Shown: piece after piece, positions 1-32,000 of the stretch | How positions within the stretch are numbered: the first letter of the stretch is position 1 | Layout: each line of letters begins with the position of its first letter | DNA from: an uncultured archaeon | GTDB lineage: Archaea; Asgardarchaeota; Thorarchaeia; Thorarchaeales; CAZPUN01 | Assembly (NCBI GenBank): GCA_964589775.1 | Contig: CAZPUN010000027.1 | Coordinates: forward strand, 1-32,000 | DNA: 32,000 bases | Direction: 5' to 3' | Program-made: the position numbers and the translations under genes | The notes under the pieces: model-generated | What the model was told of the DNA's origin: nothing | Databases searched by the model: none | Seen by the model: the letters and a program-made list of their open reading frames with translations, nothing else

Positions 1-2
1 AT

Positions 3-440
3 CTTGAAGATACGATTATGATTACATTTATGATTTTAGGATTTATTTCTGTTATTTATCCGATTTTCCTTAAATATCTGCCATTAATTAATGGACCACA
101 CGCAGCATTAGCATTCATCAATATTTTGTCTCAAATACTTAATTGTACAATTGTTGGAATTATCTTTGTTTCTACAGTCATAAAGCTCAGAGAATATGAT
201 ATTGGATTTTCTTGGCTTATGATCGATATTGGTTTGTTGATAAATGTAGTATTAGATATGTTTTCAGCTATTTTTGAGTCTAGTGGATTTTTCCTTTTAC
301 GCTCTGGAACCATTCTAGATATGTTATATATATTATCGCTTGCTCATATCTTTCTTGGGGTTCTCTTGATATTTCATTGGCTAATTAGAAAAACAGAATT
401 TTCATCACAAAAAATAATAGAAAAACTATTTTGGAGCTGA
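3..440 (+). CDS. Multi-pass membrane protein, probably 5'-truncated by the window edge
   Basis: The frame is open from position 3 through the ATG at 18 to TGA at 438-440. It has about four hydrophobic segments and no recognisable motif. Confidence 0.6.
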   Translation, partial: LEDTIMITFMILGFISVIYPIFLKYLPLINGPHAALAFINILSQILNCTIVGIIFVSTVIKLREYDIGFSWLMIDIGLLINVVLDMFSAIFESSGFFLLRSGTILDMLYILSLAHIFLGVLLIFHWLIRKTEFSSQKIIEKLFWS

Positions 441-444
441 GGGC

Positions 445-996
445 TTATTCTGTATTATCGCTCTGAAGAAGATCTCCCAAGCTCACTCTTAACGTTGTAA
501 TTGAAGCTATTGCGACTATTATTGCAATTACGGCTTGCATGATATTCATAGGAATTTCTACTAGTGCTGGTGCAATGCCATATAATATTATCTCGTAAAT
601 GAAATATCCTAAGACCATTTCTGTTCCTGCGATCGCAGTTGCTATAACATCGCGTGCCTGAAACTTTTTGTAAATTTTCTTTGGGTTTGCTATATATCCT
701 ACGATAAATCCTTCGAGTCCTTTTATAATAAAGGTTGCTGGTGCATATATTGGTGCTAAAAACATATCACTTATTGTTGAGCCTACAGCACCTGCAATTG
801 CTCCTCCAAGTGGTCCCAAGAGAAATCCTGCCAGCATTACCATTGTATCTCCAAGATTGAAATATCCGTTTGTTGCAGGTATTGGGATTATGAAAAACAT
901 TGTAACTACAGCAACAACTGCTGTAAAAATGGCTGTGACTGAAAAATATATAACTGGATTATCAATCATACGGGTTGATATACTCATTTTAATCAC
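445..996 (-). CDS. ECF transporter substrate-specific (S) component
   Basis: ~180 aa, highly hydrophobic, with the typical S-component stretch IPIPATNGYFNLGD..LLGPLGGAIAGAVGS.ISD..YAPATFIIKGLEG. The substrate cannot be determined. Confidence 0.85.
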   Translation of the reverse strand: MIKMSISTRMIDNPVIYFSVTAIFTAVVAVVTMFFIIPIPATNGYFNLGDTMVMLAGFLLGPLGGAIAGAVGSTISDMFLAPIYAPATFIIKGLEGFIVGYIANPKKIYKKFQARDVIATAIAGTEMVLGYFIYEIILYGIAPALVEIPMNIMQAVIAIIVAIASITTLRVSLGDLLQSDNTE

Positions 997-1014
997 CTCT
1001 ATTTTTCATGCGTG

Positions 1015-3180
1015 TTAAACTCTTACTTTTTCGAATTTAAACATATTTCCTTTGACATGACCGAGATTTATCTTATATATTTTGAATTCATCATCATCAA
1101 AAACCATCTCGCCTATTTCATTAACAATTCTATATGTTTTTGGTACTGCAATTAAGAATTCGTTTGATCTTGAACTATCCTGAACCTCTAAAGTTTTAGT
1201 ATGTTCATTCCAGCATGTGTCTATCATGTCTTTCTGTGCAAAATGTCCATTAGATACTATTACATCAGGTCGGCCACTCTTCTCCTTTAGAATCAACAAT
1301 TTTGCGGAATGCGGCTTTATTTCACACGTAATATGTTCTTTAAAATTCCCCACATATGTCATGTTCCAAAAATCAGAAACATGTACTATGTTCTTTATAT
1401 TTATCTCCTCAAAATCTAATGTAATTGTTTTTATATCGTCTTCAAAATTTAATAATCCTAAGATTGTAATATTTTCTGTCGGTCCAATTTTGAAATAGAA
1501 TATTTCTGGATGATCTTGATTTTTAATAATAGTAGTTGGGTTTGCTTTTATTGGTGGTAGTATGCGTTGTAAAAGATTAATGCGTGTTTTTGAAACTTCT
1601 TCCAAATTGTCACTATCAATTACTAATCCTCCACTAATTGCTACAATTGTAAGCCAGAAAATAACTTCATCATCTGAAAGATCCGAATCCTCTTGGCGAA
1701 CAAGTACACAATCTGGATCATTCAACCACCATGTGTTGTTCAAATAGCATCGAAAAACTGTATTTAATGCGGGTTGATATATGCCACCACCCCAATCTAG
1801 TTTCCATGTTGGTGCAACATCATTTCCAATTCTCATCGCATCGACATACTTTAATGATGTTCCGAGAGGTGCGCCGCAGCCTAAAATTAATGAATTTCCT
1901 ACCGCGCGTCTAATTATTGATAAGGCATTTTGAAAAGCTTTTCCTCTTGGTATTTCTGCATATCTTTTACCTTCTGCCATCGCATGATATAGAAAATCTA
2001 TTTTGAAGTATTCAAATCCATATGATCTAAATCTCGCGAAAGTTTCATATAACCAATTTTGAACTTGCGGATGCGTAAGGTCTAATGCATAAATATTGCT
2101 ATTCCAAAGAGGATTATAACCGACTTTCTTCGGATTTCCTTTAGTATCCTTAATGAACCAGTCATGGTGCTCCTTGAACAATTGTGAATCTTCTATGGCT
2201 ATAAAAGGCGCAATCCAAATTCCTGCCTTATATCCGAATTTGTTTATTTCCTTAACTAAGTTATCCAATCCTTTTGCAAATCGCTCATTTGGTATCCAAT
2301 CTCCTACTGCTACTTGATACCCATCATCGATCTGGATGTATTCGAATGAATCACCAAAATATTTTCTTGAAAATTCTGTATTATTGATTACGTCATCATA
2401 CGATACAAATGTATAGTAATAATACCAAGAACACCATCCAGTTGGGATTCGTGGTAAAATCTTGATTTTGTTTTTTTCTTGTACATATTTTGTATATTCC
2501 TGTAATATTTCTGAAACTTTGCCTATTCGAAAATATATTGCAGGCAATTCTATGTATTTGCTAGGTTCCACTTTGAAATTATCCAAAATAATTTCTGGAA
2601 CAAACTTGGTGTTTTCTATATTAAACTTAAAAATGAAATCCTCAAAAGATGTAAAACCTGATACAATACCATAATTTTCTTTTTCATATATTACAGTATA
2701 CCAATAACTCTCAAATAATGCATTTTTAATTTTCTCGGGTTTCGTTAGGTCCCAAGAACCAAAGCCATTTTTCAAACCCCATAGTGGTTGTTCTGTTTTA
2801 ATATCAAAAATAATTTTCAAATTTTTAAATCTCAAATCGTTTGAGCTTTTATTGTTAATCCTCACTTGTAGTGTCATAAATTTTTGTTGTTCAATGGCAC
2901 TTATTATTAGTGATACATCATAGTCGTCAATGATGTATTTTATTGTCAAATTAATAGAGTCAAAATCTGAATTTAGATTTACATTTAATATGGGGGAATC
3001 TTTTGTTGAGAATGTACCCAAATCCGTGTTAAATAATATATACCCATCAATAAGATACAGCTTTTCTGAAAAGTCTGATATTTCTAAGCAACCTGTATTT
3101 TTGTTTATACTTAATGTCATGATTTTATTGGATATTGAAATGTAATCGTCACTTTCAATGATTTCTATATTTTCACTCAT
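1015..3180 (-). CDS. Glycoside hydrolase family 36 (alpha-galactosidase-like)
   Basis: Motifs PTGWCSWYYY, IQIDDGYQ, GIWIAPF, LDLTHP, YFKIDF (nucleophile Asp), GCGAP, MRIGND (acid/base Asp) and WLNDPDC. Confidence 0.9.
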   Translation of the reverse strand: MSENIEIIESDDYISISNKIMTLSINKNTGCLEISDFSEKLYLIDGYILFNTDLGTFSTKDSPILNVNLNSDFDSINLTIKYIIDDYDVSLIISAIEQQKFMTLQVRINNKSSNDLRFKNLKIIFDIKTEQPLWGLKNGFGSWDLTKPEKIKNALFESYWYTVIYEKENYGIVSGFTSFEDFIFKFNIENTKFVPEIILDNFKVEPSKYIELPAIYFRIGKVSEILQEYTKYVQEKNKIKILPRIPTGWCSWYYYYTFVSYDDVINNTEFSRKYFGDSFEYIQIDDGYQVAVGDWIPNERFAKGLDNLVKEINKFGYKAGIWIAPFIAIEDSQLFKEHHDWFIKDTKGNPKKVGYNPLWNSNIYALDLTHPQVQNWLYETFARFRSYGFEYFKIDFLYHAMAEGKRYAEIPRGKAFQNALSIIRRAVGNSLILGCGAPLGTSLKYVDAMRIGNDVAPTWKLDWGGGIYQPALNTVFRCYLNNTWWLNDPDCVLVRQEDSDLSDDEVIFWLTIVAISGGLVIDSDNLEEVSKTRINLLQRILPPIKANPTTIIKNQDHPEIFYFKIGPTENITILGLLNFEDDIKTITLDFEEINIKNIVHVSDFWNMTYVGNFKEHITCEIKPHSAKLLILKEKSGRPDVIVSNGHFAQKDMIDTCWNEHTKTLEVQDSSRSNEFLIAVPKTYRIVNEIGEMVFDDDEFKIYKINLGHVKGNMFKFEKVRV

Positions 3181-3266
3181 TTATTAGCACCAAATAATCA
3201 GTTATCTACAAAATTATTTTTGGTATTCTCACTTTTATTCATTTTGTACTTATTTTGATTTTTATT

Positions 3267-3917
3267 CTATTTTTGCTTCCGTTTATTTTCGTGGTTATGG
3301 TTATGGTTATGATTATGTGTGTTTTTTGTTTCATCATATGATTTATGTACTTCGCGTCTATTTCGTGCATCCGGTAGCCATGCTTGAGCTCTTCTAGCAA
3401 GGGCTGGATTTAACTGAATTGCCTTCTCTCCATATACTACAGCTTTTTCAAAATCTCCGATTACATAATGTGACCTTGCTTTATTATACCATGCATCTGC
3501 ATATTCGGGATTTACAAGTATTGCATTTGTGTATGCACGGATCGCATTCTCCGTATCGCCTTTTTGTGCAAATGCATTTCCAAGATTATTCCATGCTTCA
3601 GCATCATTTGGATTTAATTCTACAGCATGCTTATAACAATCAATGGCTTTATCATATTGAAATTTATCATAATACAAATTTCCCAAGTTAAACCACATAT
3701 CCGGTATTTTGTCATCGATTTTTAGGGCCTCTTCATAAACCGATATTGCTTCATCGTCTTTTCCCAAATATGTTAGTGTGACAGCTTTGTTGTACCATGC
3801 TTCCATAATTTTTGGATCTTCTTTGATTATTTCATCAAAAAGAGCTAATGCTTCCATATGTTTTCCTTCACCAAGTGCTTTTATGCCGTCTGCAAGAAGT
3901 TTTTTCAAGTCTTTCAT
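3267..3917 (-). CDS. Tetratricopeptide repeat protein with His-Asn C-terminal tail
   Basis: About five TPRs (AWYNKA, MWFNLGN, AWNNLGN, AWYNKA), then the tail THNHNHNHNHEN. Confidence 0.9.
   Translation of the reverse strand: MKDLKKLLADGIKALGEGKHMEALALFDEIIKEDPKIMEAWYNKAVTLTYLGKDDEAISVYEEALKIDDKIPDMWFNLGNLYYDKFQYDKAIDCYKHAVELNPNDAEAWNNLGNAFAQKGDTENAIRAYTNAILVNPEYADAWYNKARSHYVIGDFEKAVVYGEKAIQLNPALARRAQAWLPDARNRREVHKSYDETKNTHNHNHNHNHENKRKQK
3291..3320. repeat. Hexanucleotide tandem repeat (TGGTTA)n encoding a His-Asn run
   Basis: The sequence gtggttatggttatggttatgattatgtgt lies inside the 3' end of the TPR gene. Confidence 0.75.
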
Positions 3918-3943
3918 ATTATCACCAAAAATGATAAAAATTA

Positions 3944-4912
3944 TTAATTTATGAGTTTATGAATTGCATCAATTACTGTCTGTTCTGATGGGTAATATAT
4001 TTTTTCAAGTGGTGGCGAATACGGTACATGTGTGGGATGAGGACCGATTCTAATTGGCGGCGATTTTAAAAATTCAAATCCTCTTTCTACAATTTGTGCT
4101 ATTATTTCTGCTGAGGATCCTGCGGTCAGTTGGTCTTCTGTAAGAACTAATACACGACCTGTTTTTTTGACTGACTCTATAATCAAGTTGGTATCTAATG
4201 GTTTTAGAGTTCTCGGATCAATGACCTCTATATCAATTCCTTCTTTTGACATATTTTCTGCAATTTGAATAGCCTTATGAACCATTTCCATTGTTGCAAT
4301 CAATGTAAGATCTTTACCCTTTCGTTTTATGCTTCCTTTTCCGAATGGAATTTTGTATTCTTCATCTGGAATTTCTGATTCCCTATTGTATAATTGTTTA
4401 TGCTCTATAAAAATCACGGGGCCTTCATGGTTAAGTGCTGTTTTTAATAACCCCTTTGCATCATAAGCATCAGATGGTGCTACAACAGTTAGGCACGGAA
4501 CGTTCATAAACCATGATTCAAAAGTTTGGCTGTGATGGACTCCCCCTGCTGGATATCGTCCTGCGCTCATACGTATTATTATTGGGACGTTAAGATGTGG
4601 TGATAGAAATCCAAGTTTAGCCGCATGATTAACAATTTGGTCCATTGCTAGTGTTATAAAATCTGCAAACATTATCTCTACAACCGGTCTTAACCCTGTT
4701 ATTGCAGCACCTACTGCGACTCCAACAAACGAATTTTCAGATATGGGACAATCTATTACGCGTTCCTCACCGAATTTATTTGCAAGACCTTTTGTAACTC
4801 CAAAAATCGAACCAGAAGTTTGTTCTTCTCCTAATAGTATAATTTTATCATTTTTGCTCATTTCTTCAAAAAGGGCTTCATTGAGAGCTTTGCTCATTGT
4901 TGTCGTATGCAT
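3944..4912 (-). CDS. 2-oxoacid/acetoin dehydrogenase E1 beta subunit (TPP-dependent)
   Basis: Motifs DCPISE, GLRPVVEIMFADF, DQIVN, HHSQ, DAKGLL, IFIEHK, EVIDPRTLKPLD, SVKKTGR. Confidence 0.92.
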   Translation of the reverse strand: MHTTTMSKALNEALFEEMSKNDKIILLGEEQTSGSIFGVTKGLANKFGEERVIDCPISENSFVGVAVGAAITGLRPVVEIMFADFITLAMDQIVNHAAKLGFLSPHLNVPIIIRMSAGRYPAGGVHHSQTFESWFMNVPCLTVVAPSDAYDAKGLLKTALNHEGPVIFIEHKQLYNRESEIPDEEYKIPFGKGSIKRKGKDLTLIATMEMVHKAIQIAENMSKEGIDIEVIDPRTLKPLDTNLIIESVKKTGRVLVLTEDQLTAGSSAEIIAQIVERGFEFLKSPPIRIGPHPTHVPYSPPLEKIYYPSEQTVIDAIHKLIN

Positions 4913-4924
4913 TTATTACCCTCC

Positions 4925-5812
4925 TTAGCATGTTAATACTGAAGGATACGGCGATGCTTTTGCAAAATCAATTGCCTCTTTGATTTCTTTATTTACCTTA
5001 TTTTCAATTATTTTCAATTTTTCTTCATTCTGGATTTTTTTCCTAAGAATTAGTAATGGATCTATTTCATAATTTTCTGAATCATATGTATCTAAGAGTA
5101 TGGTTTCACATTCTATTAATACCGGACGATGTGTTTCGCGAATTTTCTCGATATATTCTTTCGCAACGGCATAAACATGTTCTGCATCGTTTCCGTTGAG
5201 CTTTGTGGTTGTAATACCCATAGCATTAGCTTTATCCCTGATATCTTTACCTGCAGTGACTTTTTCTTGTGGTGTTCCTAAGGCTCGTTTGTTATTTTCA
5301 ACAACGAAGAGGACTGGTAAATTCCATACTGACGCCATGTTCAATGATTCACAAAATGTACCTTGATTGGCAGCTCCATCTCCAAAAAATACCGCTACGA
5401 TATTACCTGTTTTTTGTATCTTCTGAGATAATGCAGCTCCTACTGCTATCGGGATTCCTGCACCTACAATTCCAGTTTCTCCAAGAAATCCTATCTCTGG
5501 ATCTATTAGATGCATGAAGCCTGCGCGACCATGGCCGTATCCATCTTTCTTTCCCATTAGCTCTGCCAACATTAATTTTAGATTTCCACCTTTAGCAATT
5601 AGATGTCCGTGGCCTCGGTGAGTACTCTGTACGAAATCAGTCTTTTTTAAGGCTAAGATAATTCCTGCGGCTACACCTTCTTGACCTGTACATAATAAAG
5701 CTCTTTTTTTCGGTATTAGTCCTTCCTTTTGAAGTTGAACTACAGTCTTCTCAAACTGTCTAATTTTATATGTGACCTCATATAAGTTCAATAAAATGTT
5801 TTGAGTGCTCAT
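4925..5812 (-). CDS. 2-oxoacid/acetoin dehydrogenase E1 alpha-like subunit, atypical (lacks the YRxxGH loop)
   Basis: Motifs GQEG, STHRGHGH, GIVGAGIPIAVGAA and the TPP motif GDGAANQG...ENN. The region after IECET is shortened. Confidence 0.88.
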   Translation of the reverse strand: MSTQNILLNLYEVTYKIRQFEKTVVQLQKEGLIPKKRALLCTGQEGVAAGIILALKKTDFVQSTHRGHGHLIAKGGNLKLMLAELMGKKDGYGHGRAGFMHLIDPEIGFLGETGIVGAGIPIAVGAALSQKIQKTGNIVAVFFGDGAANQGTFCESLNMASVWNLPVLFVVENNKRALGTPQEKVTAGKDIRDKANAMGITTTKLNGNDAEHVYAVAKEYIEKIRETHRPVLIECETILLDTYDSENYEIDPLLILRKKIQNEEKLKIIENKVNKEIKEAIDFAKASPYPSVLTC

Positions 5813-5826
5813 TTCATAAGCACCTC

Positions 5827-7356
5827 TTATATGTTGTATTTTTCTTTCAACTTGTCTGAGAGGCCGTTTGTTACTATTTCTTTGAAGATGTATGCGCTAT
5901 CTCTGAGCCTTCGCTCTTTTGTTTGTAGATCTACTTCTATTAATCCGAACTTCTTTGAAAATCCTTCAGACCATTCATAATTGTCTGTAAGTGCCCAGTG
6001 GAAATAACCACGTACGTCTTTTTTATCTTCATTTATGGCTTTTAGCATTGAATCAATATGGGTGATTATATAATACGGTCTGAGAATATCAAAGGCATCT
6101 GCAATACCGTTCTCTGTGATATACATTGGCAGTCCATATCTAGACACTTGATTTATTACATCTCGCATGCCTTCGGGATATATTTCCCATCCAAAATCTG
6201 TTGTAGTTCTATTTCCTCGTGATTTTGAATTAGGTACACAACTCACTCCAAAGCCTGGTTCAATCTTAAAATCAGTCACTTCTGAAAATGGAATCATAGG
6301 TTCTTCAGAATGACTAACAACAATCCGTGTGTAGTAATTTATGCCAATCCAATCCAATTTGTTCTTGTATTCTGGTATTCGTTCTTCATCAGTGATTTCT
6401 AGATTTACATCTATGTCTATTTCGCCTTTTGTTATTGCAGTCAATAATAAATAATTCCTGATTTCGTTGAAGTGCTCTGCAGCTTGTACGTCTAATTCAT
6501 TTGATGGGTCCAGGGGATATGCAGGTGATATGTTGTGAATTATCCCAATGAATGCTGAGTTTTCACTATCATCATCTGCTTTGACTGTATCCCATTGTTT
6601 TATAGCATTGTATCCATGTACATGTGCCATAATCAAGTTCATTGCTCCGCTCATATATGCATCGGGTCTATTTACACCCGGCGGGAATCCCACTTCTGGC
6701 ATTAAATATCCTGATTCTATTACAATGTATGGTTCATTAAATGTTGACCACATATCTACGATATCGCCTAATTCGCTTGCCATGAACGCTGCATATTTTG
6801 TAAATTCAATGACATTCATACGGTCAATCCAGCCCAATGGGCCTTCCTCTAGGTTGCTGCTACGTGCTGTTATTGGATTATGAATCCAGAGTGGAAGCGT
6901 AAAATGATTTAAATTTACAATTACTTTGAGTCCTTTACTGCGTAAATCCATAATTATGTCTCTATAATGTGATAGTGCTTTATGATTTACGAGTTCTCGT
7001 AATTGCTCGATTGTGTAATCCGTTATCTCAATTTCTGTTATAAAATCCATGTCATTTGTTTCATAATCAACATGAATTTTTCTAGTACTCTCCGGAAAAA
7101 TTCTACTCCATTCAATACCAATTCGATATGCATTCATACCAATTGATTTTGCAAGATCGTGATCATTCCTAAATCTATTCCAATAACCAATTCCATCCTC
7201 AGGAAAATCACCACTGACCATACGATTCTTTATGTTTATCGGGTCTCTTACCCATAAGTACCAATCTGTATTTGTATCATTATTTGGGTCGTTTTTGGAT
7301 TCCATTTCAAACTGGAAACCTGCTTCCGAAGCGCCCCAGAGGAAATTATTATTCAT
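5827..7356 (-). CDS. Glycoside hydrolase family 1 beta-glycosidase (archaeal LacS/CelB-like)
   Basis: Motifs FLWGASEAGFQFEM, YRIGIEWSRIFP, NHFTLPLW, TFNEP (acid/base), ITENG (nucleophile), DNYEW. The start is placed at ATG 7356 behind a GGAG SD-like site, not at 7491. Confidence 0.93.
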   Translation of the reverse strand: MNNNFLWGASEAGFQFEMESKNDPNNDTNTDWYLWVRDPINIKNRMVSGDFPEDGIGYWNRFRNDHDLAKSIGMNAYRIGIEWSRIFPESTRKIHVDYETNDMDFITEIEITDYTIEQLRELVNHKALSHYRDIIMDLRSKGLKVIVNLNHFTLPLWIHNPITARSSNLEEGPLGWIDRMNVIEFTKYAAFMASELGDIVDMWSTFNEPYIVIESGYLMPEVGFPPGVNRPDAYMSGAMNLIMAHVHGYNAIKQWDTVKADDDSENSAFIGIIHNISPAYPLDPSNELDVQAAEHFNEIRNYLLLTAITKGEIDIDVNLEITDEERIPEYKNKLDWIGINYYTRIVVSHSEEPMIPFSEVTDFKIEPGFGVSCVPNSKSRGNRTTTDFGWEIYPEGMRDVINQVSRYGLPMYITENGIADAFDILRPYYIITHIDSMLKAINEDKKDVRGYFHWALTDNYEWSEGFSKKFGLIEVDLQTKERRLRDSAYIFKEIVTNGLSDKLKEKYNI

Positions 7357-7552
7357 GGTATCAACTCCAAGGATATTGTGAAAAAACGTTAAGAAAAATC
7401 TTTCGATATTTTTTAAAATATAAATTAAATATAAATATGCATTAAAAAAAGAAAGAATTGTTTTACGCTTCTGTGCATTTTGAATTCCCATTTTTTATAA
7501 CAAATAATTATAAATAATAGAAAATGTATCAAGAATATAGGTGTTTCAAAAA

Positions 7553-7933
7553 ATGATGATCCCTAAATTCTTGCTACGTAAATTATATGTGAAGGGTAGC
7601 TTGAAAAATATTGATACGTCAGGTGACGGAACTCCCGACAGTGTTTCTTTTCAGATAAAAAACACTCTTGCAAATGGAACCGTAATTGGTGTTGAGTACA
7701 TTAAAATTGATGATTCAGAGATTCCGCTTGATTCAATTGAGGTAATCTTAGATGATAAAACTATAAAATTAAGCGAGGTTACTCCAGAAAATTCATTTCC
7801 TATTAAGGTTCGAGCTACATCTACTTGGATAATAAAGGAAAAAACATTAGATGCGGGAGAACATAAACTCGATATTTCAATAAAGACTAAAGAGGCTGGA
7901 AAGCTAACCTTCGATGTAAAGGATTCAATTTAA
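7553..7933 (+). CDS. Small conserved beta-rich protein (IPxFLLxKLYVKGSLKN family)
   Basis: The N-terminus resembles a small archaeal family I recall near GH1 genes, often auto-annotated as HMG-CoA reductase. It is too short to be that enzyme. AGGTG SD-like site upstream of ATG 7553. Confidence 0.6.
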   Translation: MMIPKFLLRKLYVKGSLKNIDTSGDGTPDSVSFQIKNTLANGTVIGVEYIKIDDSEIPLDSIEVILDDKTIKLSEVTPENSFPIKVRATSTWIIKEKTLDAGEHKLDISIKTKEAGKLTFDVKDSI

Positions 7934-7959
7934 ATTCGTTATTTTTTTATATTTTTAAT

Positions 7960-8415
7960 TTAATGATGGTGCTCGCTCTTACTATGTCCTGCAACTGTTA
8001 ATTTAACAATTTCACAACCTGGCATACTTACAAAGCGTTTTGCCAAGCTTTTTACTTTTTCACTATCGCCTTCGATTGCAATTACCTCAAGGCATCGCTC
8101 GTGATCTATATGAATATGCATTGTTGCCCTAATTATGTCTAGAAAACTATGCTGTATATCATTGACTAAGTCTTGATTTTTCATTTTATGGTGGTTGTAT
8201 ATTAAGGTAATTGTCGCAAATACACGTCCTATCTGTTCGTCTATCCAGAGTTGTTCATTAATAAATTGGCGAATTGCATCACGAACAGCTTCTGATCTTT
8301 TTGTATATCCTTTCTTTCTATAAAATTCATCAAATTGCCTGAGCAAATCCGTTGGAATTGTAATACTTATTCGTTCGAGTTCTTTATCATCCAATTTTTT
8401 CCCAACCACATTCAT
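7960..8415 (-). CDS. nikR: Nickel-responsive regulator NikR
   Basis: Ribbon-helix-helix RISITIP..LL..FD....GY..RSEAVRDAIR, followed by the metal-binding domain YNHH, IQH, HIHIDHERCLEV. Confidence 0.93.
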   Translation of the reverse strand: MNVVGKKLDDKELERISITIPTDLLRQFDEFYRKKGYTKRSEAVRDAIRQFINEQLWIDEQIGRVFATITLIYNHHKMKNQDLVNDIQHSFLDIIRATMHIHIDHERCLEVIAIEGDSEKVKSLAKRFVSMPGCEIVKLTVAGHSKSEHHH

Positions 8416-8545
8416 TGATTTTCCATTTATGACGTATCTAATTAAATGTTATCATTCGCGGACTAGTATCTGAATTTAGAATCGTCAAAAGATTAAAAAA
8501 TCTTATCGCATTATAAAATTATTTATGTATAAGGGGGTGACTGTC

Positions 8546-9280
8546 ATGCAGATTGCAAATTTATTGGGAATTGCATTCGCTTGGTCTTTAATATTTCTAT
8601 TTATAATGCTAAATCTGGTAATTACACTTGGCAAATTAATGTCTGGTAAATTTACAAAATATCTAACAAAAACATTGGATGTAAAACTTCCTGAAGAAAC
8701 ATCACAAGCAAAACGGAGATCAAAAATATACACCATACAATGGATTCTCATAGGATCTATTATATCTTTGATTACTTTGTATGATTCTATTACGGGGAGT
8801 TTCATTATTTCTGTTGATACCTTGATTTCTGCGATTGTTGCGTTTATGACCTATCGAAGTGGTTCTAATTTAAGTTATCGCATTATCGCTTGGAAGCATG
8901 ACCTCAAGGTATTAGAAGCAAATACTGAAGACAGTTTGGTTTTAAAAATCGTATCAAAAGCTGCAAAGTTTGGAATCTCTATATCAGTACTTTTTGCAGT
9001 TGTGTGGTCTTTGTTCTATAAGTTGATTCGACTAAATATTAATCTTGTATTTAGTATGGATCCCTCTCTATTTACGCTTCTCGTCTGGGGTATTGGCATT
9101 TTAATAGGTCTGCCGTTCTCATTATATGTTATTCGATCTTTCCAAAGCATTGCGTTAAAAAGTGAAATCGGGCTAGTTTCATTTTTCCTAATTAAAGAAA
9201 AATATACTAGCGTTCAGAAAAAATCAGAAGAAACCGCAAGAAAAATCATGAGAAAAGCTGGAGATATGTTCGGAGTTTAA
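8546..9280 (+). CDS. Hypothetical multi-pass membrane protein
   Basis: About five hydrophobic segments. GGGGGTGA SD-like site precedes ATG 8546. Confidence 0.7.
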   Translation: MQIANLLGIAFAWSLIFLFIMLNLVITLGKLMSGKFTKYLTKTLDVKLPEETSQAKRRSKIYTIQWILIGSIISLITLYDSITGSFIISVDTLISAIVAFMTYRSGSNLSYRIIAWKHDLKVLEANTEDSLVLKIVSKAAKFGISISVLFAVVWSLFYKLIRLNINLVFSMDPSLFTLLVWGIGILIGLPFSLYVIRSFQSIALKSEIGLVSFFLIKEKYTSVQKKSEETARKIMRKAGDMFGV

Positions 9281-9418
9281 ATAATAGAATAATTTATTTA
9301 CTTTTTTTATTTTTCATTTATTGTAGTTTTGGTAATAAAATTAAAATAAAAATCAATAATATTATTAGTCACACTCGAAATAATATATAACTATAAGATA
9401 AACAGTGGGTATCCCTAT

Positions 9419-10078
9419 ATGATAATACTCATCGATATGGATGGTACAATTGTATATGCGCCTGAACGCAACCATATAGCTATTAAAAAGGCATTTGAAG
9501 ACTTAGGTTTTGATGTACCAATTGAAATAATCCGAGATAGGTTCAAATTTACAGAAGACCCAATTCATCGTATTAAGAGAATAATACCTGAAATTTCTGA
9601 TAAGACAGCTCTTGAAATTAGATATAAAATGTCTAATTATTTCTATGAATTATATAAAATGTCTAAACTAATCCCTGGTGCAAAACAAACTTTAGATGAA
9701 TTATCGCAAAATCATATTTTAATTCTTGTTACATCAAGAAGTAATCACAATTCGACTTTGAAAGAGCTTGAATATCTGGGTATAAAGCAATATTTCAACA
9801 AAATAATCACTGCAGGAATATTGTATGATCCGAAAACAAGCTTCCTTAGCGATTTCACAAAACAACGAATTCAATTACTCCGATATGCACTTGATGGTCA
9901 GAAGAATGAAAATGTCATGGTAATTGGTGACAGACGAAAAGAATTGGAAGCTGGAAAAATTTTAGGATATCCTACTGTTGGCGTACTTTCAGGTGTTGGA
10001 ACATTTGAGGAGTTAAAAGACGTTGCAACTTATATAATTGAATCTATAAAAAATTTGAATAATATTATTAAATTTTAA
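9419..10078 (+). CDS. HAD-superfamily hydrolase (phosphoglycolate phosphatase-like)
   Basis: Motif I DMDGT, LIPGA, motif II LVTS, and VIGDR..ELEAGK..G..TVGVLSG. Confidence 0.88.
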   Translation: MIILIDMDGTIVYAPERNHIAIKKAFEDLGFDVPIEIIRDRFKFTEDPIHRIKRIIPEISDKTALEIRYKMSNYFYELYKMSKLIPGAKQTLDELSQNHILILVTSRSNHNSTLKELEYLGIKQYFNKIITAGILYDPKTSFLSDFTKQRIQLLRYALDGQKNENVMVIGDRRKELEAGKILGYPTVGVLSGVGTFEELKDVATYIIESIKNLNNIIKF

Positions 10079-10155
10079 AAAATATTCGGCATATAATAAA
10101 TATTATATAACAGAATTTATAAATAAATTATTAAAAGTAAAACCCCAAGATGTAG

Positions 10156-10800
10156 GTGTTCAGTCTTATGTTCGGTAAAAAACCTTATGATTATAAAATA
10201 TATGTAGCAGGGCCTTTTCAAGCAGGAAAAACTACTTTAATTCATAAACTAGATCCTAAAGCACTTTCAATTGAAAAACCATTACGTGATGGTAGCGGAT
10301 CTACTACAACTGCATTTGATCTTGGTCATGTATTTTGGGTTAGACCTCGAGAAGAATCCCAAGGTTTAGTCATTAGTGAGCAAGAATTTGAAAAAGAAAA
10401 GGATCAATATAATGGATATATTGTATCTAAGGTCGAGCTAAAGGGCGGTCCCGGGCAAATTCATTTTAAGGCAGTCCGTGAAATGGTTATGAAAAATAGT
10501 GATGGTATCTTGTTTCTTGTTGATAGCTCCGACCCTATGTCTATTGGTCAAGCGAGTGCGCTTTTGGAAGAAGCAGTTCTGCATTTGGGAAAAGATATTC
10601 CTATTGTAGTGCTCGCAAACAAACAAGATTTGCCTGATGCTATGCCCGTAGAGACTGTGAAAACATTACTTGGGGATAGTGAAATTATTACAGATATCTT
10701 TCCCGCATCAGCTTTGAATAATGTAGGAATTAGTGATGCAATTTCATATCTATTAATGAAAATAAAAAAGCGTAAGGAATCTTTGTCAGGAGGGAATTAG
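10156..10800 (+). CDS. Small Ras-superfamily GTPase (MglA/Arf-like)
   Basis: G1 GPFQAGKTT, G2 STTTAFD, G3 GGPGQ (no Asp), GILFLVDS, G4 NKQD, G5 SAL. The start is GTG 10156 or ATG 10168. Confidence 0.9.
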   Translation: MFSLMFGKKPYDYKIYVAGPFQAGKTTLIHKLDPKALSIEKPLRDGSGSTTTAFDLGHVFWVRPREESQGLVISEQEFEKEKDQYNGYIVSKVELKGGPGQIHFKAVREMVMKNSDGILFLVDSSDPMSIGQASALLEEAVLHLGKDIPIVVLANKQDLPDAMPVETVKTLLGDSEIITDIFPASALNNVGISDAISYLLMKIKKRKESLSGGN

Positions 10801-10801
10801 T

Positions 10802-11233
10802 TTGAGCGAACTTAGTGAAATCGAAAAAATTATATCTTCTAGGCTTGCAGAACTTAAAAAATCAGTTCCTGTTTGGGCCTCGATTGTAGTTACAGAAGAT
10901 GGGCTTCCAATAGCCTATGATCTAGCTGAACATACGGATCTTACAACTATCAGTGCAATTATTTCTTCAGTTGTTTCAATTGCCGAACGTGGTGTTCAAG
11001 AATTAGTTCCAGATCAGCCTTTAAACCAAGTCATATTAAAAATTGGTGATGATCCAACTGGACAAACAATCATTATGGAAAAAATTTGGGAAAATGTAAT
11101 TATATTTGTTATATTTCCTACAGTGTCTAATCTTGGATTGGTTTTACTTGAATTAGAAAATGCAATTCGAGATATTATAGAAGTTATTAAATCAAATGTG
11201 GATGTTAAATTGCATCCTGAAACAGTATTATAA
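10802..11233 (+). CDS. Roadblock/LC7 domain protein
   Basis: Pattern SIVVTEDGLPIA...ISAIISS...AER...NLGLVLLEL. TTG start 1 nt after the GTPase stop, with a GGAGG SD-like site. Confidence 0.88.
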   Translation: MSELSEIEKIISSRLAELKKSVPVWASIVVTEDGLPIAYDLAEHTDLTTISAIISSVVSIAERGVQELVPDQPLNQVILKIGDDPTGQTIIMEKIWENVIIFVIFPTVSNLGLVLLELENAIRDIIEVIKSNVDVKLHPETVL

Positions 11234-11247
11234 GGAGGAAATCGACT

Positions 11248-11667
11248 ATGACCAAAGGTGGAACTCTAGCTAGATTAAATAGGTTTTTAGATAAACTAAT
11301 TGCTGAAACAAACTGCGAAGCTGCATTTATTTCAAATAAGAATGGATTAATAATGGCAAACAGATCAAAGACTGATATTGAAATCAGTCCCAAGGCAATT
11401 GCTGCAATGTCTTCTTTGATAAACGAATCAGGTGAGAAAACATACCGCCGATTAAATTTTGCAAAACCTGAAGTTTCAGCTATTTTCAGCAAAGAATTCA
11501 TTATAGATATAACAAACATCTATATTCGTGATGGAAAACAAGAAATTCTAGTTACTAAAGTAACACGTAACCATAATAATAAAAAAGGATTTTTCCGTCG
11601 TAAAAAAACTATCAAGCTTGGTATTTCCGATGCTTTAAAGAGGGAACTAGTTAGTCTATTTACATAG
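11248..11667 (+). CDS. Second, divergent Roadblock/LC7-like protein
   Basis: Pattern AAFISNKNGLIMA...AIAAMSSLI, AAGGAGG SD-like site, and a basic insert KKGFFRRKK. Confidence 0.75.
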   Translation: MTKGGTLARLNRFLDKLIAETNCEAAFISNKNGLIMANRSKTDIEISPKAIAAMSSLINESGEKTYRRLNFAKPEVSAIFSKEFIIDITNIYIRDGKQEILVTKVTRNHNNKKGFFRRKKTIKLGISDALKRELVSLFT

Positions 11668-11929
11668 CTTCCTCTAGTATTTTATCGATGTGGGATTTCC
11701 ATTCTGGTTTGAATTCAAGTGCTTTTTTGGCACACTCTATCGCTTTTTGTTTTTCTCCTAACTGTAAATGAGCTTTTGCTTTATAATACCAAGCTTTTCC
11801 AAAATCCGGTTTTAGTTTTATTGCATGCTCATAACATTCAATGGCGCGCTTATAATCGCCTTTTACCTCTGCGACTCTTCCTTCTTCAAACCAGTCGTAT
11901 GGTGTATAATATTCTTCATCGACAGACAT
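11660..11929 (-). CDS. Small TPR protein (about two repeats)
   Basis: AIECYEHAIKLKP and AWYYKAKAHLQLG. Its 3' end overlaps roadblock-2 by 8 nt (convergent). Confidence 0.85.
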   Translation of the reverse strand: MSVDEEYYTPYDWFEEGRVAEVKGDYKRAIECYEHAIKLKPDFGKAWYYKAKAHLQLGEKQKAIECAKKALEFKPEWKSHIDKILEEAM

Positions 11930-11966
11930 TCAATTCTCCTCCATTATAATAATAAAAAATAAGGAA

Positions 11967-12416
11967 CTAATAAATGTCACTTATTGGATATACGATTGTA
12001 AATACTGCCTGCTCTAATGTCATTACACCGTCTTTTACCCATTTGAATATGAGTTCTACGCCCTCTTTTCCAGCCAAGCTACATAGTATGTCATATACTG
12101 AATCATGGAATCGCTCATCCTTTAACAGTTCTTCGATGGTCTTTGTGATAATTATCTGGCGAATATCTCGAACAGGATGAGTTATCCAATAAAATATTTT
12201 TTCAACTTGTTTATCTGATAGATTATATTTATTTGCATTATTTTGAAGGTCCTCTAATACTTTTTCTTTATTACTTCCATTTACATTTGATATACCCAAT
12301 TCGTAAGCTAACAGATCGTATAATAGGTGGTCCTCTGGATTTTTGCGAATTATATCGACTAATATCTTTTCGACATCGATTGGCGTAATTTTTCTTTCTT
12401 GCATTTTTATACCCAT
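11967..12416 (-). CDS. Hypothetical protein
   Basis: 149-aa ORF with protein-like composition, co-oriented with its neighbours. No motif recognised. Confidence 0.65.
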   Translation of the reverse strand: MGIKMQERKITPIDVEKILVDIIRKNPEDHLLYDLLAYELGISNVNGSNKEKVLEDLQNNANKYNLSDKQVEKIFYWITHPVRDIRQIIITKTIEELLKDERFHDSVYDILCSLAGKEGVELIFKWVKDGVMTLEQAVFTIVYPISDIY

Positions 12417-12492
12417 ATATATATATTATACATATTCTTACAAAAACATTACTATTTTATAAGGGAAAAATCAAAAGCAAAAAATTGATTTT

Positions 12493-13296
12493 TTAATAAT
12501 AATGGTCCTTATCTGGAAAAATTTCTTTTCTAACCTCATCAGCATATGTATTTATTGCCTTAACGATTTCATCTCCTAAATTTGCATACGTTTTCAAAAA
12601 TTTCGGTTTAAATCCACGAACCATACCTAACATATCATATATAACTAGTACTTGTCCATCACAATATGGGCCTGCACCTATTCCAATAGTTGGAATATTT
12701 ATTGAATTCGTAATTTCTTTTGCAATTTCTGATGGTACCAATTCTAAGACTAGAGAAAAAGCTCCTGCATTTTCAATTGCTTTTGCACTTTCTATCAAGT
12801 ATTTTTGTGTTTTTTCATCTTTTCCTTGGACTTTATATCCTCCAAATTTGTGGATCGACTGCGGTGTAAATCCTATATGTCCCATAACTGGTATACCCGC
12901 ATCTACTACTTTTCTGATTATGTTTTCAATTTCTTTTCCCCCTTCCATCTTTACCGCTTCGGCATGGCCTTCTTGGATCAAGCGTCCTGCATTTTGCAAT
13001 GCCTGCTCTGGACTAATTTTGTAAGTCATAAATGGCATATCCGCTACTACTAACGAATATTGATTTCCTCTTGCGACAGCTGCTGTATGATGTATTATAT
13101 CTTCGAGAGTTACTGGTATTGTATTGTCATATCCTAAGACTGTATTTCCAACGGAGTCTCCCACCAAAATTATGTCCACGCTGCTTTCATTGAACAACTT
13201 GCTCATAATATAATCATAAGCAGTTAACATTACAATCTTTTTGCCCTTCTTTTTCATCTGTAGGAGTTTTGTAACTGTGATTTTTTTTCTATCCAT
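12493..13296 (-). CDS. panB: 3-methyl-2-oxobutanoate hydroxymethyltransferase
   Basis: Motifs MLTAYDY, ILVGDS, VVADMPF, VKMEGG, MGHIGFTPQS, TIGIGAG..CDGQVLV. The start is placed at ATG 13296. Confidence 0.96.
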   Translation of the reverse strand: MDRKKITVTKLLQMKKKGKKIVMLTAYDYIMSKLFNESSVDIILVGDSVGNTVLGYDNTIPVTLEDIIHHTAAVARGNQYSLVVADMPFMTYKISPEQALQNAGRLIQEGHAEAVKMEGGKEIENIIRKVVDAGIPVMGHIGFTPQSIHKFGGYKVQGKDEKTQKYLIESAKAIENAGAFSLVLELVPSEIAKEITNSINIPTIGIGAGPYCDGQVLVIYDMLGMVRGFKPKFLKTYANLGDEIVKAINTYADEVRKEIFPDKDHYY

Positions 13297-13387
13297 TTTA
13301 ATCCCAGCCGATTTTGGATATACTAAAAAAGATTTATGAATATTCGGATTTAATATTGTTTTGATTATCTGCAAAGGAAGGGTATCC

Positions 13388-14311
13388 ATGGATTTATTCA
13401 AGATAAAAGCGAAAATTAAGTATGTGCTTTTAAGATTTCATAGTAATTTGGAAAAGTATCTGAGAATCCTATGGGTAGTGACGAAAAGCGTCTTTGAATT
13501 AATTATTTCAATTGCCTTTATCGTATTTGCGGTTTATTTCCATTCATGGATAGCAAATCTTCCTCCTTCGAATATTAATCAAAGCCTTCCTGAATCTTAC
13601 ATTGTTGAAATTACAAAACATTGGGGTTGGGGCACATCACCATTTTTCGAATTTGTACTTGGAGTTCATAATACTATATTATTTAATTATGGTTTAGATC
13701 CTATTAATGGGAATCTTATTTTACCTATTGTATTGTATGGATTTGCAATAACATTCATTTCATTGTATGGGGCTCTTGTCCTACTTATATTTGTATATAA
13801 AAATTCCTTCGAGGTTAAAAATAATGTAACTATTGCAATTAAGCATGAGCATTTATCTGACATTAAGTTATGGTCTGGTGGGTTTATTGTATCTCTTGTA
13901 TTAACCGGTTTTGTTCTTTATTTTGAACCAATTTTACATATGTGGGCTGGCGTGTTTAAGCAAATTGTTTTACTTTTACTTATGTTCACTGCAACTGGAA
14001 TATTTATGAGTTTCAATGGAAAATTTTCAGAATATCTTTCGACTCAAGAATTAGTTAGTTTATTTGCACATCAGCTCGCGCCTTTAATTATAAGTCTATC
14101 AATAATCTTTGAAACATTGATTCGCATTAATGGCATAGGATATTTATTATTTGATTCGCTATTTATTCAAAATACTCCTGTATTGTTTGGATCCTTCTAT
14201 TTATTAGGACTTTTATTATTTCCATTGCGAATATTTTCAGGAGCTATAAAAATAGAAAAAAGAGAAATTGATGACACGTCATCCCGAGTAATATCTACGT
14301 ATCTTGGATAG
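13388..14311 (+). CDS. Membrane protein, divergent DppB/OppB-like ABC permease
   Basis: The C-terminal IIFETLIRINGIGYLLFDSLFIQNTPVLFG resembles the DppB consensus viEtiFswPGlGrll.dai..rDyPvvqG. No clear EAA loop. Confidence 0.5.
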   Translation: MDLFKIKAKIKYVLLRFHSNLEKYLRILWVVTKSVFELIISIAFIVFAVYFHSWIANLPPSNINQSLPESYIVEITKHWGWGTSPFFEFVLGVHNTILFNYGLDPINGNLILPIVLYGFAITFISLYGALVLLIFVYKNSFEVKNNVTIAIKHEHLSDIKLWSGGFIVSLVLTGFVLYFEPILHMWAGVFKQIVLLLLMFTATGIFMSFNGKFSEYLSTQELVSLFAHQLAPLIISLSIIFETLIRINGIGYLLFDSLFIQNTPVLFGSFYLLGLLLFPLRIFSGAIKIEKREIDDTSSRVISTYLG

Positions 14312-14313
14312 AT

Positions 14314-14847
14314 CTAATCTATCCGTTCTAATTCATTTGGATATCGCTTTGCGTTGTTTGTATAAAAATCAACAAAGCCATCGATTTGAACGCGTGCGGG
14401 GTCTTCTGGAGATTCAATATATCTCATAACTTTTGCAGGGACTCCTACCATAATACTATTTGCAGGGGCTTCCTTATTCTGAGGGAGAAGCGCGCCATCT
14501 CCTATTATTGCACCTGTTCGAACTACCGTATTATATGCTATAATTGCACCCATACCTATGGCAGCTCTATCTTCAATCAATCGTGCATGAATTGTTGCGT
14601 TGTGTCCTATATTTACATAATTACCGATTTCTGTTGTATATTCTCGTTGGCTGTGAATCACGACGCCATCTTGGATGCTAGTATGAGATCCAATAATGAT
14701 TTTTCCGCCATCGCCCCTAATTACGGCTGTTGGTGCGACAAAGGTATACTCATCAATTGATACGTCACCAATAACAACTGCCATTGGGTGTACGTATGCT
14801 TTTGGATCTATTTTTGGAACAAGTTTTCCCAACTTATAGATTGCCAT
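14314..14847 (-). CDS. Gamma-carbonic anhydrase family (YrdA/CaiE-like) hexapeptide-repeat protein
   Basis: VIGDVSI, AVIRGD, IQDGVVIH and IGHNATIH (three His ligands), GVPAKVMR. Confidence 0.9.
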   Translation of the reverse strand: MAIYKLGKLVPKIDPKAYVHPMAVVIGDVSIDEYTFVAPTAVIRGDGGKIIIGSHTSIQDGVVIHSQREYTTEIGNYVNIGHNATIHARLIEDRAAIGMGAIIAYNTVVRTGAIIGDGALLPQNKEAPANSIMVGVPAKVMRYIESPEDPARVQIDGFVDFYTNNAKRYPNELERID

Positions 14848-14881
14848 ATTTCATCACGTCATAATTTTGTATGTTTCTGTT

Positions 14882-15754
14882 TTATGTATTTATAGTTAAT
14901 TCGCTTCCAGCTCCCGCAAATATAAAACCATTTAATTCAGTAAATCTTCGTACCGCATTAAATCCTGTACAATGGAGTGGTACTATAAACTCTATATTGT
15001 TAGATTCAAGTTCATGAATTATTTCATCTATTTCTGCATTAGACGCTGCTCGTAAGTGAAATCCACCAATAATCCCATAAATTGGTAAGTCTGATAGATT
15101 TTTTGCGTATCTGATTGTATTTATCAATCCGCTATGGCAGCATCCAGTAATTATGATCTGACCTTTGTCTGTTAATAATGATATAAACTGATCATCAATT
15201 AATGGGTCTTCAATCCAAGCCTCATTCTTTTTATATAGCGAGTGTTTTGATGGTTTTGAGTAATATCCTGCGATCCGTGGGACTTCCCCGGATATAATTA
15301 TGTTCTCTGTAATGTTCGTTGGTTGTATCGTATATGTTACATCATAATCTGTCAAAATCTTCCTTACTGTTGATGAAAGTCCAACATTGTATGAATAATC
15401 CTTGTATTTTACCAATCTTTCAGACAACGCATGTGGATGCAAATATATGGGGATTCTAGCAGAAATAATATCCATGAGTCCTCCAACGTGGTCCCAATGT
15501 CCGTGAGACATTACATACGCATCAATGTCTTTAAGTGCTATGTTTAAATGTTTCAGATTATGTTTAAAAACCGATGAACTCCCGGATGAGTCTAATAATA
15601 GCTTCTTATCATCATGTTCAATAAATATCGAAAGTCCATGTTCTGCCATACAATGGTCTGGTGATTTTGTAAGTAATGTGTGTTTTATAGTATCGATTTT
15701 TGGGGTAAACGGTTCTCCAACTTTATTGTCTGCTACTATTATTATTCGTGTCAT
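14882..15754 (-). CDS. Metallo-beta-lactamase-fold hydrolase (COG1237-type)
   Basis: Motifs AEHGLS, SHGHWDHVGG, DDQ, ITGCCHSG, GGFHL, PLHCTG. Confidence 0.9.
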   Translation of the reverse strand: MTRIIIVADNKVGEPFTPKIDTIKHTLLTKSPDHCMAEHGLSIFIEHDDKKLLLDSSGSSSVFKHNLKHLNIALKDIDAYVMSHGHWDHVGGLMDIISARIPIYLHPHALSERLVKYKDYSYNVGLSSTVRKILTDYDVTYTIQPTNITENIIISGEVPRIAGYYSKPSKHSLYKKNEAWIEDPLIDDQFISLLTDKGQIIITGCCHSGLINTIRYAKNLSDLPIYGIIGGFHLRAASNAEIDEIIHELESNNIEFIVPLHCTGFNAVRRFTELNGFIFAGAGSELTINT

Positions 15755-15802
15755 GATTATCCCTCATTATGTTAAAAAATAAAAAAGAAGTGTAAAAAGT
15801 AT

Positions 15803-18265
15803 TTACTTCTTGAACTTGATTATATATACTATAATTACAACAGCTACGGCTCCACCAATTGCGATTATTGGTATATAACCTAAAGTGTAGCCTCCGCTTG
15901 GATGTTCTTCGCCATTGGAAATTGTAGTGTTAAAAACTGGTGATGTGAATACATGCCCATCATGATCAAATGCATAATATTTATACTGTACATTTGTTCC
16001 GCCTGGTAGTGCCTCCAATAAAGTACTATATCCATTTGTTTCAGCGGTTAGTGTATGATTTTCCCAACCATTTCCAGTATTATAACTGACTAAAACTGAA
16101 GTGACTCTGCTCATAGTATCTGGTGTTGCGAATAGTCCAATTACAGCTTCTTGATTTGCCTGTGGTGGATTTGGTTCGAGTTTTGGAACGAAGTAGTATG
16201 CAGCACCATCTACAGAATATTGTTTTATGTCTCCCACGCTTGAATTTTCGATTGTTATATGTACAACTCCATATCCTCCATTCTTAGCTGAGAATGTTGC
16301 ATTGTAAATATACTTACCATTTGCAGGTATTGTAATATCTGTGATTTCGGTATTTGCTAAGTTAAGATTTTGGACTTTTGTAACGGCTTTGAAGGTAATA
16401 CTTTCGGTATTATAATTATTAATTGTAACCGAGAAAGTCTTACTAATTCCAGTTTCTGTAAATATTGCACTATATTCGTTGAATGTAATTGATATATTTA
16501 GTACCTTAGAATTCAATCCTGATTCTGCATATTGGATCGCGCGATATGGATTTCCATTATCAAATGCACGTATAGCACATTTGAGATAATATCTCGAGAG
16601 TGATGCAATATTTCCAGAATTTTCATGTGCCGTTATTGCATTCGTTAGATTTTGAATTAAATTCTGTGCTTGTTCTGTATAATTGAATAGTACATCGATC
16701 CAGGTCTTTTCACCAATGAGCGCATTGTTAAAGCGGTCTCTAATTATAACGCGTCTATTTAAGATTGCATTGACTAAGTCATGTCCTGATGGATTACCCA
16801 TGTATCCATGTGTCTCGTTGAAGAACATGTACATCTCCATTAATGGCATCTTAATTCTGTTATGTGAATCTGAAGCACCTACGAATACATGTGTAAATCC
16901 AGCTTCTGGACTTCCCAGTATATATCCGGAATTATCAATCTCAATACCATCGAAACCGATCTCATCAAAATGCATGTAGGGTTCAATATAACTTGGTCCG
17001 ATTGTGGGATGCGCATAGATTGCAATTGCACCTTGCTTGTGGGCTTCAATTACAACTGCTTTGTGCGTACTATTGTGAATATTTGCAGTTGATGGGAATA
17101 CAGTTGTATGTTGAATGTGAGAGACTTCTTGCCCCCAGACAACTTGTAGGTCATAATGATTTGCACGAATATATGCATCTGCAGCTTGGGCGCCAGTTAT
17201 ACCTCCAATAGTAACTGGCTTTTCATAAATATGATCTGTAAGAACAAAATAGTTTAGGTCTGCCCAGAGAGCTGCATCGGCTTGTTCATTGGGTCTGTCT
17301 CTACCATCACTATGTGTAGTATGGTCATGATATACGCCCAAGTATGGTTTGAAATCTTGAATCCATGATGCGTTTGGTTCTGGTCCAACTCCAACGTACA
17401 GAATAAATGGATCTGGAACAGATACTGTACGTTGTGGTATCTGTGCAAGCCATGTAAATACATTTAGAGCCAGCTGATAATGGTCATTTGGATTCTTAAG
17501 TTCCTTATTTAAGAAGATCATAAATGGTCCCGGAGAGCCAAACGCCAATATTCTTCCAGAGCCATATGTTGATGCAGCTACTACAGTTTTTCCATCGTAT
17601 TCTACGAGGCTGGTTGCTGGTGATTGAACCGTTAGAGTGCATGATTTCATATCATCTGCATAAGATGACATTGATTGTACATCTGTAAATATTTCATGTG
17701 ATGGCAAATTTGTAATCAAGTAATGTTCTGAATCTTGATTAAAGTGTATTCCGAAGTTCTCTGCAATTGGGTTAAGGTGTGTAGTTGTATATCCCCAACC
17801 TGAGCCACCTTCATTCAGTCCTACTAAGAGAAGGCCTCCTCCATTGTTCACAAAAGCTTTGATAGCATCAATTTCGCTGCTGGATAATGCTATCTGTGGG
17901 TACATAATTACGAGAACATCATAGCCAGCTAAAAGGCTGGATGTGATATTTTTATCTAAATTAGTATCTGAATGAATTTGATTAGCAAGTAATAAGCCTC
18001 CAATTATTGAAGCATTTCCCGGAGACCATAGATCGCTAGAATTGTATGCATGCGCTTCATCGAATAATACATTTGCAATATATGTGTCTGATAAAACAGG
18101 TCTCACGAAGGGATGCTTAATTTGAGGCAATGGTGGTAATACATTTGCAGCGGCTTGAGGTGCTGCTTGAATTGGAGATGGATAAACAAATGAAAGTGTA
18201 AAAATCAAAATAAATACAATCGAGACTTTTCTATTCACCTTTTGTCGGCCTCTTTTATTTTTCAT
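15803..18265 (-). CDS. Secreted, C-terminally anchored protein: GIFT/DUF4350-like domain + PHP metallophosphoesterase + beta-sandwich domains
   Basis: Signal peptide (..SPIQA); VLFDEAH...YDVLVI..P...EIDAIKAFVNNGGGLLL...GRILAFG; PHP motifs HDHTTHSDG, TDH, GQEV, AHP, GASDSH; terminal TM helix followed by KFKK. Confidence 0.8.
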   Translation of the reverse strand: MKNKRGRQKVNRKVSIVFILIFTLSFVYPSPIQAAPQAAANVLPPLPQIKHPFVRPVLSDTYIANVLFDEAHAYNSSDLWSPGNASIIGGLLLANQIHSDTNLDKNITSSLLAGYDVLVIMYPQIALSSSEIDAIKAFVNNGGGLLLVGLNEGGSGWGYTTTHLNPIAENFGIHFNQDSEHYLITNLPSHEIFTDVQSMSSYADDMKSCTLTVQSPATSLVEYDGKTVVAASTYGSGRILAFGSPGPFMIFLNKELKNPNDHYQLALNVFTWLAQIPQRTVSVPDPFILYVGVGPEPNASWIQDFKPYLGVYHDHTTHSDGRDRPNEQADAALWADLNYFVLTDHIYEKPVTIGGITGAQAADAYIRANHYDLQVVWGQEVSHIQHTTVFPSTANIHNSTHKAVVIEAHKQGAIAIYAHPTIGPSYIEPYMHFDEIGFDGIEIDNSGYILGSPEAGFTHVFVGASDSHNRIKMPLMEMYMFFNETHGYMGNPSGHDLVNAILNRRVIIRDRFNNALIGEKTWIDVLFNYTEQAQNLIQNLTNAITAHENSGNIASLSRYYLKCAIRAFDNGNPYRAIQYAESGLNSKVLNISITFNEYSAIFTETGISKTFSVTINNYNTESITFKAVTKVQNLNLANTEITDITIPANGKYIYNATFSAKNGGYGVVHITIENSSVGDIKQYSVDGAAYYFVPKLEPNPPQANQEAVIGLFATPDTMSRVTSVLVSYNTGNGWENHTLTAETNGYSTLLEALPGGTNVQYKYYAFDHDGHVFTSPVFNTTISNGEEHPSGGYTLGYIPIIAIGGAVAVVIIVYIIKFKK

Positions 18266-18372
18266 TTACTAACTTTTTTCATAATCCTTTTTAGTTTTCC
18301 GAAATTATAGAGATATTTTTAAGAGTACGAATACAAATTCTTTTGGATAGAAAAATTAAGGATGTATGGCTA

Positions 18373-20046
18373 ATGAAGCGGCATCATACCATAATCATAT
18401 TAATTTCATTACTGATAGTTTCTATTCCCCCAAGTATAAATGCACGCCCTGCACAAGCTTGGGGATTACCGGTGCATATGTACTTTGTAGAAAAAGCGAC
18501 GGCAAACTTGCCTAATGCTACATGGCGAAATGCATTTCTCTGGTATATGAGTGAATTAAAGACTGGTTCAACAACACCAGATCAAGTATTTCAAGATTGG
18601 CCAAATCATCTCTATTATATTCCACACACCGATAATTCTACCACTGCGGATATTGCAGTAAATCGTTGGTATAACTTTGTTGTGAATAACTTTTCACAAG
18701 GTAATTGGAAAGATGGATTTTTTGCAGCAGGAGTAATGTCACACTATTTCACGGATATCAATATCCCTGTGCATACTGGACCATATTGGGAAGGTCATCC
18801 TGCATATGAAAAAGACATTAATAACCATCTAAGTGAATTTGAAGTAACTCTTCAGCCTCCTGCTCTCGTAACTAATATCACCGATTTTGTGATTCAACAT
18901 GCAACATGGGCGCACGAATATTATTCACTTATCCATGAAGCCTACCCATCTTCTAGTTCTGTAGCACTATCAACAAATCAAACCATATGGAATATTACCG
19001 AACTCCAAATGTCTCGCGCAATTAATGGATTAACCTCTCTATGGTATACTATTATTCACAATATTAATGCTCCTGAATTACCCGAAATTCAAATAAAATA
19101 TACTGCATTAATCGATAATTATCATAATAATGACTATAGTGATAGTCAACTGAGCTCATTATCTTCACAGCTACCTCGCTGGGGCATTGATGTTGTAATG
19201 GCAAATGGGCCACTCACTGAGGCTATACTAAGTGATGATATCGACTTGCTTATATTGACCTGCCCGTATTCAGAAATCAATTCTACGGAACAGCAAGCAA
19301 TTGCAAATTGGTTATCCGGTTCAAATCATAGTATAATTCTCACGAGTCGTGGTGATTATTACAATACATCCTATGCTCGCAGAGATATTTTGAATCAAAT
19401 TCTTGAAAAGATCAATTCTACAATACGTGTCAATGATGATAGTGTATATGAACAGAATACCTATCGAGATTGGTACGTTGAACTTGAAAATATCAAGCCA
19501 CCTTCTGAAACATTAAATATTACCGCAGGTGTAAATACATTCTTCATGTTTGCGCCTTCCAGTATTTACTATCTTCCTGGATCTAGCGCAACTACAGTAA
19601 TGACTGGGGATCCTACTTGTTATCAATTAGATCAGAATCCGCCTCCAATTAATACTACATATGACACAACGAAGGATAATTCTGGTGGAGATAGTATTCC
19701 TTTAGTTGGTGTTGAAAAGGTTGAAAATTACAAGATTGCCGTAGCAGGTACGACATTTTTCTCAGATTTTGATTTCGGTAAGTCTAATGATTTCGATAAT
19801 GTAGTATTTCTAAAGAACATTTTCGGATGGCTATTAAACACACAATTGGTAGATGTTTCTGAACCAACTTCATCGACATCTAGCTCGTCTTCTAGTCCCT
19901 CATCTACTTCATCACAAACTGGGTCTTCAAGTACAAATACCAACACTAACCTATTTCCAGTTGATCCACTTTATATAGAAATAGGCGCTATTGCAGGAAT
20001 AGCATTAATTGCAATAGTTGTTATAATATATAAAAAGAGAGGCTAA
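18373..20046 (+). CDS. Secreted, C-terminally anchored protein: Zn-dependent phospholipase C/P1-nuclease domain + GIFT/DUF4350-like domain
   Basis: Signal peptide AQA then WGLPVH (Trp1...His Zn ligands), GSTTPD, NH, GVMSHYFTDINIPVH, HPAYE. Then ALIDNYHNN...DLLILTCP...FFSDFD...DNVVFLKNIFGWL, a Ser/Thr linker, and a TM helix followed by KKRG. Confidence 0.82.
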   Translation: MKRHHTIIILISLLIVSIPPSINARPAQAWGLPVHMYFVEKATANLPNATWRNAFLWYMSELKTGSTTPDQVFQDWPNHLYYIPHTDNSTTADIAVNRWYNFVVNNFSQGNWKDGFFAAGVMSHYFTDINIPVHTGPYWEGHPAYEKDINNHLSEFEVTLQPPALVTNITDFVIQHATWAHEYYSLIHEAYPSSSSVALSTNQTIWNITELQMSRAINGLTSLWYTIIHNINAPELPEIQIKYTALIDNYHNNDYSDSQLSSLSSQLPRWGIDVVMANGPLTEAILSDDIDLLILTCPYSEINSTEQQAIANWLSGSNHSIILTSRGDYYNTSYARRDILNQILEKINSTIRVNDDSVYEQNTYRDWYVELENIKPPSETLNITAGVNTFFMFAPSSIYYLPGSSATTVMTGDPTCYQLDQNPPPINTTYDTTKDNSGGDSIPLVGVEKVENYKIAVAGTTFFSDFDFGKSNDFDNVVFLKNIFGWLLNTQLVDVSEPTSSTSSSSSSPSSTSSQTGSSSTNTNTNLFPVDPLYIEIGAIAGIALIAIVVIIYKKRG

Positions 20047-20067
20047 ACTGCCTCATTCTCTTATTTT

Positions 20068-21138
20068 TTAGAAATTACGTGTGATCATAAAATCATTTAG
20101 AGCTTTGAAGAATTCTACATACTCGTCTTTTATTTTAGGTTCAGCCCTATCTAAAGCTTCCATAGCTTCTTTGTTTAGGCGTTTTCCTAATTCTGTTGCA
20201 AACTCTAATGCGCCAGTTTGTCTGAACACTTCTCGAACTTGTTCGACTTGCTCTGGTGTTGCTTCTCGATGTCCTAAAATAGTATCCAAAATTTTCTTCT
20301 GTTCATCATTTGCTTTCTCATATGCACGAATTACAAGTATTGTTCGTTTGCCTTCTTTTATATCTCCATCTGCTGGTTTTCCAGTGACTTTTATATCTCC
20401 AAATGTGCCCAATATATCATCTTGGATTTGAAAAGCTTCTCCGGTCTTAATTGCATATTCACTTAATGCTTCAAGTTGGCTTTCTGATGCTCCTCCAAGT
20501 GTGGCACCCATTAAAATGGATTTTTCGAAAAGGCTTGCAGTCTTTCCTTCAATCATTTTTATGTATGTATCAACTGTAACATTTGGTTCCCAAATCATCA
20601 TAGTTTCTAAAAATACGCCGTCGATTAATTGGTTGAATGCGAGCGAATAATATCTATGCAATTTAACAAGTAGTTCCGGTGCAAATCCCGATGTGGATAT
20701 AGCTTCATTTCCAAGATTAATGAGTGAATCGCCTCCAAGAATTCCCATTTCCGATCCAAAATCAACTGCTTTTTTGGGGTCCACATTATCCTTAAACCAA
20801 TCGCGGTATTTTGCATGGAAGGTTGGTCCGCCTCTTCGGAATTCATCATGATCAATTAAGTCATCATGAAGTAAGCTTCCATTATGTAATAGTTCAACTG
20901 AAATTGCAGCCCGATACAAATTTCCTTTATTCTTTGCTCCAACAGCATGATATGCATGTACAAAAACAGTCGGGCGAAGTCTCTTGCCACCGCGGCTTAA
21001 ATATTCAAGAATGTTATCATAATACTCGACATGCCATTTACTATATTGTTTTCCGTGTTCTTTTTTCTCTTCCATGAATCTTTTCAATTCTTCATTAATG
21101 GGCACAATCTCTGACTTCAACAACTTTTCGAAATCCAT
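20068..21138 (-). CDS. Trans-isoprenyl diphosphate synthase (GGPP synthase/IdsA family)
   Basis: GGKRLRP, first Asp-rich motif LLHDDLID..RRG, GKTA, second motif FQIQDDILG, DIKEGKRT. Confidence 0.95.
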   Translation of the reverse strand: MDFEKLLKSEIVPINEELKRFMEEKKEHGKQYSKWHVEYYDNILEYLSRGGKRLRPTVFVHAYHAVGAKNKGNLYRAAISVELLHNGSLLHDDLIDHDEFRRGGPTFHAKYRDWFKDNVDPKKAVDFGSEMGILGGDSLINLGNEAISTSGFAPELLVKLHRYYSLAFNQLIDGVFLETMMIWEPNVTVDTYIKMIEGKTASLFEKSILMGATLGGASESQLEALSEYAIKTGEAFQIQDDILGTFGDIKVTGKPADGDIKEGKRTILVIRAYEKANDEQKKILDTILGHREATPEQVEQVREVFRQTGALEFATELGKRLNKEAMEALDRAEPKIKDEYVEFFKALNDFMITRNF

Positions 21139-21273
21139 AATTAAGACCTCACGTCTACTAATACCAATCGAAATAACTCTTTTCTGACTATATATATTTA
21201 TTGAAATAAAAATAGAACATTTTAGAAAATGTTTGTTTTTAAAGAATAAAAAATAGGTGAGATATGAGAAATC

Positions 21274-22914
21274 TCACTCAAGTGCTTCGCGTACGGAATC
21301 CTTTTCTACTTCAGTTAGTTTCTTCTTAGATGCGAGCCATTCTTTAATGCTGACTGAGAATTTCTCTTCAACGCGAGGTCTGTGAATTGTGTTCATTGTG
21401 CAGAATGGAATAATTCTTCCATCGGGAATTCCGTAGTTAATATCACAGTGCTGTACGCGCTCTAAATCAATATTATATGGGTCCTGGAAGTGCATTGCGC
21501 TAACCATGATAACTCTTTGCATAAATTCAGCAAGTGAGTCATAATCACCTCTGTTGAAGAATGCATTAAGTAGATCCTTTAAGATTCCCTTCTTCTTGAA
21601 GTGTCTGATTGAACCGGCGATTCTGAACTTGGCTTTCATACGTGATATTCTACCGCCATTTACAAGGTCATTGTTGATTCCTTCAAGAGTCTTAAGGAAG
21701 TTATCTACATTGATGTATTTTGTAATTGGTTCATAGTCCTTGCCATCTTCGTCCATAATGATGAATGTTGCAGCACCGCATGCTGGATGGCATGATAATT
21801 CAAGCTGTGGGCGGCCCTTCAAGAGACCTAATACACGACCAATTGGGAGCATTGCAGGAACTGGATACCAGTCATGTGGCTTGATCCGGCCGTCTGTTTG
21901 CTCATCCATTAGGTGGATCAAGTCAGGAATTGTTATTCTCATATTATTTCGTTCTTCACGATTGATTCTTCCAGTTATACTAACAGGCTGGAAGTTAACT
22001 CCACGTACAACATCTCGGTTTTCAACAGCAAAATTAATGATGTCACCAACTTGGTCATCATTTAAGCCACGGACAAGTGTGGGTACAAGAACAATACTGT
22101 TCAATCCTGCTTTTCGAGCGTTTTCAATCGCTTGTAATTTCTTCGGTAATAAGTCTTCACCACGAGCTGCAATGTATGGTTCAGGGGTTAGACCATCAAA
22201 TTGCATGTATAGTGTACTAAGCCCAGCTTCTTTTAGTTTCTTTGCATATTTCAGGCTATTTGCGATTCTAATTGCATTAGTTGCGATTTCAACGTGTTTA
22301 AATCCTAATTCCTTTGCCCATTTAATATATTGTGGCAAGTGCTCGCTTACAGTTGGTTCTCCACCTGCAAACTGAACAGCTGGTGCAGGTACAGGACGAT
22401 TTGCTCGTAGGTTCTTTAGAATTTCATAAATTTGTTCGGGAGTTGGTTCATAGACGGTACCCGAATGAGCTGCATTTGCAAAACAGATTGGACATCTTAA
22501 GTTGCACCTGTTTGTAATATCAATAAGTGCAAGTGCAGTGTGGCTCTTATGGAATGGACATAAACCACAGTCTTCCGGACAACCTTTGACAATTTTCGTT
22601 CGTGGATTATCAAGACCAATGCTCTTATACCAGTATTTAAAGGCGCGTTCAAGTAATTTTGCATCGCCCCAATATACATCTACAGTTTCGCCATGTACCG
22701 GGCATGTCTTCTTTAGCATAGCTTTGCCATTCTCTTCATAAACTGTCATTTTGATAACGCGGACTTCGTTATTTTCAAGTAAACATTGATCGCAAATAGA
22801 TTCAGTTTCAAATGGCAGCTTGCGTTCTGGATACTTTTTCAAAATATATCTGGCTCTTTCTTCCTTTGTGCTGCCATGGGTGATTTTATCTTCAGGTACT
22901 AGTACATCTGTCAT
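21274..22914 (-). CDS. tes: Tetraether lipid synthase (GDGT-MAS/Tes, MJ0619 family radical SAM enzyme)
   Basis: N-terminal CDQC...CPVH, GCPEDCGLCPFH, radical SAM CNLRCPIC, GGEPT, CHPACG, MHFQDPYNIDLERVQHC...DGRIIPFC. Confidence 0.88.
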   Translation of the reverse strand: MTDVLVPEDKITHGSTKEERARYILKKYPERKLPFETESICDQCLLENNEVRVIKMTVYEENGKAMLKKTCPVHGETVDVYWGDAKLLERAFKYWYKSIGLDNPRTKIVKGCPEDCGLCPFHKSHTALALIDITNRCNLRCPICFANAAHSGTVYEPTPEQIYEILKNLRANRPVPAPAVQFAGGEPTVSEHLPQYIKWAKELGFKHVEIATNAIRIANSLKYAKKLKEAGLSTLYMQFDGLTPEPYIAARGEDLLPKKLQAIENARKAGLNSIVLVPTLVRGLNDDQVGDIINFAVENRDVVRGVNFQPVSITGRINREERNNMRITIPDLIHLMDEQTDGRIKPHDWYPVPAMLPIGRVLGLLKGRPQLELSCHPACGAATFIIMDEDGKDYEPITKYINVDNFLKTLEGINNDLVNGGRISRMKAKFRIAGSIRHFKKKGILKDLLNAFFNRGDYDSLAEFMQRVIMVSAMHFQDPYNIDLERVQHCDINYGIPDGRIIPFCTMNTIHRPRVEEKFSVSIKEWLASKKKLTEVEKDSVREALE

Positions 22915-23123
22915 TTATTTCACCTTAATCATAAATCATTATCTTATTACCATTATCAGTGGTAAGTTATTAATTTTCAATTAACTTTTAATTATATAAG
23001 GATTTTCCGAAGTATCATATTTTGAGAAGTGAAATATGGCAAAAATTTTCTACTTGTATATCAATAAATTAAATAGCATAAGGCAAAAACAACGTCATAA
23101 GCATTTAATAGGAGATACTTGGA

Positions 23124-24674
23124 TTGGAACGAATAATCGTTATCGATTTCGGAGGACAATATACCCATTTAATTGCTCGAAGAATCCGCGAGCTCGGAAC
23201 ATATAGTGAGATACTCCCTGCATCACGTGGGCTTGACAAATTAAATATGGATGGTGTAATTGGGTTCATACTATCTGGAGGTCCACGTAGTGTCAAAAAT
23301 AGTAATAGTATAAATGATGAAATTCAAATTGTAAATACGCTTCAAAAGATTGGATTACCTGTTTTAGGCATTTGTTATGGTCATCAATTGCTTAGTCTTG
23401 CCTTAGGTGGTAAAGTAGAAAGTGGCAAACTGCGAGAATATGGTAAAACTGTCGCACAAATTGTGCCACAAGATATTTTTGAAGGCTTGAAAAATCATGA
23501 AGTCGTTTGGATGAGCCACACAGATCTTGTATCAAATCCTCCTGAAAATGCTGAGATACTGGCAAAGACAGAATCCTGTCCTATAGCTGCTTTGAAATAT
23601 AATGTCGCAAATTGGTATTCGACACAGTTTCATCCGGAGGTTCATCATACTGAATCTGGGATGAAAATACTTGAAAACTTCCTACGTAAGATATGTCGTG
23701 CGAAGGAGCATTGGGATCCTGGTGATATAATTGAACAGATTAAAACTGCAGTTAAACGTGAAATTGGTTCTTCAAATGTAATTATGGCCGTTAGTGGTGG
23801 TGTTGATTCTACTGTTGCTTCGTATATTTTGCATTTGGTATCTCCTGACAATCTTTATTGTATCTTTGTTGATAATGGGTTATTACGAAAAAACGAAGCA
23901 GAAGAAGTCAAACAATTCTATGAAAAGTTTGGATTTAAGCATTTTATGATGATTGATGCTTCTAAAGAATTTTTGGATATGTTGAAAGGAATAACGGATC
24001 CTGAAGAGAAGCGTAAAGTTATTGCGGAGACATTCATCCGCGTATTCGAACGTGAAGCAAACAATCTTTCTAAAAAGGGTATAAATATTGAATTTTTAGG
24101 GCAGGGTACAATCTATCCAGACCGTATCGAATCTGCTGGAACCGGAGAAAAAAGTGCAAAGATAAAAAGTCATCATAATGTTGCATTACCTGACTGGTTA
24201 AATCTCAAGGTCGTTGAGCCTCTTAAAGATCTTTATAAAGATGAAGTAAAAGAACTTGCAAAAAAGCTGGGATTACCTGAAACACTTATCAATCGCCAAC
24301 CGTTTCCCGGTCCTTCACTAGCTATACGTATTATTGGTGAAGTTACCGAAGAACGATTATCTATACTACGGGAAGCTGACGCAATTGTTAGAGAATATAT
24401 AGACCGCTCGGATATTCGCAATCAATTATGGCAGTATTTTGCGGTTTTATTACCAATTTCCAGCGTAGGTGTAATGGGTGATTCCAGAACATATGAACAT
24501 ACAATTGCAATCCGCATAGTTGAGAGTAAAGATGGTATGACTGCAAATTTTGCAAAAATTGATTGGGATCTTCTTGAAAAGATTGCGTCTGAGATTGTAA
24601 ACCGAGTTCACGGTATAAACCGAGTCGTATACGATATTACTAATAAACCTCCTGCAACTATTGAGTGGGAATAA
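23124..24674 (+). CDS. guaA: GMP synthase (glutamine-hydrolysing), fused GATase + ATP pyrophosphatase
   Basis: Motifs DFGGQYTHLIARR, GICYGHQ, QFHPEV, SGGVDS, QGTIYPD, KSHHN, PFPGP, YDITNKPPATIEWE. Confidence 0.97.
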   Translation: MERIIVIDFGGQYTHLIARRIRELGTYSEILPASRGLDKLNMDGVIGFILSGGPRSVKNSNSINDEIQIVNTLQKIGLPVLGICYGHQLLSLALGGKVESGKLREYGKTVAQIVPQDIFEGLKNHEVVWMSHTDLVSNPPENAEILAKTESCPIAALKYNVANWYSTQFHPEVHHTESGMKILENFLRKICRAKEHWDPGDIIEQIKTAVKREIGSSNVIMAVSGGVDSTVASYILHLVSPDNLYCIFVDNGLLRKNEAEEVKQFYEKFGFKHFMMIDASKEFLDMLKGITDPEEKRKVIAETFIRVFEREANNLSKKGINIEFLGQGTIYPDRIESAGTGEKSAKIKSHHNVALPDWLNLKVVEPLKDLYKDEVKELAKKLGLPETLINRQPFPGPSLAIRIIGEVTEERLSILREADAIVREYIDRSDIRNQLWQYFAVLLPISSVGVMGDSRTYEHTIAIRIVESKDGMTANFAKIDWDLLEKIASEIVNRVHGINRVVYDITNKPPATIEWE

Positions 24675-24691
24675 AAAATAAGAGGGAGATT

Positions 24692-25420
24692 TCAAATCTT
24701 CGGGAATTCTCCTCTTTCAAATTTTTTTACGAAATCTACCAACTCATTTATAGCTGCTTCGACTATTACTGTACCTTTTGCTGGACTTGCTTTTGTTGGA
24801 TCTCCATACATACCATCTTTAAGCTGTTTACTTCTTAGTTTTGATGAATAGAAACTAAATTCAAAATGCGGTCTCCATGCAACGGCTTTGCTCAAATCTA
24901 CAAGGTCCGGTCGCACTGCCATGACTTCTGAGGTCTCGTCTTCCGCCGCATGGCCTTCTTGAGTTTCTAAAACTTTCTTGCGTGCGTCTTTTCCAAGATC
25001 TAACCACCAGTTTATTACTACAATTATTGCATCGTTTCCTTCGCACGCTTCTTCTGCGGCAGCTCTAATATGTCCTGCATTACCTCCATGTCCATTTAGT
25101 ACTATAATTTTCTTGATTCCATTTGCTATTATTGCTCGTAAGACTTCAGTATAGAAGTTACGAAGTGTATCTGGCGATATAGAGATCGTGCCCGGAAAAT
25201 CTTTGAAATGCCAGGAATCGCCAAATGGTATAGGCGGAAGAACTAAAGCGTCTGTTTTTTCTGCCACAACTTTAGAAATCTCAGTCGGTAACAACATATC
25301 TGTAAAAAGTGGAAGGTGCTTTCCGTGTGCCTCTAATGAACCACATGGCAGAATTGCAACGCTATTTTCATTCCTTAAGTCATCAAATTTTGGTGAAGAT
25401 AATTCTCCCCATAATGGCAT
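24692..25420 (-). CDS. Creatininase-family amidohydrolase
   Basis: Motifs GSLEAHGKHLP..D, HFKDFPGTIS, NGHGGN, GHAAEDETS, GDPTKAS..KG. Confidence 0.92.
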   Translation of the reverse strand: MPLWGELSSPKFDDLRNENSVAILPCGSLEAHGKHLPLFTDMLLPTEISKVVAEKTDALVLPPIPFGDSWHFKDFPGTISISPDTLRNFYTEVLRAIIANGIKKIIVLNGHGGNAGHIRAAAEEACEGNDAIIVVINWWLDLGKDARKKVLETQEGHAAEDETSEVMAVRPDLVDLSKAVAWRPHFEFSFYSSKLRSKQLKDGMYGDPTKASPAKGTVIVEAAINELVDFVKKFERGEFPKI

Positions 25421-25548
25421 ATTCTCACTTCCTTATTTTGCGCCAAATATTTAATGTCTATCAGACTTAATACATGTTTTTTTGTGTGTGTTTTTTTGCA
25501 AATCATAAAGTTTATGTATGTATGTTTCATCTCTGTTTATTAGTAAAT

Positions 25549-25642
25549 AGCCCGGTGGTGTAGTGGTCAGGGTAAATTCCCCACAAAAGCATTTGGGACT
25601 CTGGATCCCGAGACCCAGGTTCGAATCCTGGCCGGGCTACCA
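25549..25642 (+). tRNA. tRNA-Gln(CTG) with an 18-nt non-canonical D-loop intron (25569-25586) and encoded CCA
   Basis: Acceptor stem AGCCCGG/CCGGGCT followed by A-CCA; anticodon CTG at 25601-25603; T-arm CCAGG-TTCGAAT-CCTGG. Removing AGGGTAAATTCCCCACAA restores the D-arm GTGT-AGTGGTCAA-GCAT. Confidence 0.95.
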
Positions 25643-25727
25643 TTTATGCCTAATTTTCATTTAACTATTAGTGGTTAGTGAGAATTAGGTCAAAAAAAAG
25701 TAGTATTAAAAAAACAATAACAACAAG

Positions 25728-25792
25728 GGAGCCCTGTGTGACCTTTTTGCCGGGAGGCCACTTAGGTTCACTAAGCGTGAACACAGGACTCC
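25728..25792 (-). ncRNA. Candidate 65-nt structured small RNA (three-way junction), family unknown
   Basis: Minus-strand fold: 12-bp closing stem GGAGUCCUGUGU/ACACAGGGCUCC, plus hairpins GCUUAG-UGAAC-CUAAGU and GGCCU-CCCGGCAAAA-AGGUC. All three imperfect pairs are G-U on the minus strand and A-C mismatches on the plus strand. Confidence 0.65.
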
Positions 25793-25814
25793 ATATAATA
25801 TTTTATATAAATGC

Positions 25815-25830
25815 TTTTAAAATCTTTTGG
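25815..25830 (-). promoter_or_regulatory. Putative BRE-TATA promoter for the 65-nt RNA
   Basis: Minus strand reads CCAAAAGA-TTTTAAAA, with the TATA-like box 23-30 nt upstream of G25792. The AT-rich background limits certainty. Confidence 0.45.
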
Positions 25831-25944
25831 CTTTTAGCAACTAAATTGTTAAAAAAAGTATATATGTGGATAATTCTTCTACACAAATGTAATATGATTA
25901 TGCTGAACAATGTATATTTTTTAAAAGGTAATAGAAATAGCAAG

Positions 25945-26280
25945 TTAGGATTGGTTTTGTAATTCGCGCATACGTCTTTCGCGTTCGCGCATTAATTTTT
26001 CGTAGACTTTTTGAAGTTTTTCTCGTGTCATTGCTCCCAGATACACCTTTACATCATCTACGCCATCTAATGATAAAACGCGTTCTCGTGCATCGTTTGC
26101 AATATAGCTTGCTAGAGGACAACCAGGAACTGTAAGATCTATTGTTAACTCAACTTTGTTTCCATCAATTTTTATATCTCTTACCATTTCTAGAAAAACA
26201 ATGTCGGCTCCAATTTCTGGATCTACTACGTTTTTTAGAACTTCAATAATTTCCTGTTCGGAGACCATAATCTGCACCAT
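25945..26280 (-). CDS. DUF59 (SufT/MIP18/PaaD-like) Fe-S assembly protein
   Basis: Motifs VVDPEIGADIVFLEMV and LTVPGCPLA. Confidence 0.9.
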   Translation of the reverse strand: MVQIMVSEQEIIEVLKNVVDPEIGADIVFLEMVRDIKIDGNKVELTIDLTVPGCPLASYIANDARERVLSLDGVDDVKVYLGAMTREKLQKVYEKLMRERERRMRELQNQS

Positions 26281-26598
26281 TCATTCTTTTATTTGTATAA
26301 AAGGTTCGTTAGCATGTATTAAAGTTATTCGATAGATACAGATTGTATATTTTTTTAATATTATTTGTACTACGCATGAATATTATTTAATTTGTCTAGA
26401 TATATGTTAAAATTTTTATAGATATTTCAATTGGAAAAATATAAAAGAATTTGTAGTTTCCATTTCATAATCCTTAAATAATACTGCATAGTGGTTTGAA
26501 CGTAATAATATAATGAGAACAAGTCATGACAAATTAAATGACAAATAGTTTTGACGCGTTCGCCATTTGGATTATTAAGTTTAAGTTGAACATAAAAG

Positions 26599-28821
26599 GT
26601 GAACAAGTTGGTAAGAGTAAAGAACCCCGACGATATTAGAAAAATGGTTATGGGAGGCGATATTAAGAAAAAGAGAATTATCAGTATCGCTGCCCATATT
26701 GACCATGGAAAGACTACAACAACTGACTATCTATTACGAAGAGCAGGTCTTATGAGTGATGAAGCTGCAGGTCAGGCTCTGATGACCGATTCCGATGAGG
26801 AAGAACAACAGAGAGGCATTACAATTTTCACAAGCGTTGTCATGCTTACATTCAAAGTTGGAGATGAAGAATACGTTATTCAATTGAACGATACCCCCGG
26901 ACACCTTTCATTTACCGGTGAAGTATCTCGAGCTCTTAGAGCCTCTGATGGTGCAGTAATCTTAGTTGATGCTTTAGAAGGTGTCATGACTCAGACCGAA
27001 ACCAATATTCGTCTTGCTGTTGGTGGAGAATATTGTAAGCCTGTTTTGTTCATTAATAAAGTAGATCGATTAATTAATGAACTTAAGCTTCCACCAGCTA
27101 AAGTATATGAACGTATTGACATGATTATTGATAAAGTGAATGCCCTCATCCGCAAGATTGCACCAAAAGAATACGCAAAGCAATGGCAAGTTAGCTTCCA
27201 GAAGGGTAGTGTAGCCATTGGTTCTGCAAAGCATGGCTGGGGCTTCACGATGGACATTCTGACAGAGAAGAACATCAAGCCCAACCTTGTATTCGAAAAG
27301 TATAATGAGGGCGATGTTAAGTGGCTTCGTGAAAACCTACAACTTGATGAAGCGTTATTACGTATGATTGTGAAGCATCTTCCAGACCCTCAGACCGCTC
27401 AGCAGTATCGTATTCCTAAGATCTGGACTGGTGATTTAGAGTCAGAAGTCGGAAAAGCTCTTCTGAACTGTGATCCTAATGGTCCTCTACTGGGTATGAT
27501 TACTAAGATATTTATCGATCCTAAGAGCAAAAGACCTACACTTATTGGTCGTGTTTATTCCGGTACATTATCTGCCGGTCAGGAAATCTATCTTGTTAAT
27601 CAGAGAAAGAAGACTCGTGTCAGAAGACTTGGAGTTATGGAAATCACAGATATCCTTGATGTAGAAAAGATTCCTGCAGGAAACTTATTCGCTGTATTTG
27701 GTTTCATGTGCCCTGCAGGCGAGTCATTCATTGAGCCGGGCAAGAAAATCGCTCCATTTGAGAGCATAGAATATGTAAGCGAACCTGTTGTCAGTCGAAG
27801 TATCAAACCAAAAGATCCTCAGGACCTTGCTAAGCTTGGTGAAGTTGTATCTAAATGGATCATGGCCGATCCCACCGCTCGATTCGTTCATGATAAAGAA
27901 TCTGGTGAGTATCGTCTAGATGGTATTGACCCACTTCAGATTGAAATCCTGACCAAGCGTATAAATGAACAGATTCCAATCAAAGTATCCGAGCCAATTA
28001 TTGTATATCGTGAAGTTCCCGAAGCACGCAGTCAGGAATATCACACCAAGTCTCCAAATGGTCACAACCGTATCAAGATCTATCTTGAGCCACTAGATGA
28101 AAAGACCGTCGAACTTCTTCGTCGTAAGCGAATTAACATGGAACAGGATCCCAAAGTACGCGGTCAAATTCTTAGAGATGAAGCCGGTTGGGATCCAAAG
28201 GCTGCACGAAATATCTGGGATATTTATGAAACCAACTTGCTGATTAACGTCACAACTGGAGTTCAGAGATTAGACCGCATTAAAGACTATGTAATCAATA
28301 TCTTCCGTGAATGGTGTAATCGTGGTACACTTGCACATGAGCCTGTCATGGGTGTAAAGGTATTCATTACAGATGCCACAGTTCACGTTGATCCTGCTCA
28401 CACTGGATTTAGTGAAATTATGACAATGGTGTCATCCGCATTGAACTTATGTTTCTTAACAGCAGATCCAAAGCTCTATGAACCTATGCTTAAAGTCGAC
28501 ATTAAGACACCTGCAGAGACCCAAGGTGCAGTTATCAAAGTCCTTACAGGTCATCGTGGTCAGATTCTAGATATTACTCCTGAAGAAGACAGCGTAATTG
28601 TAAAGGGAATTATTCCAACTGCAGAAACAATTGGTATCGCTGATGAATTTCGAAGTGTAACTTCCGGTAGAAGCTTCTTTGGCTATGAGTTTATGGGATT
28701 CAGACCAATACCTGCAAACATGCAAGAAGCTAAGATTCTCGAAATTCGTAAGAGGAAGGGACTTCCAGAAGAATTACCAAAGCCCGACAATTGGCTCAGA
28801 TTCGTCTACAAGAGAACATAA
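26599..28821 (+). CDS. Archaeal elongation factor 2 homolog, probably the divergent paralog (aEF-2p)
   Basis: AHIDHGKTT, RGITI, DTPGH, NKVDR and a full five-domain length. The diphthamide loop reads HVDPAHTG, GMGELH is replaced by GIDPLQ, and no rpS7/rpS12 genes are adjacent. Confidence 0.88.
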   Translation: MNKLVRVKNPDDIRKMVMGGDIKKKRIISIAAHIDHGKTTTTDYLLRRAGLMSDEAAGQALMTDSDEEEQQRGITIFTSVVMLTFKVGDEEYVIQLNDTPGHLSFTGEVSRALRASDGAVILVDALEGVMTQTETNIRLAVGGEYCKPVLFINKVDRLINELKLPPAKVYERIDMIIDKVNALIRKIAPKEYAKQWQVSFQKGSVAIGSAKHGWGFTMDILTEKNIKPNLVFEKYNEGDVKWLRENLQLDEALLRMIVKHLPDPQTAQQYRIPKIWTGDLESEVGKALLNCDPNGPLLGMITKIFIDPKSKRPTLIGRVYSGTLSAGQEIYLVNQRKKTRVRRLGVMEITDILDVEKIPAGNLFAVFGFMCPAGESFIEPGKKIAPFESIEYVSEPVVSRSIKPKDPQDLAKLGEVVSKWIMADPTARFVHDKESGEYRLDGIDPLQIEILTKRINEQIPIKVSEPIIVYREVPEARSQEYHTKSPNGHNRIKIYLEPLDEKTVELLRRKRINMEQDPKVRGQILRDEAGWDPKAARNIWDIYETNLLINVTTGVQRLDRIKDYVINIFREWCNRGTLAHEPVMGVKVFITDATVHVDPAHTGFSEIMTMVSSALNLCFLTADPKLYEPMLKVDIKTPAETQGAVIKVLTGHRGQILDITPEEDSVIVKGIIPTAETIGIADEFRSVTSGRSFFGYEFMGFRPIPANMQEAKILEIRKRKGLPEELPKPDNWLRFVYKRT

Positions 28822-28911
28822 TTTGTTCTCAAATTTTCTCTTCTTTTTTCTAAAATGTCCAACACCATAAATGATAAAATTTAGTTGATGTGTTATTATT
28901 TTGTGATATTC

Positions 28912-30225
28912 ATGAACGCTCCATATCTTGATTGGTTGAAATATCTTGTTGAGATTCCTTCTGTAAATGATCGTCATGAGAATTTACAACCTGATGATAA
29001 GATTCCAAAATTCTTGTATGAATTTTTTATAGAAAGACAGTTTAAAACCGAAATTATAGAACAAAATGGTTATTATAGCGTGTTAGCAATAAAAGGGGAC
29101 CATGGTCCGAAAATTCTATTCCTTGCGCATTTTGATGTGGTTCCACCAGGAAATGGTTGGCAGACGGACCCATTTAAACTTACCATAAAAGGCGAGAAAG
29201 CCTTCGGTCGTGGAACAATTGATGATAAAGGAAATGTTGTTGCACTTATGCTTCTTGCTGAAAAATTAAAGGATTTGAATTTAGATGCAACTATTATGAT
29301 TGGTATAACCGGTGATGAGGAAATAGGTGGTCGCAATGGTTCTGTGGCTGTTCGAGAACGTCTCCGCGAGCTTGGGTTATCACCTGAATATGTTATAGTG
29401 GCAGATGGTAGTGGGCAGAGGATAATCTTTAGACGCAGAAATACATTTCGACTTAGTATATCTGCCAGGTCTCAACTGAAAACGATAAGAGGAATTACTA
29501 AAACTATTAGGTTTGAAACTGAATATTATAAAAGTCAATCTCGACATTCTGCATATTTTCGTCCAGGATTGGACCGCCACGCATTACTCTGTGCCTCAAG
29601 ATTCGTACTTGAAAATACAGTTTATATTAAATCATTGAAGGGTGATTTCATAAAAGAAAATGTAGTACCAAGTTGGGTTGAACTTGAAGTTGTATATCCT
29701 GACCCTCAAGGTACTGATCAATCTATAGATATGACATTAACAAATCTAGTCAAGTGGTTGTATTCTCTTTCGCGAATGAATTTTCCATCTGAACCAAGTG
29801 ATTATGGTACAAATATACTTCCAAATATGATGTTTCATGATGGCGATATATGGTCTGTAAATTTCGATATTCGTGCTATGAGTAATGATAAAAAATCTAT
29901 TCATAGAGCTGCAGAAAAAGTACTAGAGGGGCGTCTTTCATACTCTAAACTTGAGGTTCTAGCAGGTGTGGGTTATGTATCAAATTCATTGGACTCCAAA
30001 TTAATCAAAGCTGCAGTTTCGCAATCGCAGGAAATGAATTGGAATTCGGAGCCAATCGAGGGTGCAGGGGCTTCAGATTCACGACATTTCGCTGATGGAG
30101 TCACTCAGATATTTGATTTCGGACCTTTAGGTACAAATCTTCATGGTCCTAACGAATATGTCCTCTATGAATCAATCCCGGAAACTACTGAGTTCTACTT
30201 TGGTCTAATAAAACGTCTGATATAG
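28912..30225 (+). CDS. M20/DapE-ArgE family metallopeptidase/amidohydrolase
   Basis: Motifs AHFDVVP, GRGTIDDKG, GDEEIGG, GASDSRHF, HGPNEY. The start is placed at ATG 28912. Confidence 0.9.
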   Translation: MNAPYLDWLKYLVEIPSVNDRHENLQPDDKIPKFLYEFFIERQFKTEIIEQNGYYSVLAIKGDHGPKILFLAHFDVVPPGNGWQTDPFKLTIKGEKAFGRGTIDDKGNVVALMLLAEKLKDLNLDATIMIGITGDEEIGGRNGSVAVRERLRELGLSPEYVIVADGSGQRIIFRRRNTFRLSISARSQLKTIRGITKTIRFETEYYKSQSRHSAYFRPGLDRHALLCASRFVLENTVYIKSLKGDFIKENVVPSWVELEVVYPDPQGTDQSIDMTLTNLVKWLYSLSRMNFPSEPSDYGTNILPNMMFHDGDIWSVNFDIRAMSNDKKSIHRAAEKVLEGRLSYSKLEVLAGVGYVSNSLDSKLIKAAVSQSQEMNWNSEPIEGAGASDSRHFADGVTQIFDFGPLGTNLHGPNEYVLYESIPETTEFYFGLIKRLI

Positions 30226-30236
30226 CCTACAAACAC

Positions 30237-30442
30237 TCTGCGAGAAAGCATCGTTTTTCAAAGCGGTGATGAATCGCAGAAAAGTTCAATAATGATTATC
30301 CATATCTTAATGGAACTAAACATACTAAAGGGCTGGAGCGTATAGTTCCCTTGTCGGGGCACAGCGCATATATGCATGAAATGGCTACCGCTGAATAGCC
30401 TATATGCAGACCCCTCGCATTTCAATGCGGGGAGTATGCCAG
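30237..30442 (+). mobile_element. Non-autonomous IS200/IS605-derived miniature element with a possible tnpB 3' remnant / omega-RNA-like scaffold
   Basis: Two co-oriented 8-bp hairpins with identical TTCA loops: CATCGTTT/AAGCGGTG at 30249-30268 and CCTCGCAT/ATGCGGGG at 30413-30432. Internal stems GCATATA/TATATGC and GGCTA/TAGCC. The boundaries are approximate. Confidence 0.65.
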
Positions 30443-30446
30443 AAAA

Positions 30447-31232
30447 TCAGAGATATTCAACAAGATCAATCGCAAAGTCGATATTTTTTTCTCCAATTTT
30501 TATTGTTCCATAATACTTATGCGAGTTCCAGTCATGCTTTTTGTTTTTTGTTATTATCCATAATTCCATAGCATTCGTCTTATTCTTTAATTCTAAACGA
30601 ATAGGTTTAATGATTGTTTCACATTCTTCATCCTTGCAGTTCAAATACAATTTTATAGGCGTTTCATCTGAAATTCCAACTTTACGTTTGGTCTTATTTA
30701 TTGCATCTATTGCATCTATCAAAATGATTTTCTGGCGTAATCTATCATCAACTGATAAATCTACAAAAACAAATCCGTGCTCGTTTTCGTTATATACAAC
30801 ATTTTCAGGAATATCTATTTCAAATTTTATGTCCTCTTGATCTATGGTAGCCTCTTGTTCCTTACCTAATGGTATTGTCACTGGTCCTGCTGTAATCTCT
30901 TCCATCAATGAAATCGGATCTAACATTTTAATAACTTCTAAAACCGCATCACTTTTCTTCTTAAATTTTTTACGGATCTCTTTCTCATTAGGTAGGACTT
31001 TTATCTGTGCAAACTTTGGTAGCGTGTTAATGTTTGTTATTACAAAATTCTCAACTTCAAATTCTATTGATATGCGTTCTTTAACTAATTCTGCAGATTC
31101 TTTTGCAGCTGCGCTCTTTGGTGAAAAGTATATCGTGTGAATTGGTTTTTTCTCTTTTACTCTTGGGAGTTCTCTTAAAAACTCAGAGAGTACTGGGTAT
31201 ATATCTACAGAATAGATCGTCTTAAAAGTCAT
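30447..31232 (-). CDS. Stand-alone protein resembling the C-terminal extension of archaeal/eukaryotic-type IleRS (DUF5915-like)
   Basis: KVLPNEKEIRKKF ~ vkPNfk.lGpkf and VFVDLSVDDRL....IDAINKTKRKVG ~ V.lDt.lt.eL..eG.aRe.v..iq..RK..g. No HIGH or KMSKS motif. Confidence 0.6.
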   Translation of the reverse strand: MTFKTIYSVDIYPVLSEFLRELPRVKEKKPIHTIYFSPKSAAAKESAELVKERISIEFEVENFVITNINTLPKFAQIKVLPNEKEIRKKFKKKSDAVLEVIKMLDPISLMEEITAGPVTIPLGKEQEATIDQEDIKFEIDIPENVVYNENEHGFVFVDLSVDDRLRQKIILIDAIDAINKTKRKVGISDETPIKLYLNCKDEECETIIKPIRLELKNKTNAMELWIITKNKKHDWNSHKYYGTIKIGEKNIDFAIDLVEYL

Positions 31233-31555
31233 AGACTTAATCACCAAACCTTTACAAATCAATAATATCTGCAGCGCCAAGCTCTCTTTATTTTATATGT
31301 TTTTCTATATTTATATTTGTATCCTTATATTTTATATTCGCTTTTTGATTTAACTTTATTCCTGTATTTTAATTATAAAAGGAAAATATTTTCATAATGT
31401 TAATTTTTCATTTTCATAATTTAGTCTAAACAAGGAATTTTAGTACTATTATTAATTCATACTCCATTGAAAAATTATAATGAAATATTACCATTTTATT
31501 CTCTTTTTTAAATTTATAATGGTAAAATTAATATATTTGAAATATATTGTATAAT

Positions 31556-31663
31556 ATGACGCCCCTTCGCGTCTCGAATCTGAATCTATTCCTTGCTATA
31601 CGCACGCACGACTGGCTGACTGATTTTCGCATATTATATGCGAGACCGGGAGAGGGGCGTCAT
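31556..31663. ncRNA. Candidate ~108-nt structured element (GC-rich island closed by long terminal stems)
   Basis: ATGACGCCCCT/AGGGGCGTCAT is a perfect 11-bp stem, followed by an internal loop and GTCTCG/CGAGAC. It sits in very AT-rich intergenic DNA. Confidence 0.5.
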
Positions 31664-31845
31664 CGAGTTTTTGTGATATTATCTATGGCTTATTTCGCTA
31701 TTCCTGAATATTCAAAAAAACTAGCTAATCAATAAATCGTTTTGATAGTTTAGATCATAATAATGTTAATCATTCAGAAAAATGAGTTAACTATAATCTT
31801 GTATTAAAAAAGGTGGGGTTTCATATGCGATTATTATTACGAATT

Positions 31846-32000
31846 TTACTTTAGAAGTATTTCTGTTGATTCATTTTTGAATCTCAACTTAAGTCTTATT
31901 TTTCCATCGATCCTATATTTTTGAAAATCATTTATATTCACATTATATGTTTCTTTCACGAAATTGTCCAATATTTTCCTTATATCTTCATCATTTTCCA
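31846..32000 (-). CDS. C-terminal fragment of a gene running in from the right edge
   Basis: 50 open codons (ENDEDIRKILDNFVKETY...TEILLK) ending at TAA 31848-31846. Confidence 0.45.
   Translation of the reverse strand, partial: ENDEDIRKILDNFVKETYNVNINDFQKYRIDGKIRLKLRFKNESTEILLK

Follow-up and report, generated by a model that had tools for sequence, protein, structure and literature searches.

An Asgard Archaeal Operon Encoding an MglA-Type GTPase and Two Roadblock Proteins: A Candidate Core of an MglA/MglB-Like G-Protein Module

Introduction

The closest described relatives of the operon analyzed here are the MglA GTPases of groups 2–5, which have in common a G-x-P-G-Q motif at G3, a threonine in place of the arginine finger and adjacent roadblock genes (Wuichet and Sogaard-Andersen, 2015, PMC4316618; Vargova et al., bioRxiv 10.1101/2024.02.28.582541). 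Their G3 signature reads GTPGQ, with a threonine replacing the G2 arginine, and the MglB proteins coupled to them have an Asp-Gly pair (PMC4316618). Known systems also include some in which one MglA is accompanied by two MglB genes. In group 1, represented by the MglA-MglB systems of Myxococcus xanthus and Thermus thermophilus (3t12, 6izw), a single-domain GTPase without Walker-B Asp, with a TVPGQ motif and an intrinsic arginine finger (Arg53), associates with an MglB homodimer encoded by one gene, in a known 1:2 stoichiometry. In the actinobacterial conservons (CvnA-D; MglA group 2), an MglA-type GTPase and a roadblock protein are likewise found in an operon. Roadblock dimers also act as GTPase platforms in the Rag/Ragulator system, in which the Rags dimerize through their own C-terminal roadblock domain and Ragulator requires the lipidated LAMTOR1.

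Small GTPases are numerous in Asgard archaea, as are roadblock or longin proteins. According to published work on the cultured strain MK-D1, GTPase genes as a rule do not share an operon with roadblock genes, which makes it difficult to deduce partners from the arrangement of genes (PMC10933270).

Within the window, i.e., the whole stretch of 32,000 nucleotides analyzed from an uncultured archaeon of the Thorarchaeales, three genes encode a small GTPase followed by two roadblock proteins, hereafter roadblock 1 (g2) and roadblock 2 (g3). This system is a further member of the known MglA/MglB-like kind, with two features of its own: an interswitch insert in the GTPase and a polybasic-aromatic loop in roadblock 2. 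Compared with MglA groups 2–5, the second residue of G3 is here Gly, Ser or Val and not Thr, the GTPase carries the interswitch insert, each roadblock represents a distinct conserved subfamily, the second with the polybasic-aromatic loop, and the clade is found only in Asgard archaea. Group 1 provides the best structural matches of both the GTPase and roadblock 2, and its stoichiometry would fit a 1:1:1 trio; however, GGPGQ and a threonine replace TVPGQ and Arg53, two roadblock genes are present instead of one, and Frz or RomR partners are absent here. In contrast to the conservons, neither a CvnA-like sensor kinase nor a CvnC (DUF742) protein is encoded in or adjoining the operon. Similarly, the Rag-type C-terminal roadblock domain is absent from the GTPase and no LAMTOR1 is encoded in the operon.

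Operon Organization and GTPase Start Codon

The three co-oriented open reading frames of the + strand are separated by gaps of 1 nt (GTPase to g2) and 14 nt (g2 to g3) and are flanked upstream by a HAD hydrolase gene and downstream by a TPR gene in convergent orientation (Table 1). A sequence-only reading of this DNA had noticed the tight coupling of the three genes, which is borne out by the coordinates of the reading frames and by the Shine-Dalgarno-like motifs that precede them at comparable spacings. A single leadered mRNA with such sites and near-abutting frames would yield three proteins in matched amounts.

Table 1. Position of the genes, translation signals and protein features of the operon within the window.
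Feature	Position	Strand	Remarks
In-frame stop codon TAG	10153..10155	+	directly before GTG 10156
AGGTG, Shine-Dalgarno-like	10154..10158	+	9 nt upstream of GTPase ATG 10168; includes GTG 10156
GTPase gene	10168..10800	+	210 aa; stop TAG 10798-10800
G1 motif GPFQAGKT	10210..10233	+	
Interswitch insert	10339..10419	+	about residues 58-84, between beta-2 and beta-3; predicted extra strand and two short helices
G3 motif GGPGQ	10444..10458	+	
G4 motif NKQD	10618..10629	+	
GGAGG	10789..10793	+	8 nt before roadblock 1 TTG; lies in the last codons of the GTPase gene (translational coupling)
Roadblock 1 (g2) gene	10802..11233	+	143 aa; start TTG 10802; stop TAA 11231-11233
GGAGG	11234..11238	+	9 nt before roadblock 2 ATG
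Roadblock 2 (g3) gene	11248..11667	+	139 aa; start ATG 11248
Polybasic-aromatic loop of roadblock 2	11560..11625	+	around KKGFFRRKK; follows beta-5 and precedes the last helix; predicted to be disordered

The same reading had assigned to the GTPase an Arf1-like N-terminus, MFSLMFGKK, acting as a membrane-targeting amphipathic helix. This N-terminus requires translation to begin at GTG 10156. Because this GTG lies inside the conserved AGGTG ribosome-binding motif, ATG 10168 is the likely start codon. Indeed, in an 87%-identical ortholog (L001), the ATG and the AGGTG motif 9 nt before it are retained, while the three intervening codons after the GTG differ (FSL in the window vs. YQS in the ortholog) and DNA identity between the two jumps exactly at the ATG. 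The protein collection likewise contains the 210-aa form starting at this ATG, as chosen by its gene callers.

The length of the N-terminus points in the same direction. In Arf1, about 23 residues precede the P-loop glycine. In the GTPase orthologs, only 5–9 residues, mostly basic, are found before strand beta-1, and the open frame ahead of the P-loop glycine is limited by a stop codon to just 14–21 codons in at least 12 of them. In the AlphaFold model of the window GTPase, residues 1–8 are a coil and are the only residues before beta-1; similarly, no predicted N-terminal helix is listed for a 57%-identical ortholog (bioRxiv 10.1101/2024.02.28.582541). The likeness of FGKK to Arf is literal, but the N-terminal match to Arf5 obtained with HMMER is insignificant (independent E-value 12). 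Based on the start codon evidence, the short N-termini of the orthologs and the modeled coil, an Arf-like N-terminal helix was rejected, and the proposal that the system is intermediate between MglAB and Arf/Rag falls together with it. A start at ATG 10168 and an N-terminus that is not conserved, which the sequence-only reading had itself named as evidence against its proposal, are what is found as far as the DNA can tell.

Motifs, Fold and Family of the GTPase

The GTPase is modeled by AF2 as a single G domain of 210 aa (pLDDT 90.5). As stated in the sequence-only reading, its G3 motif (KGGPGQ with the preceding residue) is devoid of the Walker-B Asp. Across the family alignment, G3 reads G[GSVTAC]PGQ and no member has an Asp at that site. 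G2 contains T46 and T47, which are invariant in 27 sequences, and a threonine occupies the position of the MglA arginine finger, the match to MglA R53/T54 being made by motif register (aromatic residue at T+3, Asp at T+4) and not from a printed alignment. The catalytic Gln97 is present. Since both the Walker-B Asp and an intrinsic arginine finger are missing, the protein would be expected to hydrolyze GTP poorly on its own.

The absence of the G3 Asp, the threonine in place of the arginine finger and the occurrence of a roadblock gene within four genes are the traits of MglA groups 2–5, although the second residue of G3 departs from the consensus (GGPGQ vs. GTPGQ). Moreover, the 57%-identical ortholog (P0004, from Hel_GB_B) has already been placed in this group, as "MglA2-5 / tree" in a published Table S3 (bioRxiv 10.1101/2024.02.28.582541). 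Judged by its motifs, the GTPase is of the MglA groups 2–5 type. An ArfL assignment, prompted by the NCBI names "ADP-ribosylation factor-like", was considered and discarded, as the ArfL entries of the same table have WDxGGQ and the ortholog is an MglA2-5.

Among the best 150 matches retrieved from 1.84 billion representatives, motifs were readable in 116, of which 102 have G.PG and 4 DxxG. The clade occurs in Asgard archaea only and amounts to just 16 clusters at E<1e-30 in this collection. In a quick ML tree built with unnamed representatives and without bona fide Arf or Rag references, the family forms a clade with a support of 99 within the G.PG group and is split, also at 99, from the DxxG GTPases of the same genome. 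A structured interswitch insert of 25–35 residues is typical of this small clade, in which 78–90 residues separate the P-loop from G3, vs. 45–59 residues in 87 of the 102 related G.PG GTPases.

Overall similarity does not single out MglA. The best structural match of the model is MglA bound to MglB (3t12; Z 21.2, rmsd 2.1, 160 aligned residues), but MglA and Arf/Arl proteins are tied within 1 Z unit, so that the structural search does not separate them; the Arf family, including Asgard ArfR (8oul, 8oun), reaches a Z of about 20. When the family profile was compared with the PDB, Asgard ArfR (8oun, 1e-20) and Arf1 (1e-16) ranked above MglA (1e-13), a ranking driven by the C-terminal half of the GTPase, which is Arf-like including its NKQD motif. 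Pfam matches are to Arf, Ras and GTP_EFTU, with the Arf model covering residues 100–201 at 54 bits, and NCBIfam returns the generic small_GTP domain only. The GTPase nevertheless differs from the Arf family in having neither the N-terminal amphipathic helix nor the Asp of WDxGGQ, and in its coupling to roadblock genes. The G3 motif, the published label of the ortholog and the operon sustain the earlier view of an MglA-type GTPase coupled to roadblocks.

Two Divergent Roadblock Proteins

The sequence-only reading had recognized both downstream genes as roadblocks, and both identifications stand. Gene 2 matches the Pfam Robl_LC7 family (PF03259) with 29.0 bits, above the gathering cut-off of 23. 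Alignments of its orthologs revealed an invariant T..DG motif, whose DG pair matches that of the MglBs coupled to groups 2–5, and a conserved C-terminal tail of the KLHxET type.

Gene 3 itself has no Pfam roadblock match; its only hit, a weak one to Profilin (E 0.022), was treated as noise. By profile comparison and predicted fold, it is a divergent roadblock/LC7 protein with a C-terminal helix. An ortholog (L007) matches the Pfam roadblock family with 26 bits vs. 23, hhalign gives a probability of 97.2% against a roadblock family, and a PDB profile search retrieves 9jue, annotated Roadblock (E 1.3e-6). The AF2 model (pLDDT 84.2, pTM 0.80) shows an alpha-beta-alpha sandwich with the order a-b-b-a-b-b-b-a. 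Its top Foldseek match is MglB (6hjm, E 3e-8; TM 0.68/0.75), and the fold also resembles the Ragulator roadblock subunits p14/MP1 (LAMTOR2/3). The two roadblocks are very diverged from each other, with an hhalign probability of only 75.7%, and neither subfamily has a solved structure. Because a word-indexed homolog search with gene 3 returned only itself and one close relative, its orthologs were gathered by synteny. In about 30 of them, a basic-aromatic-basic pattern is found in the loop preceding the last helix, of which residues 111–119 have a pLDDT below 50 in the window protein. This loop appears to be a better candidate than the GTPase N-terminus for a contact with the membrane or with a partner.

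Conservation Across Asgard Archaea

In a sample of 301 genomes of the phylum, the order GTPase-g2-g3 on one strand was found in 29 of 29 independent Asgard loci, g2 being in each case the first gene after the GTPase. Relatives have cassettes with one or two further roadblock genes, for a total of three or four, and the genome to which the window belongs contains an unlinked ortholog of their upstream roadblock gene; the true set of partners may thus be larger than the two roadblocks of the window. The gene order is kept across Thor-, Hel- and Loki-type genomes, and in the small genome studied here the operon is reduced to the three-gene core.

Two further identifications were tried in these cassettes. 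An upstream gene of relatives coding for about 155 aa ("up2") looks V4R-like by eye, but hhalign against a V4R protein of L005 gave a probability of 0.1%; it has no Pfam match, and a PDB profile search gave only an unconvincing hit to RFC3 (E 0.008). Likewise, in a closed 4.36-Mb Loki-type genome, no roadblock of the cassette is identical to any of those solved from MK-D1; the upstream one gave the closest similarity (E 2e-11), and the g2- and g3-type genes gave no match to them.

Proposed Mechanism and Alternative Readings

The sequence-only reading had called for a multimer prediction on the trio. The GTPase with g2 and g3 scored 0.34, vs. 0.00 for the best of three controls, and the runs share at least 85% of their contacts, with a partner pLDDT of at least 84. 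Of 80 solved complexes, 58 reach the mark applied to this score, as do 2 of 110 mismatched pairs; passes at or below 0.60 comprise 7 of the 80 solved complexes only, plus both passing mismatches. As MglA-MglB complexes are already solved, the pass may reflect structures that the predictor already knew. The prediction stands above its controls, with a weak score and no interface given, and points tentatively to a binding of the GTPase to g2 and g3.

On balance, we consider it rather probable that the GTPase and its two roadblocks represent an Asgard G-protein module of the MglA/MglB-like kind, pared down to its minimal core. The two roadblocks would most likely pair into a dimeric platform, with a heterodimer as the probable form. 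By analogy with the MglB dimer on MglA, this platform would bind the GTP-bound GTPase at its switch/interswitch face and would control the nucleotide state of the GTPase through GAP activity and perhaps nucleotide exchange.

Alternatively, g2 and g3 might form separate homodimers with different jobs, one being a GAP and the other an adaptor, exchange factor or inhibitor, as with MglB and its paralog MglC in Myxococcus. The divergence of the two proteins, their differing features (DG pair and C-terminal tail vs. polybasic loop), the cassettes of relatives with three or four roadblocks and the solved Asgard roadblocks of MK-D1, deposited as homodimers according to their PDB titles, are consistent with this possibility. 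However, in all 29 loci the genes are strictly adjacent with near-abutting frames, which suggests that the partners are made in equimolar amounts, and the contacts of the MglB dimer on MglA are asymmetric (PMC3199381), an arrangement favoring specialized heterodimers. Separate homodimers are viewed as rather unlikely.

The roadblock pair could also be a Ragulator-like scaffold or anchor which, rather than acting as a GAP, keeps the GTPase membrane-bound by means of the polybasic-aromatic g3 loop. The recurrence of this loop among g3 orthologs, the resemblance of the g3 fold to p14/MP1 and a GTPase without a membrane-binding element of its own all fit such a role, but an arginine-rich loop might just as well contact nucleic acid or extend into the active site, the window encodes no LAMTOR1-like wrapping subunit, and the GTPase has no Rag-type C-terminal roadblock domain. 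Overall, an anchoring function in place of a GAP function is judged unlikely. In a broader version, which we regard as distinctly speculative and doubtful, multi-roadblock cassettes throughout the Asgard archaea would share the triad as their invariant core, and the triad would be a lipid-anchor-free "mini-Ragulator" whose dedicated heterodimer tethers the GTPase to the membrane via the g3 loop and reads or sets its nucleotide state via the enlarged interswitch insert; if true, it would represent a prokaryotic stage toward the heteromeric roadblock platforms of eukaryotes. Finally, an Arf-like switch targeted to the membrane by an N-terminal amphipathic helix released on GTP binding is highly improbable: the resemblance of FGKK and the P-loop to Arf1/Arf5 and the Arf-like C-terminal half are outweighed by the evidence on the start codon, the N-terminus and G3 given above.

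Significance

An attractive but wrong link to Arf is now corrected. The operon is an exception to the pattern described in MK-D1 and points to two specific candidate roadblock partners for one specific GTPase. With three small soluble proteins, it offers a compact and testable system for the regulation of an archaeal MglA-type switch devoid of an intrinsic arginine finger.

Gene organization

Three tightly coupled genes encode an MglA-type GTPase of groups 2-5 and two roadblock-fold proteins, in a synteny which is invariant among relatives. The 1-nt and 14-nt gaps between them, as read from the sequence alone, proved exact in the ORF coordinates. The region is AT-rich (~33% G+C at the window) and belongs to a 2.16-Mb genome of 64 contigs with a completeness of 96.75%. 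An Asgard origin follows from its GTDB order, shared with a MAG listed at NCBI as Candidatus Thorarchaeota, since P0014 and the protein of locus L029 (genome G063) are identical. The last 8 nt of gene 3 (11660-11667) are shared with the convergent TPR gene, which is also kept in L001, the closest ortholog locus (87% protein identity). Farther upstream, a gene for a NikR-type nickel-responsive regulator (NikR_C, 88 bits) adjoins that of a 251-aa multi-pass membrane protein, for which there is a weak SLATT_1 hint at most; both are likewise retained upstream in L001.

Features of the operon, its neighborhood and related loci (C, contigs of the same genome; L, other loci)
Feature	Position	Strand	Remark
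NikR-type regulator	7960-8415	minus	
251-aa membrane protein	8525-9280	plus	
HAD-type hydrolase	9419-10078		flanks the three-ORF set on one side
Shine-Dalgarno-like AGGTG	10154-10158		9 nt 5' of ATG 10168
GTPase (gene 1)	ATG 10168, TAG stop 10798-10800	plus	
Shine-Dalgarno-like GGAGG	10789-10793		8 nt 5' of gene 2 TTG
Roadblock 1 (gene 2)	TTG 10802, TAA stop 11231-11233	plus	
Shine-Dalgarno-like GGAGG	11234-11238		9 nt 5' of gene 3 ATG
Roadblock 2 (gene 3)	ATG 11248 to 11667	plus	
Gene 3 loop	11560-11625		residues 105-126
TPR gene	11660-11929	minus	convergent; 89 aa, two TPR repeats; flanks the set on the other side
Complete cassette	L051 3283-6631		~155-aa gene, roadblock, GTPase, two gene 2-type roadblocks, long gene 3-type roadblock
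Upstream-type roadblock	C23, L010 1498-1860	minus	
~155-aa gene ortholog	C34, L018 1498-1959		
43-codon four-Cys ORF	C34, L018 1965-2096		CxxC...C...C; 5 nt 3' of ~155-aa gene
42-codon ORF	L003 3442-3570		
Second GTPase-roadblock cluster	C57 ~40365-42733		
TVAGQ (MglA group-1-like) GTPase	C57 40752-41363	minus	four roadblock-like ORFs flanking
DLAGQ GTPase	C21 38378-38986		roadblock-like ORF 38967-39443 directly after it

Assignment of the GTPase

The GTPase contains the motifs GPFQAGKT (G1), an invariant T46/T47 (G2), GGPGQ (G3) and NKQD (G4). G3 thus lacks the Asp residue, as the sequence-only reading had pointed out, its second position being Gly, Ser, Val, Ala, Cys or Thr across the family. 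Group 1 MglA proteins have T-V-P at G3 positions 1-3 and an intrinsic Arg in G2, whereas groups 2-5 have GTPGQ in common and a Thr replacing this Arg (Wuichet and Sogaard-Andersen, PMC4316618), a signature which the window GTPase fits. In Table S3 of Vargova et al. (bioRxiv 10.1101/2024.02.28.582541), where 'ArfL' examples read WDxGGQ, a tree-based assignment to 'MglA2-5' is given for an ortholog from Helarchaeota Hel_GB_B (P0004, 57% identical), encoded on the same contig as locus L003. When 1.84 billion representatives were searched with a profile, motifs were readable in 116 of the best 150 sequences, 102 of which have G.PG (86 GTPGQ) and four DxxG. A quick ML tree of unnamed representatives, rooted on the window genome's own DxxG GTPases, placed the protein within the G.PG group, in a clade with a support of 99 and separate from two TVAGQ (group-1-like) paralogs.

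Global similarity is less decisive between MglA and Arf. A single-sequence PDB search ranks Thermus thermophilus MglA first (8.4e-13), while with the family profile Asgard ArfR and Arf outrank MglA through the C-terminal half. Structural comparison, for which Foldseek was also run, gives a tie between MglA (Z 21.2, rmsd 2.1, 160 aligned residues, 28% identity) and Arf/Arl (Z 20.4-20.9). What carries the assignment is thus the motifs, the position in the tree and the gene context. Most MglA genes are located at most four genes from an MglB/roadblock gene, and some adjoin two (PMC4316618). The earlier proposal of an MglA-type GTPase with roadblock partners is supported: the set belongs to the MglA groups 2-5/MglB kind and has every testable defining feature.

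Start codon and N-terminus

An Arf1-like N-terminal helix had also been proposed, which requires translation from GTG 10156. This codon is immediately 3' of an in-frame TAG and is itself part of the AGGTG motif. L001 retains AGGTG and the ATG at the same 9-nt spacing, while the three codons between GTG and ATG encode FSL in the window versus YQS in L001; at the DNA level, the 8 bases past AGGTGT almost wholly differ, whereas the sequences are nearly identical from the ATG onward. The protein collection entry is the 210-aa ATG form. The likely start is 13-17 residues ahead of the P-loop Gly in 35 orthologous loci, at least 12 of which have a stop codon that restricts the open codons before this Gly to 14-21. 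The N-termini of the orthologs are short and basic, with no common hydrophobic face. The AlphaFold2 model (27-row alignment, pLDDT 90.5, pTM 0.88) has coil at residues 1-8, strand beta-1 beginning at residue 9, and the 'Predicted N-term AH' column is empty for P0004 in the published Asgard GTPase table (bioRxiv 10.1101/2024.02.28.582541). Because of this start-site conservation, the short basic N-termini, the coil and the empty column, an Arf-like amphipathic helix is not supported: translation probably starts at ATG 10168 and the N-terminus is not conserved in orthologs, which at the sequence level is the outcome that the sequence-only reading itself named as its refutation.

The two roadblock proteins

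Gene 2 passes Pfam Robl_LC7; among 32 orthologs its T..DG motif is invariant and its C-terminal tail conserved. In the 2015 survey (PMC4316618), MglBs coupled to GTPases of groups 2-5 were found to conserve an Asp-Gly pair. Gene 3 of the window gave no hit in a Pfam search and evolves fast, a word-indexed search yielding one relative. One syntenic ortholog is above the Robl_LC7 threshold (26 bits), and the family profile matches a roadblock family (hhalign probability 97.2%) and, among solved structures, roadblock 9jue (1.3e-6), dynein LC7 and MglB. The AlphaFold2 model (pLDDT 84.2, pTM 0.80) consists of a helix, two strands, a helix, three strands and a helix, and with it Foldseek retrieves Myxococcus xanthus and T. 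thermophilus MglB on top (E 3e-8, TM 0.68/0.75), with Ragulator p14/MP1 and MK-D1 roadblocks ranking next. Ortholog, profiles and fold thus confirm, together with the Pfam match of gene 2, that both are roadblock proteins, as originally read.

In gene 3, a disordered, basic-aromatic-basic loop (KKGFFRRKK-like) lies between the final strand and the final helix; ~30 orthologs have this pattern in an otherwise poorly conserved protein. The loop might anchor the protein to a membrane, supply an Arg finger in trans or contact nucleic acid.

Synteny and the larger cassette

The phylum sample provided 29 independent loci that were kept out of profile building. In 29/29 of these, the first and second ORFs 3' of the GTPase best match the gene 2 and gene 3 profiles, respectively, and are on the same strand. 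A third roadblock is directly 5' of the GTPase in 26/29 loci, a further one lies beyond gene 3 in ~13/29, and a ~155-aa gene is found farther upstream in at least 10/29. The complete cassette, with four roadblocks, occurs at L051 in a closed 4.36-Mb Loki-type genome (G213); compared with solved MK-D1 roadblock structures, none of these roadblocks is identical.

The upstream genes are absent at the window and in its close relative L001. On contig C23 of the same genome, the upstream roadblock has its best ortholog (E 1e-35), which is solitary and adjoins a Cys-rich 130-aa gene. The GTPase may therefore have in it a third partner, encoded apart from the operon. The ortholog of the ~155-aa gene is likewise unlinked, on C34, and the four-Cys ORF which follows it matches the 42-codon ORF at L003. 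A V4R/Bet3 identity of the ~155-aa protein found no support (hhalign probability 0.1% against a V4R protein). With its upstream genes missing and their orthologs on C23 and C34, the window therefore carries the cassette reduced to its invariant three-gene core. With the C57 and C21 cases (see table) included, roadblock genes adjoin those of at least three of the ~20 small GTPases of this genome.

Interswitch insert and distribution

The P-loop-to-G3 distance is 78-90 residues in the window's clade versus 45-59 in 87 of the 102 related G.PG proteins. The extra 25-35 residues are placed between beta-2 and beta-3, and in the AlphaFold2 prediction, which is of high confidence here, the hairpin is lengthened, with one additional strand and two short helices; W57, R59, G66 and Y81 are conserved within the insert. 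MglA also has an extra beta-2/beta-3 loop, but a disordered one (PMC3199381).

The clade is small (16 clusters at E<1e-30 among the 1.84 billion representatives) and patchy in the phylum, with a match in 50/301 sampled genomes and in 21/90 of the high-quality ones. In a comparison with loci L021-L049, the window GTPase is 52-57% identical to Hel/Loki-type orthologs versus 44-50% to Thor-type orthologs of its own order, and some genomes of this order have 2-4 paralogs. Judged from these identities, the closer kinship to Hel/Loki-type proteins could reflect old paralogy or transfer.

Proposed mechanism

In the MglA-MglB complex, a roadblock dimer makes asymmetric contact with a single GTP-bound MglA, whose catalytic residues it positions (PMC3199381). 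By analogy, the two roadblocks would form a dimeric platform, probably heteromeric, that docks on the GTPase at its switch/interswitch face and would govern GTP hydrolysis and, perhaps, exchange. Gln97 is present in the GTPase, but an intrinsic Arg finger is lacking, so catalysis would need pure repositioning or a residue supplied in trans, for which the Arg-rich gene 3 loop is one candidate. Because the GTPase itself has no such element, this loop is also the most plausible site of membrane contact.

A three-chain prediction of the GTPase with both roadblocks scored 0.34 versus 0.00 for the best control, with contacts agreeing by at least 85% between runs and partner pLDDT of at least 84. The score mark is reached by 58/80 solved complexes and 2/110 mismatches; scores at or under 0.60 which still pass comprise 7/80 solved complexes and both passing mismatches. 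The model thus hints weakly at a complex, and the pass may stem from the predictor's exposure to MglA-MglB complexes that are already solved.

Comparison with known systems

A conservon is rejected, neither CvnA nor CvnC being present in or next to the operon, and so is Rag identity, since the GTPase lacks the fused roadblock domain of Rag. Arf membership, for which the helix at the N-terminus and the G3 Asp were both tested, is ruled out by the absence of the two. In MK-D1, GTPase genes are generally outside operons with roadblock genes (Tran et al., PMC10933270). In the searchable literature, the GTPase clade appears in supplementary-table rows only (bioRxiv 10.1101/2024.02.28.582541), and the operon, the interswitch insert and the gene 3 loop are nowhere described. 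The system is of a known kind, MglA groups 2-5/MglB, with some variant features, and the value of the operon is that it names testable partners for the GTPase, rather than any connection to Arf.

Follow-up and report, generated by a model that had tools for sequence, protein, structure and literature searches.

A short GC-rich island lying between a tRNA gene and an FeS-assembly gene of an Asgard archaeon raises the question of whether it encodes an RNA and, if so, what that RNA would do. The first-pass annotation of this DNA had read it as an independently transcribed RNA of a new class, reminiscent of Y or vault RNAs. Asgard archaea are the closest prokaryotic relatives of eukaryotes, and a literature search found, to our knowledge, no regulatory small RNA with a defined target described in them. 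Since these organisms have not been cultured, such regulators have to be sought chiefly through comparative evidence. Throughout, the window is the whole stretch of 32,000 nucleotides that was analyzed, and the genome that contains it is called the window genome.

The 65-nt element and its surroundings

The element, its predicted signals and the neighboring genes have the following positions in the window.

25728..25792, minus strand: 65-nt small RNA, predicted mature body 5' GGAG...CUCC 3' (fold z score, conservation in four lineages, single copy)
25783..25792, minus strand: 5' strand of P1, pairing with 25728-25737 (minimum-energy fold)
25728..25737, minus strand: 3' strand of P1, with one U-G pair (minimum-energy fold)
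25766..25782, minus strand: P2 hairpin, 6 bp, 5-nt loop (minimum-energy fold)
25762..25765, minus strand: 4-nt junction linker from P2 to P3 (minimum-energy fold)
25738..25761, minus strand: P3 hairpin, 7 bp, 10-nt loop (minimum-energy fold)
25749-25757, minus strand: invariant 9-mer CCUCCCGGC at the P3 apex
25815..25838, minus strand: conserved promoter block (24/24 columns invariant in relatives)
25823-25830, minus strand: BRE-like sequence
25815-25822, minus strand: TATA-like sequence TTTTAAAA, 22 nt before G25792
25708-25714 (T7) and 25692-25699 (T8), minus strand: oligo-T tracts, probable archaeal terminators, kept in relatives
25549..25642, plus strand: tRNA-Gln(CUG) with a D-loop intron, convergent with the small RNA (Rfam 52 bits, anticodon loop)
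24692..25420, minus strand: creatininase-family protein gene, used as a synteny anchor
26599..28821, plus strand: EF-2 paralog gene, 740 aa, used as a synteny anchor

The minus strand folds into a three-way junction in which P1 has 10 bp and the junction linkers measure 0/4/0 nt. Its energy of -32.1 kcal/mol compares with -19.5 +/- 2.75 kcal/mol for dinucleotide shuffles (z -4.58), and none of 200 shuffles folded as well. The plus strand of 25728-25792 gives a weaker fold (-27.7 kcal/mol, z -3.0), in which A-C mismatches replace the two G-U pairs of the minus-strand P1 and P3. The minus-strand three-way junction of the first-pass annotation is thus confirmed, although its 12-bp closing stem belongs to another register of the fold, the minimum-energy version having the 10-bp P1 and a P2 of 6 bp instead of 4 bp. 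The single G-U pair assigned to each helix is found in two of the three helices (P1 and P3) and is missing from the third. The conformational switch proposed for GUUCAC and GUGAAC does not hold, as this pairing is P2 of the minimum-energy fold and amounts merely to a choice of register at the P1/P2 boundary.

Rfam contains no match to the window RNA at gathering scores or at E<=10, its Y_RNA and Vault models included, in line with the earlier failure to match it to tRNA, C/D, H/ACA, SECIS, SRP-Alu or hammerhead cores. An origin as a fragment of SRP RNA (Alu domain) was rejected because the complete SRP RNA sits at C13:49681-49993 (183 bits) and the element has no Archaea_SRP match. A genome search found one copy in the 2.16-Mb genome.

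Loci of near relatives were found by synteny through the adjacent FeS-assembly protein, and four lineages were compared; the window genome was the only species genome of its family (f1) returned for its order. Across these lineages, 64/65 columns of the RNA and 24/24 columns of the promoter block are invariant, while conservation is only 44% in the spacer toward the FeS gene and 65-68% in the other flanks. In the alignment, this pattern is a phylogenetic footprint of a predicted promoter and its RNA. Because the f1 stems never vary, these relatives provide no covariation. Taken on sequence grounds, the interval 25728-25792 is most likely a real, conserved small-RNA gene.

The transcription signals were also found as first described. 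A BRE/TATA-like block (25815-25830) lies at the canonical distance upstream, its octamer ending 22 nt before G25792, and the U-tracts expected downstream correspond to T7 and T8 on the minus strand. We infer that the window RNA would be transcribed from its own BRE/TATA promoter. The converging neighbor is a tRNA-Gln, as had been stated, with an Rfam tRNA score of 52 bits and a CUG anticodon loop; ARAGORN miscalls the tRNA at 25549-25642 as tRNA-Cys, and the CUG anticodon loop identifies it as Gln. Its intron of about 20 nt, in the D-loop region, differs in sequence between near relatives, and the orthologs in most sister-family genomes are ordinary 76-nt genes. As for the EF-2 paralog, its top match, at 99% identity, is a 90%-identity cluster containing near relatives, and the next homologs among 5.8 billion proteins reach at most 75% identity, which marks the lineage as isolated. 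The source records of its homologs carry the label Thorarchaeota.

The counterpart in the sister family

Searches based on the window RNA itself did not extend past the near relatives. BLAST against 40 relatives gave no match, nor did a single-sequence covariance model (R1) against 86 genomes of the order, and a loop-fixed pattern scan of 185,579 species genomes returned nine bacterial chance matches, none of them confirmed by R1. Synteny through the FeS gene failed at the order level and was usable for near relatives only. The locus of the sister family f2, which belongs to the same Asgard (Thorarchaeota-like) order and comprises 86 genomes here, was reached via the nearest f2 homolog of the EF-2 paralog. 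In the syntenic locus L041, genes follow the order creatininase / tRNA-Gln(CUG) / three-way-junction RNA / ... / EF-2, and the RNA is a GC-rich three-way junction of 98 nt (z -4.5).

This f2 RNA, of about 95 nt, has BLAST homologs in 46/86 f2 genomes, always one per genome. A covariance model built from 46 sequences (R3; models R2 and R3, alignments A6 and A7) extended it to 76/86 genomes and 15/16 genera, with one copy per genome apart from an extra contig-end fragment in one assembly. Divergent copies are present in at least four of the ten R3-negative genomes. R3 found none in 123 genomes of 25 other Asgard families, and the f2 RNAs have no match in Rfam. From alignments A6 and A7, the family could be entered in Rfam.

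All f2 members share a TATA box of the TTTATAGG type, whose end lies 22-23 nt ahead of the 5' GGAG, and a pyrimidine- or U-rich tail that follows the 3' CUCC. The 9-mer CCUCCCGGC stands at the P3 apex in every f2 sequence seen, and two modules of the body, the internal loop of P1 and the basal stem of P3, are conserved without pairing. A tRNA-Gln(CUG) that lacks an intron is encoded on the same strand as the small RNA, 180-250 nt upstream of it. A pseudoknot between the P1 loop and P3 was rejected, as the complementarity, judged by eye, is not kept across genera. Two local features concern single f2 loci. In L052 (G072:C21), a run of N and then a duplicated 3' end of the small RNA lie downstream of it, probably a scaffolding artifact, and in genus g2 (L041:3179-3854), a PIN/MazE-like toxin-antitoxin pair separates the small RNA from a methyltransferase gene.

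The covariation that had been named as a check on the first-pass annotation is strong in the sister-family RNA: 94% of cells are paired, a figure that falls to 43-52% if the 3' partner is slid, both sides have changed in 19/32 pairs, and 0/500 shuffles do as well as the real alignment. The strand is fixed by numerous G-U pairs. These data bear on whether the element is functional at all, since an island next to a tRNA gene, a common integration target, might be no more than a GC-rich palindrome that arose by chance, a MITE or other repeat, or a site acting at the DNA level, for example one where an integrase attaches. We find such an origin scarcely credible given the compensatory changes in 19 family pairs, the G-U pairs that favor one strand, and a conservation far above that of the flanks. 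Dispersed copies, which the annotation had listed as grounds for a MITE, were not seen, the element being single copy in the window genome and essentially one per genome in the sister family.

In 49 f2 loci (L054:1638-2417 on the plus strand and 48 others), a gene for a conserved class I SAM-methyltransferase of 259 aa lies downstream of the small-RNA gene, in its orientation and before the EF-2 paralog. This arrangement, together with the position of the window RNA, on the strand of the FeS gene and 150 nt downstream of it, would suit a cis element, that is, a 3' UTR or terminator of the FeS gene, an antisense of tRNA-Gln or, in f2, a leader or riboswitch of the methyltransferase. We regard a cis role as very improbable. 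The FeS gene is absent from the f2 locus, on which ground a 3' element of that gene was rejected, and the TATA box is conserved 22-23 nt before the 5' G in both families. A leader or riboswitch was rejected because the start of the methyltransferase gene lies anywhere between 93 and 435 nt from the RNA, some genomes have other genes in between, and a conserved promoter-like motif of its own (ATGACAAGCTTCATATC-like) precedes the methyltransferase gene. Furthermore, tblastn found no ortholog of this methyltransferase in the window genome.

The window RNA and the f2 RNA share the P1-P2-P3 order, the GGAG/CUCC closure, a TATA-to-5'-G spacing of 22-23 nt and a creatininase / tRNA-Gln(CUG) / EF-2 paralog neighborhood, as well as the apical 9-mer and, as described below, an orthologous target. 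The 9-mer CCUCCCGGC occurs only four times in the window genome, both strands counted, and base composition predicts about 7e-4 occurrences in the 1.2-kb interval of the locus. The window P2 is identical at 13/14 bases to P2 of the f2 genus g13, and the 5' strand of the window P1 resembles a fused P1a and P1b of the f2 RNA (18/23 in a local alignment with L060). Local alignments to f2 members reach z values up to 5.4 (median 3.5), against a median of -0.8 and a maximum of 1.8 for the reverse-complement control. A whole-genome search of the window genome with R3 gave no match and no other candidate copy; the window RNA scores only 8.3 bits (E 8), which does not rise above noise, so homology rests on synteny, shared motifs and architecture, and we call it a reduced ortholog and not a canonical member.

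Compared with the f2 RNA, the window RNA has no P1 internal loop and lacks the basal two-thirds of P3 (65 nt against about 95 nt), and its gene does not adjoin a methyltransferase gene and is inverted relative to tRNA-Gln. We read the window RNA as a reduced ortholog in which the P1 internal loop and basal P3 would have been deleted and the apex kept. In our reading, the window lineage would have lost the methyltransferase gene together with these two modules, while the apex that it retained is the target-complementary part.

The candidate target and its co-variation with the RNA

A whole-genome search with the window RNA returned, as the best non-self match, a 15-nt complement in the leader of a small-protein gene.

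25747..25761 of the window, minus strand: 15-nt stretch complementary to the target 5' UTR (best non-self match in the genome)
G000:C56:14105-14119: target site, in the window genome, contig C56
C56 13842-14096, minus strand: target small-protein gene (P0127)

The leader sequence UUGCCGGGAGGCCAC, 9-23 nt upstream of the AUG, is complementary at 15/15 positions to GUGGCCUCCCGGCAA of the window RNA. The possibility of a chance match inside an ORF was rejected by the true start codon and the sister-family orthologs. When 3,643 5' regions were scanned with the P3 hairpin, this leader ranked first, its energy being -39.8 kcal/mol where the mean was -9.7 (sd 3.7). Among the f1 relatives a single base of the small RNA varies, 2 nt outside the 15-nt complementary stretch, and the leader hairpin with the site is kept at 21/22 bases as its flanks diverge. 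The UTR loop of the lineage represented by L284 differs by one base, A instead of U, where the duplex ends.

The sister family points to the same target. The complement of the f2 apex, taken as an 11-mer, is present about two to three times in each f2 genome, compared with about 0.3 for the reversed control. One occurrence is the small-RNA gene itself, and the other recurs in a single conserved context, consisting of a TATA box flanked by ACGTTTACT-like repeats, a hairpin with the site in its loop and the start of a small ORF. This ORF encodes a highly conserved protein of 85-87 aa, single-copy in 66/86 f2 genomes and found in all 17 genera of the order. The hairpin encloses the site in 40/40 distinct leaders, and the site is fully unpaired in 28/40. 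In the window genome, the leader is 45 nt long (L169:1753-1797, minus strand) and has GGGAGG as its sole SD-like element, which falls within the site and 11-17 nt from the AUG; the sequence at the 3' end of 16S rRNA is ...CACCUCCU.

The target protein belongs to no Pfam or NCBIfam family. Its AlphaFold2 model is confident (alpha-beta4-alpha, pLDDT 87) and has no fold match in the PDB at E<=0.001; KTSC-like similarity by structure (protein-atlas rows) offers weak leads only. Homologs in other Asgard families have neither the UTR hairpin nor the site, which makes the module of small RNA and leader an innovation of this order. The TATA box of the target gene is flanked or followed by an operator-like motif, AGCGTACGCT in the window genome (L169:1756-1905, minus strand; upstream of C56 14096) and ACGT(G/T)TACT repeats in the f2 loci L149-L167. 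This motif suggests that the gene may be under transcriptional control besides the small-RNA site, and with both an operator-like motif and a small-RNA site, the conserved protein appears to be tightly regulated.

Both partners have changed together. In 39/39 genomes from which both were retrieved, apex and leader share 9-15 contiguous pairs, typically 12, and cognate pairs exceed non-cognate pairings in 2000/2000 permutations; since the genomes are related and not independent, these counts overstate the number of independent events. The f1 small RNA forms 15 bp with its cognate leader, against 8-10 bp with those of f2, and f2 small RNAs form 11 bp with the f1 leader. This shorter cross-pairing means that both flanks of the invariant core changed together, and the f1/f2 contrast involves six flank positions, all of them complementary in the cognate pair. 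Compensation is seen in G063 (GGCGA with UCGCC) and G015 (GUCCUCC with GGAGGAC), and in G015, G030 and G060 the small RNA has lost one C, to which GGAGGA in the leader corresponds. The nine bases at the core of the interaction are invariant, covariation being confined to their flanks, and both complementary stretches are partly base-paired within their own hairpins.

Predicted action and relation to known RNAs

The complementarity and co-variation of the invariant apical loop with an mRNA 5' UTR place the window RNA among the base-pairing regulatory small RNAs rather than in a new class. The small RNA and the leader probably form a base-pairing regulatory pair, the RNA being a new family of a known kind. 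Of the earlier proposal of an independently transcribed new class, the independent minus-strand gene absent from Rfam stands at the sequence level, and the new class does not, since base-pairing regulators of this sort are known.

We think it likely that the window RNA is a trans-acting regulator of 65 nt with its own promoter, a reduced ortholog of the f2 RNA that would kiss the target leader and most likely repress its translation. In the mechanism that we propose, P1, P2 and the junction would act as a scaffold presenting the P3 apex, whose C-rich 9-mer would kiss the G-rich loop of the 5'-terminal hairpin in the mRNA encoding the 85-87 aa protein. The kissing complex could then extend to a duplex of 12-15 bp, and the pairing would cover the SD-like GGGAGG, block 30S binding and so repress translation. 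Repression is the likeliest outcome because the leader has no SD-like element other than the one within the site; the spacing of 11-17 nt between GGGAGG and the AUG is long for a Shine-Dalgarno sequence, which makes occlusion of the ribosome site less firm and keeps activation or stabilization a real alternative.

Under that alternative, which we rate as possible but clearly less likely, the same small RNA would pair with the same leader and would open or remodel the hairpin in it, or would shield the mRNA at its 5' end. The distance of the SD-like element from the AUG and its place inside a hairpin at the extreme mRNA 5' end fit such a role, and extended pairing would unzip the leader hairpin (the alternative duplex of G011). 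However, the site is already fully unpaired in the loop of 28/40 UTRs, so that opening of the hairpin is not needed for its exposure. Moreover, covering the sole purine-rich element of a leader is the classical repressing arrangement, as known for sRNA162, RsaE and OxyS.

The pairing data also bear on the comparison with Y and vault RNAs, according to which the element would be a protein-binding scaffold of an RNP of that or another type and its complementarity to the mRNA would be incidental. It is true that the 5' and 3' ends pair into a closing stem within a compact three-way junction, as do the ends of Y and vault RNAs, that those RNAs likewise have promoters of their own, and that the f2 body retains conserved non-pairing modules in the P1 internal loop and the P3 basal stem. 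Nevertheless, sequence conservation between the two families is confined to the target-complementary apex, whose flanks co-vary with the target, and the target UTR ranks first genome-wide; the conserved part is thus an antisense loop and not a protein-binding bulged helix. No TROVE/Ro60 gene was found in the genome, in a search whose positive control (Deinococcus) worked. A search for the MVP repeat of the vault protein gave no match, either in the genome or in its positive control. With the invariant part of the RNA being an apical loop complementary to an mRNA 5' UTR, the Y- or vault-like reading is abandoned, and a scaffold RNP in general appears improbable. In view of the methyltransferase gene that almost always follows the f2 RNA, and of its loss in the window lineage along with the extra RNA modules, the f2 small RNA could also guide the neighboring SAM-methyltransferase to the mRNA hairpin, in an RNA-guided methylation unrelated to C/D-box guides; we hold this to be unlikely.

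The regulatory pair that we favor has its nearest archaeal parallel in sRNA162 of Methanosarcina mazei, a trans-encoded small RNA with its own promoter that pairs with the 5' UTR and ribosome-binding region of an mRNA encoding a small regulatory protein (PMC3510493). The likeness lies in the seed complementary to the 5' UTR and ribosome-binding site, and in a promoter that for the window RNA is predicted from sequence. In contrast to sRNA162, to which it has no sequence or structural similarity, the window RNA is a three-way junction that would present a single apical loop to the loop of a hairpin; it occurs in one Asgard order only and is known from comparative evidence and not from genetics.

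Bacterial parallels, compared here from general knowledge, concern the contact itself. RsaE/RoxS of Firmicutes pairs a C-rich apical loop with a G-rich Shine-Dalgarno-like sequence, and in the kissing antisense RNAs CopA-CopT and OxyS-fhlA the first contact is loop to loop between two hairpins. The window RNA resembles these systems in its C-rich loop facing a G-rich SD-like site and in the predicted loop-to-loop contact, but they are bacterial and non-homologous, their scaffolds and helper proteins differ, and the SD-like element of the window target is unusually far from the AUG. With compensatory changes on both partners across one order and a single top-ranked mRNA target, the pair represents a testable entry point to post-transcriptional control in Asgard archaea.

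Other partners for the apical loop were considered as well. Pairing with the 16S 5' end was rejected because the 5' hairpin sequence differs in the window genome, pairing with the apex of SRP helix 8 because the 8-nt match falls within a self-paired tetraloop hairpin, and pairing with the tRNA-Gln acceptor because it amounts to only 6 bp. The second-best loop site lies around 45734 of G000:C48 (minus strand), where an 11-nt complement gives -30.4 kcal/mol. It falls inside an apparent promoter-led structured element with a long GGUCUCGGAGAG/CUCUCCGAGAUC hairpin and no clear ORF, and it could be a second target or another noncoding RNA. Finally, in genus g6 the 11-mer complement also occurs in a second conserved context (L151, G009:C1:80924-81334; L164, G006:C14:116306-116716), which resembles a structured RNA in that a 5' AUGGCG pairs with a 3' CGCCAU.
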